Source: Heteroscytonema crispum UTEX LB 1556
GTDB taxonomy: Bacteria > Cyanobacteriota > Cyanobacteriia > Cyanobacteriales > Nostocaceae
Direction of reading: 5' to 3'
DNA length: 64,000 nucleotides
Assembly (NCBI GenBank): GCA_044006015.1
Contig: JBIPDF010000002.1
Location: 24,666 to 88,665 of the forward strand
In this document: piece after piece, positions 1 to 64,000 of the stretch
Layout: every line of letters begins with the position of its first letter
Position numbering within the stretch: the stretch's first letter is position 1
Notes under the pieces: generated by a model
The model's database searches: none
Told to the model about the DNA's origin: nothing
What the model saw: the letters and a program-made list of their open reading frames with translations, nothing else
Program-made: the position numbers and the translations under genes

Positions 1-731
1 GCTAAATGAGGGCTCACTTCATCCCGTTCCCAAATATTCTCTCCTGTATATGAGTCTGTCGCCAATTGTTGCGGCAATTTTCCTACTAATAAATAAATAG
101 CTGTTAGCCCCAAACTATACAAGTCACTGGCAAAAACTGGACGCCCTGCTGCTTGTTCGTTGGGCATAAATCCCGGTGTGCCAACAACTATTGAACTGCT
201 GACGTTTCCTTCTGAATTTAACACTGTTGCCATCGTTTCTCGCACGGCTCCAAAGTCAATTAAAACTGGTTCGTCATCAGATGAACGCAAAATAATATTG
301 TCTGGCTTAATATCACGGTGGATGATGCCTTTACTATGTATAAAATCCAGTATTTTTAACAACCTGATTAAAATTGAGCGCACCTGACTTTCACTCAAGC
401 AGCCGCTTTCTTCTACTTTTTGGATGAGGGTTTGTCCGGAAATAAATTCTTGTACTAAATAAAATTGACCATTTGTTTGAAAGTAAGCATATAAGCTGGG
501 AATTTGATTGCTGAGTCCTCCCAATTCTTCTAATATTGCAGCTTCTCTTTGAAAGCGCTTTTGGATCAGATTGTGTACCTGAGAACTCTCGGTAAAAGGT
601 TTTAGTTGTTTAATTACGCAACGACGCCCAGAAGGCATTTGGGTGTCTTCTGCTAGGAATGTTTCGCAAAATCCACCAGTTCCAAGTATACTGATAATGC
701 GATAGCGATCGCTCAAAAATTTTGGTATCAT
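1..731 (-). CDS. Ser/Thr protein kinase, N-terminal catalytic part; the gene's 3' end lies beyond the window start
   Basis: Minus-strand translation starting at ATG (complement of 729-731) reads MIPKFLSDRYRIISILGTGGFCETFLAED...HRDIKPDNIIL...DFGAVRE...GTPGFMPNEQ. Gly-rich loop, HRDxKPxN catalytic loop, DFG motif and an APE-like block are present. The ORF runs off the window edge, so it is absent from the ORF track. Confidence 0.8.
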   Translation of the reverse strand, partial: MIPKFLSDRYRIISILGTGGFCETFLAEDTQMPSGRRCVIKQLKPFTESSQVHNLIQKRFQREAAILEELGGLSNQIPSLYAYFQTNGQFYLVQEFISGQTLIQKVEESGCLSESQVRSILIRLLKILDFIHSKGIIHRDIKPDNIILRSSDDEPVLIDFGAVRETMATVLNSEGNVSSSIVVGTPGFMPNEQAAGRPVFASDLYSLGLTAIYLLVGKLPQQLATDSYTGENIWERDEVSPHL

Positions 732-1151
732 CACCCTTTATTGACTCAGGTTTTTCTGGAATCACTCTCGATTGTTAACAGGCTGCAACTACCAATTTTT
801 ACAACTCTTAATTTTATTTATGTATAAAAAATACTTGCTCACCCCCCGGAAGAAATCAAGTGGTAGCCCTTTAAATTTATTAAATTCTTATATTATACCA
901 GTAAAGAATATTAAAAATTGCTGTTTTGATAACTGTAAGTATATATAAACAATAAAGAAACAACAATTATTTACTTATTTACTAAAAAGTAGGATAAGTA
1001 AGATAAGTAGGATAAATTGTAAGTTTTTAATTTTTTTTAAAGATTTTTATTGACAAATGCGGAAAAATCAAGACAAACAATCAAAAACACAAATCAATTT
1101 CAGAAATAGTAAATATATTATTCCCAGATATTCTGTGTGGTTAAACCATAC

Positions 1152-1228
1152 ATATAGCAGTCCGCGCAATTTAGAAACCGGGTTTCTGGACACCGTGAAC
1201 TTTGACGCTCTGATATAGAATTGCTATA
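1152..1228. mobile_element. MITE-like element, family A copy (TIR atatagca(a/g)tcc ... gaattgctata)
   Basis: Shares its core gaaaccgggtttctggacaccgtgaactttcac and terminal inverted repeats with copies at 38019-38125 and 56538-56640, and with an inverted partial copy near 30845-30950. Confidence 0.5.
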
Positions 1229-1508
1229 ACAACATAACAGTCATCGGAACGCGCCAATTTTCTGTTGCGACGAACAGTTAGAAAATCCTTGGCTTGTCAA
1301 GAATTGGTCTGCCCAAAAAATCGAGATTGTTTTTGTCAGTCTATCTCTATTAACTTAATAAGTTTATTGATTTTTAAATCAATTATAAAATTAAATGATA
1401 ATTTATGGAATATCTAATTTCTGCATTAATAAAAAATTATCAAAGTCGAAGAAAAAAAAGTCAAACTTTATAAAATATCCAGCTTGATATCAGCTTGAGG
1501 TTAACCCG

Positions 1509-4202
1509 ATGCTTGCTTCAGATGTGGCTATGAGTAGTACCTACGACTTACGTCTTGTAGGGCTTTCAATATTGATTGCAGTCCTTGCTTCATATACCGC
1601 ACTTGATTTAGCAGGGCGGGTAACGGCATCTAAGGGATGGGCTAGACTTGCTTGGTTGTTTGGCGGCGCGATCGTGATGGGAATCGGTATCTGGGCGATG
1701 TATTTTGTGGCGATGCTGGCTTTCAGTCTGCCGATACCGATCGCCTATGATATGTTGACCGTGTTGCTGTCAATGCTGCCTGCGATTATCGCCTCTGGCA
1801 GCGCACTTCTTCTCGCCAGTCGCCGATTTTTGAGCATGGGGCAATTGCTAATTGGCGGTATTTTAATGGGTATTGGTATCGCGTCGATGCATTACATTGG
1901 CATGAACGCGATTCAAATTGAAGCCACCATTGAATATAATCCGTTACTGTTTGGGCTTTCTGTGGCGATCGCTATTTGCGCGTCGATTGCAGCGCTGTGG
2001 ATTGCTTTCCAACTCGGTACCCAAAGCAGCGCCACTGTGGAGTGGTCTAAAATTGTCAGCGCGATTGTCATGGGAGGCGCGATCGCTGGGATGCATTACA
2101 CGGGAATGGCGGCGGTTCGCTTCACGCCCACTAACCCAAAAGCAATATCTGCATCAGAGACAGTAAACGATTCCTTAAACTGGCTGGCTGTTTCTATCGG
2201 TATTGCAACCTTTGTAATTTTAGGTTTCGCGCTGATTACAGCGTTTATCGATCGCCGTTTAACCGACCAAGCAAAGCTTTTAGAATTGCAAGAAGCCGAA
2301 GCCAAACGTTCGCAACTATTTACAGATATTACCTTACGAATTCGGCGATCGCTCAAATTGGAGGATGTTTTAAATACAACCGTCCACGAAGTTCGCCAAG
2401 CATTGAAAGCAGACCGTGTAGTTATCTATCGCTTCAATCCTGACTGGACTGGTACTATCATCGCCGAGTCAGTAGCACCAAATTGGATGCAAACCAAAGG
2501 GAGAACAATTAATGACCCTTTTCGAGAAGATTACATCCAAATATACGCTCAAGGGCGAGTCAAAGCTACCAACAATATTTATAAAGCCGGTTTTACAACT
2601 TGCCATAGAGAGATTTTAGAAGGCTTGCAAATTAAGGCAAATTTGGTTGCCCCAATTGTCAATAACAATCAACTTGTCAGCTTATTATGTGCCCATCAAT
2701 GCTCTAAACCTCGATATTGGCAGAAAACTGAAATTGAATTAGTCAAACAGTTAGCAATTCAAGTTGGTATTGCCTTAGAACAAGCAAGTTTGCTGAGAGA
2801 ATTTCAGGAAGCACAGAAAGTTTTGCGGCTTCGCGATCGCGCGATCGCAGCAGCGAGTAATGCCATCATCATTACCGATCCGCGTTTACCAGACAACCCG
2901 ATCATTTTTTGCAATCCTGCTTTTGAAACAATTACAGGCTATTTACCAGAAGAAGCCATTGGGCGTAACTGTCGATTTCTGCAAGGGAAAGATACAGATC
3001 CAGCCACCCTGCATAAATTACGCAGTGCAATTCGCGATGGACATGAATGTCAAGTTGTAATTAAGAATTACCGCAAAGATGGCAATTTTTTCTGGACAGA
3101 ATTAACGATTTCTCCAGTGCGAGACGCCTTTGGACAAGTAATAAATTATATTGGCGTGCAATCTGATATTACCTTACGCAAGCAGGCGGAAGAAGAATTA
3201 AAGCGCAGTCAAGAAGCCCTGCAAAGCCAGTTGCTAAAGCTGCTGACAGACGTGAAAGAAGCATCCGGCAATTTAGCTGCGGGTGAAATTTCAACCAGTG
3301 AAATTGGGGTAGTAGCTGATGTTTTTAATACCATCATCCAGAACTTGCGGCAAATAGCTACTCAAGTCAAAACAACTGCTTATCAAGTGAATGTTTCCCT
3401 TGAGGAAAACTCGAGTGCGATCGCGCAATTGGCGGATGAAGCACTCAAACATGGCGAAGAGATTAGCCACGCCCTTGAGGAAATGGATAAAATGAATCTC
3501 TCAATTCAAATTGTGGCAGATAGCGCCCGCCAAGCCGCAGAAGTCGCCAATACTACCTCAAACACAGCACAGGCGGCTGGATTTGCTATTGATAACACTG
3601 TCAGCAGTATCTTGAATTTGCAACGGACAATTACAGAAAAAGCGAACAAAGTCAAGCGTTTGGGCGAATCTTCTCAAAAAATTTCCTATGTTGTGTCATT
3701 GATTGGGCAAATTGCCTTGCAAACCAACTTATTAGCCATCAACGCCAAGATAGAGGCTGTGGGAGTGGGTAAAGAAGGTAGAGGTTTGGCGATCGTAGCG
3801 GAACAAATTGCTAAATTAGCAGAACAATCTATCGAAGCAACCAAAGAAATTCAAGAAATGTTGGAAAACATCGAATTAGAAACTAGCGAAGTGGTGAAAG
3901 CCATACAGCTAGGAACAATCGAATTAGTGGAAGGAGTAAATTTTGTCCAAGATGCCAAGTATAACTTAGAGCAAATTTTAGAAGTATCTTGTCAAATTGA
4001 CAATTTAGTGCATTCAATTTCGACAGCAACAGCATGTCAAACACAAACTTATCACGCGATCGCACTACAGATGAAAGAGATAGCGTCTGCTTCTCAAAGC
4101 ACAGCAGATTCGTCGCGCATGGTGTCTAACTCCCTGCAGCAAACCCAACAAGTAGCACAACAATTGCAAGCCTCTGTAGGTATATTTAATACTGGCAGTT
4201 AG
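1509..4202 (+). CDS. Multi-sensor methyl-accepting chemotaxis protein: MHYT membrane domain + phytochrome-class GAF + LOV + HAMP-like + MCP signalling domain
   Basis: 897-aa ORF. The N-terminus has six predicted TM segments carrying MYFVAM, MHYIGM and MHYTGM (MHYT repeats). The GAF has [18 protein letters not shown] and [21 protein letters not shown], the Cys-His plus LVxPI signature of bilin-binding GAFs. The LOV core reads [13 protein letters not shown]...[18 protein letters not shown]...IGVQSDIT. The C-terminus has [34 protein letters not shown], the highly conserved MCP signalling block. Confidence 0.85.
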
Positions 4203-4205
4203 AGA

Positions 4206-4488
4206 GGGCAATGGGCAATGGGCAATGGGCAATGGGCAATGGGCAATGGGCAATGGGCAAGGTAAATAAATTAGTTTTTATAATTCCCAATGTTTAATTC
4301 CCAATGTTTAATTTCCAATGTTTAATTTCCAATGTTTAATTCCCAATGCCCAATTCCCATTGCCCAATTCCCATTGCCCAATGCCCAATTCCCAATTCCC
4401 ATTGCCCAATTCCCATTGCCCAATGCCCAATCCCCAATTCCCAATTCCCAATGCCCGATGCCCAATGCCCAATGCCCAATACCCAATG
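4206..4488. repeat. STRR array: 8 direct GGGCAAT heptamers followed by a ~220 bp block of complementary-type heptamers (CCCAATG/CCCAATT/CCCATTG); potential long imperfect hairpin
   Basis: Read directly from the sequence. It lies exactly between the stop of the + strand receptor gene (4202) and the stop of recN on the - strand (4490). ORFs 4065..4253 and 4318..4626 are translations of the repeat. Confidence 0.9.
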
Positions 4489-4489
4489 A

Positions 4490-6238
4490 CTATTCAACTT
4501 GTTGTCGGTGATTCGCGGCTTGATTTAACAACGATTCGGCAAATGCGATCGCTTCTTGGGCTGACTTTCCACCTGCTAATTGCGCTAGTTCGTCCCGCCG
4601 TGTGGTTAAATTCTCTAATGCCGTAACTCGCACTACGGTTCGCTCTTCGCTGTTACCATTGTTCTCTTTTTTACCTTTGAATTGATTGATTGTTTGCTTA
4701 TCTACCCTAAAATGGCGGTCTGCCATTGCTGCTACTAAGGGTTGGTGTGTAACACACAATACCTGTTGCTGTTGGCTGAGTTGGTGTAATTTTTCGGCGA
4801 TCGCTTGGGCGACTCTCCCGGAAACGCCAACGTCAATTTCATCAAATACCATTGTCCCCGCTGCGTCTGCTTGGTAAAAACAAGCTTTCAACGCTAGCAA
4901 AAAGCGACTCATTTCTCCACCCGAAGCAATTTCTGTTAAAGGTTGCATTGGTTCCCCTGGATTGGGGCTAAACATAAAAGTAATTTTGTCTGCACCTGCA
5001 GCGGTTGGCAATGTCGGTACAATTTCCACTTGAAATTGGACTTTTTCCATCGCTAGGGGCTTGAGTTCTGCAATCAATCGTGCTTCTAAATTTGCAGCAG
5101 TTTTTTGACGCAATTTTGTTAACTGGTTGCAAGCTTGGGTAAGTTTTTCCAAAGACGCTTTTTCTTGCTGTTCCAGACTTTCAATAGATAGTTCGCTGTC
5201 GTTAAGTTCGGTTAATTCCCCTTGGATGCGCTGGTAATAAGCGATCGCTTCTTGTAATGTCGGACCATATTTGCGACAAATTTGCTTTAATTCCCGAATC
5301 CGTTCTTCTACCTCTTCCAAACGCTGCGGATCGGCTTCTAAAGCTTCCCCATAAGCATTAATTTGCCTCGCCACTTCCACGATTGTGGCTTGGGCATCCC
5401 GCACCAAGTCCAACATCGGCTGCAACTGGGTATCATATTCTACCATATCAGTTAATGTCGCCTCGCTGTCTCCCAGCAAGTCAGCAGCGGCTGCGGCTTC
5501 ATTATCATTTTGATACAAAGCCTGATAGATTTTGTAACTCATCTGTTGCAATTCAACCACATGATTGAGACGCTGGCGTTCTTGTTCTAGCAATTCCAAT
5601 TCATTCGGTTCGTTGAGATTTGCGCCTCCCAACTCCTGCACTTGATAAGTTAATAAATCAAATTGTTGCAAACGTTCCCGTTCCGAAGTCCGGCGTTTTT
5701 CTAAAACCAGATGTGCTTGTTGATAAGCACTAAAAGCAGTAGCGATGAATTGACGCTTTTGCAGCTGCGAATCACCGCCGTAAACATCCAACCAATCGCG
5801 GACTTGTGCAGACTGTCCCACCAATACAGTTTGACCTTGGGCGGTAATTTCCACCAAGCGATCGCGCAAACCGTTCATCAACTGTCGATTTACCAACACG
5901 CCATTTACACGCGAACGGCTGCGGATATTACTGACAGTAGCGGTAATTTCGCGACTGATGACTGCGGAATTATCATCAATTAAATCAATTTCCTGTTCGG
6001 TCAACCAAGCAGCTAAGGAACGGTTAATAGTGAACGTAGCTTCCACCATAGCGCGACTCGTCCCCGTGCGAATCACGCGACTAGAGACTTTACCACCCAA
6101 AGCCGCATCAATCGCATCCAGGATAATCGACTTACCCGCACCGGTTTCCCCTGTCAAGACATTCAGTCCAGCACCAAATTCTAATTCTAGCTGGTCAATG
6201 AGGGCAAAATTTTCAATTCGCAGGCAGAGCAACATCAA
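4490..6238 (-). CDS. recN: DNA repair protein RecN
   Basis: [49 protein letters not shown] at the N-terminus (Walker A), a long coiled-coil middle, and a C-terminal [13 protein letters not shown] signature typical of RecN/SMC-like proteins. Confidence 0.9.
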
Positions 6239-6429
6239 ACAAAATTCTCCGTTAAGGCAGACGCCGGATAGTTACAACTTCAAAGACACTAGAGATAACG
6301 AATGAGCAAAGTTCAATACCAACTACCATTGAAAAAACTGAGGAGTCGAAATTGAGTGTAACAAACCTAGTTTAGTTTGGCTGCGATAACCATTGGTAAA
6401 GGCGATAGCTTTCTTAATTTAGAACAAAG

Positions 6430-6600
6430 TTAGTGGTTGGTGGTGAAGCGCGTACTGCGGTCGGGTTTCCCTCCTAGTACTGGTTCTCCCGAAGGGTCGT
6501 TGGTTGGTGGTTGGTGGTGAAGCGCGTACTGCGGTCGGGTTTCCCTCCTAGTACTGGTTCTCCCGAAGGGTCGTTGGTTGGTGGTTGGTGGTGAAGCGCG
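6430..6600. repeat. Tandem repeat, unit ~68 bp, about 2.4 copies (ggttggtggtgaagcgcgtactgcggtcgggtttccctcctagtactggttctcccgaagggtcgtt)
   Basis: Direct repetition is visible at 6430-6499, 6500-6569 and 6570-6600. The reverse complement of the unit recurs in degenerate form at 51110-51410. Confidence 0.8.
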
Positions 6601-6604
6601 AAAA

Positions 6605-6660
6605 TCTCCCACACCCGTCGCCCCTTCCCTTCCCCCCTTCCCCCCTTCCCCCCTTCCTTA
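6605..6660. repeat. STRR array, CCCCTTC heptamers
   Basis: ccccttcccttccccccttccccccttccccccttcc read directly; it adjoins the 68-bp repeat. Confidence 0.7.
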
Positions 6661-6780
6661 AAAATCTATCCAAAGATTGATTATCTCTCACACAACATAT
6701 ATTTATAAGGATTATGCTGGTTTTCAGACTTCTCGCCTCTGAGATATTGTTACAATACTTAATGTGAACGTTCCGACGCG

Positions 6781-8817
6781 GTGGCAATCTTCATGAATGT
6801 TAAGACAGTTCCTCCTACTTCCCAGCTGATTCAGACTGAAGTAGTGCCAGCAAACGGTGCGCTACTTAAGGATGTCAAATTACCAGAACTTGTGGACAAC
6901 CACAGACCCAAAGTCTTGGTGACTGTAGCCGAACCAGAAATAGGCTACGATCCACAAGCGATCGCAGCGCAATACAAAAGGACACCGTTGCAGGTTTTGC
7001 GGCGCATTTTCGCAGTTTTGGCACCTACCCTAAACTTTGCTTTTGGGGTGTGGTGGGATAGCAAGCGGGGAGTTGTCGTTAAAAATGACCGCCGCCGTGC
7101 AATTCACCTGCGAGAGTTGCTGACAAAGTTGGGACCAGCCTACATTAAAATTGGACAGGCTTTGTCTACCAGACCTGATTTAGTTCCTCCGATGTATTTA
7201 GAGGAATTAACTCAACTGCAAGATAAATTACCGCCCTTTGCCAACGAACTCGCTTACCAGTTTATCGAAGAAGAACTCGGTCAGCGTCCGGAAGAAGTTT
7301 ACGCCGAACTTTCGCCCCAGCCAATTGCTGCAGCATCTTTGGGACAAGTATACAAAGGCAAGTTGAAAACTGGTGAAGAAGTCGCCGTGAAAGTGCAACG
7401 TCCCGACTTGCGAGAAAAAATCACTATCGACTTGTATATATTACGCAAGTTGGCAGCATGGGCGCAGAAAAACTTCAAACGGGTGCGCAGTGACTTAGTA
7501 GGTATTTTAGATGAATTAGGCGATCGCATCTTTGAAGAGATGGACTACATCCACGAAGGGCAGAACGCTGAAAGATTTTTCCAACTTTACGGTCATATAA
7601 AAGACATATATGTACCGAAAATTTACTGGGAATATACCAACCGTCGCGTATTGACGATGGAGTGGATAAACGGCAAAAAGTTAACCCAGATAGAAGAACT
7701 GAGCGCCGAAGGGATAAACGCCCGTTATTTAGTAGAAGTAGGCGTCCAGTGTTCATTGCGACAGTTATTAGAACATGGATTTTTCCATGCAGACCCCCAT
7801 CCAGGGAACTTGTTAGCCACAACCGATGGCAAATTAGCCTATCTCGACTTTGGGATGATGAGCGAAATTCAACCGCCCCAGAGATATGGTTTAATAGAAG
7901 CGATCGTTCATGTCGTCAACCGCGATTTTGAAGGTTTAGCAAAAGATTACGTCAAGTTAGATTTCTTATCACCAGAGACAGATTTAACACCAATAATTCC
8001 GGCTTTCGCGAGAGTATTTGCCGACGCTCAAGGAGCCAGCGTTGCCGACTTGAACATTAAAACCATCACCGATGAACTATCGGCATTAATGTATGAATAT
8101 CCCTTCCGCGTACCACCTTATTACGCATTAATTATACGTTCTTTGGTGACATTAGAAGGCATAGCCATCTATATAGATCCTAAATTCAAAGTTCTCAGCG
8201 AAGCATATCCTTACGTAGCCAAACGCTTATTAACCGACCCAGCCCCAGAATTAAGAACATCCTTGCGCGACTTGCTATTTAAAGATGGTACATTCCGCTG
8301 GAATCGTCTGGAAAACTTGTTAAAAAATGCGCGTAACAATCAAGAATACGACCTCAATTTAGTAGTAAATCAAACCGTTGAATTTCTCTCTTCAGAAAGA
8401 GGCGCATTAATTCGCAATAACCTAGTTGATGAAATAGTCAGAGGACTTGATGCATTAACTAAAAATGCCTTGCATAGCTTTACATACCTGCTGCGAGAAA
8501 GAGTGGGTATGACAGCAGTCAACGAAACTCCCGCCGCCACAGTCGAACAACAACAAACCCTAGAACATATTAAACGTATCGTAGGAATTCTTCGAGAAAC
8601 TCGTGGCTTTGATGCATCACAACTTGCGCCCCAAATTGCCCAGTTATTCTTCAACCCAGGCGTACAGCGTTTGGGACAGCAAATTGCCAGTCAGTTAGCC
8701 CAAAAAGCAGTAGCAAGGCTAATTCGGGAATTATTGGTATCAGAAGAAGAGCAGAATTTGAGTCAACCTACACCACCAAACCAGCCCGTAAGATTATCTT
8801 TACCAGCAAGAGTGTAG
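6781..8817 (+). CDS. ABC1/AarF/UbiB-family atypical protein kinase
   Basis: LGPAYIKIGQALSTRPDLVPPMYLEELTQLQDKLPPF is the ABC1-family signature. Also seen are VAVKVQRP and HADPHPGN blocks. The ~680-aa length fits cyanobacterial ABC1 kinases. Confidence 0.85.
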   Translation: MAIFMNVKTVPPTSQLIQTEVVPANGALLKDVKLPELVDNHRPKVLVTVAEPEIGYDPQAIAAQYKRTPLQVLRRIFAVLAPTLNFAFGVWWDSKRGVVVKNDRRRAIHLRELLTKLGPAYIKIGQALSTRPDLVPPMYLEELTQLQDKLPPFANELAYQFIEEELGQRPEEVYAELSPQPIAAASLGQVYKGKLKTGEEVAVKVQRPDLREKITIDLYILRKLAAWAQKNFKRVRSDLVGILDELGDRIFEEMDYIHEGQNAERFFQLYGHIKDIYVPKIYWEYTNRRVLTMEWINGKKLTQIEELSAEGINARYLVEVGVQCSLRQLLEHGFFHADPHPGNLLATTDGKLAYLDFGMMSEIQPPQRYGLIEAIVHVVNRDFEGLAKDYVKLDFLSPETDLTPIIPAFARVFADAQGASVADLNIKTITDELSALMYEYPFRVPPYYALIIRSLVTLEGIAIYIDPKFKVLSEAYPYVAKRLLTDPAPELRTSLRDLLFKDGTFRWNRLENLLKNARNNQEYDLNLVVNQTVEFLSSERGALIRNNLVDEIVRGLDALTKNALHSFTYLLRERVGMTAVNETPAATVEQQQTLEHIKRIVGILRETRGFDASQLAPQIAQLFFNPGVQRLGQQIASQLAQKAVARLIRELLVSEEEQNLSQPTPPNQPVRLSLPARV

Positions 8818-8878
8818 TTAGTTAGTTCCTAATTATTTAATAACGCATTTCAATTTAACTCTCTCGTCTCTCGTCACA

Positions 8879-8918
8879 GGGCTTCTGCCTTGTGACGCGA
8901 GTCGAAAGGCAGAAGCCC
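8879..8918. terminator. Intergenic hairpin between convergent genes (13-bp stem gggcttctgcctt / aaggcagaagccc, 14-nt loop)
   Basis: Perfect inverted repeat read in sequence. It lies between the stop at 8817 (+) and the stop at 8994 (-). There is no clear U-tract on either side. Confidence 0.4.
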
Positions 8919-8993
8919 TCCACAATGCGTTCCCCAGAGCCTAGGAACGAGTCATTGAAAAGATTATTCCTTCCCCCTTTCCCCTCTTCCCTA

Positions 8994-9350
8994 TTAACAT
9001 TCATCAATAATGTTCTGAATGTGATAAACATCCCACTCTTGAATACCCATTCGCTTCAAAATTGCTTGGGCATCGTCTATCTCATCTTCTGCATTTTCTA
9101 ACATTAACAAATAATTTCCTTGGAGCAATCTAGATTTATAAAATCTGGCGCGGTCTTCAGGAATACCCCTTTTTAATAAAGCACTATTAATACAATCTTC
9201 TTCACCCCTCGCAATTTTTATCCAGGCGTTAGTGAACAGCGATACTTTATCTAAACAAAAACCTGCATCTTTGAGTTTGCTAAGAGCAGCTTCTACATCT
9301 TGGCGAATTGAAAATAATCCAACCGCGTATTTGCTGATTGTGAAAACCAT
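8994..9350 (-). CDS. Small general-stress-type protein (YflT/GSP17M-like domain, tentative)
   Basis: 118 aa, soluble, AxxALxxLKDAGF...V block. The call rests on a recalled domain pattern, not a search. Confidence 0.35.
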   Translation of the reverse strand: MVFTISKYAVGLFSIRQDVEAALSKLKDAGFCLDKVSLFTNAWIKIARGEEDCINSALLKRGIPEDRARFYKSRLLQGNYLLMLENAEDEIDDAQAILKRMGIQEWDVYHIQNIIDEC

Positions 9351-10790
9351 CGTCTTTTATACTCCATTCAAAGTTTTTATTAAAAAAGCACGCACATTCG
9401 AGCCTCCCACGCCAGTCTCCTCAACAGAAGAAAGCTACGTGGTAAGCGTAAACTGCAGAAAAGTTCCCCGACTCAGACGGCTGGCGCCGGGTTAAGCGCG
9501 TCATAGTACCTGCCGTTGGGTTAAAGCAAGTGGTGTAAAACTGACATTGTTGAATCTTGGGTAGAAAAACTGAAATTAAGCGTATTCTCCTTAGCAGCAG
9601 TCTACATAACTCATGATGAAAACTTAGATGATAAATTCTTGAAATCAAGGTGTATTTAAACAATTCGCTGCCCCTTAAACTTGTCAGCGTCAACTTCTAG
9701 CAATTAAAAATGTATTCTATTTGTCTTATATAATTAGTAATTATAATATTATAAATAGAAATCGATATACTTCTTTAACACCTTAGTTATAGAAAATATT
9801 AAAGTCTTGAAAACATGACAAATAAATTAAGTGATGAGATATCAAAATTGCCTAATTTTGGCGATTTTGAGCTAAATTAGCAATTTTCAGGCATATATGG
9901 CCGTTGCAGCTTGGATAAAACGCTCCAAAAACAACCGAAGATAGTTGTAAGGTAAGCATCGCCAATTTCGTCAAAGTATTTTTTTAGCAGAGAAAATTAA
10001 AAATCTTGATGATTTCTTAGGGTCCGGCTGAAAGCGGTAAAAGCGGTGAAATTCTGTATCCGCCGAACTTCCATTGTCTGATGACAAGTAACTTCAGGGA
10101 AATTGCTGCCGCGTCGGCGGAGTTCTTGTTTTATTGTCGTTGCGCGATATAGCCCACGGTGCGTCTACGACAAATAATACACCTTTCAGGTATTGGATAA
10201 ACTGGAGCGATAAATCAGCTAACGGTATAGCGATCGCAAGTTATTCTAAGGCATGATTTGCCCAGCTTACCAATAATAAAAAATATTAATCTATCTGAGG
10301 TAGTGTTAATATCCTTGTTTCAAATTCTTCTGACAACTTCTCTGGAGAATTTATTTATGGGGTTTGGGCGTCTTGTCCTCTGCCTTTTTTCTTCTGCCAA
10401 CAACTTCAGCTTTGAACTATAACAAATAGTACAACCGACACTGAAAAAGTTCGGTTAATACACCATATTAGTTAGTATTGACAAGTTACATTAGAAAAGT
10501 ATTAAGAAAAGCAAAACTCATACACAAATCACAGATAAAACAATAGCTTGAAAGTCTAATCATTCCGGAAATTTTTCGGACATTAAGGCAGAAAATAAAA
10601 TAAATAATTTTAATTAGTTCCTACAATCAACTTATAAAATTAAATATTCAATTATTAATGAGCCAAATGTGCAAATTAATGATTTGGCAGTGCTTTCATT
10701 GTCATGTTCCTAATTAATAATTATATATATTTGACTAATTATAAATTATTTTATCAGCCCACTTGCTGATTGGCTATGGAGGATTTGTGA

Positions 10791-11687
10791 TTGTTAATTA
10801 TATCAACTAAAAAAATCCCAATATTAATTTTTGTTGCACTACTTGTTTTTTGTCTAAAATTTATGTTTGTACCCAAAACTTCAATTTCAAGTGTTGATAA
10901 AATCAACCAATTTTATATCTTTGGTGACAGCTTATCAGATGTTGGCAACATATTCCAAGCCACTAATAGAGTTTATCCCCCTAACCCTCCTTACTTTAAA
11001 GGGCGTTATTCCAATGGTTTAGTGTGGGTAGAATATTTTGCTTCAAAGCTGGCATTAACTCCTAAACAAATCATTAACTTTGCCTATGGTGGCGCAACTA
11101 CAGCAACAGTTAGCAGTAATGGAATACCAGGTTTATTGGGGCAGGTTTATAATTTTACCAAAGCATATCCAGATGTAGATCCGAATGCACTCTATATAAT
11201 TTGGGCTGGTGCTAACGACTATCTTTATGATGTGACAAATCCGGCAATACCAGTTGAAAATTTATCAAGGGCAATCCAATCTTTATCTCAAGCAGGGGCT
11301 AAGAAAATTTTGGTTGGTAATTTACCAGATTTGGGAAATATTCCAGCCACGCGTAACAGTTCAAAATCTAGCGCTTTGAGTGCAGTTAGTGACGCCCATA
11401 ATCGTGGTTTAGCAGAGTCGTTAGATGTGCTTCAAAACAAGTTTGGTTCTCATACAAAAATTATTCAATTTGATGCACATTCCCTTTATCAAGAAGCTAT
11501 CTCCAACCCCCAAAAATTTGGTTTCACAAATGTAACTAATGCTTGTCTATCCAATTTTGCTAGCTGCGATAATTCAAACAAGTTTTTGTTTTGGGATGGT
11601 ATTCACCCCACAACTGCAGCTCATGAAATTTTGGCTGAAACAGCTTTAAAAAACCTCAATTTGCAGCTTTCATTGCAACATAATTAA
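10791..11687 (+). CDS. Secreted SGNH/GDSL-family lipase/acylhydrolase
   Basis: N-terminal hydrophobic signal/TM segment, then FGDSLSDVGN (GDSL block I with catalytic Ser). A C-terminal WDGIHPT (DxxH block V) is also present. Confidence 0.8.
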   Translation: MLIISTKKIPILIFVALLVFCLKFMFVPKTSISSVDKINQFYIFGDSLSDVGNIFQATNRVYPPNPPYFKGRYSNGLVWVEYFASKLALTPKQIINFAYGGATTATVSSNGIPGLLGQVYNFTKAYPDVDPNALYIIWAGANDYLYDVTNPAIPVENLSRAIQSLSQAGAKKILVGNLPDLGNIPATRNSSKSSALSAVSDAHNRGLAESLDVLQNKFGSHTKIIQFDAHSLYQEAISNPQKFGFTNVTNACLSNFASCDNSNKFLFWDGIHPTTAAHEILAETALKNLNLQLSLQHN

Positions 11688-11845
11688 AGCTGATTATATC
11701 TCAATACGGTTGAGTTAAGCATTTTTGGTGAGATTTGGAGATTTGTAGAGACGCGTTCATGAACGAGTTTTTCTTAAATCCAGAGAATTTTTGAGTTAAA
11801 CGTTCTCTTAATGCCGCAGCATGAGCATTAAATGGTGAAATTACA

Positions 11846-12000
11846 CCTATATCTTATCGGGATAAGCACAGAGTTCTGGGTCAATTAAAGCAGCATAAAT
11901 TGCTTGAGTATCTTTTACTGTTACTGGTAGAGACAAGTCACGATAAGCTGACTCGCCAACCCCAATTAATAATGCATAGCCGTTAATAAATTTATCGCTC
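11846..12000 (-). pseudogene. 51-codon ORF resembling the N-terminus of a caspase/CHAT-type peptidase domain; probably a truncated remnant
   Basis: MSDKFINGYALLIGVGESAYRDLSLPVTVKDTQAIYAALIDPELCAYPDKI then stop. The YALLIGV..Y...L......D block is typical of the first strand/helix of caspase-fold proteins, but the rest of the domain is absent. Confidence 0.3.
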
Positions 12001-12026
12001 ATTTTCTTCTCACCCCATCAAATTTG

Positions 12027-13085
12027 TTATTCTTCGTAGCGACTGACGCGGAAAATTACATAATTGTAAGGAAGCGTATAACTATTATCTCTATTGACAA
12101 TCGCGCCCATCTCTGGTTTGTAAACCCATTGTTTCCAATCAATTGCGATTTCATTAGAAACCTGTACCGCAATATAATTTCCCTCGGCTAGGCGACACCC
12201 CATAGCCGAATTTTCAAAGTCCAATCCCAGAAAAAATTTCTGTACAGCAACATTTTTATTGCGTTGCGCCAGTAATTTTACTACTCCCAAAGTAATTTCT
12301 GTAAAAGGCGCGATCGCTGGTTGGGCTGTTGTTAAAAGTTTGAGTCCACTTTGAAAAGGTGAAGATTCTAATGCTGCTAATATTGTCTGGTCTTCCTCAT
12401 TTTTAACGTTCACCGTCGAGCATTCAAAGGCTACTCCCTGAGAACCCACATTTAAACCAATAAACACAGGGTAGCCAGAAATACCAGCAGACTGTCCCTC
12501 TTGTACGCGGTAAGTTTGGCTGAAGCTGACTGACTCTTGCGTGTCGGCTACTTGATTGCGGACAGCAAAAGTAACCATAACATTGTGCGTACCTTCCCCA
12601 GGATACTTTTCAATATGCAAGCGATCGAGACGAATGTTGATGCGGCTGTTTTTGAGAGTATTATCGGGTTCAATTGCGCTGGGATGTTCGATGGGTTGAG
12701 ACTTCATTAAACCTGATTTACGAGGTGCAATGTAGCCAAATTTATGCGTTGTATACATCCAGGGTTGGTCATGGACTAAGTTTAAAAACTTTAAAATCCC
12801 TTTGTCATACAAAGTTGCGGTCAAAAGTAACCCTTTGGGCGATGGGTGGTGGGGTGGTGGGGTGATATTGTTCTCCCTATCTCCCCATCTCCCTATCTCC
12901 CCATCTCCCGATGCCTCAGTTACTATTTTTGAATGCAACTTAGTATCACCCTGTTCTAGATTAGTATCTCCCACAACATCGCTCTTGACATCGGGGTCTT
13001 TCATCTGTTGCAGCTTTGCAGCTATCCATTTAGGGTCTTCGGATTCGCCAATAACCTTGATGTCATCGAATACACTACTGAACAC
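12027..13085 (-). CDS. Hypothetical protein, no recognisable domain; disordered N-terminus (~90 aa) partly encoded by an STRR array
   Basis: Long ORF with plausible cyanobacterial codon usage. Positions 12840-12900 (ggtggtggggtgg...ccccatctccctatctcc) encode PPPHHPSPKG...GDGEIGRWGD. It lies 27 nt upstream of the caspase-like fragment on the same strand. Confidence 0.6.
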   Translation of the reverse strand: MFSSVFDDIKVIGESEDPKWIAAKLQQMKDPDVKSDVVGDTNLEQGDTKLHSKIVTEASGDGEIGRWGDRENNITPPPHHPSPKGLLLTATLYDKGILKFLNLVHDQPWMYTTHKFGYIAPRKSGLMKSQPIEHPSAIEPDNTLKNSRINIRLDRLHIEKYPGEGTHNVMVTFAVRNQVADTQESVSFSQTYRVQEGQSAGISGYPVFIGLNVGSQGVAFECSTVNVKNEEDQTILAALESSPFQSGLKLLTTAQPAIAPFTEITLGVVKLLAQRNKNVAVQKFFLGLDFENSAMGCRLAEGNYIAVQVSNEIAIDWKQWVYKPEMGAIVNRDNSYTLPYNYVIFRVSRYEE

Positions 13086-13350
13086 TTTGCTCTCCTATTG
13101 GGAAATATAAATTTTTACGCTTCACATATTATTTTTATCTAAGTGTTTATACGGTTATCTAACTGTTAAATTGTAATGTGTGTAATAATCAAGACTAATT
13201 GTCAAGTGTATTTTCTTTAGATTTATATAGAAACCGTTCTTCTCTTCGTTTGTGCCCTTTGTGGTTCGTTACATCAACATTACTTTTACAAATTATTTAG
13301 GAATCCCATAGCATCCACTTGTATTCAGCAATAACCATAACCATGGTAGA

Positions 13351-14190
13351 CGCAAATGAGTTTCGATGATCGCTTAAATGCTATTTTCGACCGTTTTATT
13401 AATCATCAAGCAACCGAGGCTGATAAGCAAACCCTGCGGCAATTAATACGTGCAGGCGACGGGAAAAATGCAATACAGTTAGGTAAGAATATTGTCAATA
13501 AGTAGGAAGGCACAAAAAAACCGAAGTATGTAACAAAAAGTAAAGTTACCTGAAAACCCCTTCCCTTCTGCCTTCTGCCCCCTACCCTCTGCCTTGTCTT
13601 AACGATAAATATTCATGCCCACCTACTTATCGCTGAAGGTAGAGATATTCAAATAGGCGATCGCACTTACTACGGCACAGACGCCGAAGCCATTAAGGAA
13701 GCACTGCGTTCGATTCTACAAGAGAACCAAACTCAAAAGCCCATAAATTGCCCAAAATACATCCCTTATAGCGGCGTTCGCCAATTTGTGGGACGCGAAA
13801 AAGAACTTACCAACCCTCCACCAACAATTACAACAACCCCGCACCGTGGCGATTTCCGCCGTCGCGGGAATGGGTGGTGTGGGAAAAACCGAGTTGGCGA
13901 TTAAATACGCTCTTGAACACCAAGCTAATTACCCTGGTGGTATTTGCTGGTTAAATGCAATAACAGAAAATTTAGAAGCGGAGATTGTGCAATTTGCCTC
14001 ACTGAACATGAATTTGAAAGTTCCCCAAAAGTTGAACGAAAAACCACTCTCCCAAGGACGGTACAGCGAAGCCGAACCTTTGTATATCCAAGCTTTAAAT
14101 ATTTGTTCGCAGGTTCTCGGCGAAAATCATCCCAATGCCCAAGTTATCGCCCAAAATTATATCATTTGCTCATTTGCTGTGCCGAGATGA
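13351..14190 (+). pseudogene. Decayed NB-ARC (STAND NTPase)/TPR-type signalling protein remnant, interrupted by an STRR and frameshifts
   Basis: Frame A (13351-13505): MSFDDRLNAIF...GKNIVNK then stop, followed by the STRR ccccttcccttctgccttctgccc. Another frame reads IAEGRDIQIGDRTYYG...FVGREKELT. Frame C (ORF 13786..14190) reads LQQPRTVAISAVAGMGGVGKTELAIKYA (P-loop of NB-ARC) and jumps directly to a TPR-like ...SEAEPLYIQAL...LGENHPN. Confidence 0.55.
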
Positions 14191-14337
14191 AAAAGCGTAA
14201 TTCCTGCTGGGGGAGGCTTTTGGGTTTTATATTTAGATTTTAGATTTTCGAGCCAATCGCGTGCGCGGGTTAAGAGGATGTCGCCAATTCGCTAGAATTT
14301 GCCGCACTATACTGACAATAATTATTTAATGTACAAA

Positions 14338-14410
14338 TGGAGCTAAGCGGATTCGAACCGCTGACCCCCTCAATGCCATTGAGGTGCTCTACCAACTGAG
14401 CTATAACCCC
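14338..14410 (-). tRNA. tRNA-Ala (anticodon GGC)
   Basis: The reverse complement GGGGTTATAGCTCAGTTGGTAGAGCACCTCAATGGCATTGAGGGGGTCAGCGGTTCGAATCCGCTTAGCTCCA folds as a cloverleaf. It has a 7-bp acceptor stem with the G3:U70 Ala identity pair, discriminator A73, anticodon loop AT-GGC-AT, and a T-loop GGTTCGAATCC. CCA is not encoded. Confidence 0.9.
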
Positions 14411-14622
14411 TTGCCGTGCATTATTAATGCTACCTTAATATTCTTAAAAAGTCAAGTAGTCTCTATAAAACGTAAACCACACCCAAAAAGAAAATTTTTC
14501 TTTTCTGCTCTATAACGCTGACTTATACTCGTGTTTGCCGTAGTTGTTGGCAACGTTAATAAGCCAGAAAATGCTCTTTACAGAGAAAGCAACTCCTCAG
14601 GATTTAGGAATAAAAAGATTTT

Positions 14623-14814
14623 CTAAGAAAGTTGCAATAAATAGGTCATGCAGTGCCCCATTAAAAAGTACACCACTAACATGGCAGCAGCTGCAATAGC
14701 AACTAATGTTCCAGCCAACATAAAGGAAAACTCTCGATACTGGAAGGCTTTCTCCATTAGGTGCAGCGACCAAGCTACTAGCGCTACATCAAAAACTAAA
14801 ATAGGTATCAACAT
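14623..14814 (-). CDS. Possible small two-TM membrane protein (63 aa)
   Basis: Two hydrophobic stretches in the ORF translation. It lies downstream of hisF on the same strand. No recognisable family. Confidence 0.25.
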   Translation of the reverse strand: MLIPILVFDVALVAWSLHLMEKAFQYREFSFMLAGTLVAIAAAAMLVVYFLMGHCMTYLLQLS

Positions 14815-14914
14815 ATTTCTTAATATTTATTAATATCTGTAAATTGATATTAACATCGTTTTGGGAATCTGTGTGTAAGAAGCATTATGGATGTGGTTAG
14901 ATGATGACTTAAAG

Positions 14915-15688
14915 TTAGGAGACTATTCGGACTGGTACAGAACGATCGCGCAAATGATTTTTAATTTCTGCGACGCTTAATTGTCCGTAATGTAAAAGCG
15001 ATGCGAGTAAAGCGGCTTCGGCTTTACCTTCTGTGAGTGCGGCGTGGATATGTTCGCATGTTCCGGCGCCACCGGATGCAACAACTGGAATGTTAACAGC
15101 AAGAGCGATCGCTCGCGTTAACTCTATGTCATAACCTGCTTGAGTGCCATCGGCGTCCATACTAGTTACTAGCAGTTCACCTGCTCCTCGTTGTTCAACT
15201 TCTTTCGCCCAAAGTAAGGCGTCTAAGCCTGTATTTTCTCGTCCGCCCCGGACATATACATCCCAACCTGGGTTATTGGCATCCGATCGTTTTCTGGCAT
15301 CAATCGCGACGACGATGCATTGATTGCCAAAGCGATCGCTTGCTCGATTAATTAAATCTGGTTGACGCACCGCCGCAGAATTAATACTAACCTTATCAGC
15401 TCCACATCGTAATAAAGCTTTAACATTTTCTAAGGTTTGTATTCCACCGCCCACAGTCAATGGAATGAAGACCTGCTCTGCAGTTCGGTAAACTACGTCC
15501 AAAATAGTATCCCGGTCTTCATGAGTGGCTGTAATATCCAGAAACACTAATTCATCTGCACCAGCCTCGTTGTAAACCTTAGCCAGTTCTACCGGATCGC
15601 CTGCATCCTTAAGGTCAACAAAGTTAACTCCTTTTACAACCCTGCCCGCCTTGACATCCAAGCACGGTAAGATTCTTTTAGCTAGCAT
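14915..15688 (-). CDS. hisF: Imidazole glycerol phosphate synthase, cyclase subunit HisF
   Basis: [23 protein letters not shown]...[13 protein letters not shown]...LTVGGGI...VVASGGAG. Classic HisF (beta/alpha)8 motifs; 257 aa. Confidence 0.9.
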
Positions 15689-15847
15689 AACAACTCCTGC
15701 ACTCCTGAGTAATTACCCGGAATTTAAATTTTAAAGCCCGCGAGCGTATTTCAAAACGAAAATATTCGCACCAGTATTTTGGCTTAAAAAACCGAGAAAT
15801 GCTGTTTTTACGCGGTAATCGCTCTCATAAAAGTCCTAAAGTCAAAG

Positions 15848-16966
15848 TTGATAGCAGCAATTATGGCGATAATTTCCTCAAAAAAACAGCCTCAAGAACC
15901 CAGCAAAGAACCCAAGCAGCGCCGGGAGTCTCCCCCAAAACCACCTTCTGGGGAAAACCTTTTACAAGCTGAAGCTGCTGTTGATGAACAAGATAAGCAG
16001 GAAGAAAGTATTCGACCGCAGCGATTTGAGGATTATATTGGGCAAAAAGATTTAAAGGATGTACTCTCAATCGCCATCTCTGCAGCCAAGTCTCGCGGTG
16101 AAGTCCTGGATCACTTGCTGCTGTACGGTCCTCCCGGTTTGGGCAAGACCACAATGGCAATGATTTTAGCATCTGAAATGGGCGTTAACTTCAAAATTAC
16201 CAGTGCGCCAGCCCTAGAACGTCCGCGTGATATTGTCGGGTTGCTGGTGAATTTGAAGCCGGGAGATATTTTATTTATTGATGAGATTCATCGCTTATCA
16301 CGAATGACAGAAGAAATCCTCTATCCGGCGATGGAAGATTATCGTTTAGATATTACAGTTGGCAAAGGTTCCAGCGCTCGCATTCGGAGTTTGCCGCTGT
16401 CTAAGTATACTTTGGTGGGAGCTACAACCCGCGCCGGTGCTTTGACTTCACCATTACGCGATCGCTTTGGTTTAATTCAAAAACTGCGATTTTACGAAGT
16501 TAACGAACTCAGCCAAATTGTATTGCGAACCGCCCAGTTACTCCAAACTCCCATTGCCGAAGATGGTGCTGCAGAAATTGCCCGTCGGGCGCGAGGAACG
16601 CCACGCATAGCAAACAGGCTACTTAAAAGAGTGCGTGATTATGCGGAGGTAAAAAAGTCGGGGGAGATTACTGAAGTTGCTGCATCTGAAGCATTGCAGC
16701 TATTTCAAGTAGACCCTTGTGGCTTGGATTGGACAGACCGCAAAATGTTGAGTGTAATAATTGAACATTTTAATGGCGGTCCCGTGGGATTGGAAACCAT
16801 AGCGGCGGCGACGGGAGAAGATACGCAAACGATAGAAGAAGTGTATGAACCATATCTCATGCAAATAGGCTATTTAAGTCGGACTCCGCGCGGTCGGGTA
16901 GCGACACCTGCAGCTTACAAGCATATGGGTTTTAAGCCGCCTAACGAGCAGTTGTCATTGTTGTAA
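15848..16966 (+). CDS. ruvB: Holliday junction branch-migration ATPase RuvB
   Basis: [24 protein letters not shown] (Walker A), [10 protein letters not shown] (Walker B), and a C-terminal winged-helix region. The N-terminal extension may begin at a later Met. Confidence 0.9.
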
Positions 16967-16983
16967 TCAGGAAGAGGAGAGGG

Positions 16984-17180
16984 GGCAATGGGCAATGGGC
17001 AATGGGCAATGGGCAATGGGCAATGGGCAATGGGCAATGGGCAATGGGCAATGGGGCAGAAGGAATGAACTGCCTACCTCACTTCACTACCCATGAAAAT
17101 CCGTCTTTCCCATCCCTAATACCCAATGCCCCATGCCCGATGCCCAATGCCCAATGCCCGATGCCCAATGCCCAATGCCT
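16984..17180. repeat. Inverted pair of STRR arrays: GGGCAAT x~10, then CCCAATG/CCCGATG heptamers after a ~65 bp spacer
   Basis: Read directly. It lies between the ruvB stop (16966) and the start of the TPR gene (17228). ORF 17002..17184 is a repeat translation. Confidence 0.9.
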
Positions 17181-17227
17181 ATGATAAATTGTGGATTTCA
17201 ACCACAGATGGACACAGGTAAACTCAG

Positions 17228-18034
17228 ATGATGAAGTTAATTGCGATTGTTTTAAGTCTGTTGCTTGTGTTTGGCTGGGGTAAGCCAGTCATGGCACAAT
17301 CTCAACAGCCCCAATTTACTGAAGAACAGTTACAATTCGGGGATAAATTGGCGAAACAGGCTTTTGAAGCTACTAATAGGGGTGATTTCGCCACAGCTGA
17401 ACAGTACTGGACTGAGATTATTGAAAAATTTCCTCAAAATCCAGCAATTTGGAGTAATCGGGGAAATTCTCGGGTAAGTCAAAATAAGTTGCAAGAGGCG
17501 CTAGCGGATTATAACAAAGCTGTCGAACTTGCGCCAAATGTGACCGACCCTTATTTAAATCGCGGTACGGCGTTAGAGGGTTTGGGAAAATGGGACGAGG
17601 CGATCGCTGATTACAATCGTGTTTTAGAATTAGATCCTAAGGATGCGATGGCATATAACAATCGCGGGAACGCTAAAGCCGGTTCGGGAAAATGGGATTT
17701 GGCGATCGCTGATTACAAAAAAGCGAATGAAATTGCCCCAAATTTTGCTTTCGCCCGTGCTAACTACGCCCTCGCCCTTTATGAAACCGGTCAAAAAGAC
17801 CAAGCCATTCGCGAGATGAGAAATATAGTCCGCAAATATCCCAAATTTGCAGATATGCGGGCGGCGCTAACTGCTGCATACTGGGTAAGCGGACAACCAG
17901 GCGAAGCTGAAAGTAACTGGGTCGCAGCTTATGGACTTGATAGCCGTTACAAAGATATTAATTGGGTAAAAAATGTGCGTCGTTGGCCCTCAAGTATGGT
18001 AGCGGCTTTGGATAAGTTTTTGAAACTGAAGTAG
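17228..18034 (+). CDS. Secreted/periplasmic TPR-repeat protein
   Basis: Signal peptide MMKLIAIVLSLLLVFGWGKPVMA, then several 34-aa TPR units (AxxYNNRGNA..G.WDxAIADYNKALELDP pattern). Confidence 0.8.
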   Translation: MMKLIAIVLSLLLVFGWGKPVMAQSQQPQFTEEQLQFGDKLAKQAFEATNRGDFATAEQYWTEIIEKFPQNPAIWSNRGNSRVSQNKLQEALADYNKAVELAPNVTDPYLNRGTALEGLGKWDEAIADYNRVLELDPKDAMAYNNRGNAKAGSGKWDLAIADYKKANEIAPNFAFARANYALALYETGQKDQAIREMRNIVRKYPKFADMRAALTAAYWVSGQPGEAESNWVAAYGLDSRYKDINWVKNVRRWPSSMVAALDKFLKLK

Positions 18035-18045
18035 AGGCATTTACC

Positions 18046-19431
18046 ATGAAATTACCTGATGGACCGAAAACTCCCTCTTGGTTGCAGTTATTACAGTGGG
18101 TTGCTGACCCTTTAAATTATATGGAAACTGCTTTCCAACGCTATGGAGATGTTTTTACCGTTCGCTGGGGTAGTATTTACCCAGAAGCGGTGTTCATCAG
18201 TAACCCGCAAGCAATTCAAGAAATTTTTACCGCTGACCCGAAGCTATTTGACTCCGGTCGAGGAAATGGACTGGGCAAAGTTTTTGTGGGAGAACACTCC
18301 ATGCTGTTGTTGGATGGATCTAGCCACCAGCGTCGGCGACGGCTGTTGACTCCCCCTTTTCATGGCGAACGGATGCAAGCTTATGGTGATTTGATTTGCA
18401 CCCTCGCCAAACAAATCAGCAATAAGTGGACAATTAACAAGCCCTTCTCTGTAAGAGAATCAATGCAAGAAATTAGTTTGCGCGTCATTTTGCAAGCAGT
18501 GTTTGGTCTTAATGAAGGACCGCGTTATGAAAAACTCAGACAACTGCTAGCAGCAATGATGGATTTGACAGCCTCTCCCTTAAGAGCATCTATGCTGTTT
18601 TTTAAGTTCTTGCAAAAGGATTTCGGGGCTTGGAGTCCGTGGGGATATTTTCGGCGTCAGCAGCAGCAAATTGATAGTCTACTCTACGCCGAAATTGACC
18701 AGAGACGTAGAGAAAACGACCCCAACCGCACTGATATTCTCTCCTTGATTATCTCAGCTCGCGATGAGCAAGGTGAAGGAATGACAGATGAAGAGTTGCG
18801 CGATGAATTGATAACTCTGCTGTTGGCTGGTCATGAAACTACAGCAACTTCCTTATGTTGGGCTTTATACTGGATTCACTACCAGCCCCAGGTAAGAGAA
18901 AAGTTACTCCAAGAACTCAATAGCCTAAGTGAAAATCCACAGCCTACAGATATTTTTCGCTTACCCTATCTAACTGCTGTCTGCCAAGAGATAATTCGGA
19001 TTTATCCGCCATTATTCCTTACCTGGCCCCGGATTTTAAAAGCTCCCTTAAAAGTGGGGGATTATGAATTTGATACTGATACCGTCCTACTGCCTTGTAT
19101 TTATCTTACCCATCACCGTGAGGATATTTACCCAGAAGCGAATCAGTTTAAACCGGAACGTTTTTTAGAACGGCAATATTCTCCTGGGGAATTTTTACCC
19201 TTTGGTGGGGGAAATCGTCGGTGTCTTGGTGCGGCATTGGCGATGTTTGAAATGAAGCTGGTATTGGCAACAATCCTATCAAATTATCAACTGGCGCTGG
19301 TTGATAACCGACCGGTGAAACCACGGCGGCGAGCCTTTTTTCTCGCCCCTGCTGCTGGGTTCAAGATGGTGATGACAGGTAGGCGCGTGGGTCAAGGGCA
19401 GCTCAATGAGCCTGTTGGTAGCTCAGTTTAA
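18046..19431 (+). CDS. Cytochrome P450 (CYP110-like, tentative family)
   Basis: Heme-binding loop FGGGNRRCLGAALAMFEMK (FxxGxRxCxG), ETLR-type ExxR motif (EIIRIYP), and I-helix AGHETTA. 461 aa. Confidence 0.9.
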   Translation: MKLPDGPKTPSWLQLLQWVADPLNYMETAFQRYGDVFTVRWGSIYPEAVFISNPQAIQEIFTADPKLFDSGRGNGLGKVFVGEHSMLLLDGSSHQRRRRLLTPPFHGERMQAYGDLICTLAKQISNKWTINKPFSVRESMQEISLRVILQAVFGLNEGPRYEKLRQLLAAMMDLTASPLRASMLFFKFLQKDFGAWSPWGYFRRQQQQIDSLLYAEIDQRRRENDPNRTDILSLIISARDEQGEGMTDEELRDELITLLLAGHETTATSLCWALYWIHYQPQVREKLLQELNSLSENPQPTDIFRLPYLTAVCQEIIRIYPPLFLTWPRILKAPLKVGDYEFDTDTVLLPCIYLTHHREDIYPEANQFKPERFLERQYSPGEFLPFGGGNRRCLGAALAMFEMKLVLATILSNYQLALVDNRPVKPRRRAFFLAPAAGFKMVMTGRRVGQGQLNEPVGSSV

Positions 19432-19915
19432 GGACTTGCAAAAAATAAATTATCCGTTCTTGTGCTTTGGTGGGCAATGCCCACCCTACTACTTGATACT
19501 AAATTCACTAGTATCCGTAGGTTGGGGAGCCACTGCGCCCTTAGGAGTTAAGAGCGTTGTAGCATGTGGCGTTAGAACGAAGACAAAGGAGGCGACTTCG
19601 CTCAAGAGTAGTGGAACCCAACATTTATATAGCTATAGCGGGTTCTCATTTGACTGGAATACACTCTTGTGGGGCGGGCGTCTCGCCCGCCCAGGACAGG
19701 CGAGACGCCTGTCCCACAAAAAAATATTGAGTGTATTGGACTCAACCCTTGAGGCGCTATATGTATTGGGTTAAGCTGCCGAAGTTCTGAGCGGAGGAAA
19801 CCGACCAAGAGACTTCTGTTTGCTTCACCCAACCTACAACTACTTCTATTTTCGGATGAAAGCAAGCTGAACGAATCTGGAGACAATACGGTAGTATCAG
19901 GATAATCCGAAATTT

Positions 19916-21490
19916 TTGTTGGGCGAAGGTAGATTCATGTTCCAAGAGATTGCGGCTCAGATTGCTTTGTCCTCATCATTTCCATATCTAGCCACAGTTT
20001 TAGGCGTTACTAGCATCGGGGGAATACTTGGCTGGCGTTGGTGGAAACAAAACAACATTTATAAATCTCTACAGTCACTTCCCTCTCCTCCCAGACACTG
20101 GCTATTAGGGAATATTCCTCAAGTATTAGCAGCAGTCAAAGAGAAAAAATACTTCCAATTATTATTCGATTGGTCACAACAGCTAGGCCCGATGTATGTT
20201 TACTGGAATGGCTATCCAATTGTCGTTTTAAGTAAGCCAAAAGCGATCGAAGACACCATTATAAATGGTATGCGAGATGGAAGCCTGGTTAGGTCTCAGC
20301 GATCGCGTAAAGCTTGGAACGACATAAGTGGTCCTATTCTTTTAGGTCAAACCGGGACTGAATGGCAGTGGCGACGCAAGGCTTGGAACCCCGAATTTAG
20401 TTCTAGCGGTCTCTCCAAATATGTTGAAATTATTGGTCAAGCCTGCGAACAGGTAATTGAGAGAATAAAGGAAACTACGCCGCAAAAAGAGGTTCAGGTA
20501 GATCCTCTATTTGTAGAACTGACAATGAGGGTGATTTCCTGTCTAGTACTGGGCATTCCTGTGGATAGAAACACCAATAGTCCTGAAGGACCACCCCTCC
20601 AAGTTCTCAAGGTGTACGAGGCTATGTCTATTGTCGGCTATCGGTTCTTACGGGTAGCTACTGGTGAGAAGAGATGGATGAAATATCTACCAACTAAGGC
20701 TTCACGAGATTACTGGGCAGCAAGGCGATATTTAGAGGAGTTTATTACTCCCCGAGTAGACTTAGCTTTACAGATGAGAGAACAAAACAAGATGCATTTA
20801 GGGCAGGTAAGTCCTTTGTTTCAGGAATCTATGCTAGTTAAAATAGCGACCAAAGAACCAAAATACAATCGGGAATCACTGATAGCAGAATCTATTGAAA
20901 TCTTACTAGCTGGCACTGACACAACGGCTCATACTTTATCCTTTGCAGTAGGGGAATTGAAGCTAAATCAACGGGTTTTTCAGCAGGCACAGTCCATTGT
21001 TGACCAAGTTTGGGAAAGTCAAGGCAGCATTAATACAGAAAGCCTGAAGGAATTGACTTACATTCGTGCCATTATCAAGGAGACTTTGCGCCTTTATTCA
21101 GTAGCATCAGGCTCGACTTCATTGGAGGCTCAACGTGATACCGTTATTGAGGGACAGGTTATTCCTCGTGGCACGAAAGTGTTCTGGTCAATGTTTGCTG
21201 CTGGGCGAGACCGAGAAGTTTATCCTCATCCCGAAGAATTTCTACCAGAGCGATGGTTAGAGAAAGGTAAGGAAAGTAGTCCACTGCCAATGATAGACTT
21301 TGGCTCAGGTTCTCATCGTTGCTTGGGAGAGCATCTGTCAATGCTAGAAGCAACGGTGATGCTGGCACTGCTGCTCCGCTACTTCGACTGGGAATTGGTC
21401 AACGGTCGTTCATCTCTGGAACAGTTACAGCAGAACCTTTTGATTTATCCTTCCGATGGAATGCCGGTGCGCTTTTGGTTGAGAAAGTAG
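19916..21490 (+). CDS. Cytochrome P450 with N-terminal membrane anchor
   Basis: FGSGSHRCLGEHLSMLEA heme-binding loop, ETLRLYS ExxR motif, I-helix AGTDTTA, and an N-terminal hydrophobic segment. A likely start lies at an internal Met (MFQEIAAQ...). Confidence 0.85.
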   Translation: MLGEGRFMFQEIAAQIALSSSFPYLATVLGVTSIGGILGWRWWKQNNIYKSLQSLPSPPRHWLLGNIPQVLAAVKEKKYFQLLFDWSQQLGPMYVYWNGYPIVVLSKPKAIEDTIINGMRDGSLVRSQRSRKAWNDISGPILLGQTGTEWQWRRKAWNPEFSSSGLSKYVEIIGQACEQVIERIKETTPQKEVQVDPLFVELTMRVISCLVLGIPVDRNTNSPEGPPLQVLKVYEAMSIVGYRFLRVATGEKRWMKYLPTKASRDYWAARRYLEEFITPRVDLALQMREQNKMHLGQVSPLFQESMLVKIATKEPKYNRESLIAESIEILLAGTDTTAHTLSFAVGELKLNQRVFQQAQSIVDQVWESQGSINTESLKELTYIRAIIKETLRLYSVASGSTSLEAQRDTVIEGQVIPRGTKVFWSMFAAGRDREVYPHPEEFLPERWLEKGKESSPLPMIDFGSGSHRCLGEHLSMLEATVMLALLLRYFDWELVNGRSSLEQLQQNLLIYPSDGMPVRFWLRK

Positions 21491-21696
21491 GGTTGTATTG
21501 CAAAAACTTCGTGAGGTATTAAAAAAACTGTAAAGAGGTCAATTTTTTTATTAAGTTCTGCTTTTCATAAATTCGTAGCGTTAAGGTTCGTAGTTGCGCT
21601 GTCTTCGCTTTGGTCTTAGATATCGTTACGAAACGAACTTATGCAATCGTGTAGTAAGTTAAGTTAACCAAAAAAACATAAAATATCTGTAGGGTA

Positions 21697-23802
21697 TTAC
21701 CTCGGTTCTCCTAACAAGACAATTGAACATTTCAATTCTTTAAGCACCTGAGTTGTAACTTCACTTACAGCTAATCCCCCTGTAGTGCGATAGCGAACGG
21801 ATCGCAAAACTACTAAATCAAATGTTTTCGCTTCTTGGATAATAACTTTGGCGACATTTTCATTCACAAGAGTTTTGATATCTGTATTCACTTTTAACTT
21901 ACTTTTAGAAGCAATATCAGACCATTGACAGACAAAATTTGCCACTTGGATTGGGGGAATTCTACGATCGCATACGTGTAGAAGTACCACTTCGGCGTTA
22001 TTTGCTGCAGCCAAAATTTGAGCAAACCGCACAGCACCAATGGTTTCCCGCGTTAAATCCCCAATTGGGACGAGAATTCTCTGAAAGTTGGCGGGGTTGC
22101 TTAAAAGGCGCGTTACCGCTACCGGACAGTGAGAAGACCAGAAAACGCTATCAATGAGATTACCAAATAAGCGATCGCGCAAAGCTGAGGTCCGCCCCCA
22201 ACCCATCACTATCAAACTAGCGTTTTGTTCCCGACTGGTGCGGCTAATCCCTAAAGCTACATCATCATCAATGCGAATTGCTGGTACTAACTCTACGTCA
22301 AATTCTAGACTAAATGTTAAAGCATCGTTTAATCGTTGCTGGCTTTGGCTGAGGGCGGTTTGCAATTGCGGATCGTCCATTTGAACGTGAGATTTAGCGA
22401 TCGCTAATGGTACAATTCTTCCAGATTCATGACTAGCCAGCAGTGCAGCCATTTCTATTAGATAGCGCTGGGTTTGAGGATTGTAAATTGGAACTACTAC
22501 AGTAAATGGATGGTGTCTTTCTTGCTTTGGGGTGTGGGAAGCAAAGGTGACTCCTTGCATTTCACCCCCAGAATTTTCCCACCAAGTTGATAGTTTATCT
22601 GTTGCAGGTTCGGTTTGGGATAATGATAGGGAACTAGCAAATCGGGCTGTAAGTACCGGACCAAGGATAGAAGTTACTACCATCAGCACAATTACACTAT
22701 TTAAAACACCTTCATTAATCAGCCTTGCACCAGCAGGATTTAGAGTTTGATAAGCGACTAGTGTTGCTGCTAAGGTAGCTGCTACTTGCGGTAGTGATAA
22801 TGACCACATTGTCAGCATTTCTGGAGTGTTGTAGCGGTATAATAATTTAGCTAAAAATGCTGCTACAAATTTACTGCCAATCAATGCTATGACAATCGCC
22901 GCAGTCAAGCCAATTGAACTCAGAGTTTTGATAAATGCAGGGATATTAATCAACAATCCCATGTCTACAAAGAAACAGGGAATAAATAAAACACTACCAA
23001 CAAACTCAACTTTTTCTCTAACTGGGCTGCGTCCCAAAACATCGTTGACAGCTAAACCTGCGAGGAATGCACCAACAATTTTTTCAACTCCAATTAACTC
23101 CGCCCCTAGTGATGCTAAAAATAATGCTAATAAAATAAATAAAAACTGGTTACTTTCTTCATTTCCAGTCCGCCGAAAGTACTCTTTACCTGCCCAGTCA
23201 AAGCCAAACAAAACAACAGCAGAGTAAATTGCCAATCCACTTAACAGAGTAATTAAACTAATGGGTGTAAATTCTCCGCCGTGAATTCCCACACAAATTG
23301 CCAGCACTAATAAAGCGCCCGTATCTGTGAAAATTGTGGCACCAATTGTCACTGTTACCGCTTCATTTGTCACAACTCCCAAACGGCTGACAATCGGATA
23401 TGCTAAAAGTGTATGGGAAGCAAGTAAAGACCCAATTAAAAAAGAAGAGTTCCAACCAAAATTAAATAAACGCCCGACAATAATACCCGCAATCATTGGC
23501 ATTAAAAACGTCAATGTCCCAAAGCCAATTGAGCGATTTTTTGTCCGGCGAAACTGCTCTAAATCAATTTCTAAACCTGCTACGAACATCAGATATACCT
23601 TACCAATATCCGATAGCAACTTCATCGTTTCCGAGTCAGAATTAAGCAGCTTTAAACCGCTTTGCCCGAGTACCACACCTGCTAGCAGCAAACCGACTAA
23701 TCCAGGCAATTTCAACCGCTCAAAGATAGGCGGTACAGTAAAGATAGCGGTTAAAAGAATTGTAAATGGAACGATAGGATTTTCTGTTAGCAAGTCCAAC
23801 AT
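21697..23802 (-). CDS. Cation:proton (Na+/H+) antiporter fused to C-terminal tandem universal-stress-protein (Usp) domains
   Basis: The N-terminal ~400 aa are polytopic membrane protein with CPA-type motifs. The C-terminal ~290 aa have two Usp-like alpha/beta modules (VVVPIYNPQT..., ILVPIGDLTRE...VLLHV). Confidence 0.8.
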   Translation of the reverse strand: MLDLLTENPIVPFTILLTAIFTVPPIFERLKLPGLVGLLLAGVVLGQSGLKLLNSDSETMKLLSDIGKVYLMFVAGLEIDLEQFRRTKNRSIGFGTLTFLMPMIAGIIVGRLFNFGWNSSFLIGSLLASHTLLAYPIVSRLGVVTNEAVTVTIGATIFTDTGALLVLAICVGIHGGEFTPISLITLLSGLAIYSAVVLFGFDWAGKEYFRRTGNEESNQFLFILLALFLASLGAELIGVEKIVGAFLAGLAVNDVLGRSPVREKVEFVGSVLFIPCFFVDMGLLINIPAFIKTLSSIGLTAAIVIALIGSKFVAAFLAKLLYRYNTPEMLTMWSLSLPQVAATLAATLVAYQTLNPAGARLINEGVLNSVIVLMVVTSILGPVLTARFASSLSLSQTEPATDKLSTWWENSGGEMQGVTFASHTPKQERHHPFTVVVPIYNPQTQRYLIEMAALLASHESGRIVPLAIAKSHVQMDDPQLQTALSQSQQRLNDALTFSLEFDVELVPAIRIDDDVALGISRTSREQNASLIVMGWGRTSALRDRLFGNLIDSVFWSSHCPVAVTRLLSNPANFQRILVPIGDLTRETIGAVRFAQILAAANNAEVVLLHVCDRRIPPIQVANFVCQWSDIASKSKLKVNTDIKTLVNENVAKVIIQEAKTFDLVVLRSVRYRTTGGLAVSEVTTQVLKELKCSIVLLGEPR

Positions 23803-24289
23803 AATTTTTATTTCATTCCAAATTGTCAGTCCAAATTAAATTTTGATTTTTGATAATTCCAAGTCCTCAGAAACCCGGTTTCTTTAAGAAACCGGGTTTC
23901 TTTGTTCTCGCTTTGTTTTGACTCTGTTCTGAAAAATTATTTAGTAGTGTTATATATGCTCAAATATTAATTGCTAACCTAACAAGAGTCATTAACAGCA
24001 TAAATGTTGCGATCGCCTAACGTCTCCATCTGCAGAGGTGAGTTTTTTCTCCATCTACAGAGAGAAAATCTCCACAAGGATTTGAGATTTGAGATTTGAG
24101 ATTTTGAGGACAGTTGCACAGTTCGGGTTTCCCGACAGTAGCAAACTGTCCGGGATTTTGGATTGTGAAACCGTCAAAGCGCGGTACTGGGTATTGGAAA
24201 TTCCCACGGTTGATACCGGGGGCTTGAAACAAGGGCGGGAACTGGATTTTCCCAGTACCCAGTCCCCTTTTCGCTAAATCCTGACTTTA

Positions 24290-25747
24290 TTACTTTTGCA
24301 ACCAAACGGACACTGAACCACCCGGACAAGGGAAATTACCCCATCCATCATTGTTGGTATAGATAATATCTTTGAAATGTCCGGTGCAGTCATAGAAAGC
24401 CGCATTGGGGCGGAACATATTCATCCACTTGTTCCCCGGTTCGCTGTTCGTCATCACTACAGCCATTGCACCTGGATGTTCGCTATTTCCCAAACGCGTC
24501 CAACCGATGGTATTTGCATGGTCAAAGTAATCGTGTTGGTCGCCAAAACCGTATTCATGACGCGCTTTCAAAAACTTGTCAATCAAGAAACGGTGAGAAT
24601 ACAGGGTAACATCACGCCCTTTATCGCTATATTGCGCCCCGTAATAATCTGCATAAAAAACGCAAGGATAGCCTTCGCGACGCAGCAATATCAGTGCATA
24701 CGCCAAAGGCTTAAACCAAGGTTCCACCGGAGACTCTAGTGCTTGACAGGGTTGAGTGTCATGGTTATCAACAAAAGTCACCGCTAGAGAAGGTTGTTCT
24801 TTGGCTAGGGTTCTGTCAAAAATCGTCCGCATATCGAAATTATTGCCCATGCGGCTGGCTTGGTGAAACTTAAAGTGCAGGGGCACATCAAACAATGACA
24901 ATCGCCCTTCGCTAGCAGAGATGTAGCCGTGTATTGTATCGATATCCTGAGACCAATATTCACCAACGCTAAATAATTCCCGTCCGCCAAAATGCACTCG
25001 CAAATGGTTTAGCCAGTCGCGGAAAAAGCTGGAACGGATATGTTTGACAGCATCGACGCGAAACCCGTCTACGCCAGTTGTGTCAACAAACCAACGCCCC
25101 CAATACATCAATTCGCCGCGTACGAACTCGTTACCCATATCCAAGTCGTTTGCTAGCAAATAGTCATAGTTACCGTGTTCGTGGCTAACTTCTGTCTCAA
25201 AGTGCTTGCTTTTGATGCGGTAGAGTTTATCAGCCCGTTTGGTATCTGCGTTGTAGGAAAGGGCATCAAAGCACCACCAATACCACTTCATGCTGGAGTA
25301 TTTATCTCCGCGACCGGCAAAATTGAACTTGGTATAAGCGCCAATTTCATACCAGTCGCTGACTGGATTGTTGCGGTTATTCCAATCCATTTCCTGCGCC
25401 CAAATGCGTTCTATCTCATCTCCACCATCTTTATGGTTGAAGACGACATCAGCGTAAATTTGAATACCAGCACCTTGGGCAGTTTTAATCGCTGCCAGGT
25501 AGCGATCGCGCGTTCCATATTTTGTTCGGACGCTACCTTTTTGGTCAAATTCGCCTAAATCAAACAAATCGTAGACTGTGTATCCCACATCTCTTCCACC
25601 GCCACTGCCTTTGTAAGCTGGTGGTAGCCATAAAGCTGTAAAGCCTGCATTCGCTAGCTCCCTGGCTGTTTGAGCGAGGTTGTCCCATAAAGTACCATCA
25701 TCAGGAATGTACCAGTGAAAATACTGCATTATGACGCCGTTAGTCAT
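24290..25747 (-). CDS. Alpha-amylase, GH13 (Bacillus liquefying-amylase-like)
   Basis: N-terminus GVIMQYFHWYIPDDGTLWDNLAQTARELANAGFTALWLPPAYKG; catalytic blocks DVVFNHK, GFRVDAVKH, EYW, FVDNHD. Confidence 0.9.
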   Translation of the reverse strand: MTNGVIMQYFHWYIPDDGTLWDNLAQTARELANAGFTALWLPPAYKGSGGGRDVGYTVYDLFDLGEFDQKGSVRTKYGTRDRYLAAIKTAQGAGIQIYADVVFNHKDGGDEIERIWAQEMDWNNRNNPVSDWYEIGAYTKFNFAGRGDKYSSMKWYWWCFDALSYNADTKRADKLYRIKSKHFETEVSHEHGNYDYLLANDLDMGNEFVRGELMYWGRWFVDTTGVDGFRVDAVKHIRSSFFRDWLNHLRVHFGGRELFSVGEYWSQDIDTIHGYISASEGRLSLFDVPLHFKFHQASRMGNNFDMRTIFDRTLAKEQPSLAVTFVDNHDTQPCQALESPVEPWFKPLAYALILLRREGYPCVFYADYYGAQYSDKGRDVTLYSHRFLIDKFLKARHEYGFGDQHDYFDHANTIGWTRLGNSEHPGAMAVVMTNSEPGNKWMNMFRPNAAFYDCTGHFKDIIYTNNDGWGNFPCPGGSVSVWLQK

Positions 25748-25910
25748 GCGATCGCTTTCCTAAAATATTTGGTTTGCAGATTTCTTAGAGAAATGGGTGC
25801 TAGAGCAGATGTTTTTTATAGCGCTTCTATCTAAGGATAACCAGTATTCAGTATTACTGAAGAAAAATTTTTCTGCATCTATTGTGTGATTTAAATTTGC
25901 TGATGTACTT

Positions 25911-26030
25911 GGGAATTGGGCATTAGACATAGGCGTGGAAAAGATGTAGAGACGAGAAATTTCGCGTCTCTACAAAGAATTTCGGGCAACGCAGAATTAA
26001 TTTCCACTCCTATGTCTATTGGGCATTGGA
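25911..26030. repeat. Nested palindromic element: outer inverted arms (gacataggcgtggaaa / tttccactcctatgtc) enclosing the hairpin gtagagacgagaaatttcgcgtctctac
   Basis: Read directly. The inner gtagagacg...cgtctctac hairpin motif recurs at 11744, 56165 and 59801. Confidence 0.5.
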
Positions 26031-26108
26031 AAGACTGATTTTCACGGCAAAGTTGTGTCAAGTTGCAAGCTGCAGTCGTGCTGGTGGAGTGAGTCACGCA
26101 GATGATAC

Positions 26109-26198
26109 AGGACTTACGCAAAACATAACGAGAGTAGCGATAATTCATGAATTATCAAAGGCTGTATTGAGGCTTTCAAGTTTTTGTTGCGTAAGTCC
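26109..26198. mobile_element. MITE-like element, family B (TIR ggacttacgcaa / ttgcgtaagtcc; palindromic core gtagcgataattcatgaattatc)
   Basis: A complete second copy lies at 56949-57039, a partial at 56624-56677, and a solo TIR at 36279-36290. Confidence 0.5.
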
Positions 26199-26510
26199 TA
26201 AGTAAGTCGGCACGATAAAACCAATGTATGTTTAGTTTTGTAAAAACCTTAGAACGATGCATTCATAAGCTCTTTGCTGATTTTACATTTCGTTACATAG
26301 GTTGATTTTTTAACGCCGACTTACTTATGATATTATTCATGGAAAAAAAAAGAAAAATTCTCTTCGAGAGTGCTTGCACGGATATTTAAGGCGTCCCGAT
26401 CAGAAAAAAGTGCTTTTAAGTATGGGGTTTCCCTTTCCCCTTTCCCCCTTCCTCTTTCATAGGGAAACCTGTTTTTTCTAACCAACCACTAACCCCTAAC
26501 TGAATTACTG

Positions 26511-27350
26511 ATGACAGGGAAAATAGATCTACCATATTTTGACGATTTATTAGAAAGTTTCCGCCAAGGGAACACCGAAGTGATTAAAAGCTTTGGTCTT
26601 CACGTACATTGGGGCTACTGGGAAAATCCCGCAAAGGCTGACGGTTCCATAGATGACTTTGTGGCTTCAGCAGAAAATTTAGCGCAACGAGTATGCAATG
26701 CAGGTGGCGCAGGGAATGGACTCTCGATTCTTGATTGTGGTTGTGGTTTTGGTGGGACGATCGCCCTTTTAAGCGATCGCTTTTCTGATATGCAGTTAGT
26801 AGGCTTAAATATTGACCCCCGTCAACTAGCTAGGGCTAGAGAACAAGTTAAACCTCGCAATAATAATTCCATTGAATTTGTTGAAGCAGATGCTTGTCAG
26901 CTACCATTTGCCGATAATTCTTTTGACGTTGTTATGGCTGTTGAGTGCATTTTCCATTTTCCCAGCCGCCAGCGCTTTTTCCAAGAAGCATGGCGAGTGC
27001 TGAAGCCAGGTGGAAAACTTGCCATCTGCGACTTTGTACCCTTAGAAATTTTGAGTCCTTTCTTAAAACTTGCGGCTACTTTACTGCAACCCTTTGTTGG
27101 TAACACTTACGGTTCTGTTGATAGTAGTTTTACCCTAGCTTCTTATCGCCATCTGGCACAAACTACAGGATTTAAATCAATCTTAGAAGAAGATATCACT
27201 GTCAACACTCTACCAACTTATCCGGTGTTGCGGCGACTTCAGCGTCAGGGGGGAAACCCACAATCAGAAACCTCAACAGCTGTTACTGAATGGATTAGTC
27301 GTTTGGGGTTAATGCGTTATTTGATTTTGTCCTACAGCAAGAATAATTAA
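26511..27350 (+). CDS. Class I SAM-dependent methyltransferase
   Basis: LDCGCGFGGTIALL (motif I, GxGxG), then acidic motif II and motif III regions. 279 aa. Confidence 0.75.
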   Translation: MTGKIDLPYFDDLLESFRQGNTEVIKSFGLHVHWGYWENPAKADGSIDDFVASAENLAQRVCNAGGAGNGLSILDCGCGFGGTIALLSDRFSDMQLVGLNIDPRQLARAREQVKPRNNNSIEFVEADACQLPFADNSFDVVMAVECIFHFPSRQRFFQEAWRVLKPGGKLAICDFVPLEILSPFLKLAATLLQPFVGNTYGSVDSSFTLASYRHLAQTTGFKSILEEDITVNTLPTYPVLRRLQRQGGNPQSETSTAVTEWISRLGLMRYLILSYSKNN

Positions 27351-27354
27351 AAAA

Positions 27355-27478
27355 GGGGCAAGGGGCAATGGGCAATGGGCAATGGGCAATGGGCAAAGAG
27401 TGCTGTGAAATAACAAACAGGTTCTTCTCTATACCCAATGCCCAATGCCCGATGCCCGATGCCCAATGCCCGATGCCC
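27355..27478. repeat. Inverted pair of STRR arrays (GGGCAAT x5 ... CCCAATG/CCCGATG x6) between convergent genes
   Basis: Read directly. It is flanked by the stops at 27350 (+) and 27481 (-). Confidence 0.9.
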
Positions 27479-27480
27479 CG

Positions 27481-28272
27481 TTACTGCAGCAATTGTTGAA
27501 TTCTAGCTGAAGTGAGATGCTCTACATTAGTAAAAACTATATCTGCTCCTGCCGCTATTAATGCCTCTGCATAAGCATCGCGACGCGCTACTATTTCCTG
27601 TACGTGAGGCGGCAAAACTCCTACACCAATCCAAGTGCGAGAAGAATCTATTTCCCGCGCCTTCTTTACGGTATACATATCAGCTACTGTATCTCCTACA
27701 TACAATATTGGCGTTTTTTTGTCAAGCCCATTCTCTAACTGGCTAAGGGTGGTAAAAAGTCCGGTGGGGTCTGGTTTACCGGGAGCATCTTCCATCGCAA
27801 TTAAAACTGGCGATTTTAATCCAAGCCGTTTTTCTAAAACATAAGTCGCTGAAGCACGAGTCGCACCGCTAAAAAATCCCCAAAAAATCCCAGCTTTTGT
27901 TAGTTCCTCTAAGTAGCTAGGCTGTAATAATAAAGGCTCATTGCAGATATAGCCATTCCAATTTTCGGGGTCTGTTCCTCGGTAACGTGATTGAAAAAAA
28001 GCGACAATGTTTTTGTAATCTAATTGGAGTTGTTCGCGGGTTTGTCTTTTAGCTTCAAAGTAGCGATATATAAACTCTTGAGATGCTTCCCAATCATTAT
28101 TCCAGATGCCTTCAGACTTTAACTTGTCTATATCCAATGGTGTCGGACGATACGCTTTAGCGGTAAAATACTCGACAGTATCTGCGAGCGCGCGCCGATA
28201 AGAATTACTGACATCGCGGATAACGCCGTCAATATCGAAAACAACGATCGCATGTGGTAATTTTGAAATCAT
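27481..28272 (-). CDS. HAD-superfamily hydrolase
   Basis: N-terminal AIVVFDIDGVIRD (HAD motif I, DxDG) and a C-terminal YVGDTVADM (motif IV). Confidence 0.75.
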   Translation of the reverse strand: MISKLPHAIVVFDIDGVIRDVSNSYRRALADTVEYFTAKAYRPTPLDIDKLKSEGIWNNDWEASQEFIYRYFEAKRQTREQLQLDYKNIVAFFQSRYRGTDPENWNGYICNEPLLLQPSYLEELTKAGIFWGFFSGATRASATYVLEKRLGLKSPVLIAMEDAPGKPDPTGLFTTLSQLENGLDKKTPILYVGDTVADMYTVKKAREIDSSRTWIGVGVLPPHVQEIVARRDAYAEALIAAGADIVFTNVEHLTSARIQQLLQ

Positions 28273-28431
28273 AGAATTTGGATTTGAGATTTTGGGCTTT
28301 GGCTAATTGTGCGCCTGTGGTCTTCAATTAGCAATTAGCTGTCTGAAGTTTGGTCAGCAGGTAGTAATTGCGTTAAAATAAGCGATCGCATTCGTTAGTA
28401 AGTTATGCCCGGTTATTACCCGGAGGTGTGA

Positions 28432-28731
28432 TTGACCAAGTTTATTTTGAAGATTCTTTGGTTAGATGAGAACGTCGCCCTAGCGGTCGATCAAGTTGTA
28501 GGCAAAGGCACGAGTCCTTTGACTAAGTATTTTTTCTGGCCCAGAAACGATGCTTGGGAAGAGTTAAAGAAGGAACTCGAATCCAAACACTGGATTAGTG
28601 ACCTGGATCGGGTGGAGTTGCTTAATAAAGCCACTGAAGTGATTAACTACTGGCAAGAGGAAGGCAGAAACCGCCCAATGGTGGAAGCACAGTCTAAATT
28701 TCCTGAAGTTACTTTCACCGGTAGCGCCTGA
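28432..28731 (+). CDS. ycf65: Plastid-specific-ribosomal-protein-3-like protein (Ycf65/PSRP-3 family)
   Basis: [53 protein letters not shown] matches the recalled Ycf65 consensus; 99 aa. Confidence 0.6.
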
Positions 28732-28742
28732 TATCGCACCCA

Positions 28743-30548
28743 TTAGCTTCCCTGCTGTTCTACAAGCTGCCAAAGTTTGATAGTCTTGTCCCTGCTGCCA
28801 CTAGCAATCACTCGTGCAACAGGGCTAACAGCAACGGCTGACACACAGTCTATATGACCGCAAAGAGTAGCAATTTCTTCTAAATTACTTACCTTCCATA
28901 ATTTGACTGTCTTGTCCCAACTCCCACTAATCAGTGTTTCCCCATCCGCACTAAAAGCCACTGTCACCACCGACCAGGAATGGCATAAAAGTGTACGAAT
29001 CAACTGACCAGTGTTTAACTCCCACAATTTAATAGTGTTATCTTCGCTACCCGTAACCAACATTTTCCCATCGGGACTGAAAGCGACTGTTAAAACCGCC
29101 CATGCATGACCTAAAAAGGTATAATCTGGGCGGTTTTTAACTTTTTCAGCTAATTTCCACAAGCGAATTGTTCGATCAAAACTAGCGCTGGCTAAAAATT
29201 TTCCATCGGGACTAAATGCTACTGAACTTACTTGTAATTGATGTCCTGTTAGGGTGCAAATTTCTTTATTTGTATTTACATCCCAAAGTTTGATTGTTTT
29301 ATCCCAGCTACCACTGGCTAGCAGCTTTCCATCTGGACTGAAAGCCACTGATTTTACAGCGTGTGAATGTCCTTTGAGGGTGAAGATTTCCTCAAAGGTG
29401 TTGAGATTCCACAATTTGATAGTTTTATCATCGCTAGCGCTGGCGAGAATTTTACCATCCGGACTGAAAGCCACTGATTTTACAGCTTGGGAATGTCCCA
29501 TGAGAGTGCATAATATTTTTTTAGTGTTTAAATCCCATAATGCGATCGCTTTATTATCATGACCGCTAGCTAAAATCCCCCCAAACCCCCCTTCATCAGG
29601 CGGGCTAGGGGGGATCGGACCGATCGCGATTGAATTCACGCCACTCAACATGGCAGAATGTTCGTTGAGGGTGTGGGAACAACGCCATTGCGAGTTGGTA
29701 GTTGGTAGTTGGTAGTTGGTAGTTGACGGGTGATAACTGTAAAAATCAGGATTAATCGCTTGTATAACTTCCGAGGCTGATTGAAAGCGACGGTTAACAG
29801 CATTTTGCAGCAACTTGTCCAGGATTTTTGTTAGGCGATCGCTTACTTTAGTTGTGAGATAATCTTGCCAAGCCCAGCCATTATTCGCAACATCAAACAA
29901 ATCAAAGGGCGGAATGTGAGTAAGTAAATAAATGCAAGTTACACCCAAGCTATAAATATCACTTGCCAATACGGGTTTACCCTTAGTTAGTTCGGGCGCG
30001 GCATACTCCGGACTGCCGATAATGCTTGTGTTAGTTAGCGGTTCAATTTCTGAAGTTAATTGAGCAGTAGCAAAATTTACCAAAAACAAATCTATCCTGT
30101 CCCCCCTTTTTAAAAGGGGATTTAAAGGAGATTTCAAAATAATATTTTCGGGTTTAATATTGCAGTGAATAACATTGCAATCATGAATAAACTTGAGAAC
30201 AGGCAAAACATACTCTAAAAGTTGCCAAATTTGACTTTCACTAAAAGCACCCTCCTCCTCAATCAAACTTGCCAAACTGGAACCTTCAATAAACTCCTGC
30301 ACCAAATAGAAATACTCTTCCTCTGGAAAAAAATCTAAAAATGCCGGAATTTGTGGATGCTTTCCCAATTCTGCTAAAACCTGTGCCTTTCGTTGAAAAC
30401 TTTCAAAACTTTGCTTTTGCAGCGAAAATTGTTGAACCACACAAGAAACTCCCGGACATTTACCTTCATCCACAGCAAGAAAAGTTTTGTATAATCCCCC
30501 CTTACCAATTACTTCAACTAAACGATAACGTTCTTTTAAAACATTCAT
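28743..30548 (-). CDS. Ser/Thr protein kinase with C-terminal WD40 beta-propeller (7 repeats)
   Basis: N-terminal kinase (GKGGLYKTFLA..., HCNIKPENIIL, NFATAQ, GSPEYAAPE). The C-terminus has repeated GHSxAVxSVAFSPDGKxLASGSxDKTIKLW units. The linker contains an STRR-encoded QLPTTNYQLPTTNSQ. Confidence 0.9.
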   Translation of the reverse strand: MNVLKERYRLVEVIGKGGLYKTFLAVDEGKCPGVSCVVQQFSLQKQSFESFQRKAQVLAELGKHPQIPAFLDFFPEEEYFYLVQEFIEGSSLASLIEEEGAFSESQIWQLLEYVLPVLKFIHDCNVIHCNIKPENIILKSPLNPLLKRGDRIDLFLVNFATAQLTSEIEPLTNTSIIGSPEYAAPELTKGKPVLASDIYSLGVTCIYLLTHIPPFDLFDVANNGWAWQDYLTTKVSDRLTKILDKLLQNAVNRRFQSASEVIQAINPDFYSYHPSTTNYQLPTTNSQWRCSHTLNEHSAMLSGVNSIAIGPIPPSPPDEGGFGGILASGHDNKAIALWDLNTKKILCTLMGHSQAVKSVAFSPDGKILASASDDKTIKLWNLNTFEEIFTLKGHSHAVKSVAFSPDGKLLASGSWDKTIKLWDVNTNKEICTLTGHQLQVSSVAFSPDGKFLASASFDRTIRLWKLAEKVKNRPDYTFLGHAWAVLTVAFSPDGKMLVTGSEDNTIKLWELNTGQLIRTLLCHSWSVVTVAFSADGETLISGSWDKTVKLWKVSNLEEIATLCGHIDCVSAVAVSPVARVIASGSRDKTIKLWQLVEQQGS

Positions 30549-30844
30549 TCATACCCTTCCCTTTCTCTCCTTTCTCTTCCTCTGCGTTTTCTCTCTTGAA
30601 AAGGTCTGATGCCTTCTCTTCGCTCTTGCTTCGCCTTTCTTGTATGCCGCAAGGCTATACGGCAACCCCTTCTCTTAACGGAGGAAACCGACCCTCAGAC
30701 TTTTCGCTGCTTCCTAGTAAGGTTAATTAATTTTACAAATTTTATCTAATTGTTATAGCATTGACTTCAGCCCCGACTTAAAAGTCGGGCGCTTAAGCGT
30801 TCAAGGCGTTGAAATAGGTTAAAATCCTGTGAAAATTGCAACCT

Positions 30845-30950
30845 CTAGAAACTCGGTTTCGCAGAAGAAACCGGGTTTCTCAACTTTCACCTGGGATGCG
30901 CGGAATGCTATAGAAACGCGAGAAACATCACGTCTCTATATTTTGTAAAC
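30845..30950. mobile_element. Partial/inverted MITE family A-related copy
   Basis: Contains gaaactcggtttc ... gaaaccgggtttctcaactttcac and gcgcggaatgctataga (the reverse of the family A TIR), plus a gtctctata hairpin half. Confidence 0.35.
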
Positions 30951-30959
30951 TATTAATTG

Positions 30960-33062
30960 TTACTTATCCCCAGGAAAATCAACAACTACAGGCAAATTAC
31001 CATTTTGTTGAGCGACTTTTGGGATAGTAACCGATGGTTTTGCCTGCATAGGTGGCGTTGCATCACCTGACTTAGCAGTTTGATTCCATAAAATCATCGA
31101 AAGCAACCCATCCACCAAACCACCAGTACCGCCAGAACCCCCAACTAAAACATCTGGGATGAGACGGACATTGCGATCGCCGATAATTTGCATCATCTGC
31201 ATCGCTGTATATCCTTGTTCTCCCAAGGCTTCCACACCAGCGCGATAGGTTTCAGCTTTTGCATTACCAATCGCCCGGATACCTTCAGCTTCACCAACAG
31301 CTTGCAAGCGAGTCGCTTCAGCTTGACCGGTCGCCTGTTTAATTTGCGCCTGCGCTTTCAAATCAGCCATTTTCACACTTTGTTCCGAAGTCACCATTTC
31401 TCGCTGAATATCCGCCAGCGAAGTTTCCCGGACAAGTTGTTGTCTTTGGGTTTGCGCCAATTCTTGAACTTGATAAGTCTTGCGTTGTTCCTCAGCAATT
31501 TTCCGGTCTGTCTGGGTTTGCATCAACGTTGCAGGCGGTTGAATATCCCCAATTAACGTATCAATTGCCTGTACATCATAACTGCGTAAGGCTATCTTAA
31601 TATACTCAGCAGCCTCCGTTTGCCGTTCGCTGCGGGCAGTCAAAAAGTCAAGCACCGTATAGTCTTGAGCCGAGTTACGGAAGTAATTACCGATGGTAGG
31701 CTCTAATACATGGTCTACCAAATTCTGCATCGAACCAACGCGAGAAATCACCTTTGGTGCATCCAACGCGCCGACATGAATAATTTGCGCTACTTCCAAA
31801 TCAAAGGCAAACCCATCTTGAGAACGCACCGTCAAAGAGCCTAATTTTGCATCATAATTATGACGTTCGGTGCGAACCGACCAATTTAAAACTATGTTGG
31901 TCGTGGGCACCAACTCAATCTTCATAATGCGGCTGTTAATCGGGTGTTTACCGGGATACAACGGTTCCACCCACACGCCCTTATGTCCGGGATTAACTAA
32001 ATTACCGTGAGTGAAAGCTGCACCGCTAACATCTTGGTGCGCCTTACCCACATAAGAAATCACCACACCCACGTAACCGATAGGAATTTCCGTCATCGGT
32101 ACAGGTTCAACCTGAACAAGCCAAGGATTGAGATTCCAAGAACCAGATAACAAAGTTTGTTCTTGCAAACCCCGGCGTCCACCACCATCAATGAATTTCT
32201 GACCGCTTTGGAAATTGTCGTGTCCGCCAATTACCGGACCTGCCATTTCACCTGCAGGAATTGGCAAACCATCCAAGGTGGTGACAATACCAACTTTATC
32301 AGCCGCAAGACTATACACCCGCAACTGTTCCGGACTCATGCCATGTTGGTTGGCATTTGACGACATAATTACTTTAAACAGGGCGGTGTTGATGCGGTAA
32401 GTACCTGCTGTCAGAAAACCTATTTGCCGACCTTTTTCGCCACCGTTGGTGAGGAATTTTCGCGCATCTTGGAAATTGTCGCATTCTACAACTTTACCCA
32501 AAATGCGTTCTGGCGGGTTGGATGCACCATCTGCGGCGACAATCAGGGCGATTTCATTTTGGGGTACAACAATTACCGGCTCTTTTTTCACCGAATATTG
32601 CCAAGCCCAATAACCCCAGTGCCAACCAGGTACTAGAGTATCAGCTTGCAAGCCAGCTTCGCCGTTCATCGCAATCAACCGTCCGGGAGGAAGTCCGCGT
32701 CCGGAAATGGCAAATTTTTTCACCACAATGCCGACTTCTCGTTCCCCAATAACCACCAGTCCGCCTAAGAACAGGGGTACAAATATCACTAACCCGCCAA
32801 CAATAACGATGGGGATAAGTCCCCACGGTTCCACCTGTGTTGGTATTTGGGCAATTGTTGTCTTTGTCTGATTTAATTGAACTGATACTGGCGCGATTTG
32901 TTTTACAGTCGCTGTTTTCACCGGAGTCGCACTAGCAGAATGAATGCTACCAGCCAGTGCCAAAGTTGCTATAAAAGATGTTGCAAAACGAAGTATTTTA
33001 TTTGACTTACTTTTACTGAAAAAGTCTTGACCGCTTTTCATAACCTGTGCCGCTTTGGGCAA
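30960..33062 (-). CDS. Flotillin-like SPFH/band-7 family membrane protein
   Basis: N-terminal TM, then an SPFH region (GLPPGRLIAMNGEAGLQADTLVPGWH...VPQNEIALIVAADG). The C-terminus has a long Ala/Glu/Gln-rich coiled coil typical of flotillins. Confidence 0.8.
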   Translation of the reverse strand: MPKAAQVMKSGQDFFSKSKSNKILRFATSFIATLALAGSIHSASATPVKTATVKQIAPVSVQLNQTKTTIAQIPTQVEPWGLIPIVIVGGLVIFVPLFLGGLVVIGEREVGIVVKKFAISGRGLPPGRLIAMNGEAGLQADTLVPGWHWGYWAWQYSVKKEPVIVVPQNEIALIVAADGASNPPERILGKVVECDNFQDARKFLTNGGEKGRQIGFLTAGTYRINTALFKVIMSSNANQHGMSPEQLRVYSLAADKVGIVTTLDGLPIPAGEMAGPVIGGHDNFQSGQKFIDGGGRRGLQEQTLLSGSWNLNPWLVQVEPVPMTEIPIGYVGVVISYVGKAHQDVSGAAFTHGNLVNPGHKGVWVEPLYPGKHPINSRIMKIELVPTTNIVLNWSVRTERHNYDAKLGSLTVRSQDGFAFDLEVAQIIHVGALDAPKVISRVGSMQNLVDHVLEPTIGNYFRNSAQDYTVLDFLTARSERQTEAAEYIKIALRSYDVQAIDTLIGDIQPPATLMQTQTDRKIAEEQRKTYQVQELAQTQRQQLVRETSLADIQREMVTSEQSVKMADLKAQAQIKQATGQAEATRLQAVGEAEGIRAIGNAKAETYRAGVEALGEQGYTAMQMMQIIGDRNVRLIPDVLVGGSGGTGGLVDGLLSMILWNQTAKSGDATPPMQAKPSVTIPKVAQQNGNLPVVVDFPGDK

Positions 33063-33313
33063 CTAATTATCCAACTTATTACTTCACTAAGAGTTCCCAG
33101 GATTTCTTAAACTTGCTATAATTTTTTTAGGAATTACGCAACTAACACATAATGCACAAAATCTTCACCTTTGTGCGTGATATCATGTCCGTTTAATTGA
33201 CATTAATAAGAAATTTCTAAATCCCTGTAGAGACTTTTCTGTGTGGAGTCTCGACATCACATGTAATTTACCGGACATGATATGACACTTGCTCCCGTCC
33301 TGACTCAATTAAG

Positions 33314-33343
33314 CACAAAGGTGGGCAAATGCCCACCTTTGTG
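33314..33343 (-). terminator. Terminator-like hairpin downstream of atpC (cacaaaggtgggca aa tgcccacctttgtg)
   Basis: Perfect 14-bp inverted repeat 40 nt beyond the atpC stop, followed on the minus strand by CUUAAUU. Confidence 0.55.
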
Positions 33344-33382
33344 ATGTTCTGAAGAAAGCAAGAGCAATTTGGCTGAGTTCTA

Positions 33383-33796
33383 TTAAACCATGCCGCCAGC
33401 GGCTTGAAAGCGAGCGCGGGCACGTTTGTAGGCTTGGTTTGCCTGGATTTGTGCTTGGCGATCGCCTGCTGGCACTTGATTCAATCGAGTTTCGGCTTGG
33501 TTAAAATCTGCACGGGCTTCTTCAAGGTTAATTGAGTCGCCACGTTCCGCACCGTTAACCAAAATGGTGACTTCATTTTCATCAACTTCGGCAAAGCCAC
33601 CCATAAGGGCAATGGGTACCCAAGGCTCATTTTTGGCACCACGTACTCGCATGACGCCTGTATCTAAAGCGCTCAATAAAGGTGCGTGTCCGCTGAGGAT
33701 ACCTAGCTGACCGGTGGTGCTGGGCAAAATCACTTCTTCAGCTTTGGCATCCCAGATTGTTTTATCTGGGGAAATTACACGAACGGTTAATGTCAT
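33383..33796 (-). CDS. atpC: ATP synthase F1 epsilon subunit
   Basis: [44 protein letters not shown]...; 137 aa, immediately downstream of atpD. Confidence 0.9.
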
Positions 33797-33804
33797 AAGA
33801 AAAG

Positions 33805-33880
33805 TATGAAGTGTGAAGTATGAAGTATGAAGTAGGAAGGATGAAGTTTCAATTTCAACCTTTATCCTTCATACTTCAGC
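33805..33880. repeat. STRR (GAAGTAT heptamers) with inverted partner ccttcatacttc, in the atpD-atpC intergenic region
   Basis: Read directly. Confidence 0.8.
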
Positions 33881-33886
33881 CAAAGT

Positions 33887-35356
<1,470 letters not shown>

Positions 35357-35809
35357 CTATATTTCAGATAGGGTCTATGAGGCTTAAAGATTAAGCAATG
35401 TCATCTTTTAGGTTAGCACCGAACGACCCCTTCGCTTCGGCTTAATTCGGCATAAATTGATTCTTAAGAGTGATGCCTTCAATTGGTAAGCCGGTTAATA
35501 TGCGATCGCCCTTAAGAACAATACAAATCAACGTCTGCCATATTTAACTATAACTGAGATATAAATTTTTTCCGATATGCCGCCAGTTTTAGCAATTTTA
35601 TGATATAATCCCGCCCATACCTTATTACTTTCAAAGGCTAGGTGTTGGCAGGCATAGTTTCTGACATCATCTAGCCTTTTCTTGCGAGATTGAGAATTCT
35701 AGATTTAGTTTCGATGCAAAAGCGCGATCGCGATCGCCGCTCAAATCTTGAACTGTTATAGCGTTGCTGTGGCGGAGACACTCATCAAAGCTTTATCGGG
35801 TTAAAGAAA

Positions 35810-36001
35810 ATGGAAGATTCTACGTTTGTTATTTTCATTGTCTTCGGGTGCATCTGGATATTGATGGGAACAGTTGGCGTGATTGCGCTTCTAAAATCCG
35901 ATGGTCAAGAAATCCGGTTTGGCAAATGGGGACTTATAGTTGCTCTGCCGATCGTTATCCCCATAATCGTTACCCTGATTATTGGCGCATTTTACCATTA
36001 G
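35810..36001 (+). CDS. Possible small two-TM membrane protein (63 aa)
   Basis: Two strongly hydrophobic segments separated by KSDGQEIRFGKWG; no recognisable family. Confidence 0.3.
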   Translation: MEDSTFVIFIVFGCIWILMGTVGVIALLKSDGQEIRFGKWGLIVALPIVIPIIVTLIIGAFYH

Positions 36002-36384
36002 TAGTTTGGCAAGTCAAAATTGCCGAGTGAGGACTGGGAAAGGGGCAGGTGGGGCCCCCAGGGAGTGGGGATAAGGGGCAAGGGGGAAGGGGAAAGGGGA
36101 AAATATTAAACCGCAAAGTTTGCTTGTCAGACCGTTAGTAGTGCGTCAAGGTAATGCATGAGAATTTCTTCACAAGTTTCTCAAATTATTTGCGTATAAC
36201 TAAAAGTGTAGGGCGGGAAATCGCCAGCTACGCCAGATAGCACCTGCTACATCACCCAGTCAGATATTGTCTTTATTAGGACTTACGCAAAGCTCACGGC
36301 AATAAAGCGAGGAGTGAAAATCCACGCCGCTGTCTTGAATGCTGCGCTTGCGAGGTTTCCTCACAACACTTTTTGAGCTTTAAG

Positions 36385-36500
36385 CCAGACCCTTAAAAAA
36401 GGAGCCAGTGCCTTGGACGTCCAAGCCGACCGTGGTTTGGTAATTGATGGTGTAATTGGTAGCGAAACTTGGCAATGTTTGGTTGAAGCTATACCAGTCC
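36385..36500 (+). pseudogene. Orphan fragment of a peptidoglycan-binding (PG_binding_1-type) domain
   Basis: Reads LDVQADRGLVIDGVIGSETWQCLVEAIPVPC then stop; no start codon or upstream body. It resembles the C-terminal half of the intact gene at 36793..37068 (RIDGIVGEETWQKLAEVAAEP). Confidence 0.3.
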
Positions 36501-36792
36501 CATGTTAATTATTTTCAGGCAATAAAAAATTGCTAACTAAAATGTCCAGCTAAGTACTCCGAATCGTCGTCAGCGATTCATAAATTATATCTGAAAAAAT
36601 TCCGATGGACATTAATATATTTCCGCATTAAATATTGCACATTTAGTGCTTGTATTAAATTGTTTCAATTTCACACATTTTCCGATATATTGGATATATT
36701 AAGAGTAAGATTTTTCAAACCACTTCATGTAAAGTTTCTTTCGCTATACAGTTCAATAATCAACTTTTGTAACAATTGTGTGAGGTTGAATT

Positions 36793-37068
36793 ATGCAAGC
36801 GAAATTTCCAGCTAACATCAATGAAAATATAACAGTTGAAATGCCAGTTTTGCAGATTGGCGCTAATGGAAAAGCTGTACGATTTCTGCAGAGGCTTTTA
36901 ATAGCTTATGGCTTTTTTAGTCGTGATTTGTTGACTGATGAATTTAATGGCAGAACTGAACTGTCGGTGAAAAATTTTCAGACAGTTTATCGTTTAAGAA
37001 TCGATGGTATTGTCGGTGAAGAAACATGGCAAAAATTAGCAGAGGTTGCTGCTGAACCACGCGACTAA
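36793..37068 (+). CDS. Small peptidoglycan-binding-domain protein
   Basis: GKAVRFLQRLLIAYGFF...DGIVGEETWQKL matches the PG-binding-domain pattern (three-helix, DGxxGxxT). Confidence 0.6.
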   Translation: MQAKFPANINENITVEMPVLQIGANGKAVRFLQRLLIAYGFFSRDLLTDEFNGRTELSVKNFQTVYRLRIDGIVGEETWQKLAEVAAEPRD

Positions 37069-37165
37069 ATCAACTAGAACAAATGCGAAGGAATTGTGAA
37101 TTAATAATTTATTCGTGAATTCTTGATAGGTTGATTTTGCCATTTAATATTTGGGATAAAAAATT

Positions 37166-37702
37166 ATGACAACTAACAAAATTTTGGTTGCCCTTGACCG
37201 TTCATCGCAAGCATTAGTGGTATTTGAGCAAGCACTAGATATAGCTCAAAAACAAGGAAGTGAGTTGATATTATTTCATAGCATTCACTCGCAGTTAGAG
37301 GGCGAGGCTATCCAGTATGTTGGTACTATTGCAGATGTAGATATGTACGGTACTTTGCATAAACTATATCGCGATCGCCTGCAAAAAGAAATTGATAGCG
37401 TTCAAAGTTGGTTGCAGGAATACGTCCAAAAAGCAAATGCACGGATGATTCCTGTAGAAGTTATCCACGAATTTGGCGAACCAGGTAAAAAAATTTGTAA
37501 TTTAGCAAAATCATGGGGTGCAGATTTAATAGTTATCGGTCGCAGAGGTCACAAAGGAATTTCAGAAGTTTTGTTGGGTAGTGTTAGCAATTACGTACTG
37601 CATCATGCGCCTTGTTCGGTGTTGGTAATTCAAGGTCAACATACCGCCAATACTGGGATGCGAGTTGAAGAAGCGATGAGTACAACACATACAACACAAT
37701 AG
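37166..37702 (+). CDS. Universal stress protein (UspA family)
   Basis: KILVALDRS...LILFHS...ADLIVIGRRGHKGISEVLLGSVSNYVLHHAPCSVLVI, the canonical Usp ATP-binding C-terminal motif. Confidence 0.85.
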   Translation: MTTNKILVALDRSSQALVVFEQALDIAQKQGSELILFHSIHSQLEGEAIQYVGTIADVDMYGTLHKLYRDRLQKEIDSVQSWLQEYVQKANARMIPVEVIHEFGEPGKKICNLAKSWGADLIVIGRRGHKGISEVLLGSVSNYVLHHAPCSVLVIQGQHTANTGMRVEEAMSTTHTTQ

Positions 37703-38018
37703 ACTTGCCACTTATAAATCAAAACGTGGCGATTTGTCGGTGGGGAGGATTTATGTTTAACCGTGTTCCTCCTCACAAGTTCCTCAAATTCTTGCAATAT
37801 GTATAAAAGTGAGAGTAAGAAAGAAGAAAAGCAACAATTCTTAAATTCTCCATTTGGTGTAGGCGATGTGACATTTTGCGGTTAGCCAGACCAGACCGTA
37901 AAGATTCCTAATTCTTTGATTTTGCCTTACCCTCCTATTGCTCTCAAAACTTAAAAATTTTACATTTGGCATAGCTATCCATACATAGTATGTACTTATT
38001 TTGAAGTAGAAGTACATA

Positions 38019-38125
38019 CTATAGCAATCCGCGCATCATTCATGAAAATTTAGAAACCCGGTTCTCCGAGAAACCGGGTTTCTGGACACCGTAAACTTTC
38101 ACAAATCATATAGGATTGCTATAGC
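38019..38125. mobile_element. MITE-like element, family A, best-preserved copy (TIR ctatagcaatcc / ggattgctatag)
   Basis: Terminal inverted repeats of 12 bp flank tagaaacccggttctccgagaaaccgggtttctggacaccgtaaactttcac. It is preceded by a separate hairpin atagtatgtact...agtacatactat (37987-38022). Confidence 0.6.
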
Positions 38126-38245
38126 TTGCTTCGCTGTAGAGGTGAGAAGGAGAGAAAATCAAAGTTTTTCTTTTACGAAGAAAAATTTACCTCCAGAGGT
38201 CTGCGTGTGGTCTATTTATTTGAAAATCTGTAACACTAAAACAAC

Positions 38246-38572
38246 CTAAAGAAGCTTTTGAACAGCGCTACTAAATTGCTCGTAAGGAGAAACTCCCACA
38301 ATAGTTTCTAGTAACTCAGTATTCTTGAAAATTAAAACCGCCGGAATGCTGCGAAGACCAAATTTTTTGAAAATTGGTTTGTTGTTGTCGATGTCTACCT
38401 TAACGACTTTAACGCGACCTTTGTATTCTTCAGCGAGTTGATCCATTAGCGGACTGATAAGGCGGCACGGACCACACCAAGTAGCAGTAAAATCTACAAC
38501 AACAACTTCTTCTGCACTTAAAAGAGTATCAAATTCACTTTCTTGGACGTAAGCAACGGTTTCAGGGGACAT
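38246..38572 (-). CDS. trxA: Thioredoxin
   Basis: WCGPCR active site; 108 aa; typical thioredoxin fold sequence (VVVDFTATWCGPCRLISP...KVDIDNN). Confidence 0.9.
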   Translation of the reverse strand: MSPETVAYVQESEFDTLLSAEEVVVVDFTATWCGPCRLISPLMDQLAEEYKGRVKVVKVDIDNNKPIFKKFGLRSIPAVLIFKNTELLETIVGVSPYEQFSSAVQKLL

Positions 38573-38596
38573 TATTTTTTATTTCCTAGCGTCAAA

Positions 38597-39589
38597 CTAA
38601 AATTTCAGTTCCAAACTAAGAATACAGGCAATTAACCACACTAAACCGACAGCATAGCCCGCTAACACATCAGTAGGCCAGTGTACGCCTAAATAAAGCC
38701 TACTCAAACCTATTGCAACAATTAAGACAGCAGTCAAAGCAAAAATCTGTCCCCGCCATTCCGGAAATTCCTTTGCCAGAATATAGCCTAGAAAGCCATA
38801 AATTACCATTGAAACCATTGCGTGACCGCTAGGAAAGCTGTAGTGACCTACATCAATAATCCGGTCCCACAGTGCTGGACGTGCCCTAGCAAACAGTACT
38901 TTCAACCAATAATTTAAGCCGATCGCACCAATTACGGCTATACCCAAGGTATTAGCTTCCAAGGGACGGTTATAATGCACCAAGGCGCTTCTCAATGCCA
39001 AACAACTTATCAGTATTGCTACTGAGCCAACCATAAAAGTAATACCAAGCATGAACCGATCCAAAAATGGCGCATGCAGTTTTTGAATTGCCAGTAAAAT
39101 ACTTTCGTCAAGAGCATATCTGTGTAACAATCCGGTGCCAAAGGCAAGAAGGCAAACAGCACCTGATGCCAAAACAATTTGACTGTTCGTTTGAGAAAGT
39201 ATGGCTGAGGTAACTATATTTTGGTTTTGGGTCTTCTCCCTCGTTGTAACTTTTTCTTCAGTACCCAGGAAACGCAAGTTACGATCTTCAACGGCTGAAG
39301 CAGGTAATTTTCTCAACTGTGTTCTGTACTCTAAGACAATATTTTGGATGAGTAGCGCGATCGCGTTTGGGCTAAAATTCGGATGGAAAAGTACAAGAAC
39401 ATTGCCCGTGTAATGATTGGCACTAACTTCCGCGATTCCTTTCTCCCCTAACAATCTCAATTCAAGATATCTTTTGATTGCTTCTGAGCGATAAAGTCCA
39501 TTTACTTTATATCTAGCTCTTCCTTTAACTGTAGTATGTATTGCTCTAACCAAAGGATTATGAGGGAGTTTGTCGAAATTAGTAGCCAT
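38597..39589 (-). CDS. Two-domain protein: N-terminal soluble domain (HxxxxGRxRY(F) motif, HMA2-like?) + C-terminal PAP2 phosphatase
   Basis: The C-terminus has PAP2 motifs (KVLFARARP, SFPSGH, SRLYLGVHWPTDV) in a 5-6 TM domain. The N-terminal ~110 aa (LVRAIHTTVKGRARYKVNGLYRSEAIKRYLELRL...) resemble the N-terminal region of the adjacent gene 39673..40311. Confidence 0.7.
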   Translation of the reverse strand: MATNFDKLPHNPLVRAIHTTVKGRARYKVNGLYRSEAIKRYLELRLLGEKGIAEVSANHYTGNVLVLFHPNFSPNAIALLIQNIVLEYRTQLRKLPASAVEDRNLRFLGTEEKVTTREKTQNQNIVTSAILSQTNSQIVLASGAVCLLAFGTGLLHRYALDESILLAIQKLHAPFLDRFMLGITFMVGSVAILISCLALRSALVHYNRPLEANTLGIAVIGAIGLNYWLKVLFARARPALWDRIIDVGHYSFPSGHAMVSMVIYGFLGYILAKEFPEWRGQIFALTAVLIVAIGLSRLYLGVHWPTDVLAGYAVGLVWLIACILSLELKF

Positions 39590-39672
39590 TTTTTTAACTT
39601 AGCTGTCTGAACCTGCCAATGTGAACTTTATTTTAATGCTTGACATCCTCCTGTGGGAGGATGTTAGGAATG

Positions 39673-40311
39673 TCAAACAGCTTCGGTTTTTTCGACAGCT
39701 GGCATTTTGAACGATTGCAAACCCGATAAGCGATCGCTGTTTTGCGATCGCTTGTTGGGCAATATGAACATAATGGCAGATTTTAGCCCGTTAATTGTGG
39801 TTTTCGCACCAGAGAGTAACCTCTCCCAAGTGTCTTTCCTAAAACGTTTATGCATAATGGCGTTACGCGCTTGGTTGATGTTACGCGTACTGTCAATTAG
39901 GTTGATTAAAGCATCAAAGATGACTTGTGCAATTGATTTTGCCGATGGTTTGGTTGGTACAACTATATTTGGGGCATTTTGAATGAGATTAACCAAATGC
40001 GATCGCATTTTGTCATCTGATGCGCCTCTTTGATAATTGATGACAATAGATGCAGCTTGGGGATTAACACGGACACTCGTAGTTTTAGAGTCAGATTGCA
40101 TCACCAACTTGAGTTTGTTGGCATAATCAGAATCTACGGCTAACCGAGGAATACGAAAACGAATACGTCCGGGAATTGCATGGGCAACGCTATAAAATAT
40201 CTTTTCAGGTGGTGCTGTTTTGTCAGCTACGCTCTGATTTATCTGTTTAGGTTGTCGATGCCGATTGAGAATAGCACTTTTGTCAGAATTCGACCGTTTT
40301 CTAGAAATCAT
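39673..40311 (-). CDS. Hypothetical protein sharing an N-terminal domain type with the adjacent PAP2 fusion
   Basis: IFYSVAHAIPGRIRFRIPRLAVDSDYANKLKLVMQSDSKTTSVRVNPQAASIVINY parallels LVRAIHTTVKGRARYKVNGLYRSEAIKRYLELRLLGEKGIAEVSANHYTGNVLVLF of 38597..39589. Confidence 0.55.
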   Translation of the reverse strand: MISRKRSNSDKSAILNRHRQPKQINQSVADKTAPPEKIFYSVAHAIPGRIRFRIPRLAVDSDYANKLKLVMQSDSKTTSVRVNPQAASIVINYQRGASDDKMRSHLVNLIQNAPNIVVPTKPSAKSIAQVIFDALINLIDSTRNINQARNAIMHKRFRKDTWERLLSGAKTTINGLKSAIMFILPNKRSQNSDRLSGLQSFKMPAVEKTEAV

Positions 40312-41134
40312 ATTAAAAAATTAAAGGTTTCAGCTTTAAAAAAATAAAAAGAGAGCCGATATTTATAATGCGATCGCTCTTGTCTGTACCAGCAGCAAAA
40401 TAAGAATGCCAGTTTTACTCTTCCTACGCGATCCGAACTGTCCCAATTAAATTCGCCAATAGTGTCTGTTACTCTATAAAAAATTAACAAGATGTAGCAT
40501 CACACTAAAGACTGGGAATAAAAAATTCTTTTGTAATCACCGCAGATAGAGGAGCAGTTTTTAGCGTGTAAGGGGAAAATCGCAATTGTTATATATAGCA
40601 TTGACACTCCCCAGCCATAAATGGCGGGGATTCTAGCATCGCTGAGGCAATGATGCTTTTGCACGACCGAGGTCTAACATAAGTAGGGAGAGCATCTCCG
40701 AAGCGCGTTAGTTTGGGACTGCCCGTCCCTACCGTTTGCGCGACTGAGAATTACTTTGGCTGCGTTCAAGGGAGTTTTTTTCTTGTTCCAATCGACGCCG
40801 TTGGCCTTTTGATGGCATAGTAAGTACCTATAAGCTTGAAACGAAGTGGAACCCAACACATGCGTAGCGCGTTAATGTTGGGTTTCGCTCCGCTACAACG
40901 CCACATGCTTCAAGCATCTTAACCCGAAGGGCGCAGTCGCTCTCCAACCTACGTTTATTATAAGTATTTATCCCAACTTGATATTAGATGTGTTTCAGCT
41001 TACTTCAAATCAGCAACGCCAAAAAATAACCTCTGGAAGCGATCGCATATCCACTTACTGCAACCGTACTTCTTCAGAGGTTATTGTTGAACCGAATCAT
41101 TCGCCCACATCTGGAGCTTTTTAAGTATTTTTAC

Positions 41135-43036
41135 TTATTCAACGGTAACACTTTTTGCTAAATTTCTCGGCTGATCGACATCTAAACCGCGACGGGCTGC
41201 AATATGATAAGCCAGTAATTGCAAGGGAATTACCGTCAATATCGGTGAAAGTAACTCATCCACATTTGATACAGTCAGCAAATCATTAAAAATTTCCGCC
41301 GCTTCACCATCTTTGCTGGGAGTAACGCCAATCAAGCGAGAATCGCGGGCTTTGGCTTCTTGGGCGTTAGAAATCACCTTTTCGTAAACACTACCAGGCA
41401 TTGCGATCGCTATTACCGGTACTTTCGCATCTAATAAAGCGATCGGTCCGTGTTTCATTTCCCCCGCAGGATAACCTTCGGCGTGAATGTAGCTGATTTC
41501 TTTTAATTTCAACGCGCCTTCCAAAGCGATGGGGAAGTTAATTCCTCTTCCCAAAAATATGAAATCTTGGGTTTCGGCAAAGTCATGTGCTAGATGTTCG
41601 GTGAGTTTTTCCTGACTTTCTAAAGTTGCTTCAATTTGCTTGGGGACGTGGCGCAAACCAGCAATAATCTCCTCGAATCTATCTGGGGAAACTGTTTGAC
41701 GGCGATAAGCTAAATCCAAGGCCAAAGCATAAAACGCCATTAATTGAGCTATAAAAGTTTTTGTCGCCGCTACCCCAATTTCAATTCCTGCGAGGGTATT
41801 GATAATATGCGGTACCATCAAACCCAAGCTGCTTTCCGGACGATTCGTAATGCCTAAAAGTCGCGCTTGATACTTAGGTTCTTTTGCCAAACGGCGTTCT
41901 TTTTCCATCGCCAAAGCTGCTAGGGTATCAGCAGTTTCCCCGGATTGAGTAACGCCAATGGTCAATGTATTGGGCGTCATGGGTGATGGTGCATAGCGAA
42001 ATTCCGAGGCATAGTGTACCTGAGTCGGAATTCCTGCCAGTTGCTCAAGTAAGTATTTACCCACTAATGCTGCGTGCCAACTAGTACCGCAAGCGACGAT
42101 TTGAATTTGTTCTAAATCTGCGTAAAATTCTCCAGGCAAGCCAAGGTTAATTGGTGACTGGGCAGATTCAGTTGAATTGCCATCAGAGTTAAAATAAGCT
42201 TCTAAAGAATCTCTTACCACTCCTGGTTGCTCGTAAATTTCTTTGAGCATGAAGTGTTTGAATCCCTGTTTTTCTACCATCGTGGGACTCAAATTGAGCA
42301 TTCGCGGTTGTTTTTTCAACCTGTCGCCAGCAAAGTTGTAAACTTCTACTCCCAAAGGTGTTAGACGTGCCATTTCACCATTTTCCAGTGCTAGTACCGC
42401 ACCGGTATGAGAAACGATCGCCGGCGTATCAGAAGCGCAGAAAAATTCCCCTTGACCAAAACCAATCACCAAAGGAGCTTGTTGGCGTACGACAATAATC
42501 TCATCAGGGTAGTCTGCAGAAATAACAGCGATCGCAAATGCCCCCTCGAGTTTGTTCACAGTTTGGCGAATTGCGTCCAAAAGGGGAGAGGGGGAGAAGG
42601 GGAGAGGGGGAGAGGGGGGGTTCTTAAGAAATTCGGCGATTAGGTGGGGGATTACTTCAGTATCGGTTTGGGAACGAAACTGATGTCCTTTTTGTTTCAA
42701 TTCCTCGCGTAACTCGCGATAGTTTTCAATAATACCATTTTGCACCACCGCCACCCGCATTGCCGTATCCATATGAGGATGGGCGTTGTATTCTTCTGGT
42801 TTACCATGAGTTGCCCAGCGAGTGTGACCAATACCAATTTGGGCTGGGGTTTCTAATTGTTCGAGTTTGGAACGCAAGTTATGCAGCTTGCCCTTTGCCC
42901 GCACGCAATTAACCTCACCTTCCCAAACGGTAGCGATTCCCGCAGAATCGTAGCCGCGATACTCGAGTTTTTCCAATCCAGTCAGTAAAATTTCTGTCGC
43001 AGCTTGAGTGCCAATATAACCAACGATTCCGCACAT
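41135..43036 (-). CDS. glmS: Glutamine--fructose-6-phosphate aminotransferase (isomerising)
   Basis: MCGIVGYIG N-terminal nucleophile Cys; two SIS domains (GTSWHAALVGKY, SQSGETADTLAAL); C-terminal DQPRNLAKSVTVE. Contains an STRR-encoded in-frame insertion NPPSPPLPFSPSPL (42580-42625). Confidence 0.95.
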   Translation of the reverse strand: MCGIVGYIGTQAATEILLTGLEKLEYRGYDSAGIATVWEGEVNCVRAKGKLHNLRSKLEQLETPAQIGIGHTRWATHGKPEEYNAHPHMDTAMRVAVVQNGIIENYRELREELKQKGHQFRSQTDTEVIPHLIAEFLKNPPSPPLPFSPSPLLDAIRQTVNKLEGAFAIAVISADYPDEIIVVRQQAPLVIGFGQGEFFCASDTPAIVSHTGAVLALENGEMARLTPLGVEVYNFAGDRLKKQPRMLNLSPTMVEKQGFKHFMLKEIYEQPGVVRDSLEAYFNSDGNSTESAQSPINLGLPGEFYADLEQIQIVACGTSWHAALVGKYLLEQLAGIPTQVHYASEFRYAPSPMTPNTLTIGVTQSGETADTLAALAMEKERRLAKEPKYQARLLGITNRPESSLGLMVPHIINTLAGIEIGVAATKTFIAQLMAFYALALDLAYRRQTVSPDRFEEIIAGLRHVPKQIEATLESQEKLTEHLAHDFAETQDFIFLGRGINFPIALEGALKLKEISYIHAEGYPAGEMKHGPIALLDAKVPVIAIAMPGSVYEKVISNAQEAKARDSRLIGVTPSKDGEAAEIFNDLLTVSNVDELLSPILTVIPLQLLAYHIAARRGLDVDQPRNLAKSVTVE

Positions 43037-43445
43037 ATACCAACACCAGTTTATTTTCCAGGACGATTAAAACCTACAATGCTGTAGCCAAGCGGTCAAG
43101 CTGAATGCGCTCAGTATGAATGCAAGTCAATGTCTTTGATTTTTATACACCCAACTCGCTTTTTTATGCCACTTTCGCATTTTATTTTACTTACCCTCGA
43201 AGTTTGGGTTTAACTATCGGTGATACTTTATAGACAAAAAAAGGAGCAAATTGCTCCCAATATTACTAGATAGTGTTATGGAATTTTGGCTTTCACACTA
43301 AAAAAATAACTTTGCAGGGCAAGCACTGCCCACCAATTTTCGTTCATGATGGATAATGCCCACCCTACAATACTAAAGGTGTTTGCTATCGAGACAGTTA
43401 ATCGCGAGGCAAATGAGAAATTAATGAGAAATTAAAATTAATTCC

Positions 43446-43760
<315 letters not shown>

Positions 43761-43929
43761 TCAGCGCCTGAGCGTCCGTAATCAAAAGGCTACAGAACTT
43801 TAAACAATGTAATAAGTTGGGCATTGGGAATTGAGAATTGTTGCGCCAGCGCCCTTCGCGACCGCGACAGTAGGCGACTGGCGTCATTGAGCATCGGGCA
43901 TCGGGCATCAAGAGATAATTCTTTCTTCC

Positions 43930-43980
43930 TTGTCCCCCACACCCGTCCCCCCCTCTCCCCCTCTCCCCCTCTCCCTTGCC
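43930..43980. repeat. STRR (CCCCCTCT-type C-rich heptamers)
   Basis: ccccacacccgtcccccctctccccctctccccctctccc read directly in the intergenic region. It is the same motif as the G-rich STRR inside glmS on the other strand. Confidence 0.7.
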
Positions 43981-43997
43981 CAGCATGTATACAATTT

Positions 43998-44822
43998 TTA
44001 AGTAGTAATATTAGCTACAATTTTTGGCTGGTTGAGAAATTGTGCGATCGCATTCCCGATTTTCTCAGTATTTTCCCGGTTGCAGCAGTAGTTTGTGTAA
44101 GAAATATCCATCGGTAGTGTTTGATTGGGAGCGATGAATAACTTTACTCGATAGGTTTTCCAGACTTTGTTTGATTTTTCTTCTAATTGGACATTTATAA
44201 TATCTTGCAGTGGATGCTGGATGTCGGTGCTGAAAAATAACCAGCTGCGTTTTTGAATTCTCAAACCATTACTGCGATCGAGTTCCCAGGTGATAAATTC
44301 GCTACAGTAAAGCAACCATAGAAGATTTAAAGCGATCGCACTGCCAAAAGCCCAGTTAATCCAGGATGTACCCTGTTGAATGGTCAAATAGGACTGTTTG
44401 GTGTTTTTCAGAAAATTATTGATTTGCAATGCGATCGCATTCAATTTTTTGGCTGTCATGTCTGGTTGTTCGGTGCGGGTAAACCCAAGAGGTATCCCAC
44501 CCTCTTTTGTCAGCAAGACAATTTGTTGATATTGAGTTTTACCATCACCTCTAGGGACTATAACAACCTTAGCTTGCCGTAATTGTTCCAGGGCAATAGT
44601 TTTGATTCGTGTTTTCACACGCTTTGATGAACTGGCTAGCTGACAAATCCCTTGGTTTGCCTGGGAGCGTTCGCAAGTCAGAATGTTATTAGGTGATAGG
44701 GGTGACAAAATTTTCAACAGGTAAAGCAGTAATAATAGGGTGCTGAACCCTCCTGCAAGGTAAATAAACTTTGGTAAAAACCAAAGTTTTAGTTTTGTGG
44801 ATGTTTGTTGCAGATTTGCCAT
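43998..44822 (-). CDS. Hypothetical protein with one N-terminal TM segment
   Basis: 274-aa ORF; TM FIYLAGGFSTLLLLLYLLKIL; no recognisable motifs. Confidence 0.5.
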   Translation of the reverse strand: MANLQQTSTKLKLWFLPKFIYLAGGFSTLLLLLYLLKILSPLSPNNILTCERSQANQGICQLASSSKRVKTRIKTIALEQLRQAKVVIVPRGDGKTQYQQIVLLTKEGGIPLGFTRTEQPDMTAKKLNAIALQINNFLKNTKQSYLTIQQGTSWINWAFGSAIALNLLWLLYCSEFITWELDRSNGLRIQKRSWLFFSTDIQHPLQDIINVQLEEKSNKVWKTYRVKLFIAPNQTLPMDISYTNYCCNRENTEKIGNAIAQFLNQPKIVANITT

Positions 44823-44967
44823 AAACCGAGTGCTAATACTGTCCCTGATATCAAGTTATTTGATGGCTATAGAAAAATATCTCTCCTTAAACAAGGTATA
44901 TCGAGAATCGACTCAATTACTGGATTTTAAGAAAAGCGATCGCATGAAGGTGCGCTGGTTTAGTTCG

Positions 44968-44995
44968 TAGGGACACAGCAATGCTGTGCCCCTAC
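44968..44995. terminator. Near-perfect hairpin gtagggacacagca/tgctgtgcccctac, followed by TTTTT on the + strand; it abuts the stop of the - strand gene 45000..45251
   Basis: Read directly; 13-14 bp stem. Confidence 0.4.
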
Positions 44996-44999
44996 TTTT

Positions 45000-45251
45000 T
45001 CACAGGTTTTCTAGCCCATCCATTTCAGTAACGGCAAATTCATCGTTGATTGCAGCGATTTCTGCTTGAATATCTCGATTGCTAGCCATTGCAGCTAGTT
45101 GTTCTTCCATATATTTGGCATCAGCGAATTTATCTGCTGTATGTTTTCTCTCTCGTAATTGTCGCGCAATACGTTCTAACAACCAAAGTTGTTCTTCTAC
45201 AGGTAAGGCAAGGATAGAGCGCTCGATTTCTAGTAAATGCGGTGATATCAT
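45000..45251 (-). CDS. Small protein resembling a putative addiction-module (antitoxin-like) component; no partner toxin seen
   Basis: LLEIERSILALPVEEQLWLLERIARQL matches the recalled N-terminal pattern of cyanobacterial 'putative addiction module component' proteins. 83 aa, acidic C-terminus. Confidence 0.35.
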   Translation of the reverse strand: MISPHLLEIERSILALPVEEQLWLLERIARQLRERKHTADKFADAKYMEEQLAAMASNRDIQAEIAAINDEFAVTEMDGLENL

Positions 45252-45299
45252 TTCGCTTGTTCTTGCAACCGAGGCGTATTTTTTACAGGTATTATATTA

Positions 45300-46650
45300 A
45301 CTTTATCTGATTGGATTCGCGATCGCAAAGGGGCGGAAATTAAACCATGAAGACGCGTACTGCTTTGCAGAACCCGAAGAGTAGGGCGTAAACTACCCAC
45401 ACTGACCTTGCGGTACAGTGTGGGCTTTCAGTAGCCCGCGTAGAGTCCGTACTGAGATTACAGCACAAACCGTTCGAGCCTCCAGGCAGGTTTACAGACT
45501 GCCCCAATAACGCAATCATCTTTGCTCCATTCAAATCAGCATCACAGGACAACCCACAATTGCCACATTTGAATTTTTTCTCAGAGCGCAAGCCGATATA
45601 CAAGCATTGATTACAAGTCTGACTCGTGTAGGCAGGGGAGACAGCTATCACCTCAACGCCGTCTCTCAATCCTTTGTATTCCAGAAACATTCGCAATTGA
45701 TAAAACGCCCACGAGTTGCTTCTACGACGTTCCGTTTTGTTGCGTGGTTTTTGGTTTGTCCTCTCACGGATACCAGTTAAATCTTCAATTACGACAAGTG
45801 CTTGTTCACTCTTGGCTTGCTGAATGATTGTTTTGCTTATGTTGTGGTTCACCCACGCTTGAAATCGTCTCTCACGCCCCGATAGCCGTGCCAAGACTTG
45901 CCGACATCTACGCCGACTAGTTCTTGTGCGTGTGGAAGCTTTTTTCTGGAGAGACGCTCTTGTTTTACTGTATCTATCCCTCGTCTTGGTTAACTGTTTA
46001 CCACTCCATGAATCACCGTTGCTGGTTGCGGCAATATCACGGCGTCCAAAATCAACACCGATTACTTTTTTGGTCGGCTGTGGATCTCGGACTTCGTCTT
46101 TGAGTTGAATATGGATGTAGTATTGTCCATCGCGATGCTTGCACAACTGGGCGCTTGTTGGTTTGCGCCCTGCAAGTTTACCGCGTTGATAATTGCCAGC
46201 ATTAATCTTGATATGTTCTCGACCAGATAATGTGGTCAAACTAACAGTCCAATCCTTCTCCCTAAAAGCAAAAATTCTTGCATCGTAATCAGCAGATGTA
46301 GGCTTAAATGCTTTTACGGGTTTGTCTTTCTTTTTGGCTGTCAGTCGATTAGCTCCGACCCTGGCACAAGCTCTGACTGCTAAGTTAGCTGGCAACCCAA
46401 ATTTGGCTCTCAAATCTTCGTAAACAATACCCTGAATTGTCAGTTTACTGGTTATTTCTGGCTTAATTACTTGATTAGTGTAATTACAGGCTTCCGCAAA
46501 AGCATGAAGAACCACCTCCAGTTTTTCCAACTGTAACGGCGTGGGGTTGAGTTTGCAAACTAGTGTCAGTACTTGTTCGATGAGTTCGACCTACTCACTA
46601 TCTGATTATAATTATCGGCTACAATTCTTCGTATTGAGTTCCCGGAGATT
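45300..46650 (-). mobile_element. IS605-family (tnpB-only) insertion sequence; ends not precisely defined
   Basis: Contains the TnpB ORF. Boundaries are estimated from the ORF plus ~100 bp on each side; no TnpA (Y1 HUH) ORF is present. Confidence 0.5.
45340..46530 (-). CDS. tnpB: TnpB (IS200/IS605-family OrfB, RuvC-like RNA-guided nuclease family) of an IS1341-type element lacking tnpA
   Basis: RuvC-I GVDFGRRDIAA, RuvC-II VVIEDLTG, Zn finger CNQCLYIG...KFKCGNCGLSCDADLNGAKMIALLG with RuvC-III D. The frame stays open 5' of the first ATG through VELIEQVLTLVCKLNPTPLQLEK (the usual TnpB start region) back to a stop with no in-frame ATG. The 3' ORF tail (after LGQSVNLPGG) probably reads into the omega-RNA region. 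Confidence 0.8.
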   Translation of the reverse strand: MEKLEVVLHAFAEACNYTNQVIKPEITSKLTIQGIVYEDLRAKFGLPANLAVRACARVGANRLTAKKKDKPVKAFKPTSADYDARIFAFREKDWTVSLTTLSGREHIKINAGNYQRGKLAGRKPTSAQLCKHRDGQYYIHIQLKDEVRDPQPTKKVIGVDFGRRDIAATSNGDSWSGKQLTKTRDRYSKTRASLQKKASTRTRTSRRRCRQVLARLSGRERRFQAWVNHNISKTIIQQAKSEQALVVIEDLTGIRERTNQKPRNKTERRRSNSWAFYQLRMFLEYKGLRDGVEVIAVSPAYTSQTCNQCLYIGLRSEKKFKCGNCGLSCDADLNGAKMIALLGQSVNLPGGSNGLCCNLSTDSTRATESPHCTARSVWVVYALLFGFCKAVRVFMV

Positions 46651-47021
46651 GTTAAAAACTTAACTATCCCCACTCCTTTAACAACCTACGGTTGTCATCA
46701 GTCGGGGGATGTTGCGTTTTTAACCCGCAATTCCTCTCAACACCGAATCAAAGATTACGGTGTGAGCCTCCTTGCGGGAACAGGTGAAGAAAAGAGCGAT
46801 CGCATACTTGCTACAAGCAGTATTATGTATTACCAGCGGTGACGTTGGAGCCAGGTTTTATGGTTTTTTCAGATAATATTAGGTATAAATATTTACTAAA
46901 ACGCCAGAGTATCAAATTTATGCATAATTTTAGCAATTCGTTAACTCTAACACAAACTCTGCATGTTAAGGCAAGCGAGTGCGTTACCATCCTAATAATG
47001 TAAATCACATTACAAAAGTTT

Positions 47022-47387
47022 ATGGAGCCAGACTCTCTACCAACCGAGGTGATTCTGACCCACCCGCGTCAGTCCCTCGGCAGCGTTAAACTTGATTGGA
47101 CACCGCAGCCCGGAAACTATCTCGATTTAGAAGGCGAAACCTACGCGGTTTTAGAGCGCCGTCACCGGTATCAATTGAAAGCAGGGCGCTACCGCTTGCA
47201 AAATATAGCCATTTACGTACAATCGGCAAAACGGCCATCAGAAAGAAGTTTGGTTGACGGACGTTGGGTAGTCGGCGATGCAACCTGTCGCTACAATGCT
47301 CATTCAGAAATCATTCGCTGTGCAGTCAACCCAGAAGGACTGTGCAATTCTTGTCGATTCTACGAAAAGTTAGGAGTCTTGAGTTAG
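47022..47387 (+). CDS. Hypothetical protein with C-terminal Cys cluster (CxxNPEGLCNSC)
   Basis: 121-aa ORF with good coding look. It resembles conserved cyanobacterial hypotheticals, but no family was assigned. Confidence 0.5.
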   Translation: MEPDSLPTEVILTHPRQSLGSVKLDWTPQPGNYLDLEGETYAVLERRHRYQLKAGRYRLQNIAIYVQSAKRPSERSLVDGRWVVGDATCRYNAHSEIIRCAVNPEGLCNSCRFYEKLGVLS

Positions 47388-47580
47388 GAGTTATGAGGCG
47401 CCCAGTTATGAGTTATGAGTGATGAGTTTTGAATGCGTGAATTAGGAGTGACCAAGGATGGCTAACTCTATAAACTTCAACTTTTAACTTTGCGCCTCCT
47501 CACTCCTAATTCCTCACTGGGCGCCTCAAGACTCCTAACTGGGCGGCTGGGCGGCTGGGCGGCTCCCAAACACTTCTCCT
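47380..47580. repeat. Palindromic STRR block (GTTAGGAGT/ACTCCTAAC heptamers plus GGGCGGCT x3) spanning the 3' ends of two convergent genes
   Basis: gttaggagttatgag... and ...cctcactcctaattcctcactgggcgcctcaagactcctaactgggcggctgggcggctgggcggct. The last repeats encode the fmt C-terminus RPAAQPPS. Confidence 0.8.
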
Positions 47581-48557
47581 GTAGATAAACGCGTACCGTT
47601 GACAAAATCCCATCCCGACTGGGGACGTTTACCACTTAGCTGCACTTCTCGCAACAATAATAAACCGAATCCAGTTTGAGCGATCGCTCCAATTCCCTTG
47701 GCAATGCTTACCACTTCTCCTGGACTGCCCGATGTTGTTGACAAATTAGGTAATTTATGATTCAGTTCTTGTAATTCTGGTGGTAGCTCCTGACTGTAAG
47801 CAGAACCAAGGGGTGCGGTGGCGGTAATTTTGAAAGGTTCGTTGCGAAAGGTTGTGATGCAGTTGGGGTAAAAGCCTCGAATTTGATTGTGTAATTGTAT
47901 GGCACTCTTTGACCAATCCAGTTCGTAATCTTGCTTTTTAATCAAAGGTGCGTAAGTCGCCTGGGAATTATCTTGGGGAATTAATTCGATTTCCTGGCGT
48001 TCTAGCTTGAAGACGGTTTCCACTAACAAATCTGCACCTATTGTTGCTAGCCTCTCAGCTACATTTTGGGCATTATCCAGCAATGCGATGGGTGTAGTAG
48101 CTTTTAACAGCATCGCCCCAGTATCCATCCCTGCATCCATCAACATTGTGACAATCCCCGTTTCTTTCTCACCGTTATAAATACACCATTGAATGGGAGC
48201 CGCACCTCGGTATTTAGGCAAGATTGAGCCATGTACGTTAATACAACCTAACTTGGGCATATCTAAAATTTCTTGGGACAAAATCTGTCCGTAGGCGACA
48301 ACGACAAATACATCTGCACCCAATTGTTTGAGTTGGCTTAAAGTTTCAGTGTCTTTTTTTATGCGTTGGGGTTGCCATACTGAGAGGTTGTGATTTGTCG
48401 CGATGATTTTTACTGGTGAAGGTATAAGTTGATTGCCGCGTCCTCGGCGTTTATCTGGCTGAGTTACAACTGCCAACACTTCAAATCCGGGATTATTAAG
48501 CAATTTTTCTAAAGTAGGAACCGCAAATTGGGGAGTGCCAAAAAATACTACTTTCAT
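47535..48557 (-). CDS. fmt: Methionyl-tRNA formyltransferase
   Basis: [20 protein letters not shown]...[12 protein letters not shown]...[18 protein letters not shown]. Formyltransferase N-domain motifs and an Fmt C-terminal domain are present. Confidence 0.9.
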
Positions 48558-48589
48558 TAGTTTTTAATCTTAGTCATTAGTTAATAATC

Positions 48590-48750
48590 AATCTTAAGTA
48601 TGAAGTATGAAGTATGAAATTACCTCACTTATCAAGGGATAGGACATGAATATCGCAATGAACAGCAGATTTTTTTACCTGCTAAGGGTACGCCCGTTTG
48701 TCCCCATTTCATGCTTTATCCTTTATCCTTTATACTTCAGACTTCTATGG
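48590..48750. repeat. STRR (GTATGAA/GAAGTAT) with inverted partner ctttatcctttatcctttatacttc
   Basis: Read directly upstream of fmt. Confidence 0.8.
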
Positions 48751-49608
48751 ATGCCTTGTTCCTATACATGATAAAATGCCTTTGCACAAGATTGCTCTCC
48801 CCCCCCATCCGTAATTTTGTAGTTTAGAAAAACCGCTTTGCATGCAAATTTCTTGCACTTTTAGTGGTAGAATTCATTTGTGTTTATGAAACGAAAGGTT
48901 GCTTGATAGAGTTATAAGAAGTTGGCTGGGAAATCAGTCAGTATCAATAGCATCTGCTTCTAGCAAACTCGATTATTTGGCGAAGTCTGACAAGGTGCTG
49001 AGCATCCTCGTCACGGTTCAACTTAGTTTCTAACATTTACCGGAACTCCGCAGCAAAAGCAGAGCTTCCAAATCAGTGGTGTGTTCCCCCCTCAAGTTGA
49101 AATTTTCTAACTTGTAGCGCGATTATTGCGGGTAAGCTTGCAATTTTTGTTTTTGGCTAGATGTTAAGTCATAGTTTATATTTGGCTGGTTTGTCCGATC
49201 GCTTTGCTGGCTTTTAAAAATAAAGCCACGGAAATACCTCGATCGGTATTTGCCTTGTTGTAGATAACTACAAACAGGCGATCGCTAATCCCAACCACTA
49301 AGCTAACTGACCACTAAGTGCCAGTAACTGCAGTTTGTGAGTGATATACTTAATAGGCTTCCATCGCTACCTATAATTTGGTGTGATTTAGGCAACAGGG
49401 GTGCAGAAGTCTCTGTTACACGGCAATTAGTAAGCGAATCTGCATGAACATTATTATGCTGGCATATTCTAGCAATAACTTCAGAATTCTCAGTACTTTG
49501 TCAGGTGTAAAAAAATGATACACGCATGTCAATCTGTGCAAAATTTGAGTAAACTATTTCGTTGAAGCCAATAGTTTCTTGTTATACATGTAATCGTAGC
49601 CTGCCCCA

Positions 49609-51006
49609 TTGCTGTCTAAGCATTGCTCCTCGCACTGCAACCGCCCTCTAGAGAGTCAACACATGCTTAAACCCCTTTTGCTGTCAGGATGGTTCCGCGT
49701 ACAACCGTTTTTAAAGTATGTTGTACTTGTAATCTTAATCGCGCCTTTCGTGGCTGCCTCTGGTCACTCGAGTTCGGCGACACAATCAGAAATAGCTAGA
49801 AGCAACTCCGCGGCCAGGGAATCTGACTCTGTGTCAGGGGAAATAGCTGCCGCAAGCAAATCTGATTTCTCTGATTACAATGTCATAAATGAAAATCAAA
49901 TCGGTTCATTGACAGAAGAATCTGTGACTGTGCCAAATGAAATGACTGCTGTTGTGGAACCGCAAGTATTACCAGCAGATCAAACAGATCAAACAGAATC
50001 TTTAATAGCAGAAAATGGTTCCTCCTCTAGGGAGGCGTTGACGACTGATAAATTGGCAGTGGTTCAACTTGCGCCATTCCCAACAGAATTTGACTCTGTT
50101 TCTCAGCAAATAAGCAAAAGCCAAATGGATTTAGCGCAAAAATTAAAAGTCGCTAAAATTCAATCTTTGAAAAAGATGAATGGCGCTGATTCGTCGATAG
50201 TAGCTAAAAATTCTGCTTCATTGAGGCAATTGCAACCAATCCAACCACAAGAAGTACCGGCTGTAGCACAACCCCAACAATCTGAAGAAGTACCTCAAGA
50301 CCCGTTGGGAAGTCCTCATCCGATTCCGTGGAAATGGATAGTGTCTACCCATCAGGCTGTTAGTGCTAACGGTGGTTCTGGAGTGCGCTATTATCGCAGC
50401 GTGCCAGTGATGTCACCGGATGGTAGGTATGCAGTTTACAGCCGCGTGCAATTAGAAGTCAAGCCGGAAATGTACAACAGCCGCGTCACCAGCGTCTTGT
50501 TTGTAGAAGATACCCAAACCAAGAAATTGCGAGTTGTAACTTCAACGACTCGCATCAGCGATCCCTTGTTGGCGACAAAAGCAAAAGTATCAGTAACGTC
50601 ACCACAACCCGAGGAAAATGGGACAATTGGGGTATTGGTTCCCGTTAGCTGGTCGCAAAAAGGCGATCGCTTTTTAGCACGTCGCTTTGAAGCAATATTC
50701 AATACTGCCGACCTTACAGACAGCGCAGTTATTTGGGATCGGCAAAAAAATAACACCAATACAGTTTCTCCCACAGTCGGTCATGGAGAAGATGAGCATG
50801 AGAAGATTGCGATATTGTTAGGTTGGAGTAAAAACCAGCCAGACAACGTACTGTTCCGTGTTGGTGAAATGGGCGAGGAAAATTGGCCTTTGGTGCAAGT
50901 AGCTAGTGATGGTAAGACTGTAACTACAACAGATGTAGATCAGCCTGTTACCTATAGTGACAACGTTTCGGACATTTGGGCTGGTCCTCAAGTCGCCTAC
51001 AGATAA
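49609..51006 (+). CDS. Hypothetical secreted protein (signal peptide, Ser/Glu-rich disordered region, ~230-aa C-terminal globular domain)
   Basis: A likely true start lies at an internal Met (MLKPLLLSGW..., near 49663), followed by a hydrophobic stretch VVLVILIAPFVAASG. No recognisable family. Confidence 0.5.
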   Translation: MLSKHCSSHCNRPLESQHMLKPLLLSGWFRVQPFLKYVVLVILIAPFVAASGHSSSATQSEIARSNSAARESDSVSGEIAAASKSDFSDYNVINENQIGSLTEESVTVPNEMTAVVEPQVLPADQTDQTESLIAENGSSSREALTTDKLAVVQLAPFPTEFDSVSQQISKSQMDLAQKLKVAKIQSLKKMNGADSSIVAKNSASLRQLQPIQPQEVPAVAQPQQSEEVPQDPLGSPHPIPWKWIVSTHQAVSANGGSGVRYYRSVPVMSPDGRYAVYSRVQLEVKPEMYNSRVTSVLFVEDTQTKKLRVVTSTTRISDPLLATKAKVSVTSPQPEENGTIGVLVPVSWSQKGDRFLARRFEAIFNTADLTDSAVIWDRQKNNTNTVSPTVGHGEDEHEKIAILLGWSKNQPDNVLFRVGEMGEENWPLVQVASDGKTVTTTDVDQPVTYSDNVSDIWAGPQVAYR

Positions 51007-51109
51007 TTTCTCGAAAGATAATAATCTTGATAATATCTCCCGTTTTAGTTGTTGGCTAGAACGGGAAATTTTTTTGTTATTAGTTATTAGTTATGAGTCA
51101 TTGGTAACT

Positions 51110-51410
51110 AACCACCAACGCGATCGCGCTTCACCAGTTACCTGCGCGAGTGTTACCAAAAGCGCAGTACGCGCTTCACCACCAACCACCAACAACCCTT
51201 CGGGTTCGCAGTTGCAACAAGCGGGGGAACCCGTCCACCGCACTGCTCACCAACCACCAACCACCAACAACGCGATCGCGCTTCACCAGTCGCCTGGGTC
51301 GGGAAACCCTACCAAGGGCGCGAAGCTCGCCGGAGGGAATCTTCCCTCCGGCAGACTTCGCGCCCCAACACCCACCAACCAACAACCAACCACCAACAAA
51401 TTTATTGTGA
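51110..51410. repeat. Degenerate inverted copies of the 68-bp repeat family seen at 6430-6600
   Basis: cgcgcttcaccaccaaccaccaacaacccttcggg and gcgcagtacgcgcttcacc are reverse complements of unit segments ggtgaagcgcgtactgcg / cccgaagggtcgttggttggtggttggtggtgaagcgcg. ORFs 50957..51439, 51150..51410 and 51176..51415 are repeat translations. Confidence 0.6.
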
Positions 51411-51704
51411 AGCATCGCTGCTTTCCAATTCAGGTGTAGTTGTTTTCACGCGACGAATGGGCAAATTGGCAATTAAGGCTGTTGTCCTATCGTTGCTTTC
51501 TAGGGAAAATTCCAAGCCGTCTGTCTCGACTTCCACGTAGCGACAGACGATTTCGAGGATTTCTTGCCGCATTTTTTCTACCATTTGAGGGCTTAAATCG
51601 GCGCGATCGTGTGCAATTACCAATTGCAGGCGACGTTTAACTTGAGTGCGACTGGTGTCACTACTACGAAAAAAAAGTCGTTCTAGAAGTTCGAGAATCA
51701 TTGC
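51402..51704 (-). CDS. minE: Cell division topological specificity factor MinE
   Basis: [52 protein letters not shown] is the classic MinE N-terminal helix plus QLVxxHDR. The start is chosen at the internal Met, 33 nt after the minD stop; the ORF track's longer version starts at 51737. Confidence 0.85.
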
Positions 51705-51737
51705 AACCCGGCGTGCGTGCGGAGACTGGAAAATCAC

Positions 51738-52544
51738 TTAAACAATCTTTGTCCAAAACAATCTTCGGAGACGGGAGAAGATGTTGTCATTAGGTGAATC
51801 AAGCTCAAGGAATTCGACCGTTTCTCCTTCCAATCTACGAGCAATGTTATCAAAAGCTGTGGCAGCCAAAGATGGATTTTCCGATAATACCAGTGGTTCG
51901 CCGCGATTGGTAGAGACAATAACGCGCTCATCGTCAGGTATGACTCCAATCAGGGGGATTGCGAGAAGTTCCTGAACATCTTGTACTGACATCATATCAT
52001 TTGCCCGTACCATTGCGGGTCTGATGCGGTTAATTATTAAATAAATCCGCTTGATACCTTGTGCTTCTAGTAACCCAACTACGCGATCGGCGTCACGAAC
52101 TGAGGCAATTTCTGGTGTGGTTACGATTAAGGCTTCTTTGGCTGGGGCGATCGCGTTTTTAAACCCCATTTCTATTCCCGCTGGGCTATCAAGAAGCACG
52201 TATTGATACTTCTGTGCCAGTGCATTCACCAATAACTTCATTTGGTCGGGGGTGACTGCATCTTTGGTGCGATTTTGTGCTGCGGGCAAAAGTACCAAAT
52301 TGGGTTGGCGCTTATCTTTGACTAAGGCTTGTTCTAAGCGACACTCCCTAGCTAAGACTTCCACCGCCGTGTAAACGATGCGATTTTCCAGTCCTAGTAA
52401 CAAATCTAAATTTCTCAGACCAAAATCCGCATCAACTAAAGCTACTTGACGCCCCATTTTGGCTAAAGCCATGCCCAGATTTGCAGAAATTGTGGTTTTA
52501 CCCACCCCTCCTTTGCCGGAGGTAATTACAATAATGCGAGTCAT
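51738..52544 (-). CDS. minD: Septum site-determining ATPase MinD
   Basis: MTRIIVITSGKGGVGKTTISANLGMALA (deviant Walker A), DADFGLRNLD, C-terminal amphipathic helix. Confidence 0.95.
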   Translation of the reverse strand: MTRIIVITSGKGGVGKTTISANLGMALAKMGRQVALVDADFGLRNLDLLLGLENRIVYTAVEVLARECRLEQALVKDKRQPNLVLLPAAQNRTKDAVTPDQMKLLVNALAQKYQYVLLDSPAGIEMGFKNAIAPAKEALIVTTPEIASVRDADRVVGLLEAQGIKRIYLIINRIRPAMVRANDMMSVQDVQELLAIPLIGVIPDDERVIVSTNRGEPLVLSENPSLAATAFDNIARRLEGETVEFLELDSPNDNIFSRLRRLFWTKIV

Positions 52545-52564
52545 GATCGAAACGCGCTCAATTT

Positions 52565-52780
52565 AGGGATCGGGAACTATAAGAAGTATGAAGTATGAAG
52601 TATAAAGTGTGAAGTGTGAAGTATGAAGTATTAAGTTAGGAAGTTATGAAGTATTAGGCATTTTAGACCTTGAATATCCCCCCAACCCCCTTTTTAAGGG
52701 GGGCTTTGAGTAAGTACTGTTTCATTTTGCTTTTATCCTTCATCCTTCATCCTTCATCCTTCATCCTTCATACTTTAATT
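52565..52780. repeat. Inverted pair of STRR arrays (GAAGTAT/GAAGTGT ... CTTCATC) in the minC-minD intergenic region
   Basis: gaagtatgaagtatgaagtataaagtgtgaagtgtgaagtatgaag ... cttcatccttcatccttcatccttcatccttcatac read directly. Confidence 0.85.
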
Positions 52781-52781
52781 T

Positions 52782-53915
52782 TTATGCCTCTTGATTATTT
52801 ATCCTACTTATTTGGGTTCGGGAAAAATCAGTAGCCTTGGTGATGCGAATTCCTGTTGGGATAATGTATGCCACTTCCGGATAAAATTGCATCGGTGATT
52901 TTTCTGGTGCCCTAGCTACGGCGTCTGCTATCCGTAACTGGGTTGGTTCCATTTGCAATGCCATTATTAGACAATCAGTTTTGCCCCCTGCACCGGCGTG
53001 AGCAATTCCACGCAAACGACCCCAAACTAGAATATCTCCATCTGCGATTACGATACCACCTGGGTTTACATCTCCCAAGATAATTACAGTACCGGGATGG
53101 CGAATTTCTAATCCCGAACGTACTGTCATTTCGAGATAGAGGGCGTCTGCTAGGGGTGTGGGGGCGGTGGTAGATGCGGAACTCAAACTGGGTTCTTGCT
53201 GTAGTTGTTCTACAGAATACCCGGCTGAGACGGCTGCGATCGCGGTTTGGCGACGGCTGGTAGAAACTGATTTTAACTGGAGTTGGATTTCTCTCAAAGT
53301 TTCGGCAATTTCTTGTAACTGTCTGCCATCCAACAGGCGATCGCGTGCGATTAAATGTACCGTTGTGTTGGGTACAAAAAAGCGATCGCCTGCCAATAAT
53401 CGCAGTTTCATTTGTTGCCAAATCTCAGATAAACCGTATTCTGAGGCTGGTACTTGCGATTCTGTTGGTAATATTAATAACAGCTTTCCATCTTCACTTT
53501 TAATCTGAACTTGGATATTCGGATTCACCGCTTTTTCTGGTGGCGGCGTCTCGGTATCATCTCCACCCCATAGTATATAATTCGACTCTATATTATCCAG
53601 TGTTTCCGGATTTGAAGATGTAGAATTTGACTCTATATTATCCAGTGATTCCGAATTTGAATATGTAGAATGTGACTCGACATTCTGAAATGATTCAGGA
53701 TTTGAATGTAAAAATTGCAGGACAGAATCGACCTCTGTGTCGGGGAGAATAGAATTTGACTCGACATCATAAACAACAGAATTTGATTCTGCTACCTCAG
53801 AAACAGCAGAATTTGATTCTGCTGCATCAGAACCAGCAGAATTTGACTTCTTATCGGGGATAGCAGAATCGTAAGTCATGCAACACCAGCCAAAAGAACC
53901 GAAAACAGCAAGCAA
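52782..53915 (-). CDS. minC: Septum formation inhibitor MinC with a long repetitive N-terminal extension
   Basis: C-terminal beta-helix domain GTVIILGDVNPGGIVIADGDILVWGRLRGIAHAGAGG. The N-terminal ~110 aa are an ESNS/DNIESN-rich low-complexity stretch encoded by nucleotide tandem repeats (53560-53880). The true start is uncertain. Confidence 0.8.
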   Translation of the reverse strand: MLAVFGSFGWCCMTYDSAIPDKKSNSAGSDAAESNSAVSEVAESNSVVYDVESNSILPDTEVDSVLQFLHSNPESFQNVESHSTYSNSESLDNIESNSTSSNPETLDNIESNYILWGGDDTETPPPEKAVNPNIQVQIKSEDGKLLLILPTESQVPASEYGLSEIWQQMKLRLLAGDRFFVPNTTVHLIARDRLLDGRQLQEIAETLREIQLQLKSVSTSRRQTAIAAVSAGYSVEQLQQEPSLSSASTTAPTPLADALYLEMTVRSGLEIRHPGTVIILGDVNPGGIVIADGDILVWGRLRGIAHAGAGGKTDCLIMALQMEPTQLRIADAVARAPEKSPMQFYPEVAYIIPTGIRITKATDFSRTQISRINNQEA

Positions 53916-53955
53916 TTACCAATATTTAGATTAGTAGTATTTGGCGATAAAATCC

Positions 53956-55296
53956 TCACACAGTATTTTGAGTCAATCTTTTAGTCAATCTTGTGTAAAC
54001 TGTTGCCAAAGCATCCGCATCGCCTACATTACCAGGAAACAGCACCACTGGCATGTTGGGAAACTGGGGATGGTCAGATCTAGTAATAATCATTGAGCAA
54101 CCAGCTAAAATTTGACCGAGTAAACGGGCAGAAGTTAATGCCAGTCCAGTACTCAAGACATCGTTTGAGGTAATGCCACCTTTACTAATTAAGAATCCTA
54201 TATCTGATGGTAAACCCCGCACAATATCCATTAATAAACCTGAAACCTTTACTCCAAAATCTAACCTTGTCTTGACATCCGGAAAGTTAAGTTCTTGGCG
54301 GCTGGTATAAACTACTGGTGTTTTGCCAGCGTCGTGTGCAGCCCGGGCACTTTCAAGAATGTTCGTTAGCAGTGTAGCAGATTGGTTTGTCGTATTATCT
54401 AATAACTGCGCTACATTTACTTCAATCGGGATCGTACCGTCTGCTTGTAACAATTTTGCTAACTGCTCGGTAGTCTTTTTGACATGGGAACCAACGATGA
54501 CTGCACCGGGTTTACCTCCGCGTACGTAGTGTGCCATATTTTCCGGGGCGATCGCTTGGGGAGGTAATGCCGCCAATGCGGTTAAAATACTGGCTGCACT
54601 GCGAAATAGAAAGCGTTTCCCTTGACTTGCAGCTTCTAAAACATCTTGTGCAAAGCGGTTGAAATCAACTTGAGTTTCTCCATCCACCACAGCGCATTGA
54701 TTACCGCTGAGTTTCATCAGGCGTTGGAGACTACCAGCACGGATATCAGCTAGTAAAAATCTTTCTACTGTCTGGGCTGGAATACGCCCCTGTGTTTTTT
54801 CTTCTGCGTATTTGGGCAAGTAACTGTGATGGTAAGCGAAAACAGAATCGCGGGCAAATTCAGTTTCATGTACTGGTGTGGGTACGCCATCAATAATTAA
54901 ATAATGTACGCTGTCGCGGGTGATACGTCCGCCCTCAAAGAATGCCGGTACGAGAAAATGAGCATCAAATGGACCGAGTTCTGCGGCGATGACATCGGTT
55001 TCAATTGGATAATGTCCCCGCAAAGTCGAATCAGAACGACTTACAATCAGAAAATCCTCAATTCCTTCTGCTTGTAAAGCCAGTTTGAGGTTGTGACAAA
55101 CTTCTTTAGTAACAGCAGCCGCTGACTCTGGGGTGAGAGACCTGGTATTAGTCAGCACAAAGAAAATCGGTGAATCATCGTGCAAACCAGTGCGTAACGT
55201 ATCCACATCCCAGCGCATTAGCAGCAAGCAACTGTGGACTGTTTGAGAACCCGTGGGATCGTCATCCAGGACGATTATTTTCGGTTTGTTGCTCAT
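53956..55296 (-). CDS. Four-carbon acid sugar kinase family protein (YgbK/OtnK-like), tentative
   Basis: N-terminal KIIVLDDDPTGSQTV resembles the DDxTGS nucleotide/sugar-binding start of this family. Size is 446 aa, and a C-terminal Gly-rich VVLFPGNVGD block is present. The call rests on a recalled pattern only. Confidence 0.55.
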   Translation of the reverse strand: MSNKPKIIVLDDDPTGSQTVHSCLLLMRWDVDTLRTGLHDDSPIFFVLTNTRSLTPESAAAVTKEVCHNLKLALQAEGIEDFLIVSRSDSTLRGHYPIETDVIAAELGPFDAHFLVPAFFEGGRITRDSVHYLIIDGVPTPVHETEFARDSVFAYHHSYLPKYAEEKTQGRIPAQTVERFLLADIRAGSLQRLMKLSGNQCAVVDGETQVDFNRFAQDVLEAASQGKRFLFRSAASILTALAALPPQAIAPENMAHYVRGGKPGAVIVGSHVKKTTEQLAKLLQADGTIPIEVNVAQLLDNTTNQSATLLTNILESARAAHDAGKTPVVYTSRQELNFPDVKTRLDFGVKVSGLLMDIVRGLPSDIGFLISKGGITSNDVLSTGLALTSARLLGQILAGCSMIITRSDHPQFPNMPVVLFPGNVGDADALATVYTRLTKRLTQNTV

Positions 55297-55316
55297 TTAT
55301 TTGTTACTGATTTAAA

Positions 55317-55979
55317 TCAACGGGGCGAATGTAGTTTTCTGATTTCTGCTTGGACATCGATCGCAATCTGCAATGATTGATTTAGGAGTTGGGCATATTC
55401 GCCTGCCTGACTGCTAAGTTGCAAGGCTTGCAGATTGGCTAAATTATTGTCAAATAACTCTTGATTTGAACTAAGCAGTTTTTTATTATCTCGCAAAATT
55501 CGTTCCGTTTTCAAAGCGCGAACTAAATCTTCTCTAATAAGTTGTAGGGCGGAAATTATTTTTTCTCTATCATTGATGCTGCTTTCATTCCCGGATGTTG
55601 ACAATTGGTCATTAATATCTATAGCGTTGATAACTGAATGATATCGCTCGACTTCATCTAAAAGTATTGTCAGTGCTTTGGGACAGGTAAAACGCCGCCA
55701 AAGCACGCGCCCAATTATTACGGCGATCGGTACTATAATTAGTAAAATAATTCCCAGCATAATTGACGAACCGATTGTTGGCAGAATTATAAAGGCATAA
55801 ATAAAGCCAACAATTATTGGGGTTAGCGCCAGCGCTACAACCATTTCATTAATAAAAAAGCCCAATCGCTTTTGTTTATCTCGCATAATTGATGGGCGGA
55901 ACACTTCATCAGCATCCATCCCAGTTAAGCGTCTCAGTTCCCCTTTCGTAATTTCTAAGCCTAGTAAGTCCGGCTGCAC
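55317..55979 (-). CDS. Hypothetical membrane protein (2 TM + C-terminal coiled coil)
   Basis: Hydrophobic segments VVALALTPIIVGFIYAFIILPTIG and IMLGIILLIIVPIAVIIG; no family recognised. Confidence 0.5.
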   Translation of the reverse strand: MQPDLLGLEITKGELRRLTGMDADEVFRPSIMRDKQKRLGFFINEMVVALALTPIIVGFIYAFIILPTIGSSIMLGIILLIIVPIAVIIGRVLWRRFTCPKALTILLDEVERYHSVINAIDINDQLSTSGNESSINDREKIISALQLIREDLVRALKTERILRDNKKLLSSNQELFDNNLANLQALQLSSQAGEYAQLLNQSLQIAIDVQAEIRKLHSPR

Positions 55980-56537
55980 AAATTGATACTCCTTACATTA
56001 ATAGTGCCTAACTCTAGGTGCGGCTATACGAACATGCGTCCGCGATTAGGCGGACTAGAAAATTTCAGGTTCTTAGCCTAGGTCGGCTTGTGGCTTTATT
56101 TGTGTAGCACCAGAATTATAGTCTGGGGGCTGGTTGATCAGCGTGGAAATAAATTTCCGGCTTTGTAGAGACGCACTAAGCGCGTCTCTGCATAGGTTGA
56201 AACTGACTCAAGACGCACTATTCTCATGGTTGGTAGGGTGGGCATCGCCCACCAACACAAATATGAGCGTTTCAGGCAACGGTGGGCATTGCCCACCCTA
56301 CAAAAAATGCGTTATTGTGACTCTTTGAAATCTATTATCCAGTAAGCTAATCGCATACTGAGCGCTATTTCCAAAATTTATTTGGTGGGTGGGCGTGGAG
56401 TTTGTCCTTGAATCGTGCAATAAAAGTGAATTCCAACTCCTTTCCAGATACAACACGAAAAGGAACATACTTTATTTTCCGCTTGATAGACCGCAATTAT
56501 CAAGGCAAAGGATATGGACGTGCAGCTTTATAACAAC

Positions 56538-56640
56538 ATATAGCAATCCGCGCATCATTCGCTTCGCTCACGAGAAGTCGGGTTCATCAAAGAAGTTACC
56601 CGACTTGTGAGACTTTCTATTTCCGGACTTACGCAACAAA
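56538..56640. mobile_element. MITE family A variant copy, abutting a family B partial copy (56624-56677)
   Basis: atatagcaatccgcgcatcatt 5' end identical to the 38019 copy. An internal hairpin ctcacgagaagtcgggt...acccgacttgtgag then runs into ggacttacgcaa + gtagcggtaattcatgaattaccgctac. Confidence 0.45.
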
Positions 56641-56948
56641 ACTCTGTTCGTAGCGGTAATTCATGAATTACCGCTACGACAAATCAGGCTTTTGAGACAA
56701 TGAAAGTCTAAGTCCGATATTTTTCACAAATCTTCCTTTGGATTGCTATGGTAGCCGCTCAACTCTATCTTCAGCTAGATTTTATATTAACTGGCGAAGT
56801 GGAAGATGACAAAATTGTTGGCGATTTAAAATTTAATCTGGAAAGTGGAATCGCCGTTGTGTAGGAAATATTGCTCCAATTAATCTCGTGGGGTGTGGGG
56901 AGGGGCGTCTCGCCTAACCCCACTTTCTTCAATACTCTAACAGGATTA

Positions 56949-57039
56949 GGACTTACGCAACTTCGACTACAAGCGCGTCAATTCAGCCTTTGATAATTCA
57001 TGAATTATCGCTACGGTAGTTATGTTTTGCGTAAGTCCT
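56949..57039. mobile_element. MITE family B complete copy
   Basis: ggacttacgcaa ... gataattcatgaattatcgctac ... ttgcgtaagtcc, the same architecture as 26109-26198. Confidence 0.5.
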
Positions 57040-57469
57040 GAGGATTTTGGATGAAAGGATTTTGGATTGTAGAGATGTTGCAGATCCCCCCCAACCCACG
57101 CGGCTTGGGCTACTGTCGCGGTCGCTACGGCGGCTGGCGACCCTTGACAAGGGGAGGCAAAGGCGCTAAGTGGATTTTCCTCCCGCTTTATTGCCGTGGG
57201 CACGGCGATTCTGTGATGTTGCAACGTTAAAAACAATTGATATTAAAAAAAGGCTTGGCTTCTCCACCCCCTTGGTTTGGGGGTCAACCCAGGCGGGGCG
57301 ATCGCAAACGAGATGACCATCTCACAAATTCTCAATTCTTTTTTGTATTACAATGTAGTGTGTTATTACCTCGGTCAACTAAGGCAATTTAAGGAGATCA
57401 ATTCCGTGAAGAATATCAACGCAGTTAATCAATTCATGACGAAAACTATGTATTTACCTCATTTCCGGT

Positions 57470-59074
57470 TTGAGTATGCAGAAAAAATCGATTTTGCTCG
57501 CAGAAAATTTAAGTTATGAACTCGCTTCCACTAAGACGTTATTTAAAGAAGTCAATATTAGTATTGAGGAAGCCGATCGCATTGCTTTAGTTGGCAATAA
57601 TGGTGTCGGCAAATCTACTCTTCTACGTATTATTGCAGGAAAAGAACGCCCCAAAACGGGTTCGGTGATAAATTATGGTGCTGTTTATTACTTACCGCAG
57701 ATTAGCACCATCAGGCAGGAAATCAAAGCAGATACGGTATTTGATTTTTTGAATTGCGTTTCTGATGAATGGTGGAAAATTGAAGAAATTTTAGATGTCA
57801 AATTTCATACAACACTTGATTTATCGCTAGCGATCGCCAACCTCAGTGGTGGGGAACTGACAAAATTATTTTTAGCGATCGGTTTATCGCAAGAACCTAA
57901 TATTCTGCTGTTGGATGAACCGACGAATCACATGGATTATTTGGCGTTGGAGAGTTTGAGCCAGTTTCTCAATGATTTTGATGGAGCGTTTGTAATTGTC
58001 TCCCACAAACCGTTTTTCTTGGATTCAGTTGTAAATACTACTTGGGAACTTACGCAAGAAGGAGTGAGGGTGTATGGGGGCAATTTTTCATTCTATCGCG
58101 AACAGAAGCAGATAGAGCGTTCTGCAAAAATGCGATCGCACGAAGTTGCAAGAAAGGAACTCAAACGCACTCAAGAAGCAGCATTGCAGGAACAACAACG
58201 AGCTGCGAAATCTCGCAAAAAAGGTCGCGAACTCGCGCCTAGCATTCCTAAAATTGTCGCTGGGGCGATGAAACGAAAAGCAGAGGTGACCGCAGGAATT
58301 GCCAAACAAAAACATGAAGCCGCTGTAGAGAAAGCGACACAAAAATTTACAGAAACAAAGCTTAAAACGACTAAGGCGACAAGTATTCAACTAGAGGAGA
58401 AGAGTCAAAAACGGAGAAATCTAATTGATATTCAGAATGCAAATTTAAGGGTAGGAGAACGGCTGCTAATTGAGAAGATGCAACTGCATATATCTTCGGG
58501 AGATAGAGTTGCGATTTCTGGTGCTAACGGTTCCGGTAAATCGAGTTTAGCTAAAGCAATTTTGGGGATGGATAATAGCCCTGCATTTCTCGAATCGGGT
58601 GAAGTTTTGCTTGCACCAGGAATGAAAGTTGTGTATCTCGACCAAAATTATGAATTGGTAAAGCGAGATAAAACGATTTTGGAGAATATGCAACTTGCCA
58701 ATCCCCATCTGCAATACCAACTAATTAGACAGCAGTTGGGACATTTTTTATTTTTTAACGATGATGTCTTCAAAAGAACATCAGTACTGAGTGGGGGAGA
58801 ATTAGCAAGATTAGCGATCGCTCTTATTAGTATTTCAGAAATAGACCTGCTAATTCTCGATGAACCAAGCAATAATTTAGACATTGAAACCGTTGAACAA
58901 ATAATCGAAGCAGTTAATGAATATCAGGGTGCGCTGTGGGTAATTTCTCACGATTTAGATTTTCTTTGCCGAATTAATATTACCCAATCCTTCAAATTGA
59001 AGAATCAAGCCTTGGAAACAACCAAGTATCTACCAAATGAACAGGAGGAATACTATCAAGAATTACTTATGTAA
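57470..59074 (+). CDS. ABC-F family ATPase (tandem ABC domains, no TMD)
   Basis: Two Walker A motifs (LVGNNGVGKST, ISGANGSGKSS) and two ABC signatures (LSGGELTKL, LSGGELARL). A charged linker RKELKRTQEAALQEQQRAAKSRKKGRE separates the halves. 534 aa. Confidence 0.85.
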   Translation: MSMQKKSILLAENLSYELASTKTLFKEVNISIEEADRIALVGNNGVGKSTLLRIIAGKERPKTGSVINYGAVYYLPQISTIRQEIKADTVFDFLNCVSDEWWKIEEILDVKFHTTLDLSLAIANLSGGELTKLFLAIGLSQEPNILLLDEPTNHMDYLALESLSQFLNDFDGAFVIVSHKPFFLDSVVNTTWELTQEGVRVYGGNFSFYREQKQIERSAKMRSHEVARKELKRTQEAALQEQQRAAKSRKKGRELAPSIPKIVAGAMKRKAEVTAGIAKQKHEAAVEKATQKFTETKLKTTKATSIQLEEKSQKRRNLIDIQNANLRVGERLLIEKMQLHISSGDRVAISGANGSGKSSLAKAILGMDNSPAFLESGEVLLAPGMKVVYLDQNYELVKRDKTILENMQLANPHLQYQLIRQQLGHFLFFNDDVFKRTSVLSGGELARLAIALISISEIDLLILDEPSNNLDIETVEQIIEAVNEYQGALWVISHDLDFLCRINITQSFKLKNQALETTKYLPNEQEEYYQELLM

Positions 59075-59181
59075 CTAAGGATGATGATTCGCTTTCAGAA
59101 CAGAATAAAATAGAGATAAAGTTAGCGATCGCTGTTCTGTAAAAGAATGTACGTAAAACCCACTTAACCTTACTTAACGTT

Positions 59182-59778
59182 ATGAATACTCCAAATCTCA
59201 AGCCTTTAATTAGCAACAATTGGTTCAAGAGATTGGCTTGTGTTGTGGGAATTGCTGGTGCTACTACCCTCATCAGTGTTCCAGTCTTAGCCAAATTCTA
59301 TCCACGCTACGCTCTGTTTCAACCTTCGGCTTACAGCAGCTACCCCTATCGCAACTCCCAAAGCACCATTGCTGAAACCCTTGCACAGGATAAGGATGCT
59401 AAATATGTCAATCTGGTTTATGAATTGAAACAAGCCGGTCTTCTAGACACTTTGAATAAAGCGGGTACTAAATTCACAATTTTTGCCCCAACCGATAAAG
59501 CCTTTAATGCTTTACCAAAAGAAAGCTTCAAGAAGTACAGCGAGGGACAAAATCGGCAAAGAGTGTTGAAATATCATTTAGTTCCCGGTGTACTTAGTAA
59601 AGAAACCATAGATGCTGGGGCAGTAAAAACCCTTGAAGGTAGCGACATTAAAATCGCTATTAACGACGCTGAAGACACGGTTAAGCTGAATGATGCTCAT
59701 GGTAAGCATCCCTCTACTGTGACGAGCAATGGCGTGATTATTGAAGTTGACAAGGTACTTTTACCTCCTGACTTCTAA
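59182..59778 (+). CDS. Fasciclin (FAS1) domain protein, secreted
   Basis: Signal/TM segment at the N-terminus; FTIFAPTDKAFNALP (H1 box) ... VLKYHLVPG ... NGVIIEVDKVLLP (H2 box). Confidence 0.85.
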   Translation: MNTPNLKPLISNNWFKRLACVVGIAGATTLISVPVLAKFYPRYALFQPSAYSSYPYRNSQSTIAETLAQDKDAKYVNLVYELKQAGLLDTLNKAGTKFTIFAPTDKAFNALPKESFKKYSEGQNRQRVLKYHLVPGVLSKETIDAGAVKTLEGSDIKIAINDAEDTVKLNDAHGKHPSTVTSNGVIIEVDKVLLPPDF

Positions 59779-59800
59779 CTTTGAACCTGTAAAGATGACC

Positions 59801-59830
59801 TGTAGAGACGCAATATATCGCGTCTCTACA
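59801..59830 (+). terminator. Hairpin tgtagagacgc aatatat cgcgtctctaca, 23 nt after the fasciclin gene stop
   Basis: Perfect 10-bp stem; no strong U-tract follows. It belongs to the gtagagacg/cgtctctac hairpin family. Confidence 0.35.
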
Positions 59831-59970
59831 ATGAAAAAGGAAAAAGTAAGAAGAAATTTTTTTCCCCTTCGCACTTCGCAGTCGCCAATCTTCGGGAAAC
59901 CCTCCCGCAGCGCTGACTCACCTTTCCCCTTGCCCCTTATCCCCACGAAAGTGGGGGCCCCCCCTTTTCC

Positions 59971-62778
59971 TTATTGCCAATTTCCTACAAGAACAAACGG
60001 TGCCCAAAAATGGGGATGATTGTATTCCTTATCTTTCAAAAGGCTCAATTGTGCTTTTTGGAGTACTTGGGCTTTATTTAACTTCTCTTTTTTAGCTTGC
60101 TCTAACTGACGATATAATTCACCCATAATTTGGGCAGTACTTTTATCTTCCACAGCCCAAAGTGTCGCCAAAGTACTGCGAGTTCCAGCCCGCACCGCTA
60201 CTCCAGCCAGTCCTAAAGCAGCCCGGTTGTCTCCACTCGCTGTCTCGCAAGCGCTAAGAACCAATAATTCAATTGGTCTACCCTGATTTAGAGTATTATT
60301 TCGCAGTAAGTTGCCAAAATCTATCACATTAATTCGCTTATCCCAAGAAAGGATAAAAGTCTTTTCAGCTATAGAGCTAAACTGACCGTGGGTAGCTAAG
60401 TGAACTATCGGAAAACCAGAAGCATTAATCTCTTTTTTGAGTTCGCCGCTACTAAATTGGTCGTTGAGAATCTGTCGATAGGAAATTCCAGATTTCTCAA
60501 TTTGTTGAAGTTCTTCTTTGACAAACTTTAATGGCTTAAATTGCCCTTCAAATTCTTTAGGAACTTCGCTGAGTCCTGCTGTTAGCGCTCTTAAATTAAT
60601 ATCAGCGAGGGGTTTGGGATCGACTAGCTGCAAGCCGGAAGTTATGGCAAGTGCATACTTTTCTACGAGATATTTATTGCCATCATGAAGGATAGACATC
60701 GGGATATTTCGTAAGTCGCCATCCAGTACAAAAACCAAGTTTTTGACTTTACTTTTCTCCAATTCTGTTTCCAGCGGTTGAATCAGCCAGCTATATAACT
60801 TTTGGTATTGAGGCAAAAATCCCTCTACTAAACTGTCACGAGTTTTAAGAGAAGCTTGCACTTTTTGTACAGTACTCTCAAAATCTTGGCGCTTAATTCT
60901 TCGTGCTGGATAAAGGCTTAAAGGTTGATTGGGGAGGCTAAGAATAACCTCTAATCGGTCTGGTAGAAGAATTGGATAAATTACCGCCGCTGTTGGGTCT
61001 ATTTTATCAATTTGTTTGGGATTTGCTTCTACACAAGCTTGTCGAAAAAAGTTATTAAGTTCAGCTAATTGTAGAGATTCAATGACTGTACGAGCTTGGG
61101 TTAGTAGTTTTTGGGTTTTGTCGTTGTTTGCAGCTTTATTTTGATTTAAAGAAGCGACATATTGCAAGTCTAAATCAACTAACTCTCGGTAAATTGGTTC
61201 GACACTATCCCGAAAAGAAAACTGAAATTCTGGGTTATTCGCTACTAAATCGCCGCGTAATGATTGCAGGGCATTATAGGCTTTAGTGTAAGCAGCGATC
61301 GCATTCTCAATTTCTCCTTTATTTTTACCTATTCGTCCCAACTGCCAAAAGAATTGGTAAGCTACATCTGGGACTGCAAAATTAGAAGCTATAGCCAGAG
61401 ATTGTTTTGTAAATTCTTCTGCTTTAGACAAATCTTGCATCAGTCCAGATAGTTCGTACAGTCCGCCAAGATTTCCTAAAGCATAAGCTTCGGCTCGTTT
61501 ATCTCCCAAAGATTTAGCCTGTGCGGCTGCTTTATTTAAGATACCAGCGATATCGTTAAAAGTTGGTAATTGAGAATTAGCTTTGAGTTGAAAATTATCG
61601 GTTTTAGCTAATTTGACTAAACTTTGAGCAAAGTTGATTTGCTGGTATATCCCTGTACGACTGGGGGGCAAATTACTCAATTGAGAATTAAGCGATCGCC
61701 ATAATTCTGTAGCTTCTGATAATTTCTCTAATTTTAGCAATTGGCTGAGTTGATTTAGTTGTGCTTGCTGTCGCGTGGTTGGCGATGCAGACAGCTTTAC
61801 CACTTCGCTATAAGCGTCTAATGCTTGTTGTCCGTAATTCTCGCGCACGCGACGAATTCTTTCTTTTTCAGGTTCAGCTAAGACTTGCGCGGTGTTACCT
61901 AAACTTAAATAGATAGCAGCTAGTTCTTGAGGATAATTTAATTTTTTTGCCTGATTTAAACTGGCTGTCAAAATTATTTCTGATTGTCTTGGCTGACCTA
62001 CAAGTAATAGCAATTCTCCAAGACTTTTTAATTGCAATACTAAGGGTAAATCAGCAGGTTTATTTTCAACTTTCTGAAGTTTTTCTGTTAATTCTTCTGG
62101 AGTAAGTTTACTTAAATCTTGACAAGTTTTCACTCCCAGAATTTCTTGATTTAAATCTTCTAATAAAGTCTTGCAAGCACGGGGATAAAGACCCAAATCT
62201 TGCATTGCTTGGGCTTGGTTAATCTTGCTTTGGGTTAATTTTGCTCTTTCGCCAATTTGACTGTAGATTTTAGTAGATTGTTGCCAATTATCCAAAGCAT
62301 CAGCCGATTGTCCGATTTCACGCAGCAAATAACCTTGAATATCCAAACTTTGAGCTTGGATTTTGAGTTTTTCCTTGCTTTCTGGCTGAGTTTTGAGAAC
62401 TTCTAAACTGTCGGCGATCGCTTTTCTGGCTGGTTCCCACTCTCCCAACTTTTGATAAGTCAAACAGAGGTTGCTTAATGCCATTGCTTGGTTTAATTTA
62501 TCTCCTTGAGCGAAAAAAACCGTCGCTGCTAATTGCCAAGCTTTCGCCGCTTCTGCAAACTGTCCGGCGCGATATAGTTTGACAGCCTTGTCAATTGGCG
62601 GTTCGGAATTTTGTTGAACTTGGAGAATTGGGGTTGCGGAAGGAACCTTGGCGATCGCAGGCGAGATTGCAGAGACGATGAATAATAAAGCTGCGAGAAA
62701 AAACGGCGATCGCTTTCTATATATTCTCTTGAAAAGATTATTGAATCTCTGCCCAATTTCCTGCTGATTCTTTACCAT
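59971..62778 (-). CDS. TPR-repeat protein with C-terminal CHAT (caspase-like) domain
   Basis: N-terminal signal peptide. The ~600 aa of TPR-like helical repeats carry the yYxxALxxYqqAL pattern. The C-terminal CHAT has the His block PIVHLATHGQF and the Cys block LLVLSACETASGD. Confidence 0.85.
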   Translation of the reverse strand: MVKNQQEIGQRFNNLFKRIYRKRSPFFLAALLFIVSAISPAIAKVPSATPILQVQQNSEPPIDKAVKLYRAGQFAEAAKAWQLAATVFFAQGDKLNQAMALSNLCLTYQKLGEWEPARKAIADSLEVLKTQPESKEKLKIQAQSLDIQGYLLREIGQSADALDNWQQSTKIYSQIGERAKLTQSKINQAQAMQDLGLYPRACKTLLEDLNQEILGVKTCQDLSKLTPEELTEKLQKVENKPADLPLVLQLKSLGELLLLVGQPRQSEIILTASLNQAKKLNYPQELAAIYLSLGNTAQVLAEPEKERIRRVRENYGQQALDAYSEVVKLSASPTTRQQAQLNQLSQLLKLEKLSEATELWRSLNSQLSNLPPSRTGIYQQINFAQSLVKLAKTDNFQLKANSQLPTFNDIAGILNKAAAQAKSLGDKRAEAYALGNLGGLYELSGLMQDLSKAEEFTKQSLAIASNFAVPDVAYQFFWQLGRIGKNKGEIENAIAAYTKAYNALQSLRGDLVANNPEFQFSFRDSVEPIYRELVDLDLQYVASLNQNKAANNDKTQKLLTQARTVIESLQLAELNNFFRQACVEANPKQIDKIDPTAAVIYPILLPDRLEVILSLPNQPLSLYPARRIKRQDFESTVQKVQASLKTRDSLVEGFLPQYQKLYSWLIQPLETELEKSKVKNLVFVLDGDLRNIPMSILHDGNKYLVEKYALAITSGLQLVDPKPLADINLRALTAGLSEVPKEFEGQFKPLKFVKEELQQIEKSGISYRQILNDQFSSGELKKEINASGFPIVHLATHGQFSSIAEKTFILSWDKRINVIDFGNLLRNNTLNQGRPIELLVLSACETASGDNRAALGLAGVAVRAGTRSTLATLWAVEDKSTAQIMGELYRQLEQAKKEKLNKAQVLQKAQLSLLKDKEYNHPHFWAPFVLVGNWQ

Positions 62779-62986
62779 TTTTTCTTACTCTTGTCAAGAT
62801 ACGCAATATCATATCTGCTAAATTATCCATAATTCCGGAAAACCCCACCCCGCTTTGGCTACGCCAAAGTTCCCCTCCCCGCAAGCGGGGAGGGGTTAGG
62901 GGTGGGGTGCTGTTAACGTGGGTATTATGGGTCATCATCGAGGCTTGATATAGACGGTGTTTTTTGAACTTGAAATTTTGAATTAT

Positions 62987-64000
62987 TTAACGTGCCCCAC
63001 AAGCAGCAGATGTCTGCCAATAACGCTGGGATTCGCTGCTGGTGGGATTATAAGCTGTAAGTACCACCTCACCTTTATCATTCAATACCCATCCTTGGGC
63101 AGGCACAATTGGCTTTGAAACAGAAGCATTTTTCTTTATTCCCCCACTCCCCCCTTCCCCCACTCCCCCACTCCTCATAGCGACAGGCGAAACTAAATCA
63201 ACACGAGTATTGTCACTGCTGAGGGTTTCATTGGGTGATGGTGGCAAACCGCCGCGTCCAGTCACCACGAATTCATTTTTTGCACCTTGTTGGCAGGGAT
63301 TTTGTGCCACCTGCTGTTTGGGATCGATGACAGTTTCTGGTAATTCAACTAATCCCCTACTGGGGTCGGTTTCTGGGGTTTGAATACTCACAGTACCGTC
63401 TAGAGATGGTTTTTGTGCTGAAAAGGCAGTGATATCATTAGTAGATAAATTTTTCGGGTCTAAATCTTTAACACCCAGTCTTTCAAGTTCAGCCCGAGTG
63501 CGTTGCACTAGTCCAAAAATGCCAGCAGAATTAATTGCAATCTTTCCTCCCTGACCGCCGGAAGCATCGGCTGTAATATCACTATTTTCTAAGGGAAAGG
63601 CAATAATTAAGCCATCAGGAGCATTAATTGTGATGTTACCGCCATTACCATTTGCTTTGGCGGATATTTGACTGTTGCGACGTAGCAGCAATAATTTAGC
63701 AACGTCTAGTCTCAGGTTGCCACCATTGCTAGATGTAGCAGTTGCAATTATCACACTTTGATTATCAAGTCGAATGGTATCTGCTACAACATTCAAAGTT
63801 CCAGCATTGCCAGAAGCATTAGCTTTACTTTCAACTCGCAATCTTCCATTGTTAAGATTTATAGTTTTTGCTGTCACATTCAGCGTTCCTGCATTGCCTT
63901 TGCCCTCGGTTGATGTTTCAATTCCACTATTGTTATTGATTGCTAAAGATTCGGCATTAATGTTGATTTCTCCCGCGCTACCTTTGCCAGAAGTTTTTGT
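62987..64000 (-). CDS. Filamentous-haemagglutinin-like beta-helix repeat protein, C-terminal part; the N-terminus lies beyond the window end
   Basis: Repeated GNAGTLNV..A.TI.L.N / GGNI.INA beta-helix rungs. The reading frame stays open from 63877 to the window end (TKTSGKGSAGEININAESLAI...). Confidence 0.7.
   Translation of the reverse strand, partial: TKTSGKGSAGEININAESLAINNNSGIETSTEGKGNAGTLNVTAKTINLNNGRLRVESKANASGNAGTLNVVADTIRLDNQSVIIATATSSNGGNLRLDVAKLLLLRRNSQISAKANGNGGNITINAPDGLIIAFPLENSDITADASGGQGGKIAINSAGIFGLVQRTRAELERLGVKDLDPKNLSTNDITAFSAQKPSLDGTVSIQTPETDPSRGLVELPETVIDPKQQVAQNPCQQGAKNEFVVTGRGGLPPSPNETLSSDNTRVDLVSPVAMRSGGVGEGGSGGIKKNASVSKPIVPAQGWVLNDKGEVVLTAYNPTSSESQRYWQTSAACGAR

Follow-up and report, generated by a model that had tools for sequence, protein, structure and literature searches.

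A candidate dual-colour light receptor that combines MHYT, cyanobacteriochrome-type GAF, LOV and MCP domains in Heteroscytonema crispum

The window, i.e., the whole stretch of 64,000 nucleotides of H. crispum that was analysed, carries close to its left end a gene for a receptor that we regard, with a probability of about one half, as an orphan, PixJ-derived sensor for two colours of light, which probably feeds a pilus-motility Che system encoded elsewhere. From the N- to the C-terminus it comprises a 7-TM MHYT domain, a cyanobacteriochrome-type (CBCR-type) GAF domain and a LOV domain, followed by a HAMP-like connector that is degenerate and by an MCP hairpin. Bilin photoreceptor MCPs of the PixJ type are the known phototaxis sensors of cyanobacteria. 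The family to which the receptor belongs adds to these a LOV domain in series, an MHYT membrane domain, and the exit from the che operon.

Results

The receptor is encoded by a single open reading frame on the forward strand (1509..4202, ATG start, 897 amino acids plus stop), which was characterized with domain scans and an AF2 model. The first-pass annotation, which had been made from the letters alone, gave its coordinates exactly. Every motif quoted there was found in the translation, and the assignment of four domains (MHYT, GAF, LOV and MCP) was right, backed by HMMs, by sequence matches in the PDB or by fold comparison. The Pfam scan that it had proposed matched MHYT, GAF, PAS_9 and MCPsignal, but HAMP only with an E value of 0.11, which is under the cutoff for that family. 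Comparison of positions 1174-4235 with a contig of an independent assembly (Logan SRR31418076, L087) revealed 0 mismatches; the contig has one additional T close to position 2115, which frameshifts its receptor copy. As this is a single T within a T run of a short-read assembly, the frameshift would seem to stem from sequencing or assembly. The family consensus agrees with the reading frame of the window receptor.

The MHYT domain (residues 14-201; 1548..2111, forward strand) was matched by Pfam PF03707 in four stretches (6.7e-49, 164.1 bits versus a cutoff of 21). In the AF2 model it consists of six transmembrane helices (residues 14-40, 44-71, 82-103, 110-133, 145-171 and 177-201) in three two-helix repeats, and the motifs MYFV (64-67), MHYI (127-130) and MHYT (195-198) are located near the outer ends of TM2, TM4 and TM6, close to the outer membrane face. 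Of the earlier reading, three MHYT-type repeats in a six-helix N-terminus, the six-helix core thus stands, but a seventh helix has to be added and the His of repeat 1 is replaced. TM7, with a hydropathy peak at residues 226-244, runs unbroken into the N-terminal helix of the GAF domain (residues 217-280 according to DSSP of the AF2 model; 2157..2357, forward strand). While Met-His-Tyr is intact in repeats 2 and 3, repeat 1 reads M-Y-F-V with Tyr65 (TAT, 1701-1703), which is confirmed by the independent assembly; 89 of 93 relatives have His at this position. The Met-His-Tyr residues of MHYT repeats are proposed metal ligands, and Cu, O2, NO or CO have been proposed as the ligand that is sensed. 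Judging from the sequence, the exchange of His65 for Tyr probably weakens the MHYT input of the window copy. MHYT signalling proteins, which Galperin is said to have described in 2001, have the same six-helix core, seventh helix and motif positions, but a HisK or GGDEF/EAL output where the window receptor has an MCP, and its first repeat lacks the His. A 2022 review gave the function of MHYT as unknown. Our literature search retrieved a single MHYT CBCR, and it is a histidine kinase; the CBCR protein Glo7428_2205 (MHYT-PAS-GAF-HisK) combines MHYT with a GAF photosensor.

The GAF domain (residues 284-425; 2358..2783, forward strand) was matched by Pfam over residues 284-423 (1.1e-21). A phmmer comparison with the PDB yielded PPHK (6OAP, 7.6e-42) as the best match, followed by TePixJ (3VV4, 2.8e-39), NpR6012g4 (5e-38) and AnPixJg2 (2.8e-32), and the Foldseek TMt values of the model against CBCR GAF structures were 0.81-0.94. 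In a four-way alignment TTCH, including the canonical Cys365 (2601-2603) and His366 (2604-2606), was aligned with TECH, the chromophore-binding Cys-His motif of both TePixJ and PPHK, and Asp336 (2514-2516) with the Asp of DPCF/DQYF, a position that contacts the pyrrole nitrogens. The domain had been assigned to the phytochrome/CBCR class, and it is the CBCR class that applies. A phytochrome was rejected, as a PHY domain is missing and phytochrome matches span only the first ~50 residues of the GAF query (E values of 1e-4 to 1e-8). The far-red CBCR lineage was likewise rejected (Anacy_2551g3, only 3.6e-15). The closest relatives are the DXCF cyanobacteriochromes (TePixJ) and the single-Cys GAF domain of PPHK. 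The window GAF is outside the two-Cys DXCF subfamily itself: the second Cys has been removed by a deletion of one residue (IND-P-F, where the alignment has a gap at the position of the Cys in DPCF of TePixJ). None of the 93 MHYT relatives has this Cys, in contrast to P0115-P0119, and an alternative insert-Cys was not found among the cysteines of the window GAF, which are residues 365, 394 and 398 only. Because a DXCF-derived GAF has lost its second Cys by deletion, a TePixJ-like blue/green cycle with two cysteines is not expected and was ruled out. The retained Cys-His motif hints at bilin binding; it is suggestive and not a proof. The chromophore cysteines of the family are labile in evolution. 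The deleted residue sits beside the chromophore-contacting Asp336. A continuous helix (residues 406-447, DSSP of the AF2 model; 2724..2849, forward strand) joins the C-terminal helix of the GAF domain to A'alpha of the LOV domain.

The LOV domain (residues 450-556; 2856..3176, forward strand) was recognized by Pfam PAS_9 (5.9e-22, residues 452-555), by NCBIfam YtvA_fam (2e-46) and by the PDB entry 9VF7 (5e-38), and its model was superimposed by Foldseek on Brucella LOV with a TMt of 0.89 at 0.9 A. The PAS fold harbors the motif GRNCRFLQG with the putative adduct Cys488, the TGT codon of which is at 2970-2972, and not at 2969-2971 as annotated before. The LOV core had been called textbook; it is near-canonical, with the second conserved Asn replaced by Thr530. 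A residue census of the flavin contacts found Arg489, Gln492, Arg505, Asn520 and Gln551, i.e., five of six, or six of seven if Cys488 is counted. Thr530 is the equivalent of N492 of AsLOV2, and relatives carry Asn, Ser or Cys there. YtvA, Brucella LOV-HK and MrLOVe (9VF7) share GRNCRFLQG, the Arg/Gln/Arg/Asn/Gln contacts, A'alpha and J-alpha with the window LOV, and the TMt values for bacterial LOV folds are 0.88-0.89. Unlike these photoreceptors, the window LOV has Thr530 and lies between a GAF and an MCP domain.

J-alpha (residues 555-585), a disordered connector (586-597) and the first part of the following helix form a degenerate HAMP-like module of the PixJ type (3177..3368, forward strand). 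The family consensus KGDLTVRAE..GEIGIVADFFNTIIESL matches the PixJ-like protein P0098, and GDLTVR has been changed to GNLAAG in the window copy by private substitutions. The MCP signalling hairpin (3369..4199, forward strand) was matched by Pfam PF00015 over residues 678-860 (6.8e-30, 104.6 bits versus a cutoff of 34.6). It is long and antiparallel in the AF2 model, with an N-arm (helix 598-752), a tip (753-758) and a C-arm (helix 759-890). The tip deviates from the canonical EAARAGE.GRGFAVVA: at the position of the canonical Arg of EAARAGE the window receptor has Gly and the rest of its clade Trp, and the otherwise near-invariant tip Phe is Leu760, which occurs in only one other cluster of the family.

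The chimeric architecture, which had been thought to be unusual, is that of a Nostocales family with about 93 full-length protein clusters that are 55-70% identical (Nostocales wherever the organism is named); the nearest full-length relative of the window receptor is 70% identical. The combination of a bilin GAF and a LOV domain on one MCP also exists without MHYT, in the operon-encoded P0116/P0119, P0134 and P0167. A scan of genome contigs yielded, among the matches listed, at least eight full-length family loci amid generic MHYT proteins. Database names are generic (e.g., "MHYT domain-containing protein" or "MCP with phytochrome sensor"), and our literature search retrieved neither a published description of the MHYT-GAF-LOV-MCP architecture nor experimental work on any member. 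According to the retention of the two sites the family splits into "both" (29), "bilin-only" (27), "flavin-only" (27) and "neither" (11), and the window copy has retained both the GAF Cys-His and the LOV Cys. Examples of the other states are P0061 (bilin-only), P0074 (flavin-only) and P0017 (neither). In a tree rooted on the operon-encoded relatives with intact DPCF and LOV, the losses of the GAF Cys-His amount to no fewer than 14 independent events, and those of the LOV Cys to no fewer than four. The clades with a canonical tip are basal, and the clade of the window receptor is derived. Both cysteines are kept in 10 of the 12 other sequences of its immediate clade (P0002-P0015), and P0009 and P0013, within the same clade, have lost Cys-His and kept the LOV Cys. 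The LOV domain is the most conserved domain in this clade (81%), and the values for MHYT, GAF and MCP are 60-68% (GAF 67%). At columns that are conserved in the family the window receptor deviates at 0 of 39 positions in LOV and at 1 of 48 in GAF. Its 15 deviations in total rank 24th of 94, and therefore it is not an outlier.

Discussion

The comparison with known systems suggests how the receptor might have originated. The window GAF is ~45-50% identical to that of TePixJ over core motifs (common motifs are DRV.Y.F, AESV, Y.QGR, CH, KANLV.P and HQCS.PR.WQ), and the HAMP-like connector and the MCP hairpin are also found in PixJ-type MCPs (TePixJ, SyPixJ1). However, PixJ-type receptors have DPCF, two transmembrane helices plus HAMP and a gene in a pix/tax operon, whereas the window receptor has DP-F, a 7-TM MHYT domain, a LOV domain between GAF and connector, a diverged tip, and a gene outside of any such operon with a CheY-like response regulator (RR), CheW and a hybrid CheA. 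Operon-encoded proteins with the order HAMP-GAF(DPCF)-LOV-MCP (P0116/P0118/P0119) and multi-GAF-LOV-MCPs (P0134, P0167) are 60% identical to it over GAF-LOV-MCP and share the domain order, the canonical Cys-His and the LOV Cys. They differ in that they have kept the DXCF Cys, the canonical tip (EAxRAG.EGRGF) and an N-terminal sensor with HAMP, and have no MHYT. P0119 is flanked by genes for a CheY-like RR, CheW and a hybrid CheA, and the relatives with DPCF and LOV are found in RR-CheW-MCP-Hpt/CheA operons. The ancestor of the family may have been such an operon-encoded PixJ-type phototaxis receptor, already with a DXCF GAF and LOV. In the MHYT lineage the N-terminal sensor and HAMP would have been swapped for the 7-TM MHYT domain, the second (DXCF) Cys deleted, and the gene moved out of the che operon.

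The receptor is most likely a parallel homodimer. Its single-Cys bilin GAF would sense light somewhere in the green-to-red range and its FMN-LOV blue light. TM7, GAF, LOV, J-alpha/HAMP-like connector and MCP hairpin are predicted to form one helical spine with the sensors in series, along which a light-driven change in either sensor could be passed to the tip of the hairpin. LOV would be the proximal sensor and under the strongest constraint, and MHYT may serve mainly as a membrane anchor or auxiliary input. The tip is proposed to modulate CheA/CheW of a type IV pilus system (Pix/Ptx/Hmp-type) encoded elsewhere, and the output would be a biased hormogonium motility. Three signals may be integrated by the receptor.

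Several results are in agreement with the sensing of two colours. All domains are supported by HMMs, and the GAF domain, with its Asp, Cys and His in place, superposes on CBCR GAFs. The closest solved relative, PPHK of Leptolyngbya sp. JSC-1, also lacks the DXCF Cys (DQYF), is also a multi-input sensor and, with a single Cys, binds PCB as a working photoreceptor (Pg state at 562 nm, classed as red/green), although it has a histidine kinase output, REC as second input and one residue more at the DXCF position. Further support comes from the flavin contacts and the high conservation of LOV, from the near absence of deviations in GAF and LOV, from the continuous helices TM7-GAF and GAF-LOV of the AF2 model, which are followed by J-alpha, connector and hairpin, from the derived position of the clade relative to LOV-containing proteins of che operons, and from the retention of both cysteines in most of the immediate clade. 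Against it stand the deletion next to Asp336, Thr530 at a flavin-contacting position, the missing His of MHYT repeat 1, the non-canonical tip together with the degenerate HAMP-like motif and the absence of che genes nearby, and the fact that many relatives dispense with the covalent attachment of bilin and yet keep the GAF fold.

This last point leads to the strongest alternative, which we consider to be about half as probable, namely, that the protein is a blue-light receptor via LOV alone, and that its GAF domain binds no bilin, or binds it inconsequentially, and is a structural relay or dimerization module between the membrane domain and LOV. The repeated loss of Cys-His in a domain that has never been deleted in the family would be explained in this way, as would the deletion of the second Cys in all MHYT members, the lower conservation of GAF compared to LOV, and the existence of P0009 and P0013. 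However, the window copy retains Asp336, Cys365 and His366 in an almost undisturbed GAF domain, and PPHK exemplifies that a single Cys is sufficient for a PCB photoreceptor. In addition, the 27 bilin-only clusters keep the GAF Cys-His though the Cys, Gln and Arg of LOV have been lost, which implies that selection has preserved the GAF site in proteins with a dead LOV.

The orphan, light-sensing receptor proposed here would require Che partners at a distance. The first-pass annotation had noted that cheA, cheW and cheY are absent from the window, and indeed no gene for CheW, CheA, Hpt or a CheY-like protein was found by tblastn in the 64 kb; che genes are also absent beside MHYT family members in the four loci with annotated neighbors (L001, L003, L004 and L005). 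What is found divergently upstream is the N-terminal part (243 amino acids) of a Hanks-type Ser/Thr protein kinase (1..731, reverse strand, start codon at 731), the gene of which continues beyond the left end of the window; the translated part contains GTGGFCETF...HRDIKPDNIIL...DFG. Orthologues that are 75-81% identical occupy the same divergent position in 10 other family loci, and the kinase is more conserved than the receptor. The full-length orthologue of L001 has a Pkinase match (1e-37), one transmembrane helix (~306-330) and a C-terminal region without Pfam match. Among the loci sampled, the linkage is confined to the clade with Trp at the tip, and the kinase is absent from four sampled receptors of other clades (in L003, L007 and L009). 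Therefore, it could be argued that the receptor is not coupled to CheA, and that its diverged MCP hairpin, with Trp for the canonical Arg in the clade and an additional Phe to Leu exchange in the window copy, has been re-purposed, the divergent membrane kinase being a partner or a regulator of the receptor. We regard this as improbable. The MCPsignal score is strong, the length of the hairpin and the GRG turn are preserved, and two genes that are transcribed divergently do not have to work together. It is common for an orphan MCP to signal to a che cluster at a distant place, and to our knowledge there is no precedent for signalling from an MCP to a Hanks-type kinase. Equally improbable is the extended version that receptor and kinase are an unrecognized signalling pair, in which a sensor for three inputs (bilin, flavin and MHYT) acts on Hanks-type phosphorylation, instead of or besides CheA. 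If such a pair existed, the both, bilin-only, flavin-only and neither variants would show how evolution has retuned the input logic of a single orthologous locus.

The private changes at otherwise conserved positions (His65Tyr, GDLTVR to GNLAAG, Phe760Leu) and the frameshift at ~2115 of the near-identical assembly would fit a decaying gene, i.e., one under relaxed selection or an incipient pseudogene without sensory role. This is very unlikely, because the reading frame is intact over 897 amino acids, the deviations at conserved columns are not unusually many and spare GAF and LOV, and the frameshift is probably an error.

Irrespective of the partner, the four states of the two sites are natural variants, and at least three of them (both, bilin-only and neither) occur at the same kinase-linked locus. 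Therefore, the family is a ready-made set for comparing how two photosensors are integrated on one spine, and with the same set it can be asked how far each of them is dispensable. Through this family the MHYT domain, which is poorly understood, would gain an output that is accessible to study, and the LOV-GAF tandems could be templates for two-colour optogenetic tools. Only with proof of cofactor binding and of a motility phenotype would any of this change current concepts.

Both flanks of the receptor gene were also inspected. The AT-rich intergenic region between kinase and receptor genes (732..1508, ~777 bp) contains promoter-like matches that are no more common than in shuffled sequence, and no Rfam match. 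Scans of the flanks for Rfam families, promoters and terminators gave nothing above chance, and a match to MIR2118, far below the gathering score, is a hairpin of STRR-like repeats. These heptamer arrays, detected with TRF at 4206..4488, consist of eight copies of GGGCAAT followed by 15-22 copies of the roughly inverse AATGCCC/AATTCCC, and they occupy the convergent gap between the receptor gene and recN.

Domain architecture and predicted structure

The receptor gene at positions 1509-4202 (+) of the window is one unbroken ORF of 897 amino acids and most likely encodes an orphan PixJ-derived photoreceptor MCP with two sensors in series, a bilin GAF of the single-Cys type and an FMN-LOV domain. 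Its closest known kind is the PixJ-type photoreceptor MCP. Every motif quoted in the first-pass annotation was found in the ORF, while the LOV Cys codon, placed there at 2969-2971, is the TGT at 2970-2972, one base off. Pfam supported the proposed MHYT (four stretches, 6.7e-49), GAF (residues 284-423, 1.1e-21), PAS_9/LOV (452-555, 5.9e-22) and MCPsignal (678-860, 6.8e-30) domains, but HAMP (575-615) stayed sub-threshold at E 0.11. Residues 444-576 match the NCBIfam model of YtvA-family blue-light photoreceptors (2e-46).

An AF2 model from a 31-sequence family alignment (mean pLDDT 72.6; GAF and LOV 80-92, MHYT domain 75-85, monomeric coiled coil 50-70) begins with six MHYT helices and a seventh transmembrane helix, which runs unbroken into the GAF N-helix (residues 217-280). 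The GAF C-helix extends into LOV A'alpha (406-447), and the LOV core (452-553) is followed by J-alpha (555-585), a disordered connector (586-597) and the arms of the MCP hairpin (598-752 and 759-890). J-alpha, the connector and the next helix occupy the position of the PixJ-type HAMP motif, for which the family consensus is KGDLTVRAE..GEIGIVADFFNTIIESL, as in the PixJ-like protein P0098; the window copy is degenerate (SGNLAAGE..). Foldseek comparison of the model with the PDB confirms both sensor folds, the GAF against TePixJ (TMt 0.83-0.89) and miRFP670nano (TMt 0.84-0.94 at 1.3-1.5 A) and the LOV against Brucella LOV (TMt 0.89 at 0.9 A); MHYT had no match among the solved structures. We infer that the receptor dimerises and binds both cofactors. 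The bilin GAF and the FMN-LOV would then be placed in series along a continuous helical spine, with the LOV as the proximal, best-constrained sensor and the MHYT domain as an anchor or auxiliary input.

Predicted pigment sites

The solved structures closest to the GAF domain are cyanobacteriochromes, namely PPHK (6OAP, 7.6e-42), TePixJ (2.8e-39), NpR6012g4 (5e-38) and AnPixJg2 (2.8e-32), and phytochrome matches are confined to the first ~50 residues of the query. The Cys-His pair that had been assigned to the bilin site does align with the attachment pair (TTCH with TECH). Asp336 aligns with the Asp of the DXCF motif, and a one-residue gap lies opposite the second Cys (INDP-FRE versus IEDPCFRE in TePixJ). 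As the only GAF cysteines are 365, 394 and 398, there is no substitute for it, and the alignment thus points to a DXCF-derived, single-Cys GAF. Such a domain would not be expected to run a two-Cys blue/green cycle. PPHK, a PCB-binding protein with a Pg state at 562 nm that is classed as red/green (PMC11480761; bioRxiv 10.1101/2020.06.02.130930), likewise is without the DXCF Cys. It is a precedent for the window GAF, not a forecast of its colour. In the LOV domain GRNCRFLQG includes Cys488, and Arg489, Gln492, Arg505, Asn520 and Gln551 are all kept; the second conserved Asn is replaced by Thr530.

A receptor family with labile chromophore sites

The architecture had been regarded as unusual, and the protein as a strong candidate for a new sensor. 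Literature searches found no publication on a family of MHYT-GAF-LOV-MCP receptors, but the protein is one of a ~94-member family already present in databases under generic names, and its modules are all known. The ~93 full-length relatives are 880-940 aa long and 55-70% identical, and their named sources are exclusively Nostocales (Nostoc, Scytonema, Tolypothrix, Brasilonema, Mastigocladopsis, Aetokthonos, Iphinoe, Kalymmatonema), with two to three paralogues in several genomes. When 1.84 billion proteins are clustered at 50% identity, about one representative stands for the entire family. The full four-module protein was not seen outside Nostocales, where MHYT is fused to other modules.

The chromophore sites are labile across this family. 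Counting the window protein, 29 sequences keep both the GAF Cys-His and the LOV Cys, 27 keep only the former, 27 only the latter and 11 neither, and the second GAF Cys is absent from every MHYT member. The flavin-contact Gln is lost along with the LOV Cys, as is Arg505 in about two thirds of cases. With the DPCF relatives as the root of a neighbour-joining tree, Fitch parsimony puts the minimum at 14 changes for the GAF Cys-His and four for the LOV Cys. The window protein sits in a derived clade as the sister of P0002-P0015, of which 10/12 keep both sites; within its clade, regional identity to it is 81% for LOV, 68% for MHYT, 67% for GAF and 60% for MCP. A rival, less likely reading has the receptor sensing by LOV only, with the GAF as a relay; the family's repeated loss of the GAF Cys-His speaks for it, the retention of that pair in the window protein against it.

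Two family paralogues lie in tandem in Scytonema sp. NUACC21 (L003, 10001-16253), P0084 with the GAF Cys-His and P0059 with Asp-Arg at that site, both with the LOV Cys; several response-regulator and histidine-kinase genes come after them.

Relatives without MHYT and the output

Five relatives without MHYT (P0115-P0119; ~60% identical across the shared part, canonical tip) combine an N-terminal sensor, HAMP, a GAF with intact DPCF, LOV and MCP. P0119 is flanked by a CheY-like response regulator, CheW and a split hybrid CheA (Hpt and dimerisation, then HATPase-CheW-REC), a pix/tax-type operon. Since P0134 and P0167, both multi-DXCF-GAF-LOV-MCPs, also join the two sensors, bilin plus LOV on an MCP appears, by sequence, to be a recurring theme, of which no discussion was found in the searchable literature. 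In L006 (32-6996) the pix/tax-type operon around the closest non-MHYT relative is complete, with a CheY-like response regulator, CheW, the HAMP-GAF(DPCF)-LOV-MCP and a split hybrid CheA; this relative is a candidate for the ancestral form of a bilin plus flavin phototaxis receptor. The sampled MHYT members are orphans outside che operons, and the first-pass annotation rightly reported no che genes here: CheW, CheA, Hpt and a CheY-like gene are all absent from the 64 kb. For partner and phenotype, we infer that output probably runs through a Che system of type IV pili whose genes lie elsewhere.

MHYT-MCP fusions exist independently of photosensor modules, as a 590-aa protein of a Cyanobacteriota MAG (L016, 6001-7770) joins MHYT straight to MCP without GAF or LOV; its tip is canonical (NASIEAARAGEAGRGF).

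The strongest unexpected context signal is a conserved divergent kinase. At the left edge of the window (1-731, -) lies the start of a Hanks Ser/Thr kinase gene (N-terminal 243 aa), divergent from the receptor gene, and orthologues (75-81% identical) hold the same position in 10 further family loci (L001, L002, L004, L005, L008, L010-L014) from Nostoc, Amazonocrinis, Brasilonema, Iphinoe and Scytonema. In a full-length orthologue the kinase domain is accompanied by one transmembrane helix and a ~140-aa C-terminal region without Pfam match. All kinase-linked receptors belong to the clade with Trp at the canonical tip Arg, and their states include both sites, bilin-only and neither; the sampled loci of other receptor clades lack the kinase. 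Coupling of the receptor to this kinase instead of CheA would suit the pairing but is improbable. Of all the leads, this pairing and the family's natural mix of cofactor-site states are the most useful.

Integrity of the window copy and its surroundings

The MCP hairpin tip reads EAARAGE/EAAKAGEEGRAF/EASRAGEE.QGF in basal clades, and in the window's clade the Arg is replaced by Trp (EAAWVGKEGRGF). The window protein itself has Gly at this position, and Leu replaces a near-invariant Phe. In E. coli Tsr these positions (R388, F396) are important for trimer contacts and for control of the kinase; coupling may therefore be altered, which is a lead. Decay of the window copy could produce such changes, yet is very improbable: with 15 private deviations at family-conserved columns it ranks 24th of 94 and is therefore no outlier, and they fall in MCP (6), MHYT (5), J-alpha/HAMP (3), GAF (1/48) and LOV (0/39). 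An independent, near-identical assembly (Logan SRR31418076, contig L087) covers 1174-4235 with 0 mismatches, so that the unusual residues are independently supported. The L087 copy differs by a single additional T, in a T run near 2115, and the resulting frameshift splits it into a 208-aa MHYT and a 638-aa GAF-LOV-MCP ORF. This is an error of assembly or sequencing, or else a genuine frameshift allele; the window copy has the family consensus frame.

Other neighbours are recN, an ABC1 kinase, a GDSL lipase, hisF, ruvB, a TPR protein and two P450s; a 352-aa ORF (12027-13085, -) gave no Pfam hit at a cutoff of E 0.001. STRR-like heptamer arrays occupy the convergent receptor-recN gap (4206-4488), GGGCAAT x8 and then AATGCCC/AATTCCC x15-22 in roughly inverse orientation, and could form a long hairpin; the 102-aa ORF at 4318-4626 is merely translated repeat. 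The two adjacent cytochrome P450 genes (18046-19431 and 19916-21490, +), downstream of the TPR protein gene, may lie within a secondary-metabolite or lipid-modifying cluster.

What the first reader, a model, noticed from the sequence alone, without database searches (positions are those of the whole stretch)
38019..38125. MITE-like family A: ~105-bp elements with 12-bp terminal inverted repeats, at least four copies in the window
The copy at 38019-38125 has TIRs ctatagcaatcc/ggattgctatag around a core containing the self-complementary gaaacccggtttc (twice) and ggacaccgtaaactttcac. Related copies lie at 1152-1228 and 56538-56640 (the latter fused to a family B fragment), with an inverted partial copy at 30845-30950. 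Isolated gaaacccggtttc palindromes also occur at 23862-23895. All copies are intergenic. Such miniature inverted-repeat elements can carry promoters or terminators and mark recent genome mobility.
Basis: seen in the sequence. Interest (0 to 1): 0.5.

Follow-up and report, generated by a model that had tools for sequence, protein, structure and literature searches.

The report
TA-inserting cyanobacterial miniature transposon family
The ~100-bp repeats are real miniature, non-coding transposons that insert at TA dinucleotides; they occur in many filamentous cyanobacteria and are an ordinary kind of selfish DNA, notable only for a swappable hairpin at their centre.

Summary
The window (a Nostocales-type cyanobacterium) has four complete family-A elements: 1153-1228, 30754-30912, 38020-38123 and 56539-56750. 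It also has one decayed copy (~13226-13310) and one solo core palindrome (23869-23901). The shared ends recur far above chance.

The MITE reading is supported. Two independent filled/empty site comparisons in relatives show a 2-bp TA target-site duplication around an element that runs TAGCAATCC...GGATTGCTA. The inverted repeat extends to about 30 bp. Flanking bases show a symmetric M-TA-K preference. No element has an ORF.

The same ends bound 76-350-bp elements in Trichodesmium, Okeania, Dapis, Scytonema, Calothrix, Brasilonema and Nostoc. TA duplication plus ~30-bp inverted repeats points to mobilisation in trans by an IS630/Tc1-mariner-type transposase. That step is inferred: no parent element was found in about 2 Mb of fetched DNA.

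The "core" palindrome AGAAACCSGGTTTCT is a separate dispersed repeat. It sits at a fixed central position of the backbone and is replaced by other hairpin modules in other copies.

No evidence of recent movement in this strain. Ordinary biology: a new member of a known kind.

The parts
38020..38123 (+). Family-A copy A, 104 bp including both TA duplications (element proper 38022-38121). Left end TATAGCAATCC-GCGCA-TCATTCATGAAAATTT. Central hairpin module AGAAACCCGGTTCT-CCG-AGAAACCGGGTTTCT (38052-38083). Right end GGACACCGTAAACTTTCACAAATCATATAGGATTGCTATA. Lies between the convergent genes USP (37166-37702, +) and thioredoxin (38246-38572, -).
1153..1228 (+). Family-A copy B, 76 bp. Same backbone with a single 15-nt palindrome unit (1173-1187) and a shortened left sub-terminal region. 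78% identical to copy A over aligned columns. Lies upstream of the MHYT-GAF-PAS-MCP gene 1509-4202.
30754..30912 (-). Family-A copy D, 159-bp composite. The GCGCA-type end is at 30897-30912 (read on the - strand) and the degenerate other end TATAGCATTGA is at 30754-30764. It contains the AGAAAC.CGGTTTC hairpin pair (30847-30880) and a second hairpin GCCCCGACTTAAAAGTCGGGC. Lies 47 nt downstream of the Band7/SPFH gene (30960-33062, -) and upstream of the Ser/Thr-kinase-WD40 gene.
56539..56750 (+). Family-A copy C, 212-bp composite. Intact left end (56539-56561) and right end TTTTTCACAAATCTTCCTTTGGATTGCTATG. The centre is replaced by an AGTCGGG-type hairpin and a nested family-B element (~56621-56700).
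13226..13310 (+). Decayed family-A copy. Left end TATAGAAACCG; right end TTTTACAAATTATTTAGGAATCCCATA (5 mismatches to the 27-nt end consensus).
   Evidence: (D12)
23869..23901 (.). Solo hairpin module AGAAACCCGGTTTCT-TTA-AGAAACCGGGTTTCT with no family-A backbone. It belongs to the independent 15-nt palindrome repeat family.
37700..37701 (.). Unoccupied TA target, inside the USP stop codon TAG. The corresponding site in the ~87%-identical relative L121 carries a family-A insertion flanked by TA on both sides.

Best explanation
Family A is a non-autonomous DNA transposon (MITE). Each copy is a 70-210-bp non-coding segment. It is bounded by inverted repeats of about 30 bp (TAGCAATCC, then GCGCA or TAAAT, then CATTTGTGAAAA) and flanked by a duplicated TA.

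It most likely moves by cut-and-paste. A DDE transposase supplied in trans would bind the two ends and insert the element into a TA dinucleotide, preferably within M-TA-K. This is how IS630/Tc1-mariner elements work.

The centre of the backbone holds a 15-35-nt perfect hairpin module. That module is itself a separate dispersed repeat and differs between copies that share the same backbone.

In this window the copies are old, diverged, intergenic passengers. Any effect on neighbouring genes, such as termination or ORF extension, is incidental.

Shown: repeat family, TIRs, TA duplication, filled/empty sites, no coding capacity, wide distribution, module exchange. Inferred: the transposase family, cut-and-paste chemistry and how the modules are exchanged. 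The confidence of 0.85 is for 'TA-duplicating MITE'; the IS630-type assignment alone I would put at about 0.6.
For: 1. Recurrence. Ends and core are far above chance in the window. An HMM of ends built only from other genomes recovers the window ends.

2. Family in other genomes. A scan with the 16-nt left end found over 117 stretches. About two thirds are filamentous cyanobacteria. In 60 cases the unqueried right end GGATTGCTATA lies 76-350 nt downstream.

3. Target-site duplication, clean case. L157 is filled...ctgacaaa-TA-[TAGGAATCC...GGATTGCTA]-TA-tgactattatg. L152, L151 and L167 are empty...ctgagaaa-TA-tgactattatg.

4. Target-site duplication, second case. The window is empty at ACAACACAA-TA-GACTTG. 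L121 is filled with TA on both sides.

5. Target preference. In 70 elements the base before the element is A 31 / C 29 / G 5 / T 4 and the base after is T 33 / G 29 / A 4 / C 3. No longer direct repeat exists.

6. Mechanistic precedent. [quoted passage not shown]

7. Modular centre. The backbone is shared between window copy A and the copy on Nostoc sp. UHCC 0926 plasmid pn1, but their hairpin modules differ. Six stem pairs change on both sides while pairing is kept.

8. No RNA family match. Rfam gives nothing at gathering threshold or at E<=1.
Against: No autonomous element with these ends was found.
- No TIR pair spaced 0.6-3.5 kb encloses a transposase. The enclosed ORFs look like host genes (GNAT-like, ABC-transporter and histidine-kinase-like), judged by eye from their translations and not searched against any family library.
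- No YSP(D/E)LNPIE-type IS630 signature occurs in six-frame translations of about 2 Mb of fetched DNA.

The IS630 assignment rests on the 2-bp TA duplication alone. From memory, some IS5-family subgroups also make 2-4-bp duplications.

Only two filled/empty cases were found, and one (L121) has a homologous flank on one side only.

Some adjacent elements abut as GGATTGC-TATA-GCAATCC without an intervening extra TA. That needs insertion into a neighbour's terminal TA to fit the model.

There is no evidence of current activity. The two window copies that could be compared (A and D) are unchanged on short contigs from other read sets or assemblies, which I take to be the same or nearly the same strain.

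The apparent cross-order conservation of the end is partly ascertainment, because I searched with that exact 16-mer.
Confidence: 0.85

Rival explanations
1. The elements are genes or signals for a structured RNA (an sRNA, an RNase III substrate or an intrinsic terminator). They would be kept because the long hairpin works at the RNA level, and mobility would be secondary or absent.
For: - Very stable predicted hairpins (z -6.8 and -7.8).
- Compensatory changes in the central stem.
- Copy A has a terminator-like hairpin plus T-rich tail on the thioredoxin strand.
- Other bacterial MITEs have RNA-level effects (PMC2229807).
Against: - Insertion polymorphism with TA duplication.
- Copies occur in both orientations and in unrelated gene contexts.
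- The TIR pairs never vary, so they say nothing about RNA pairing.
- The central hairpin is exchanged wholesale, not tuned.
- The terminator-like feature is absent from the other copies.
- No Rfam match.
- The family is at chance level in 939 kb from relatives. That suits selfish DNA better than a conserved RNA gene.
Confidence: 0.05
2. The backbone is not moved by a DDE transposase. It spreads by whatever process spreads the very small hairpin repeats of Nostoc (the SDR-type elements of Elhai et al. 2008, recalled from memory), for example hairpin-templated copying or recombination. On this view the TA flanks are part of the element.
For: - The central modules are independent dispersed repeats: 57 of 68 palindrome units lie outside family A, some in arrays.
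- Modules are exchanged at a fixed position.
- No parent IS was found.
- Some neighbouring elements share TATA junctions.
Against: - The symmetric ~30-bp TIR, the 2-bp ambiguity at both junctions of the filled sites and the M-TA-K preference are the standard footprint of TA-targeting DDE transposition (PMC2170065).
- Modules alone do not carry the TIRs.
Confidence: 0.07
3. The elements are REP/REPIN-like or IS200/IS605-type palindrome-associated elements, mobilised by a Y1 (HUH) transposase as single-stranded hairpins and inserted next to a specific short sequence without duplication.
For: - Strong hairpin potential as single strands.
- TnpB-like ORFs occur in two fetched loci, one about 300 nt from a copy.
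- The 2-bp junction ambiguity cannot formally exclude insertion next to TA without duplication.
Against: - Long symmetric terminal inverted repeats with identical TA on both sides.
- No GTAG/CGTC-type REP signature.
- The TnpB neighbour is seen once and lies 4 kb away in the other locus.
- There is no asymmetric left/right sub-terminal hairpin architecture.
Confidence: 0.03

Closest known systems
RUP (repeat unit of pneumococcus) and its proposed mobiliser IS630-Spn1
   Same: About 107-bp non-coding element with TIRs, insertion at TA, intergenic, stop codons in all frames, thought to be moved in trans by an IS630-family transposase (PMC2229807).
   Different: RUP's TIRs match a known IS in the same genome. 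No matching IS was found here. The organisms and sequences differ. RUP copies are highly similar to one another, whereas the window copies are diverged (78%) and carry swappable central modules.
Correia / NEMIS elements of Neisseria
   Same: About 24-bp TIR, 5'-TA-3' at the termini with target duplication, long stem-loop transcripts, no identified parent transposase, and size classes that differ by an internal block (~107 vs ~155 bp) (PMC2229807).
   Different: No IHF site or RNase III processing has been shown here. The internal variation here is replacement by unrelated perfect hairpins, not presence or absence of one 50-bp block. The family is spread across several cyanobacterial orders, not one genus.
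ISY100 (ISTcSa) and other IS630/Tc1-mariner elements of cyanobacteria
   Same: TA target and TA duplication. TIRs of about 24-30 bp suffice in cis. Mini-elements with 30 bp per end transpose (PMC2170065).
   Different: Those are autonomous ~1-kb elements that encode transposase. Family A encodes nothing. Sequence identity between the TIRs could not be tested.
Cyanobacterial MITEs already reported (Nezha in Anabaena/Nostoc; MITEs of Anabaena sp. 90 and PCC 7120; Microcystis MITEs)
   Same: Same hosts, same size range (77-541 bp), intergenic bias, occasional ORF disruption or fusion, and some families with no IS sharing their inverted repeats (the 'type II' MITEs of Anabaena sp. 90) (PMC3184786, PMC3542288).
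   Different: I could not obtain their sequences, so identity with family A is untested. The accessible literature holds no match to TATAGCAATCC, GGATTGCTATA or GAAACCGGGTTTC in a cyanobacterial context.
Small dispersed repeats (SDR) of Nostoc punctiforme (Elhai et al. 2008, Genome Res 18:1484; paper not held, recalled from memory)
   Same: 21-27-nt hairpin-forming repeats, nested in larger repeats and replacing one another in a conserved context. This matches the behaviour of the central modules here.
   Different: This applies to the core module only, not to the TIR backbone. Sequence identity with the published SDR families could not be checked.

Membership tests
MITE (generic definition) | Small size (<~500 bp) and no coding capacity | tested here: met
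   Elements are 76-212 bp in the window and 76-350 bp elsewhere. Only spurious read-through ORFs overlap them.
MITE (generic definition) | Terminal inverted repeats shared by all copies | tested here: met
   Positions 1-11 (TATAGCAATCC) are 88-100% conserved at both ends of 70 elements, and similarity continues to about 30 nt.
MITE (generic definition) | Target-site duplication shown by filled versus empty sites | tested here: met
   A 2-bp TA duplication is seen in L157 versus L152/L151/L167 and in L121 versus the window USP stop codon.
MITE (generic definition) | Multiple dispersed copies per genome | tested here: met
   The window has 4 complete copies and 1 decayed copy in 64 kb. The truncated scan returned many loci per genome for the Trichodesmium, Dapis and Okeania assemblies (13 for Trichodesmium sp. 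MAG_R02) and 3 for Calothrix sp. NIES-4105. One of the contigs of the presumed source strain breaks inside copy A in each of two read sets. The whole-genome count was not obtainable.
IS630/Tc1-mariner-dependent MITE | Insertion into TA with TA duplication | tested here: met
   The symmetric M-TA-K flank preference includes CTAG, the preferred IS630 target according to the reference list of PMC2170065.
IS630/Tc1-mariner-dependent MITE | TIRs match those of an IS630-family element encoding a DDE transposase in the same or a related genome | tested here: inconclusive
   No such element occurs in the window or in about 2 Mb of fetched loci.
IS630/Tc1-mariner-dependent MITE | Transposase binds the ends and moves the element | not testable with these tools
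   Needs biochemistry or genetics.
REP / REPIN (RAYT-mobilised) | 20-40-nt GC-rich palindromes with a GTAG/CGTC tag, no TSD, associated RAYT gene | tested here: not met
   The elements are AT-rich, have ~30-bp TIRs plus a TA duplication, and show no such tag. No RAYT-type gene was noticed, but the ORFs of the fetched loci were only inspected by eye and not searched for one.
Rfam RNA families | Match to a curated covariance model | tested here: not met
   No match over the whole window at gathering score except one tRNA at 14338-14410. No match at E<=1 over 37900-38250.
SDR-type very small hairpin repeats (core module only) | About 15-35-nt perfect hairpin units, dispersed on their own and nested at fixed positions in larger repeats | tested here: met
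   57 of 68 AGAAACCSGGTTTCT units lie outside family A. They also occur solo and in arrays. Modules are exchanged within the same backbone. Identity with the published SDR families was not tested because the paper is not held.

The most novel reading that the evidence does not exclude
The backbone may be a standard TA-targeting MITE that serves as a fixed landing pad for a second, much smaller class of mobile hairpin modules (15-35 nt). These modules replace one another at exactly the same central position while keeping perfect arm complementarity, by an unknown hairpin-directed mechanism.

Separately, the same ~30-bp ends occur from Nostocales to Trichodesmium. This could reflect a single, still unidentified, widely conserved (possibly host-resident) transposase, rather than many independent IS parents.
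Probability: 0.2. Interest if true: 0.5.

Novelty: new member of a known kind. Interest (0 to 1): 0.25.

Why it matters
MITEs are routine in cyanobacterial genomes, so this does not change understanding. The practical value is limited:

1. The family breaks short-read assemblies. Contigs of the presumed source strain end inside copy A.
2. It can alter gene ends. In a relative it replaces the stop codon of a universal-stress-protein gene and extends the ORF by about 20 codons.
3. It marks intergenic regions that turn over completely between related genomes.
4. Its ends give a simple TA-flanked signature for annotating copies across filamentous cyanobacteria.

The exchange of central hairpin modules within one backbone is the only feature that might repay further study. 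Something like it was, as far as I recall, already reported for Nostoc SDR elements.

Tried and rejected
1. Literature search for the element's sequence strings found only unrelated primers and oligos. The key papers are not held: Elhai 2008 and Wolk 2010 could not be retrieved, and Nezha (Zhou 2008) is a subscription paper known here only through citations. Identity with named cyanobacterial MITEs or SDRs could not be tested. A search for ISNpu3 found only two citing papers and no sequence or family information.

2. Search for an autonomous parent:
- TIR pairs 0.6-3.5 kb apart enclose ORFs that look like host genes, judged by eye and not family-searched.
- The 1.6-kb interval in L104 is non-coding junk.
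- Multi-copy ORF clustering gave only what look like host gene families and TnpB-like ORFs.
- No IS630 catalytic signature appears in six-frame translations.
- 40 kb around one plasmid copy holds no transposase.

3. Phage carriage. The viral-contig scan gave 24 hits. None has the family's architecture, and they look like chance matches inside non-cyanobacterial coding sequence.

4. Insertion polymorphism in the presumed source strain. The two copies checked (A and D) are identical on short contigs from other read sets or assemblies.

5. Empty sites for the window's own copies. The orthologous intergenic regions in 65-88% relatives are completely different or rearranged, and each carries other repeats, so no base-level empty site could be aligned.

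6. Plasmid collection BLAST found only 2 and 6 records with partial or full copies, none annotated.

7. A longer TSD or a TATA duplication is rejected. The empty sites contain only TA, and there are no direct repeats outside TATA.

8. A general terminator role is rejected as a family property. Only one copy, on one strand, fits.

Full report
**What is in the window**

The window comes from a Nostocales-type cyanobacterium. It has HIP1 octamers and heptamer arrays, and its proteins are closest to Brasilonema, Scytonema and Nostoc at about 60-65% identity. One metagenomic relative reaches 80%.

At the reported site the sequence reads c-TATAGCAATCC...GGATTGCTATA-g. It lies between a universal-stress-protein gene on the + strand and a thioredoxin gene on the - strand. 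It folds into one long hairpin on either strand (z -6.8 and -7.8).

A single perfect 12-nt inverted repeat is not remarkable, since it occurs about 0.6 times per shuffled window. The recurrence of the same ends is:
- TATAGCAATCC with <=1 mismatch: 7 hits against 1.16 expected.
- The 16-mer left end with <=3 mismatches: 5 hits against 0.46 expected.
- The core palindrome with <=1 mismatch: 11 hits against 0.05 expected.

An HMM of ends built only from other genomes recovers the window ends.

**Corrected inventory**

| Copy | Coordinates | Size | Notes |
|---|---|---|---|
| A | 38020-38123 | 104 bp | includes both TA duplications |
| B | 1153-1228 | 76 bp | single palindrome unit |
| D | 30754-30912 | 159 bp | - strand composite |
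| C | 56539-56750 | 212 bp | composite with a nested family-B element |
| decayed | ~13226-13310 | ~85 bp | degenerate ends |
| solo module | 23869-23901 | 33 bp | no backbone |

**The family elsewhere**

By my own estimate a 16-mer should give several hundred chance hits in 596 Gb, and the GC-rich non-cyanobacterial hits are that.

About two thirds of the listed loci are filamentous cyanobacteria: Trichodesmium, Okeania, Dapis, Microcoleaceae, Scytonema, Brasilonema, Calothrix, Stigonema, Hassallia, Chroococcidiopsis and Nostocaceae. In 60 of them the unqueried right end GGATTGCTATA (<=1 mismatch) lies 76-350 nt downstream, with a mode of 138-140 nt in the Oscillatoriales.

The distribution is patchy. 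In 939 kb from 80 metagenomic relatives of the window organism, the ends occur at chance level (16 seen; I estimate about 15 expected by chance). None of the 24 viral-contig hits has the family's architecture.

**Anatomy**

Both ends share TATAGCAATCC (positions 1-11, 88-100% conserved). Next comes either GCGCA or TAAAT, then cATTtGTGAAAA. The inverted repeat is therefore about 30 nt, not 12.

The centre holds a perfect hairpin module. Its identity differs between copies with the same backbone. Window copy A and the copy on Nostoc sp. UHCC 0926 plasmid pn1 share ...ATGAAAAtT[module]GGACACCG.AA.TTTCACAAATCA.ATAGGA.TGCTATA. They carry AGAAACCCGGTTCTCCGAGAAACCGGGTTTCT and AGATACCCGACAACTTTTATGAAGTCGGGTATCT respectively.

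Other copies carry:
- GATCCCCGACTTCTTAAAGAAGTCGGGGATC;
- chimeric arms such as AGAAGTCGGGTTTCT / AGAAACCCGACTTCT in L121;
- heptamer repeats (Oscillatoriales).

Six stem pairs change on both sides while pairing is kept.

57 of its 68 occurrences in fetched loci lie outside family-A elements, some in arrays or bounding other mini-elements.

**Mobility**

Two independent filled/empty comparisons were found.

1. L157 carries an element at ...ctgacaaa-TA-[TAGGAATCC...GGATTGCTA]-TA-tgactattatg. Three homologous contigs (L152, L151, L167) read ...ctgagaaa-TA-tgactattatg, with both flanks aligned at 82-94%.

2. In L121 (about 87% nucleotide identity in genes) an element sits exactly on the stop codon of the USP gene. 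The window reads ACAACACAA-TA-GACTTG. L121 reads ACAACACAA-TA-[element]-TA-GACTTG. The L121 ORF runs about 20 codons into the element. Only the gene-side flank is clearly homologous in this case.

Both cases give a 2-bp TA duplication and exclude a TATA or longer duplication.

Across 70 elements the flanking bases are A/C before (60 of 69) and T/G after (62 of 69). This is a symmetric M-TA-K preference with no longer direct repeat.

**Mechanism**

TA-specific insertion with TA duplication, plus TIRs of 24-30 bp that suffice in cis, is the documented behaviour of IS630/Tc1-mariner elements. These include the cyanobacterial ISY100, where mini-elements with 30 bp per end transpose as well as the full element (PMC2170065). 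The most likely mechanism is therefore cut-and-paste mobilisation in trans by such a transposase.

This step is inferred. No element with these ends encodes a transposase in the window or in about 2 Mb of fetched DNA. Whole host genomes could not be searched. From memory, some IS5-family subgroups also make 2-4-bp duplications, so the transposase family is not settled.

How the central modules are exchanged is unknown.

**Function for the host**

Nothing indicates a selected role.
- Rfam has no match.
- Only copy A has a terminator-like hairpin with a T-rich tail, and only on the thioredoxin strand.
- Copies occur in both orientations and in unrelated contexts.
- The orthologous intergenic regions in relatives are completely different and carry other repeats.

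**Recency**

Window copies A and B are 78% identical. By contrast, three copies in one MAG are 90-92% identical to one another. Copies A and D are identical on short contigs from two Logan read sets (SRR31418077, SRR31418076) and, for copy A, one ENA assembly (ERZ1392009). I take these to be the same or nearly the same strain. In both Logan read sets the contig breaks inside copy A. Recent movement in this genome is not shown.

**Comparison with known elements**

The closest analogues by mechanism are:
- RUP of pneumococcus: 107 bp, TA target, IS630-Spn1 proposed as mobiliser.
- Correia/NEMIS of Neisseria: 24-bp TIR, TA termini, no known parent, size classes differing by an internal block (PMC2229807).

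Cyanobacterial MITEs are well documented, including Nezha, the Anabaena sp. 90 and PCC 7120 MITEs, and the Microcystis MITEs. Some families have no IS sharing their inverted repeats (PMC3184786, PMC3542288). The module behaviour matches what I recall of the Nostoc SDR elements (Elhai 2008).

**Verdict**

This is a real, ordinary MITE family and a new member of a known kind.

Noticed in passing
TGCGTAAGTCCTG with <=2 mismatches gives 9 hits against 0.97 expected. The same motif lies next to family-A copies in Trichodesmium and other loci (L047, L086, L091, L104), so this family is also widespread.
   Followed up: partly
window 37986-38021: A 12-bp-stem hairpin, TAGTATGTACTT-N12-AAGTACATACTA, abuts copy A. 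Its last two bases are the duplicated target TA, so the element inserted at the foot of a pre-existing palindrome.
   Followed up: no
L121 6668-9512 compared with window 37703-38245: In the ~87%-identical relative, a PEPCK gene and a 135-aa gene lie between thioredoxin and USP. They are absent from the window, where copy A occupies the shortened interval. This is an indel or rearrangement next to the MITE.
   Followed up: partly
L121 9474-9578: A family-A insertion in the stop codon of the USP gene extends the ORF from 178 to 195 aa, with the tail encoded by the element.
   Followed up: yes
window 4201-4510, 16950-17180, 27323-27470: There are long heptamer arrays (GGGCAAT)n and complementary (CCCAATK)n arrays. 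They form 50-90-nt inverted repeats within and between loci. These are the G-rich Nostoc-type heptamer repeats.
   Followed up: no
window 6429-6576 and 53576-53710: There is a 74-nt tandem duplication (99% identical). There is also a 45-nt x3 tandem repeat inside ORF 52782-53915.
   Followed up: no
L159 1637-1959; L121 4986-5108; L074 3168-3563: The 15-nt palindrome AGAAACCSGGTTTCT forms regular arrays (86-nt period x4 in L159; 55-nt period in L121) and bounds other ~65-nt mini-elements. It behaves as a building block of several repeat types.
   Followed up: partly
window 36164-36193, 37767-37796; L121 ~6915-6945: The motif CCTCACAAGTT(T/C)CTCA(A/C)ATT recurs in intergenic DNA of the window and of the relative. 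Its meaning is unknown.
   Followed up: no
L123 12120-12300; L124/L126 downstream of the Band7 gene: The orthologous Band7-to-kinase intergenic spacer is filled by different repeats in each relative. L123, for example, has two copies of a ~75-nt GGCAAGCCCCCTAAATCGAACATAATTGGGGGACTTTGAAT unit. This spacer is a hot spot for repeat turnover.
   Followed up: no
L060 4122-5508: A TnpB-like ORF ends about 300 nt upstream of the family-A copy in Scytonema sp. HK-05. A homologue in L117 is 4 kb from its copy, so the proximity is probably coincidental.
   Followed up: partly

Follow-up and report, generated by a model that had tools for sequence, protein, structure and literature searches.

In-frame tandem repeat arrays and small hairpin elements within genes of the cyanobacterium Heteroscytonema crispum

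The STRRs that Mazel and colleagues reportedly described in 1990 are heptanucleotide tandem repeats of heterocystous cyanobacteria, and the SDR elements of Nostoc punctiforme, which Elhai and colleagues are said to have described in 2008, are very small elements lying in heptamer arrays or hairpins and occasionally in genes. When G-rich heptamers were surveyed across the genome of Nostoc PCC 7120, they proved over-represented between genes and under-represented in coding regions, with some overlapping stop codons (PMC4692102). A review covers small repeats that have fused in frame with ORFs, either within them or by extending the 3' end (PMC3184786), and the cases it cites include the Rickettsia palindromic elements (RPEs), which are inserted into protein-coding genes with the frame kept (Ogata et al. 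2000), and MITE/ORF fusions, among them those of Anabaena MITEs (Wolk et al. 2010).

Heteroscytonema crispum UTEX LB 1556, a heterocystous cyanobacterium of the order Nostocales, is the source of the DNA analysed here, a single 64-kb stretch (hereafter the window). Its repeats resemble STRRs in consisting of short tandem units at many loci of a heterocystous host, mostly in intergenic DNA or at gene ends, with few being intragenic or overlapping a stop codon, and the fit is exact for an array of period 7 in a kinase gene and for the arrays flanking fmt. By contrast, four of the five intragenic arrays that a first-pass annotation had called STRRs are C-rich octamers of the CTCCCCNT or CCGCCCAG type and, because they are not heptanucleotides, fall outside the strict sense of the term. 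Two further insertions, of 138 nt in the gene for a 352-residue protein and of 30 nt in the WD40 region of the kinase gene, are like RPEs and MITEs in being palindromic or hairpin-forming, in frame, stop-free, located at predicted-tolerant sites and matched by empty sites in orthologs, whilst the fmt tail corresponds to the 3'-terminal extensions of ORFs already on record. The 138-nt element differs from RPEs and MITEs in having an interior of tandem octamer arrays, and, with no second copy in the sequences searched, its membership of a dispersed family is putative. The setting of SDRs is resembled by the 74-nt units at 6429-6600 and by short inserts found in the KIQNPKS linkers of some kinase orthologs.

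Repeat arrays within and between genes

The first-pass annotation had placed in-frame STRR arrays in five coding regions: glmS, a Ser/Thr kinase-WD40 gene, the ORF of the 352-residue protein, the fmt 3' end and the minC 5' region. Repeats were present at all five sites, and at four of these (all except minC) they are period-7 or period-8 arrays lying in frame within annotated genes, made up of 2.6 to 4.8 tandem head-to-tail copies with 90-100% matches. Across the window we detected 30 period-7/8 arrays, which are depleted in ORFs (6 of 30, compared with the 73% of the window that is ORF; binomial P = 1.6e-9), and a stricter detector placed 4 of 17 such arrays in ORFs. The in-ORF share was far higher for octamers (5/8) than for heptamers (1/22) in this window (Fisher P = 0.002), with the octamer period found in glmS, fmt, a filamentous-haemagglutinin/S-layer-like (FHA-like) ORF and both arrays of the 352-residue ORF, and the heptamer period in the kinase array only. 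The FHA-like array (GTGGGGGA x4.4; 63140..63174, minus strand) is also in frame, encodes SGGVGEGGSGG and sits in a variable linker. A candidate sixth intragenic case, ORF 50957..51439 (CCAACAA x5), was rejected as probably not a gene, because its translation consists of repeat elements that run antisense to a dispersed 74-nt unit.

The units themselves are dispersed. With up to 2 mismatches allowed, the 14-mer CTCCCCCTCTCCCC had 16 matches in the window against 0.12 expected, and the octamer family CTCCCCNT occurred at five loci within the 64 kb (2 intergenic, 3 in ORFs), the pattern of one unit family at many loci that characterizes STRRs. Every intragenic unit is free of stop codons on the coding strand, the kinase heptamer being stop-free only in the orientation actually used, and the length differences from orthologs in fmt, the 352-residue protein, the kinase and GlmS are all multiples of 3.

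The minC repeats are of another kind. They encode 15- and 10-residue N-terminal repeats of the ESNSxxxD type (53579..53846, minus strand) with periods of 45 and 30 nt, and so are neither heptamer nor octamer arrays. The motif was found in 50/50 minC orthologs, the number of extra copies ranging from 0 to about 8, and the true start of the gene is the ATG at 53879, giving 365 aa as in the NCBI annotation. These are protein-level tandem repeats, a distinct phenomenon common to all orthologs.

The GlmS loop and the kinase linker

The glmS gene (41135..43036, minus strand; 633 aa; Pfam GATase_6/7 and SIS; NCBI MFH7024819.1, of equal length) carries the octamer array GGGGAGAG x4.5 (coding strand CTCTCCCC) at 42583..42618 on the minus strand, with a TRF score of 65 and 92% matches; a 36-nt array with 92% periodicity cannot be due to chance in 64 kb. 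It encodes NPPSPPLPFSPSPL (aa 139-152), which includes the loop peptide PPSPPLPFSPSPL (aa 140-152), and codes for a 12-residue loop joining helices 125-138 and 151-162 of the glutaminase domain. In the AF2 model residues 139-150 are non-helical, and the block has a pLDDT of 79 compared with 94-96 for its neighbours. Relative to E. coli the loop is longer by 9 aa (site G138/G139), and the spacer measures 35 residues here versus at most 28 in 112/122 diverse representatives. The reading of this array as an insertion thus holds against other bacteria. It does not hold within Nostocales, where 10/18 GlmS orthologs have a loop of equal length and similar Pro/Ser-rich sequence, the very observation that the first-pass annotation had listed as speaking against its claim; the array is therefore ancient and not a new invasion. 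Judged from the aligned sequences, the loop appears ancestral to the sampled Nostocales.

Indels in the loop range from 3 to 24 nt among orthologs. Three orthologs lack exactly 24 nt (three octamers; 8 of the 12 residues), and since they form one nested clade, a single three-unit deletion is indicated; the possibility that they represent the ancestral empty site was rejected, as the clade is nested among full-length taxa. The Chlorogloeopsis loop is of equal length and has a completely different, non-repetitive sequence. No lag gave stronger self-similarity than 8 in the glmS of this strain or in six or seven of the orthologs, whilst the Nostoc parmelioides loop gave no lag-8 signal. Lag-8 identity is 0.82-0.89 in this strain compared with at most 0.68 in any ortholog, and the array is most similar to that of the most distant ortholog. 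Simple decay does not explain this combination of regularity and closeness; recent homogenisation or replacement is needed. An intergenic sibling array 1.3 kb away (CCCCCTCT x3.4; 43947..43976, plus strand) shares a 22-nt identical stretch with the glmS array, and sibling arrays such as this one are candidate gene-conversion donors. We consider it quite unlikely that the array has persisted as a 'living' repeat in an essential gene since the sampled-Nostocales ancestor, repeatedly re-homogenised by three-unit slippage or gene conversion, a reading that fits the unit variants seen by lineage (CCCCCTCT here, CCCCATCT in Nodularia and CACCCCCT in Anabaena 4-3). Were it true, selection may keep the DNA repeat itself, beyond the loop, one possible reason being a G-quadruplex on the template strand that influences glmS expression.

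The kinase-WD40 gene (28743..30548, minus strand; 601 aa; NCBI MFH7024808.1) encodes a Pfam Pkinase domain (aa 8-261) and WD40 repeats, and its heptamer array AGTTGGT x4.7 (coding strand ACTACCA; 29693..29725, minus strand), encoding STTNYQLPTTNS, lies between the two, as had been proposed; the peptide is HPSTTNYQLPTTNSQ, where the first-pass annotation gave QLPTTNYQLPTTNSQ. The closest relative, L084, has the array too, with an equal number of units, 2 substitutions and 6 fewer nt, and a second ortholog, L087, has AAAATC(C/T) x5 in its place. KIQNPKS-type linkers occur across the kinase orthologs and linker length is conserved. Some of these linkers contain short inserts. The linker is thus heptamer-derived throughout the ortholog family, with units differing by lineage, and is no private invasion.

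The same gene carries an element that the first-pass annotation did not mention, the C6/G6 hairpin ATCCCCCCTAGCCCGCCTGATGAAGGGGGGTTTGGGGGGAT (29575..29615, minus strand), which lengthens the SPDG turn of the first WD40 blade by an in-frame 30 nt. This insertion is a gap in both L084 and L087, and at the corresponding position the distant ortholog L088 has a similar sequence. Hairpins related to this element are intergenic.

Insertions in fmt and the 352-residue protein

The last 9 codons of fmt consist of CTGGGCGG x3.2 (47539-47564) and give SRPAAQPPS directly before the stop. The insertion proper is 24 nt, CCGCCCAG x3 (47539..47562, minus strand), placed inside the last sense codon (AG^T), adding 8 residues (RPAAQPPS) and keeping the TAG stop. 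It was absent from 81/81 orthologs examined, including a relative with at least 90% identity (P0517/L209), and 80/80 GTDB Fmt orthologs end in GEVFGxGS or similar, 0-6 residues past the conserved core. Both the repeat-derived C-terminus and its status as an insertion relative to all orthologs, as first proposed, are thereby borne out, and this distribution points to a recent event. A long imperfect hairpin of inverted heptamer arrays (AGTTAGG/AGTTATG family; 47350..47538, minus strand; RNA fold -81.9 kcal/mol, z = -6.3) begins at the fmt stop codon. Most fmt orthologs have STRR arrays after the stop, with units varying between species. These units, like the heptamers of the kinase linker, differ between lineages or species, which shows that the arrays turn over in place.

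The 352-residue protein (12027..13085, minus strand) is a conserved cyanobacterial hypothetical protein of about 305 aa in nearly all homologs. A Pfam search gave no match, and a Foldseek search of its AF2 model (mean pLDDT 81) against the PDB found no significant fold, the best being C2-like beta-sandwiches at E ~0.02. DNA alignment with L082 and L083 delimits an in-frame, stop-free insertion of 138 nt (46 codons, D47-Y92; 12810..12947, minus strand), the boundaries of which are ambiguous by 3 nt; the host ORF is intact and full length relative to homologs. An empty site, a 138-nt gap, was present in L082, L083 and all 59 aligned homologs, and the insertion falls within a segment of pLDDT below 50 (residues 38-92). 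It has imperfect terminal inverted repeats (TIRs) of about 24 nt and forms a long hairpin (RNA fold -49.5 kcal/mol, z = -4.4, with 0/200 shuffles as stable), and is flanked on either side by a 3-nt TGA direct repeat that is too short to tell from chance. Inside it lie two octamer arrays on the minus strand, with coding-strand units TGGGGAGA (x4.8; 12872..12909), encoding SGDGEIGRWGDRE, and CACCACCC (x2.6; 12844..12864), encoding TPPPHHP. The first-pass annotation was right about the presence of repeats and about the insertion, and is amended in two points: the TCTCCCCA array reads SGDGEIGRWGDRE on the minus strand, with PPPHHPS coming from the neighbouring GGGTGGTG array, and what was inserted is a hairpin element carrying the arrays, not a bare array. 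Absent from every aligned homolog, the insertion is recent and lineage-specific.

No further copies of the TIR were found in the window, where exact matches were confined to the two arms and other matches were at chance level, and none in 84 related loci. In a metagenome scan, the 80 matches listed of at least 120 were single-arm only and were read as chance. They include contigs labelled as human-gut, marine and fermentation metagenomes.

Taken across the window, the first-pass proposal that repeats enter loops and linkers without breaking the frame survives as to frame and as to permissive position (GlmS inter-helix loop, kinase inter-domain linker, low-pLDDT segment of the 352-residue protein, Fmt C-terminal tail). 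Lineage-specific insertion relative to all orthologs applies to fmt (24 nt) and the 352-residue protein (138 nt); the glmS and kinase arrays are not new invasions, and the minC repeats are no such insertion. The five sites are not one single phenomenon.

Origin and retention of the intragenic repeats

We consider it likely that these elements reflect near-random insertion and expansion of repeats, with selection retaining only in-frame, stop-free copies at structurally tolerant sites. Nostocales genomes would constantly produce short tandem arrays with 7-8-nt units and small hairpin elements, the arrays arising via slippage and expansion and probably also through insertion of small mobile or copied hairpins. 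The majority would land in intergenic DNA or at gene ends, and copies within genes would be purged by selection unless the added length is a multiple of three, the unit lacks stop codons in all three phases of the coding strand and the site tolerates low-complexity residues, as an inter-helix loop, inter-domain linker, beta-turn or C-terminal tail may do. Surviving copies would be translated as passenger filler, some of them old and fixed in the protein family (GlmS loop, kinase linker) and others recent (fmt tail, the 138-nt hairpin of the 352-residue protein, the 30-nt WD40 hairpin). The analysis shows where each element lies, in which frame it is read and how old it is compared with orthologs; we infer how the elements arose and that the inserted peptides are neutral. 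Several observations sit awkwardly with this model. Absence of stops is insufficient, as GGGCAAT/ATTGCCC, the commonest stop-free heptamer (6 arrays), is never intragenic in this window; purely random insertion does not predict the octamer excess among intragenic arrays; simple decay of an ancient insertion leaves the regularity of the glmS array unexplained; and the 138-nt element has no second copy in the sequences searched, its mobility being putative.

It is extremely improbable that errors of assembly or annotation produced the arrays, or that their hosts are pseudogenes. The source is a MAG, tandem repeats are poorly handled by short-read assemblers, and look-ups of the exact kinase and exact Fmt proteins in other assemblies found neither. 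Against this, the glmS DNA and the 352-residue ORF were recovered unchanged in the independent Logan assemblies SRR31418076 and SRR31418077, which makes an artefact unlikely for these two genes. Every host ORF is intact and full length relative to orthologs, the protein lengths of all five host genes match the NCBI annotation, and homologous loops and linkers are present in many independently sequenced genomes. A role as contingency loci, with slippage of a single 7- or 8-nt unit toggling genes by phase variation, draws on the likeness of an in-ORF tandem repeat with a unit that is no multiple of three, in which a one-unit change shifts the frame, and on the use of simple repeats near gene termini by other bacteria (Lin & Kussell, as cited in PMC4692102). 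We regard it as very improbable, given that the arrays are short (3-5 units), that their hosts include housekeeping genes (glmS, fmt) in which off-switching would be lethal or costly, and that GlmS loop length is stable across the order. No repeat-number polymorphism was seen between the two Logan assemblies, and the closest kinase relative differs by point substitutions and a 6-nt indel, which is not a whole unit.

Retention of the arrays for a function, either as G-quadruplexes or i-motifs modulating transcription or translation or as flexible linkers that the proteins need, seems distinctly improbable. The G-rich strand of the glmS array does contain five G4-7 tracts, G-rich heptamer repeats of Nostoc form G-quadruplexes in vitro (PMC4692102), the units of the glmS array are unusually uniform and the lengths of the GlmS loop and kinase linker are conserved. 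The G-rich strand is nevertheless inconsistent, being the template in glmS and the sense strand in the 352-residue and FHA-like ORFs; sequence varies freely between orthologs, to the point of being unrelated in Chlorogloeopsis; three orthologs have lost 8 of the 12 loop residues; and close relatives whose proteins are otherwise near-identical lack the recent insertions. A search of Rfam at the gathering threshold found no known RNA overlapping any array. The single match was a tRNA-Ala. For glmS alone, protein-level selection for a Pro/Ser-rich loop with C/T-rich codons could mimic an octamer repeat without any repeat origin, as the conserved length and composition in 10/18 orthologs, the non-repetitive Chlorogloeopsis loop (which suggests that length is conserved and the repeat is not) and the missing lag-8 signal in N. 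parmelioides would allow. We hold this to be unlikely, because codon-level selection should yield periods of 3, 6 or 9, whereas lag 8, no multiple of 3, ranks first or joint first here and in six or seven orthologs, one clade has lost exactly three units, and non-coding DNA 1.3 kb away, among other loci, contains the identical octamer family.

On the preferred account of insertion and expansion filtered by selection, the in-gene survival of repeats is real but an already known kind of event. No new mechanism is involved, in-frame survival of small repeats being established for Rickettsia RPEs, Correia/ERIC-type elements and Anabaena MITEs. What the window offers is a dated series, within 64 kb, of small non-coding repeats turned into protein sequence, in three age classes: strain or species level (fmt tail, 138-nt hairpin, WD40 hairpin), an intermediate class present in the closest relative too, with turnover between orthologs (kinase linker), and order level (GlmS loop). 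For annotators, Pro/Ser, Gly/Glu and KIQNPKS-type low-complexity stretches in Nostocales proteins are often repeat-derived passengers, and the first units of an STRR array frequently define gene ends.

Intragenic arrays and their host genes

The window lies on an 847-kb contig in a metagenome-assembled genome (MAG) of Heteroscytonema crispum UTEX LB 1556 (order Nostocales), and the lengths of all five host proteins used here match the NCBI annotation exactly: GlmS (633 aa), a hypothetical protein (352 aa), a Ser/Thr kinase-WD40 protein (601 aa), Fmt (340 aa) and MinC (365 aa, ATG start at 53879). Pfam confirmed four of these and gave no family match for the 352-aa protein. Tandem Repeats Finder located five arrays in intact ORFs, all translated on the minus strand: GGGGAGAG x4.5 in glmS (42583-42618), AGTTGGT x4.7 in the kinase-WD40 gene (29693-29725), TCTCCCCA x4.8 and GGGTGGTG x2.6 in the 352-aa ORF (12872-12909 and 12844-12864, respectively) and CTGGGCGG x3.2 in fmt (47539-47564). 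Translation agreed with the peptides that the first-pass annotation had given for glmS (NPPSPPLPFSPSPL) and the fmt tail (RPAAQPPS) but corrected two others: the kinase array reads HPSTTNYQLPTTNSQ, whilst TCTCCCCA in the 352-aa ORF is translated as SGDGEIGRWGDRE, PPPHHPS coming from the adjoining array. Separate Logan assemblies (SRR31418076 and SRR31418077) contain identical glmS DNA and an identical 352-aa ORF, making the assembly error considered earlier unlikely at both loci.

A short tandem repeat (STRR) array had also been claimed for the 5' region of minC. The units there recur every 45 and 30 nt (Tandem Repeats Finder), a different kind of repeat, and N-terminal low-complexity ESNSxxxD-type repeats of varying copy number are common to 50/50 MinC orthologs; minC is a case of protein-level repetition, not STRR invasion. 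The minC-minD spacer (52580-52775) holds GAAGTAT x10, a CCCCCC...GGGGGG hairpin and ATCCTTC x6, and thus a large repeat structure separates these neighbouring same-strand cell-division genes.

The GlmS loop and the insert of the 352-aa protein

Relative to bacteria at large, the GlmS segment is a surface-loop insertion, as had been proposed, since it adds nine residues between G138 and G139 compared with E. coli GlmS and extends the TDTE to GA[FY] motif spacer to 35 residues, a length reached by only 2 of 122 diverse bacterial representatives (≤28 residues in 112). An AlphaFold model (mean pLDDT 90) likewise places residues 139-150 in a non-helical link between helices 125-138 and 151-162, with confidence below that of the adjacent blocks. 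The insertion does not hold as a new event: among 18 Nostocales orthologs taken from the neighbourhood of fmt, 10 match the loop in length and are related to it in their Pro/Ser-rich sequence, the remaining eight being 1 to 8 residues shorter. The Stigonema loop (SPSPSVPFSPSPF) is of the same length and its DNA is 83% identical to that of the H. crispum loop, and the Chlorogloeopsis loop keeps the length with unrelated sequence. Three taxa lack exactly 24 nt (three octamers) and together make up a clade that nests within the full-length taxa, indicating a single three-unit deletion. Self-similarity at lag 8 peaks in the window (0.82) and is weaker in the orthologs, though for six or seven of these lag 8 still ranks first or ties for first. 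The array in the window forms the centroid of the whole ortholog set, is nearest to the most distant ortholog, and has 22 identical bases in common with a same-family intergenic array 1.3 kb away. From these comparisons we infer that the loop is old and octamer-derived, and that its DNA was probably re-homogenised recently in the window lineage. Chlorogloeopsis fritschii PCC 6912 carries two copies of the fmt-glmS neighbourhood (loci L007 and L010; about 5.65-5.69 Mb), in inverted orientation and about 18 kb apart, and one glmS copy, with broken matching pieces in different frames, looks degraded.

Nearly all homologs of the 352-aa protein are about 305 aa long (best 120 listed), and protein and DNA alignments resolve the difference into one exact 138-nt insertion (D47-Y92), whose flanking codons directly follow one another in a homolog with 92% protein identity. 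Imperfect inverted repeats of about 24 nt make up the termini of the insert, a TGA lies at each flank, and the insert folds as a long hairpin (z = -4.4) with the two octamer arrays as its inner arms; in the AlphaFold model it occupies a pLDDT <50 segment that follows the N-terminal helix and precedes the folded core. Searches of the window, of 84 related loci and of the metagenome matches listed gave no second copy. The protein (12027-13085) represents a conserved family found largely in cyanobacteria, and a PDB fold search with its confident AF2 core (161 residues, pLDDT >90) gave no significant match.

The kinase linker and the fmt tail

The kinase heptamer array falls in the stretch that joins the kinase domain to the WD40 propeller (Pfam). 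The closest relative, on a syntenic JGI contig (83% protein identity), has this array too, shorter by 6 nt and with two substitutions; in an 80%-identical ortholog another heptamer takes its place (AAAATC(C/T) x5, read as SKIQNLKSKIQNP), and the linkers of 112 orthologs are KIQNPKS-like or decayed KIQNPKS, so that the linker is repeat-derived family-wide, with unit turnover. Some linkers contain small extra inserts; in orthologs P0077, P0079 and P0086 short segments such as VALKAHQRCDP and LVLSEVEV lie inside the heptamer-derived KIQNPKS linker, which suggests that small elements have inserted into a heptamer array inside a gene. A previously unreported 30-nt in-frame C6/G6 hairpin (ATCCCCCCTAGCCC...GGGGGGAT) occupies the SPDG turn of the first WD40 blade (29575-29615). 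Neither of the two closest orthologs has it, and a similar sequence occupies the same position in a distant ortholog of 65% identity (L088), which points either to two hits at one site or to repeated loss of the element. Related hairpins are intergenic at other places.

Fmt ends within a few residues of GEVFG in 80/80 species-representative orthologs, in many of which an STRR array of species-specific unit starts at or overlaps the stop codon. Only in the window is the last sense codon (AG^T) split by CCGCCCAG x3, the TAG stop being kept; a relative at ≥90% identity lacks the insertion and ends GTIEL*, its stop within a GAGTTAT array. Downstream of fmt, inverted heptamer arrays form a long hairpin (z = -6.3), both arms of which are broken at complementary positions (47395-47405 and 47513-47523) by the motif GGCGCCCAG / CTGGGCGCC, which resembles the CCGCCCAG unit.

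Distribution and proposed origin of the arrays

On our own ORF map, 6 of 30 period-7/8 arrays lay within ORFs, compared with 73% of the window being ORF (P = 1.6e-9); a stricter detector placed 4/17 there. Stop codons are absent from all intragenic units on the coding strand. Octamers account for five of the six intragenic arrays (5/8 octamers versus 1/22 heptamers intragenic; Fisher P = 0.002). Beyond the five arrays listed above, a sixth intragenic one, GTGGGGGA x4.4 (63140-63174), reads in frame as SGGVGEGGSGG and falls in the variable linker of a filamentous-haemagglutinin/S-layer-like ORF (62987..63877), whose homologs have other repeat-like peptides in this linker (e.g. PIQNPKSKIQNP). 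Elsewhere, two tandem 74-nt units at 6429-6600 combine a GGTTGGT heptamer array with an insert of about 50 nt; relatives on the opposite strand (51170-51400) have a context resembling small dispersed repeats, and the ORF spanning them (50957..51439) is unlikely to be a gene. Short gene-end spacers at 4203-4487, 16980-17179 and 27353-27478 contain inverted GGGCAAT / ATTGCCC heptamer arrays of up to 12 units, with long hairpins predicted.

These data fit a process in which small repeats and hairpins would be generated everywhere, a selective filter then keeping only in-frame, stop-free insertions at tolerant sites. Phase variation is an unlikely explanation, given that the arrays are short, that they sit in housekeeping genes and that neither the Logan assemblies nor the closest kinase relative showed any difference in unit number. 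A function for the arrays themselves, for instance as a G-quadruplex or as a linker that the protein needs, is not favoured in view of their inconsistent strand orientation and the free variation of sequence from ortholog to ortholog, whilst independent assemblies and orthologs make an artefact unlikely.

Heptamer repeats of Nostoc PCC 7120 are mostly intergenic, with a minority intragenic or overlapping stop codons (PMC4692102), and small palindromic repeats form in-frame internal insertions or 3' ORF extensions as Rickettsia RPEs, other MITEs and Anabaena MITEs (PMC3184786). The window cases are new instances of such known in-frame small-repeat insertion or extension, among which only the octamer bias and the apparently re-homogenised glmS array are mildly unexpected. 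Under repeat generation followed by selective filtering, some persisting insertions would become fixed features of protein families.

What the first reader, a model, noticed from the sequence alone, without database searches (positions are those of the whole stretch)
45300..46650. TnpB-only IS605-family element with apparently N-terminally eroded tnpB and a read-through 3' tail over the expected omega-RNA region
The TnpB catalytic residues and zinc finger are intact (GVDFG, VVIEDL, CNQC...CGNC...DADLNGA). The reading frame continues 5' of the first ATG through LVCKLNPTPLQLEK, the conserved TnpB start region, to a stop codon with no ATG, suggesting loss of the first few codons or a non-canonical start. 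The ORF also extends ~55 codons past the usual TnpB C-terminus into 45340-45500, where the omega-RNA scaffold should be encoded. TnpB elements are the ancestors of Cas12 and are reprogrammable nucleases; an orphan copy next to an antitoxin-like ORF is worth verifying.
Basis: partly seen in the sequence, partly recalled or inferred. Interest (0 to 1): 0.5.

Follow-up and report, generated by a model that had tools for sequence, protein, structure and literature searches.

The report
TnpB transposon copy, start codon mutated
This is an ordinary, complete copy of a very common cyanobacterial TnpB-only insertion sequence with its guide RNA, whose only clear defect is a single-base change that turned the ATG start codon into ATC.

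Summary
The finding is real but ordinary. Window 45388-46782 (minus strand) is a complete TnpB-only IS200/IS605 (IS1341-group) element. About 20 independent insertions in other cyanobacteria fix its ends to within a base or two.

- **Left end:** it follows a conserved TCAC(C) motif.
- **Right end:** it stops at ...GGGTAGTTTAC (45388).
- **Protein:** tnpB keeps the RuvC D-E-D triad and the zinc finger. dN/dS against relatives is about 0.04.
- **Start codon:** nothing has been lost at the N-terminus. The codon that is ATG (53 loci) or GTG (12) elsewhere is ATC here (46581-46579). The TTG that ORF finders pick (46530) is a substitution found only in this copy.
- **Long 3' tail:** it comes from a 1-nt length difference at 45438-45441, which puts the last codons in a second frame. 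That frame runs across the right end and 15 codons into flanking DNA. Three intact paralogues in the same genome (Heteroscytonema crispum UTEX LB 1556) do the same, so the tail is not decay.
- **Omega-RNA:** a covariance model built without the window hits 45388-45507 at 105.6 bits (E = 3e-28). Helices and a pseudoknot are supported by covariation. Rfam has no matching family.

Most likely this is a freshly translation-crippled copy. Low interest.

The parts
45388..46782 (-). Complete TnpB-only IS200/IS605 (IS1341-group) element, about 1.4 kb. The left boundary is uncertain by 1-2 nt.
   Evidence: Homology to about 20 independent insertions starts and stops at these positions, and the flanks are unrelated.
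46783..46787 (-). TCACC, the conserved motif immediately 5' of the left end. It is the presumed TnpA target site and therefore the TnpB TAM (TCAC or TCACC).
   Evidence: N-TCACC-T is conserved in front of 19 left ends whose upstream flanks are otherwise unrelated. The TAM function is inferred, not tested.
46724..46778 (-). Left-end subterminal hairpin: CCCGCAA...CTCACACCG-loop-CGGTGTTGAG...TTGCGGG.
   Evidence: Single-stranded DNA fold of -16 kcal/mol, z = -3.8. It is conserved in other copies.
46605..46610 (-). Conserved TATAAT (-10-like) box about 24 nt upstream of the start position.
   Evidence: Read directly from the sequence and conserved in relatives. The consensus promoter scan did not call it.
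46579..46581 (-). ATC at the position of the family's start codon. This is the only clear lesion.
   Evidence: The same codon is ATG in 53 loci, GTG in 12 and ATC in 1 other (L004). All 9 metagenome matches are ATG. All listed homologous proteins start MEQ/MKQ.
46528..46530 (-). TTG that the ORF listing uses as the start. It is a substitution unique to the window (Ser18 to Leu).
   Evidence: unique non-synonymous change S18L. No Shine-Dalgarno-like sequence lies upstream.
45340..46581 (-). tnpB reading frame counted from the ATC (413 codons plus stop). RuvC D177 is at 46051-46053, E266 at 45784-45786 and D349 at 45535-45537. The zinc-finger cysteines lie within 45556-45615.
45438..45441 (-). 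ACGC where most copies have 3 nt (TCA or AAC). The 1-nt length difference switches the C-terminal frame from SGLLKAH... to RATESPH...SVWVVY.
   Evidence: the inserted base is shown in the covariance-model alignment. The same frame is used by paralogues P0010, P0365 and P0371.
45388..45507 (-). Omega-RNA scaffold core. P1 is 45499-45503 paired with 45485-45489. P2 lies within 45440-45475. The P4/right-end hairpin is 45396-45424. The pseudoknot is 45490-45495 paired with 45388-45393.
   Evidence: Covariance model R1, built from 43 other loci, scores 105.6 bits, E = 3e-28, full length, and is the only significant hit in 64 kb. Covariation is shown. The RNA fold has z = -5.2. Synonymous-site conservation rises from about 45530.
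45368..45387 (-). Predicted guide, GCCCTACTCTTCGGGTTCTG. This is flanking DNA immediately 3' of the right end.
   Evidence: It is defined by the sharp right-end boundary. It is unique in the window. The guide role is inferred from the TnpB/omega-RNA paradigm.
45340..45387 (-). The last 15 codons plus the stop of the ORF. These are encoded by flanking DNA, not by the element.

Best explanation
The locus is a complete, non-autonomous TnpB-only IS200/IS605 (IS1341-group) insertion sequence in Heteroscytonema crispum UTEX LB 1556.

**How such an element works (inferred from the family).** A Y1 TnpA supplied in trans excises and inserts the single-stranded element, using the subterminal hairpins, 3' of a TCAC(C) motif. 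[quoted passage not shown] Its scaffold (45507-45388) ends at the right end, and its guide is the adjacent flank (45387 downward). TnpB loaded with this RNA would cut the empty donor site (TCACC followed by the guide match), so that recombination restores the element.

**What is particular to this copy (shown).** The start codon is ATC instead of ATG, so TnpB synthesis from this copy is most likely abolished or reduced to a trace. Everything else is intact: both ends, the hairpins, the catalytic residues and the omega-RNA. The change is therefore evolutionarily very recent. The long 3' tail is a harmless alternative frame that intact paralogues share.

**Possible residual role (inferred).** The omega-RNA of this copy could still be used by the 88%-identical TnpB made by paralogous copies.
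For: - **TnpB identity:**
- **Ends:** they are defined by about 20 independent insertions. Hairpins are present at both ends. TCACC is conserved 5' of the left end.
- **Omega-RNA covariation:** the structure has 91-94% of cells paired, against 78-81% in shuffles and 26-41% in slid controls. It has 21-24 pairs with compensatory changes.
- **Omega-RNA hit:** the model trained without the window hits 45388-45507 at E = 3e-28. There was one hit at the 3' end of tnpB in each of the 84 sources searched (83 loci plus the window).
- **Start codon:** the census gives ATG 53, GTG 12 and ATC 1, plus the window. All 9 metagenome matches are ATG.
- **Selection:** dN/dS is 0.03-0.07 at dS of 0.6-1.4. Only 4 non-synonymous and 7 synonymous changes are private to the window.
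- **Paralogues:** three in the same genome are identical to each other up to SVWVVY and then differ in flank-encoded tails.
- **Literature:** in ISDra2 the C-terminal region that overlaps the omega-RNA is dispensable, and the omega-RNA forms a pseudoknot (PMC10097598).
Against: - No expression data exist for the protein or the RNA.
- ATC is a permitted, though very weak, bacterial initiator. The same ATG-to-ATC change occurs independently in an otherwise intact copy in Fischerella muscicola PCC 7414 (L004). Low-level translation therefore cannot be excluded.
- No tnpA was found in the window or in any fetched locus. This was only a regular-expression test.
- The window's omega-RNA has one mispaired base pair and one inserted base at the foot of P2. 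Its score is at the low end for close relatives.
- TAM identity and guide use are inferred by analogy, not tested.
- No empty-site orthologue was found.
Confidence: 0.75

Rival explanations
1. The element is fully functional. AUC serves as a weak non-canonical initiation codon that keeps TnpB at a low, tolerated level.
For: Apart from the start codon the gene is intact, and its private changes show no clear sign of relaxed selection (7 synonymous against 4 non-synonymous). An independent copy (L004) carries the same ATC with an otherwise open frame. ATC is listed as a start codon in genetic code table 11 (own knowledge).
Against: ATC occurs in only 2 of about 76 copies surveyed. By my recollection of published E. 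coli measurements, near-cognate AUC initiates at roughly 1% of AUG or less. No strong Shine-Dalgarno sequence lies upstream. The numbers are too small to separate selection from chance.
Confidence: 0.17
2. The C at 46579 is an assembly or polishing error in the MAG. The real codon is ATG and the copy is a normal active element.
For: The source is a metagenome-assembled genome. The element is a multi-copy repeat, a class prone to consensus errors. A short-read contig of the same sample breaks inside the right end (L097).
Against: Cross-mapping from the paralogues would pull the consensus towards ATG, not away from it. Substitution errors are rarer than indels. The window copy is only 88% identical to the paralogues, so reads should map uniquely.
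Confidence: 0.06
3. Translation starts at the TTG at 46530 and yields a TnpB that is 17 residues shorter at the N-terminus (396 aa). The Ser18-to-Leu change would be a compensatory new start.
For: The TTG is the first canonical start in the frame. It is a substitution private to this copy.
Against: No Shine-Dalgarno-like sequence precedes it. The missing residues (EQVLTLVCKLNPTP) are nearly invariant in the family and match the N-terminal TIGR01765 domain from model position 1, so the truncated protein would probably misfold.
Confidence: 0.02

Closest known systems
ISDra2 TnpB with its omega-RNA (Deinococcus radiodurans; IS200/IS605 family)
   Same: RuvC D-E-D plus zinc-finger nuclease. The omega-RNA overlaps the 3' end of tnpB and ends at the right end, with the guide taken from the flank. 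The scaffold contains a pseudoknot. The C-terminal tail that overlaps the RNA is variable (PMC10097598). Subterminal hairpins are present, and insertion is next to a short conserved motif.
   Different: Sequence similarity is only distant (E = 1.4e-4 to PDB entries 8bf8/8h1j). There is no tnpA in the element. The presumed TAM is TCAC(C) rather than TTGAT. The start codon is mutated.
IS1341-group (tnpB-only) members of IS200/IS605 in Nostocales, annotated by NCBI as 'RNA-guided endonuclease InsQ/TnpB family protein'
   Same: It is the same family. More than 4,000 homologues were found, the best at 95% identity, and three paralogues sit in the same genome. The ends and the omega-RNA are the same.
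   Different: This copy has ATC in place of ATG or GTG. It is not present as a protein in the searched collection (best match 95% identity, no identical sequence).
IS608 (Helicobacter pylori) end architecture
   Same: It has imperfect subterminal hairpins and asymmetric ends. A tetranucleotide 5' of each hairpin foot can be matched to the cleavage site. At the right end this is AAAG with TTAC, as at the IS608 left end. At the left end it is GAGG with CACC. This matching is my own inference from remembered IS608 rules.
   Different: It has no tnpA. The pairing rule was not tested here.
Cas12f / type V CRISPR effectors
   Same: The RuvC/TNB fold is homologous.
   Different: The NCBIfam Cas12f2 score is 114 against a cutoff of 450. 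There is no repeat array nearby. Transposon ends are present.

Membership tests
IS200/IS605 family, TnpB-only (IS1341 group) | Encodes a TnpB with an intact RuvC D-E-D triad and a CxxC...CxxC zinc finger | tested here: met
   PF07282 and PF01385, plus NCBIfam guided_TnpB at 186 bits above the cutoff of 100. D177, E266, D349, C323, C326, C339 and C342 are invariant in the alignments and align with solved TnpB/Cas12f chains.
IS200/IS605 family, TnpB-only (IS1341 group) | Asymmetric ends with subterminal hairpins, no terminal inverted repeats and no target-site duplication | tested here: met
   The left-end hairpin is 46724-46778 (z = -3.8) and the right-end hairpin is 45396-45424 (z = -4.5). The flanks ...CTCTTTTCT and GCCCTACTC... 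are not duplicated.
IS200/IS605 family, TnpB-only (IS1341 group) | Insertion immediately 3' of a short conserved target motif, which is also the TAM | tested here: met
   TCACC precedes 19 left ends that have unrelated upstream flanks. Function as a TAM was not tested.
IS200/IS605 family, TnpB-only (IS1341 group) | A structured omega-RNA overlapping the 3' end of tnpB and ending at the right end | tested here: met
   The covariance model built from other loci hits 45388-45507 at E = 3e-28. Covariation is shown. Transcription was not testable.
IS200/IS605 family, TnpB-only (IS1341 group) | Absence of tnpA inside the element (non-autonomous) | tested here: met
   Only about 200 nt separate the left end from the tnpB start. 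No HUH/Y1-like motif was found in the six-frame translation of the window or of the fetched loci. This was a crude regular-expression test.
IS200/IS605 family, TnpB-only (IS1341 group) | RNA-guided, TAM-dependent DNA cleavage and mobilisation by a Y1 TnpA | not testable with these tools
   This needs biochemical or genetic assays. Recent mobility is suggested by three identical paralogues at different sites.
Functional (translated) tnpB gene | A canonical start codon at the conserved N-terminus | tested here: not met
   ATC sits at 46581-46579 where relatives have ATG or GTG.
Any Rfam 15 RNA family | A match to a curated covariance model | tested here: not met
   The only hit in 44500-47500 is a chance-level one, outside the element, at E = 0.43.
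Nuclease-dead domesticated TnpB (TldR-like regulators) | Loss of RuvC catalytic residues and loss of transposon ends | tested here: not met
   The catalytic triad and both ends are intact.
Type V CRISPR Cas12f | Score above the family cutoff, and an adjacent CRISPR array | tested here: not met
   The Cas12f2 score is 114 bits against a cutoff of 450. The self-comparison found no repeated DNA around the locus.

The most novel reading that the evidence does not exclude
The ATG-to-ATC change is not decay but a recurrent, selected state. It arose independently here and in Fischerella muscicola PCC 7414. Two versions are possible. In one, it attenuates a potentially genotoxic nuclease through non-AUG initiation. 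In the other, it turns the copy into a 'guide-only' element whose omega-RNA is loaded in trans by TnpB from paralogues, so the site is protected without the cost of another nuclease gene.
Probability: 0.08. Interest if true: 0.35.

Novelty: already known. Interest (0 to 1): 0.12.

Why it matters
It matters little beyond annotation. The locus should be annotated as a complete IS200/IS605 TnpB-only element with a start-codon mutation, not as a truncated or extended ORF.

Three by-products are useful:
- A covariance model and a pseudoknotted secondary structure for the omega-RNA of a large cyanobacterial TnpB clade that Rfam does not cover.
- The likely TAM, TCAC(C), and the exact right-end boundary for that clade.
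- A clear example that the C-terminal frame of TnpB can toggle and run into flanking DNA without harm. This warns against reading such tails as erosion.

Tried and rejected
- **Rfam scan of 44500-47500:** no omega-RNA family matched.
- **Second copy or tnpA in the window:** none was found.
- **Orthologous empty site:** the nearest relatives carrying the DUF6464 neighbour (90% identity) have psaC and DUF6464 adjacent. They lack the whole 3.15-kb block, so they give no precise empty site.
- **Closest metagenomic TnpBs (95% identity):** they sit at other insertion sites.
- **DNA of the three same-genome paralogues:** it could not be fetched.
- **Idea that the L068-like lineage is an N-terminally re-started functional variant:** this lineage has a +1 frameshift at codon 8-9. 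The idea was rejected because those copies carry further frameshifts and stops.
- **RNAalifold on the plain MAFFT alignment:** it recovered the long-range helix and P2 but mis-registered the terminal hairpin. Re-alignment to the covariance model fixed this.
- **Sigma-70 consensus scan:** it gave nothing above the shuffle expectation.

Full report
**What is in the sequence**

On the minus strand there is an ORF at 45340-46530 whose first canonical start is a TTG. It matches Pfam Cas12f1-like_TNB (PF07282, 1e-20) and OrfB_IS605 (PF01385). It also matches NCBIfam guided_TnpB at 186 bits against a cutoff of 100. The reading frame stays open upstream of the TTG as far as a TAG at 46593-46591. The TIGR01765 N-terminal domain model aligns from its first position to residues that lie upstream of the TTG. 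They align with the catalytic Asp/Glu/Asp and zinc-finger positions of solved TnpB and Cas12f chains.

**The start codon**

A search of 5.8 billion proteins returned more than 4,000 homologues, nearly all from filamentous cyanobacteria. The best are 93-95% identical and 389-405 aa long. All 24 that I aligned begin MEQVLTLVCKLNPTP or MKQ.... The window reads L-I-E-Q-V-L-T-L, so the codon at 46581-46579 is ATC where the family has its initiator.

Among the fetched genomic loci where this codon could be located, it is ATG in 53, GTG in 12 and ATC in one, L004 from Fischerella muscicola PCC 7414. A scan of metagenome contigs with a pattern that accepted either ATG or ATC found nine matches, all ATG. 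So nothing has been deleted. A single G-to-C transversion removed the start codon.

The TTG at 46530 that ORF finders use is a Ser-to-Leu substitution private to this copy. It has no Shine-Dalgarno-like sequence in front of it. L004 groups with a different sub-lineage (L003) than the window, so the two ATC alleles look independent.

**The element's ends**

BLAST of 44901-47000 against 80 related loci gives alignments that repeatedly begin at 46787-46791 and end at 45387-45388. Three metagenomic copies fetched later behave the same way.

At the right end, every copy stops at ...GGGTAGTTTAC (or ...AGCTTAC), and the downstream sequences are unrelated. The right end is therefore at 45388.

At the left end, conservation begins at N-TCACC-T in 19 loci with unrelated upstream flanks. 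I read TCAC(C) at 46787-46783 as the target motif and TAM, and about 46782 as the first base of the element. The boundary is uncertain by one or two bases because no empty site could be found.

Both ends carry subterminal hairpins on the tnpB sense strand. The left one is at 46724-46778 (z = -3.8) and the right one at 45396-45424 (z = -4.5). Their stems are similar (CACAC[CT]G). There are no terminal inverted repeats and no target duplication. This is the IS200/IS605 architecture.

Only about 200 nt separate the left end from tnpB. A crude HUH/Y1 motif search found no tnpA in the window or in any fetched locus. The element is therefore of the non-autonomous, tnpB-only (IS1341) type.

**The 3' tail**

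Family protein homology continues to ...CNLSTDS (residue 380, 45442). After that most homologues read SGLLKAH... and stop within the right end, often at the TAG inside GGGTAGTTTAC. The window reads TRATESPHCTARSVWVVY and then continues.

The cause is a length difference just 5' of the invariant GGGCTACTGAAAGCC. The window has ACGC (45441-45438) where most copies have three bases, TCA or AAC. The covariance-model alignment shows it as one inserted base. In this second frame the last 18 nt of the right end encode SVWVVY. The ORF then runs 15 codons into flanking DNA, 45387-45343, and stops at 45342-45340.

This is not decay. The 83-aa neighbour is 100% identical to MFH7024823.1 of Heteroscytonema crispum UTEX LB 1556, which identifies the source genome. 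That genome encodes three further TnpBs of this family: P0010, P0365 and P0371. They are identical to each other through ...RATESPHCIRYSESVWVVY and then diverge into three different flank-encoded tails. So intact copies that transposed recently use the same frame and also read across the right end.

In ISDra2 the C-terminal region that overlaps the omega-RNA is disordered and dispensable for cleavage (PMC10097598).

**The omega-RNA**

Rfam 15 has no family that matches here. I aligned the last 107-125 nt of 43 other elements, leaving the window out (alignment A2).

RNAalifold recovered two features:
- A long-range helix between GUAARC and the terminal GYUUAC.
- An internal hairpin, P2.

I tested a manual structure with P1, P2, the terminal hairpin P4 and the pseudoknot (the P1 loop paired with the last six bases of the right end). 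The results were as follows:
- 91.2% of cells are paired, against 80.6% in shuffles (0 of 500 shuffles reached the observed value).
- Only 28-41% are paired when the partners are slid by 1-3 columns.
- 21 of 32 pairs show compensatory changes.

A covariance model of the nested part (R1) has one significant hit in the whole 64-kb window: 45388-45507, minus strand, 105.6 bits, E = 3e-28, full length. Searching 83 loci plus the window gave exactly one hit per source, always at the 3' end of tnpB.

On the model-guided alignment, 94.1% of cells pair, against 78% in shuffles. The pseudoknot's variable position shows GC 39, AU 27, GU 6 and CG 4. That alignment is fitted to the model, so it leans towards the structure.

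The window RNA folds with z = -5.2. It has one mispair and the inserted base at the foot of P2, and it scores at the low end of its close relatives.

Independent support comes from synonymous sites. Identity of synonymous codons is 0.42-0.50 over most of the gene and rises to 0.64-0.74 over the last 45 codons or so, from about 45530. The predicted guide is the flank GCCCTACTCTTCGGGTTCTG (45387-45368), which is unique in the window.

**State of the gene**

Against 13 relatives, dN/dS is 0.03-0.07 at dS of 0.6-1.4. The lineage leading to this copy has therefore been under strong purifying selection for essentially all of its history. Private changes number 7 synonymous and 4 non-synonymous (S18L, P165R, A264V, H328Y). 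Two of the four non-synonymous changes (P165R and H328Y) also occur in other intact homologues.

Decay is common elsewhere in the family. A lineage found at three or more different sites (L068, L091, L096) shares a +1 frameshift at codons 8-9 and has further frameshifts. The window copy shows none of this. The start-codon change is therefore either very recent or tolerated.

**Mechanism**

Shown here:
- The identity of the protein.
- The ends, the hairpins and the conserved flanking motif.
- A conserved structured RNA element at the right end.
- The mutated start codon.
- Intact paralogues in the same genome.

Inferred from established knowledge of IS200/IS605 and TnpB (Karvelis 2021, PMC8612924; Meers 2023, PMC10055086; Nakagawa 2023, PMC10097598):
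- A Y1 TnpA acting in trans moves the element as single-stranded DNA, 3' of TCAC(C).
- The omega-RNA, guided by the right flank, directs TnpB to cut the empty donor joint, so that recombination restores the element.

For this copy, ATC should reduce translation by roughly two orders of magnitude or more (own knowledge of near-cognate initiation in E. coli). Any nuclease activity at this site would then probably depend on the 88%-identical TnpB from the paralogues, and this cross-loading is untested.

**Comparison and verdict**

This is an ordinary member of a very large, already annotated family. NCBI names its paralogues 'RNA-guided endonuclease InsQ/TnpB family protein'. The interpretation needs three corrections:
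- The 'erosion' is a point mutation of the start codon.
- The read-through tail is a normal frame variant.
- The copy is not an orphan.

Novelty is nil at the level of kind. The recurrent ATC is a small curiosity. Interest is 0.12.

Noticed in passing
window 45000-45251 (-): The 83-aa ORF has about 300 homologues of the same length in cyanobacteria. All are named 'hypothetical' and none has a Pfam hit. In Fischerella thermalis a 72%-identical homologue overlaps by 4 nt a downstream 115-aa PemK/MazF toxin gene, so the family looks like a MazE-type antitoxin. The window has no PemK-like sequence anywhere (tblastn), so here the antitoxin is an orphan.
   Followed up: partly
window 43840-46993: In the nearest relatives that carry the DUF6464 gene, psaC and DUF6464 are divergent neighbours about 225 bp apart. 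The window has an extra 3.15 kb between them. It holds a 274-aa ORF with no significant Pfam match (43998-44822), the 83-aa ORF and the TnpB element.
   Followed up: partly
window about 45840-45960 (-), tnpB codons about 205-245: There is a second, weaker region of suppressed synonymous variation. Identity is 0.83-0.89 among close relatives and 0.55-0.65 among 64 diverse copies, against a baseline of 0.42-0.60. It lies in the Arg-rich segment ASLQKKASTRTR...RLSGRERRFQAW. It could be an internal promoter or RNA element, or a codon-usage effect. It remains unexplained.
   Followed up: no
L068 2766-4171; L091; L096 (also L090, L094 and L095, which are the same locus as L068): One sub-lineage of the element carries a shared +1 frameshift at tnpB codons 8-9 (GTTTGC changed to GGAAAGC) plus further frameshifts. 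It still occurs at three or more different insertion sites with an intact omega-RNA and intact ends. Copies with a dead tnpB therefore keep spreading.
   Followed up: partly
window 45438-45441 and the equivalent site in L001-L080: The 3-4 nt just 5' of the invariant GGGCTACTGAAAGCC vary in length between copies: TCA or AAC against ACGC, and an inferred GAAC in P0010. This toggles the TnpB C-terminal frame between one that stops inside the right end and one that reads into the flank.
   Followed up: partly
L004 (Fischerella muscicola PCC 7414), tnpB start codon about 250 nt upstream of locus position 966: This is a second copy with ATC in place of ATG. Its 390-codon frame is otherwise open, and it has a 270-bp insertion in its left end. 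It groups with L003, not with the window, so the change appears independent.
   Followed up: partly
L004, L001, L002, L006 left ends: Several copies carry insertions of 50-270 bp inside the left end, between the hairpin and the tnpB promoter region. Some are GC-rich and hairpin-like, which suggests small nested repeats or MITEs.
   Followed up: no
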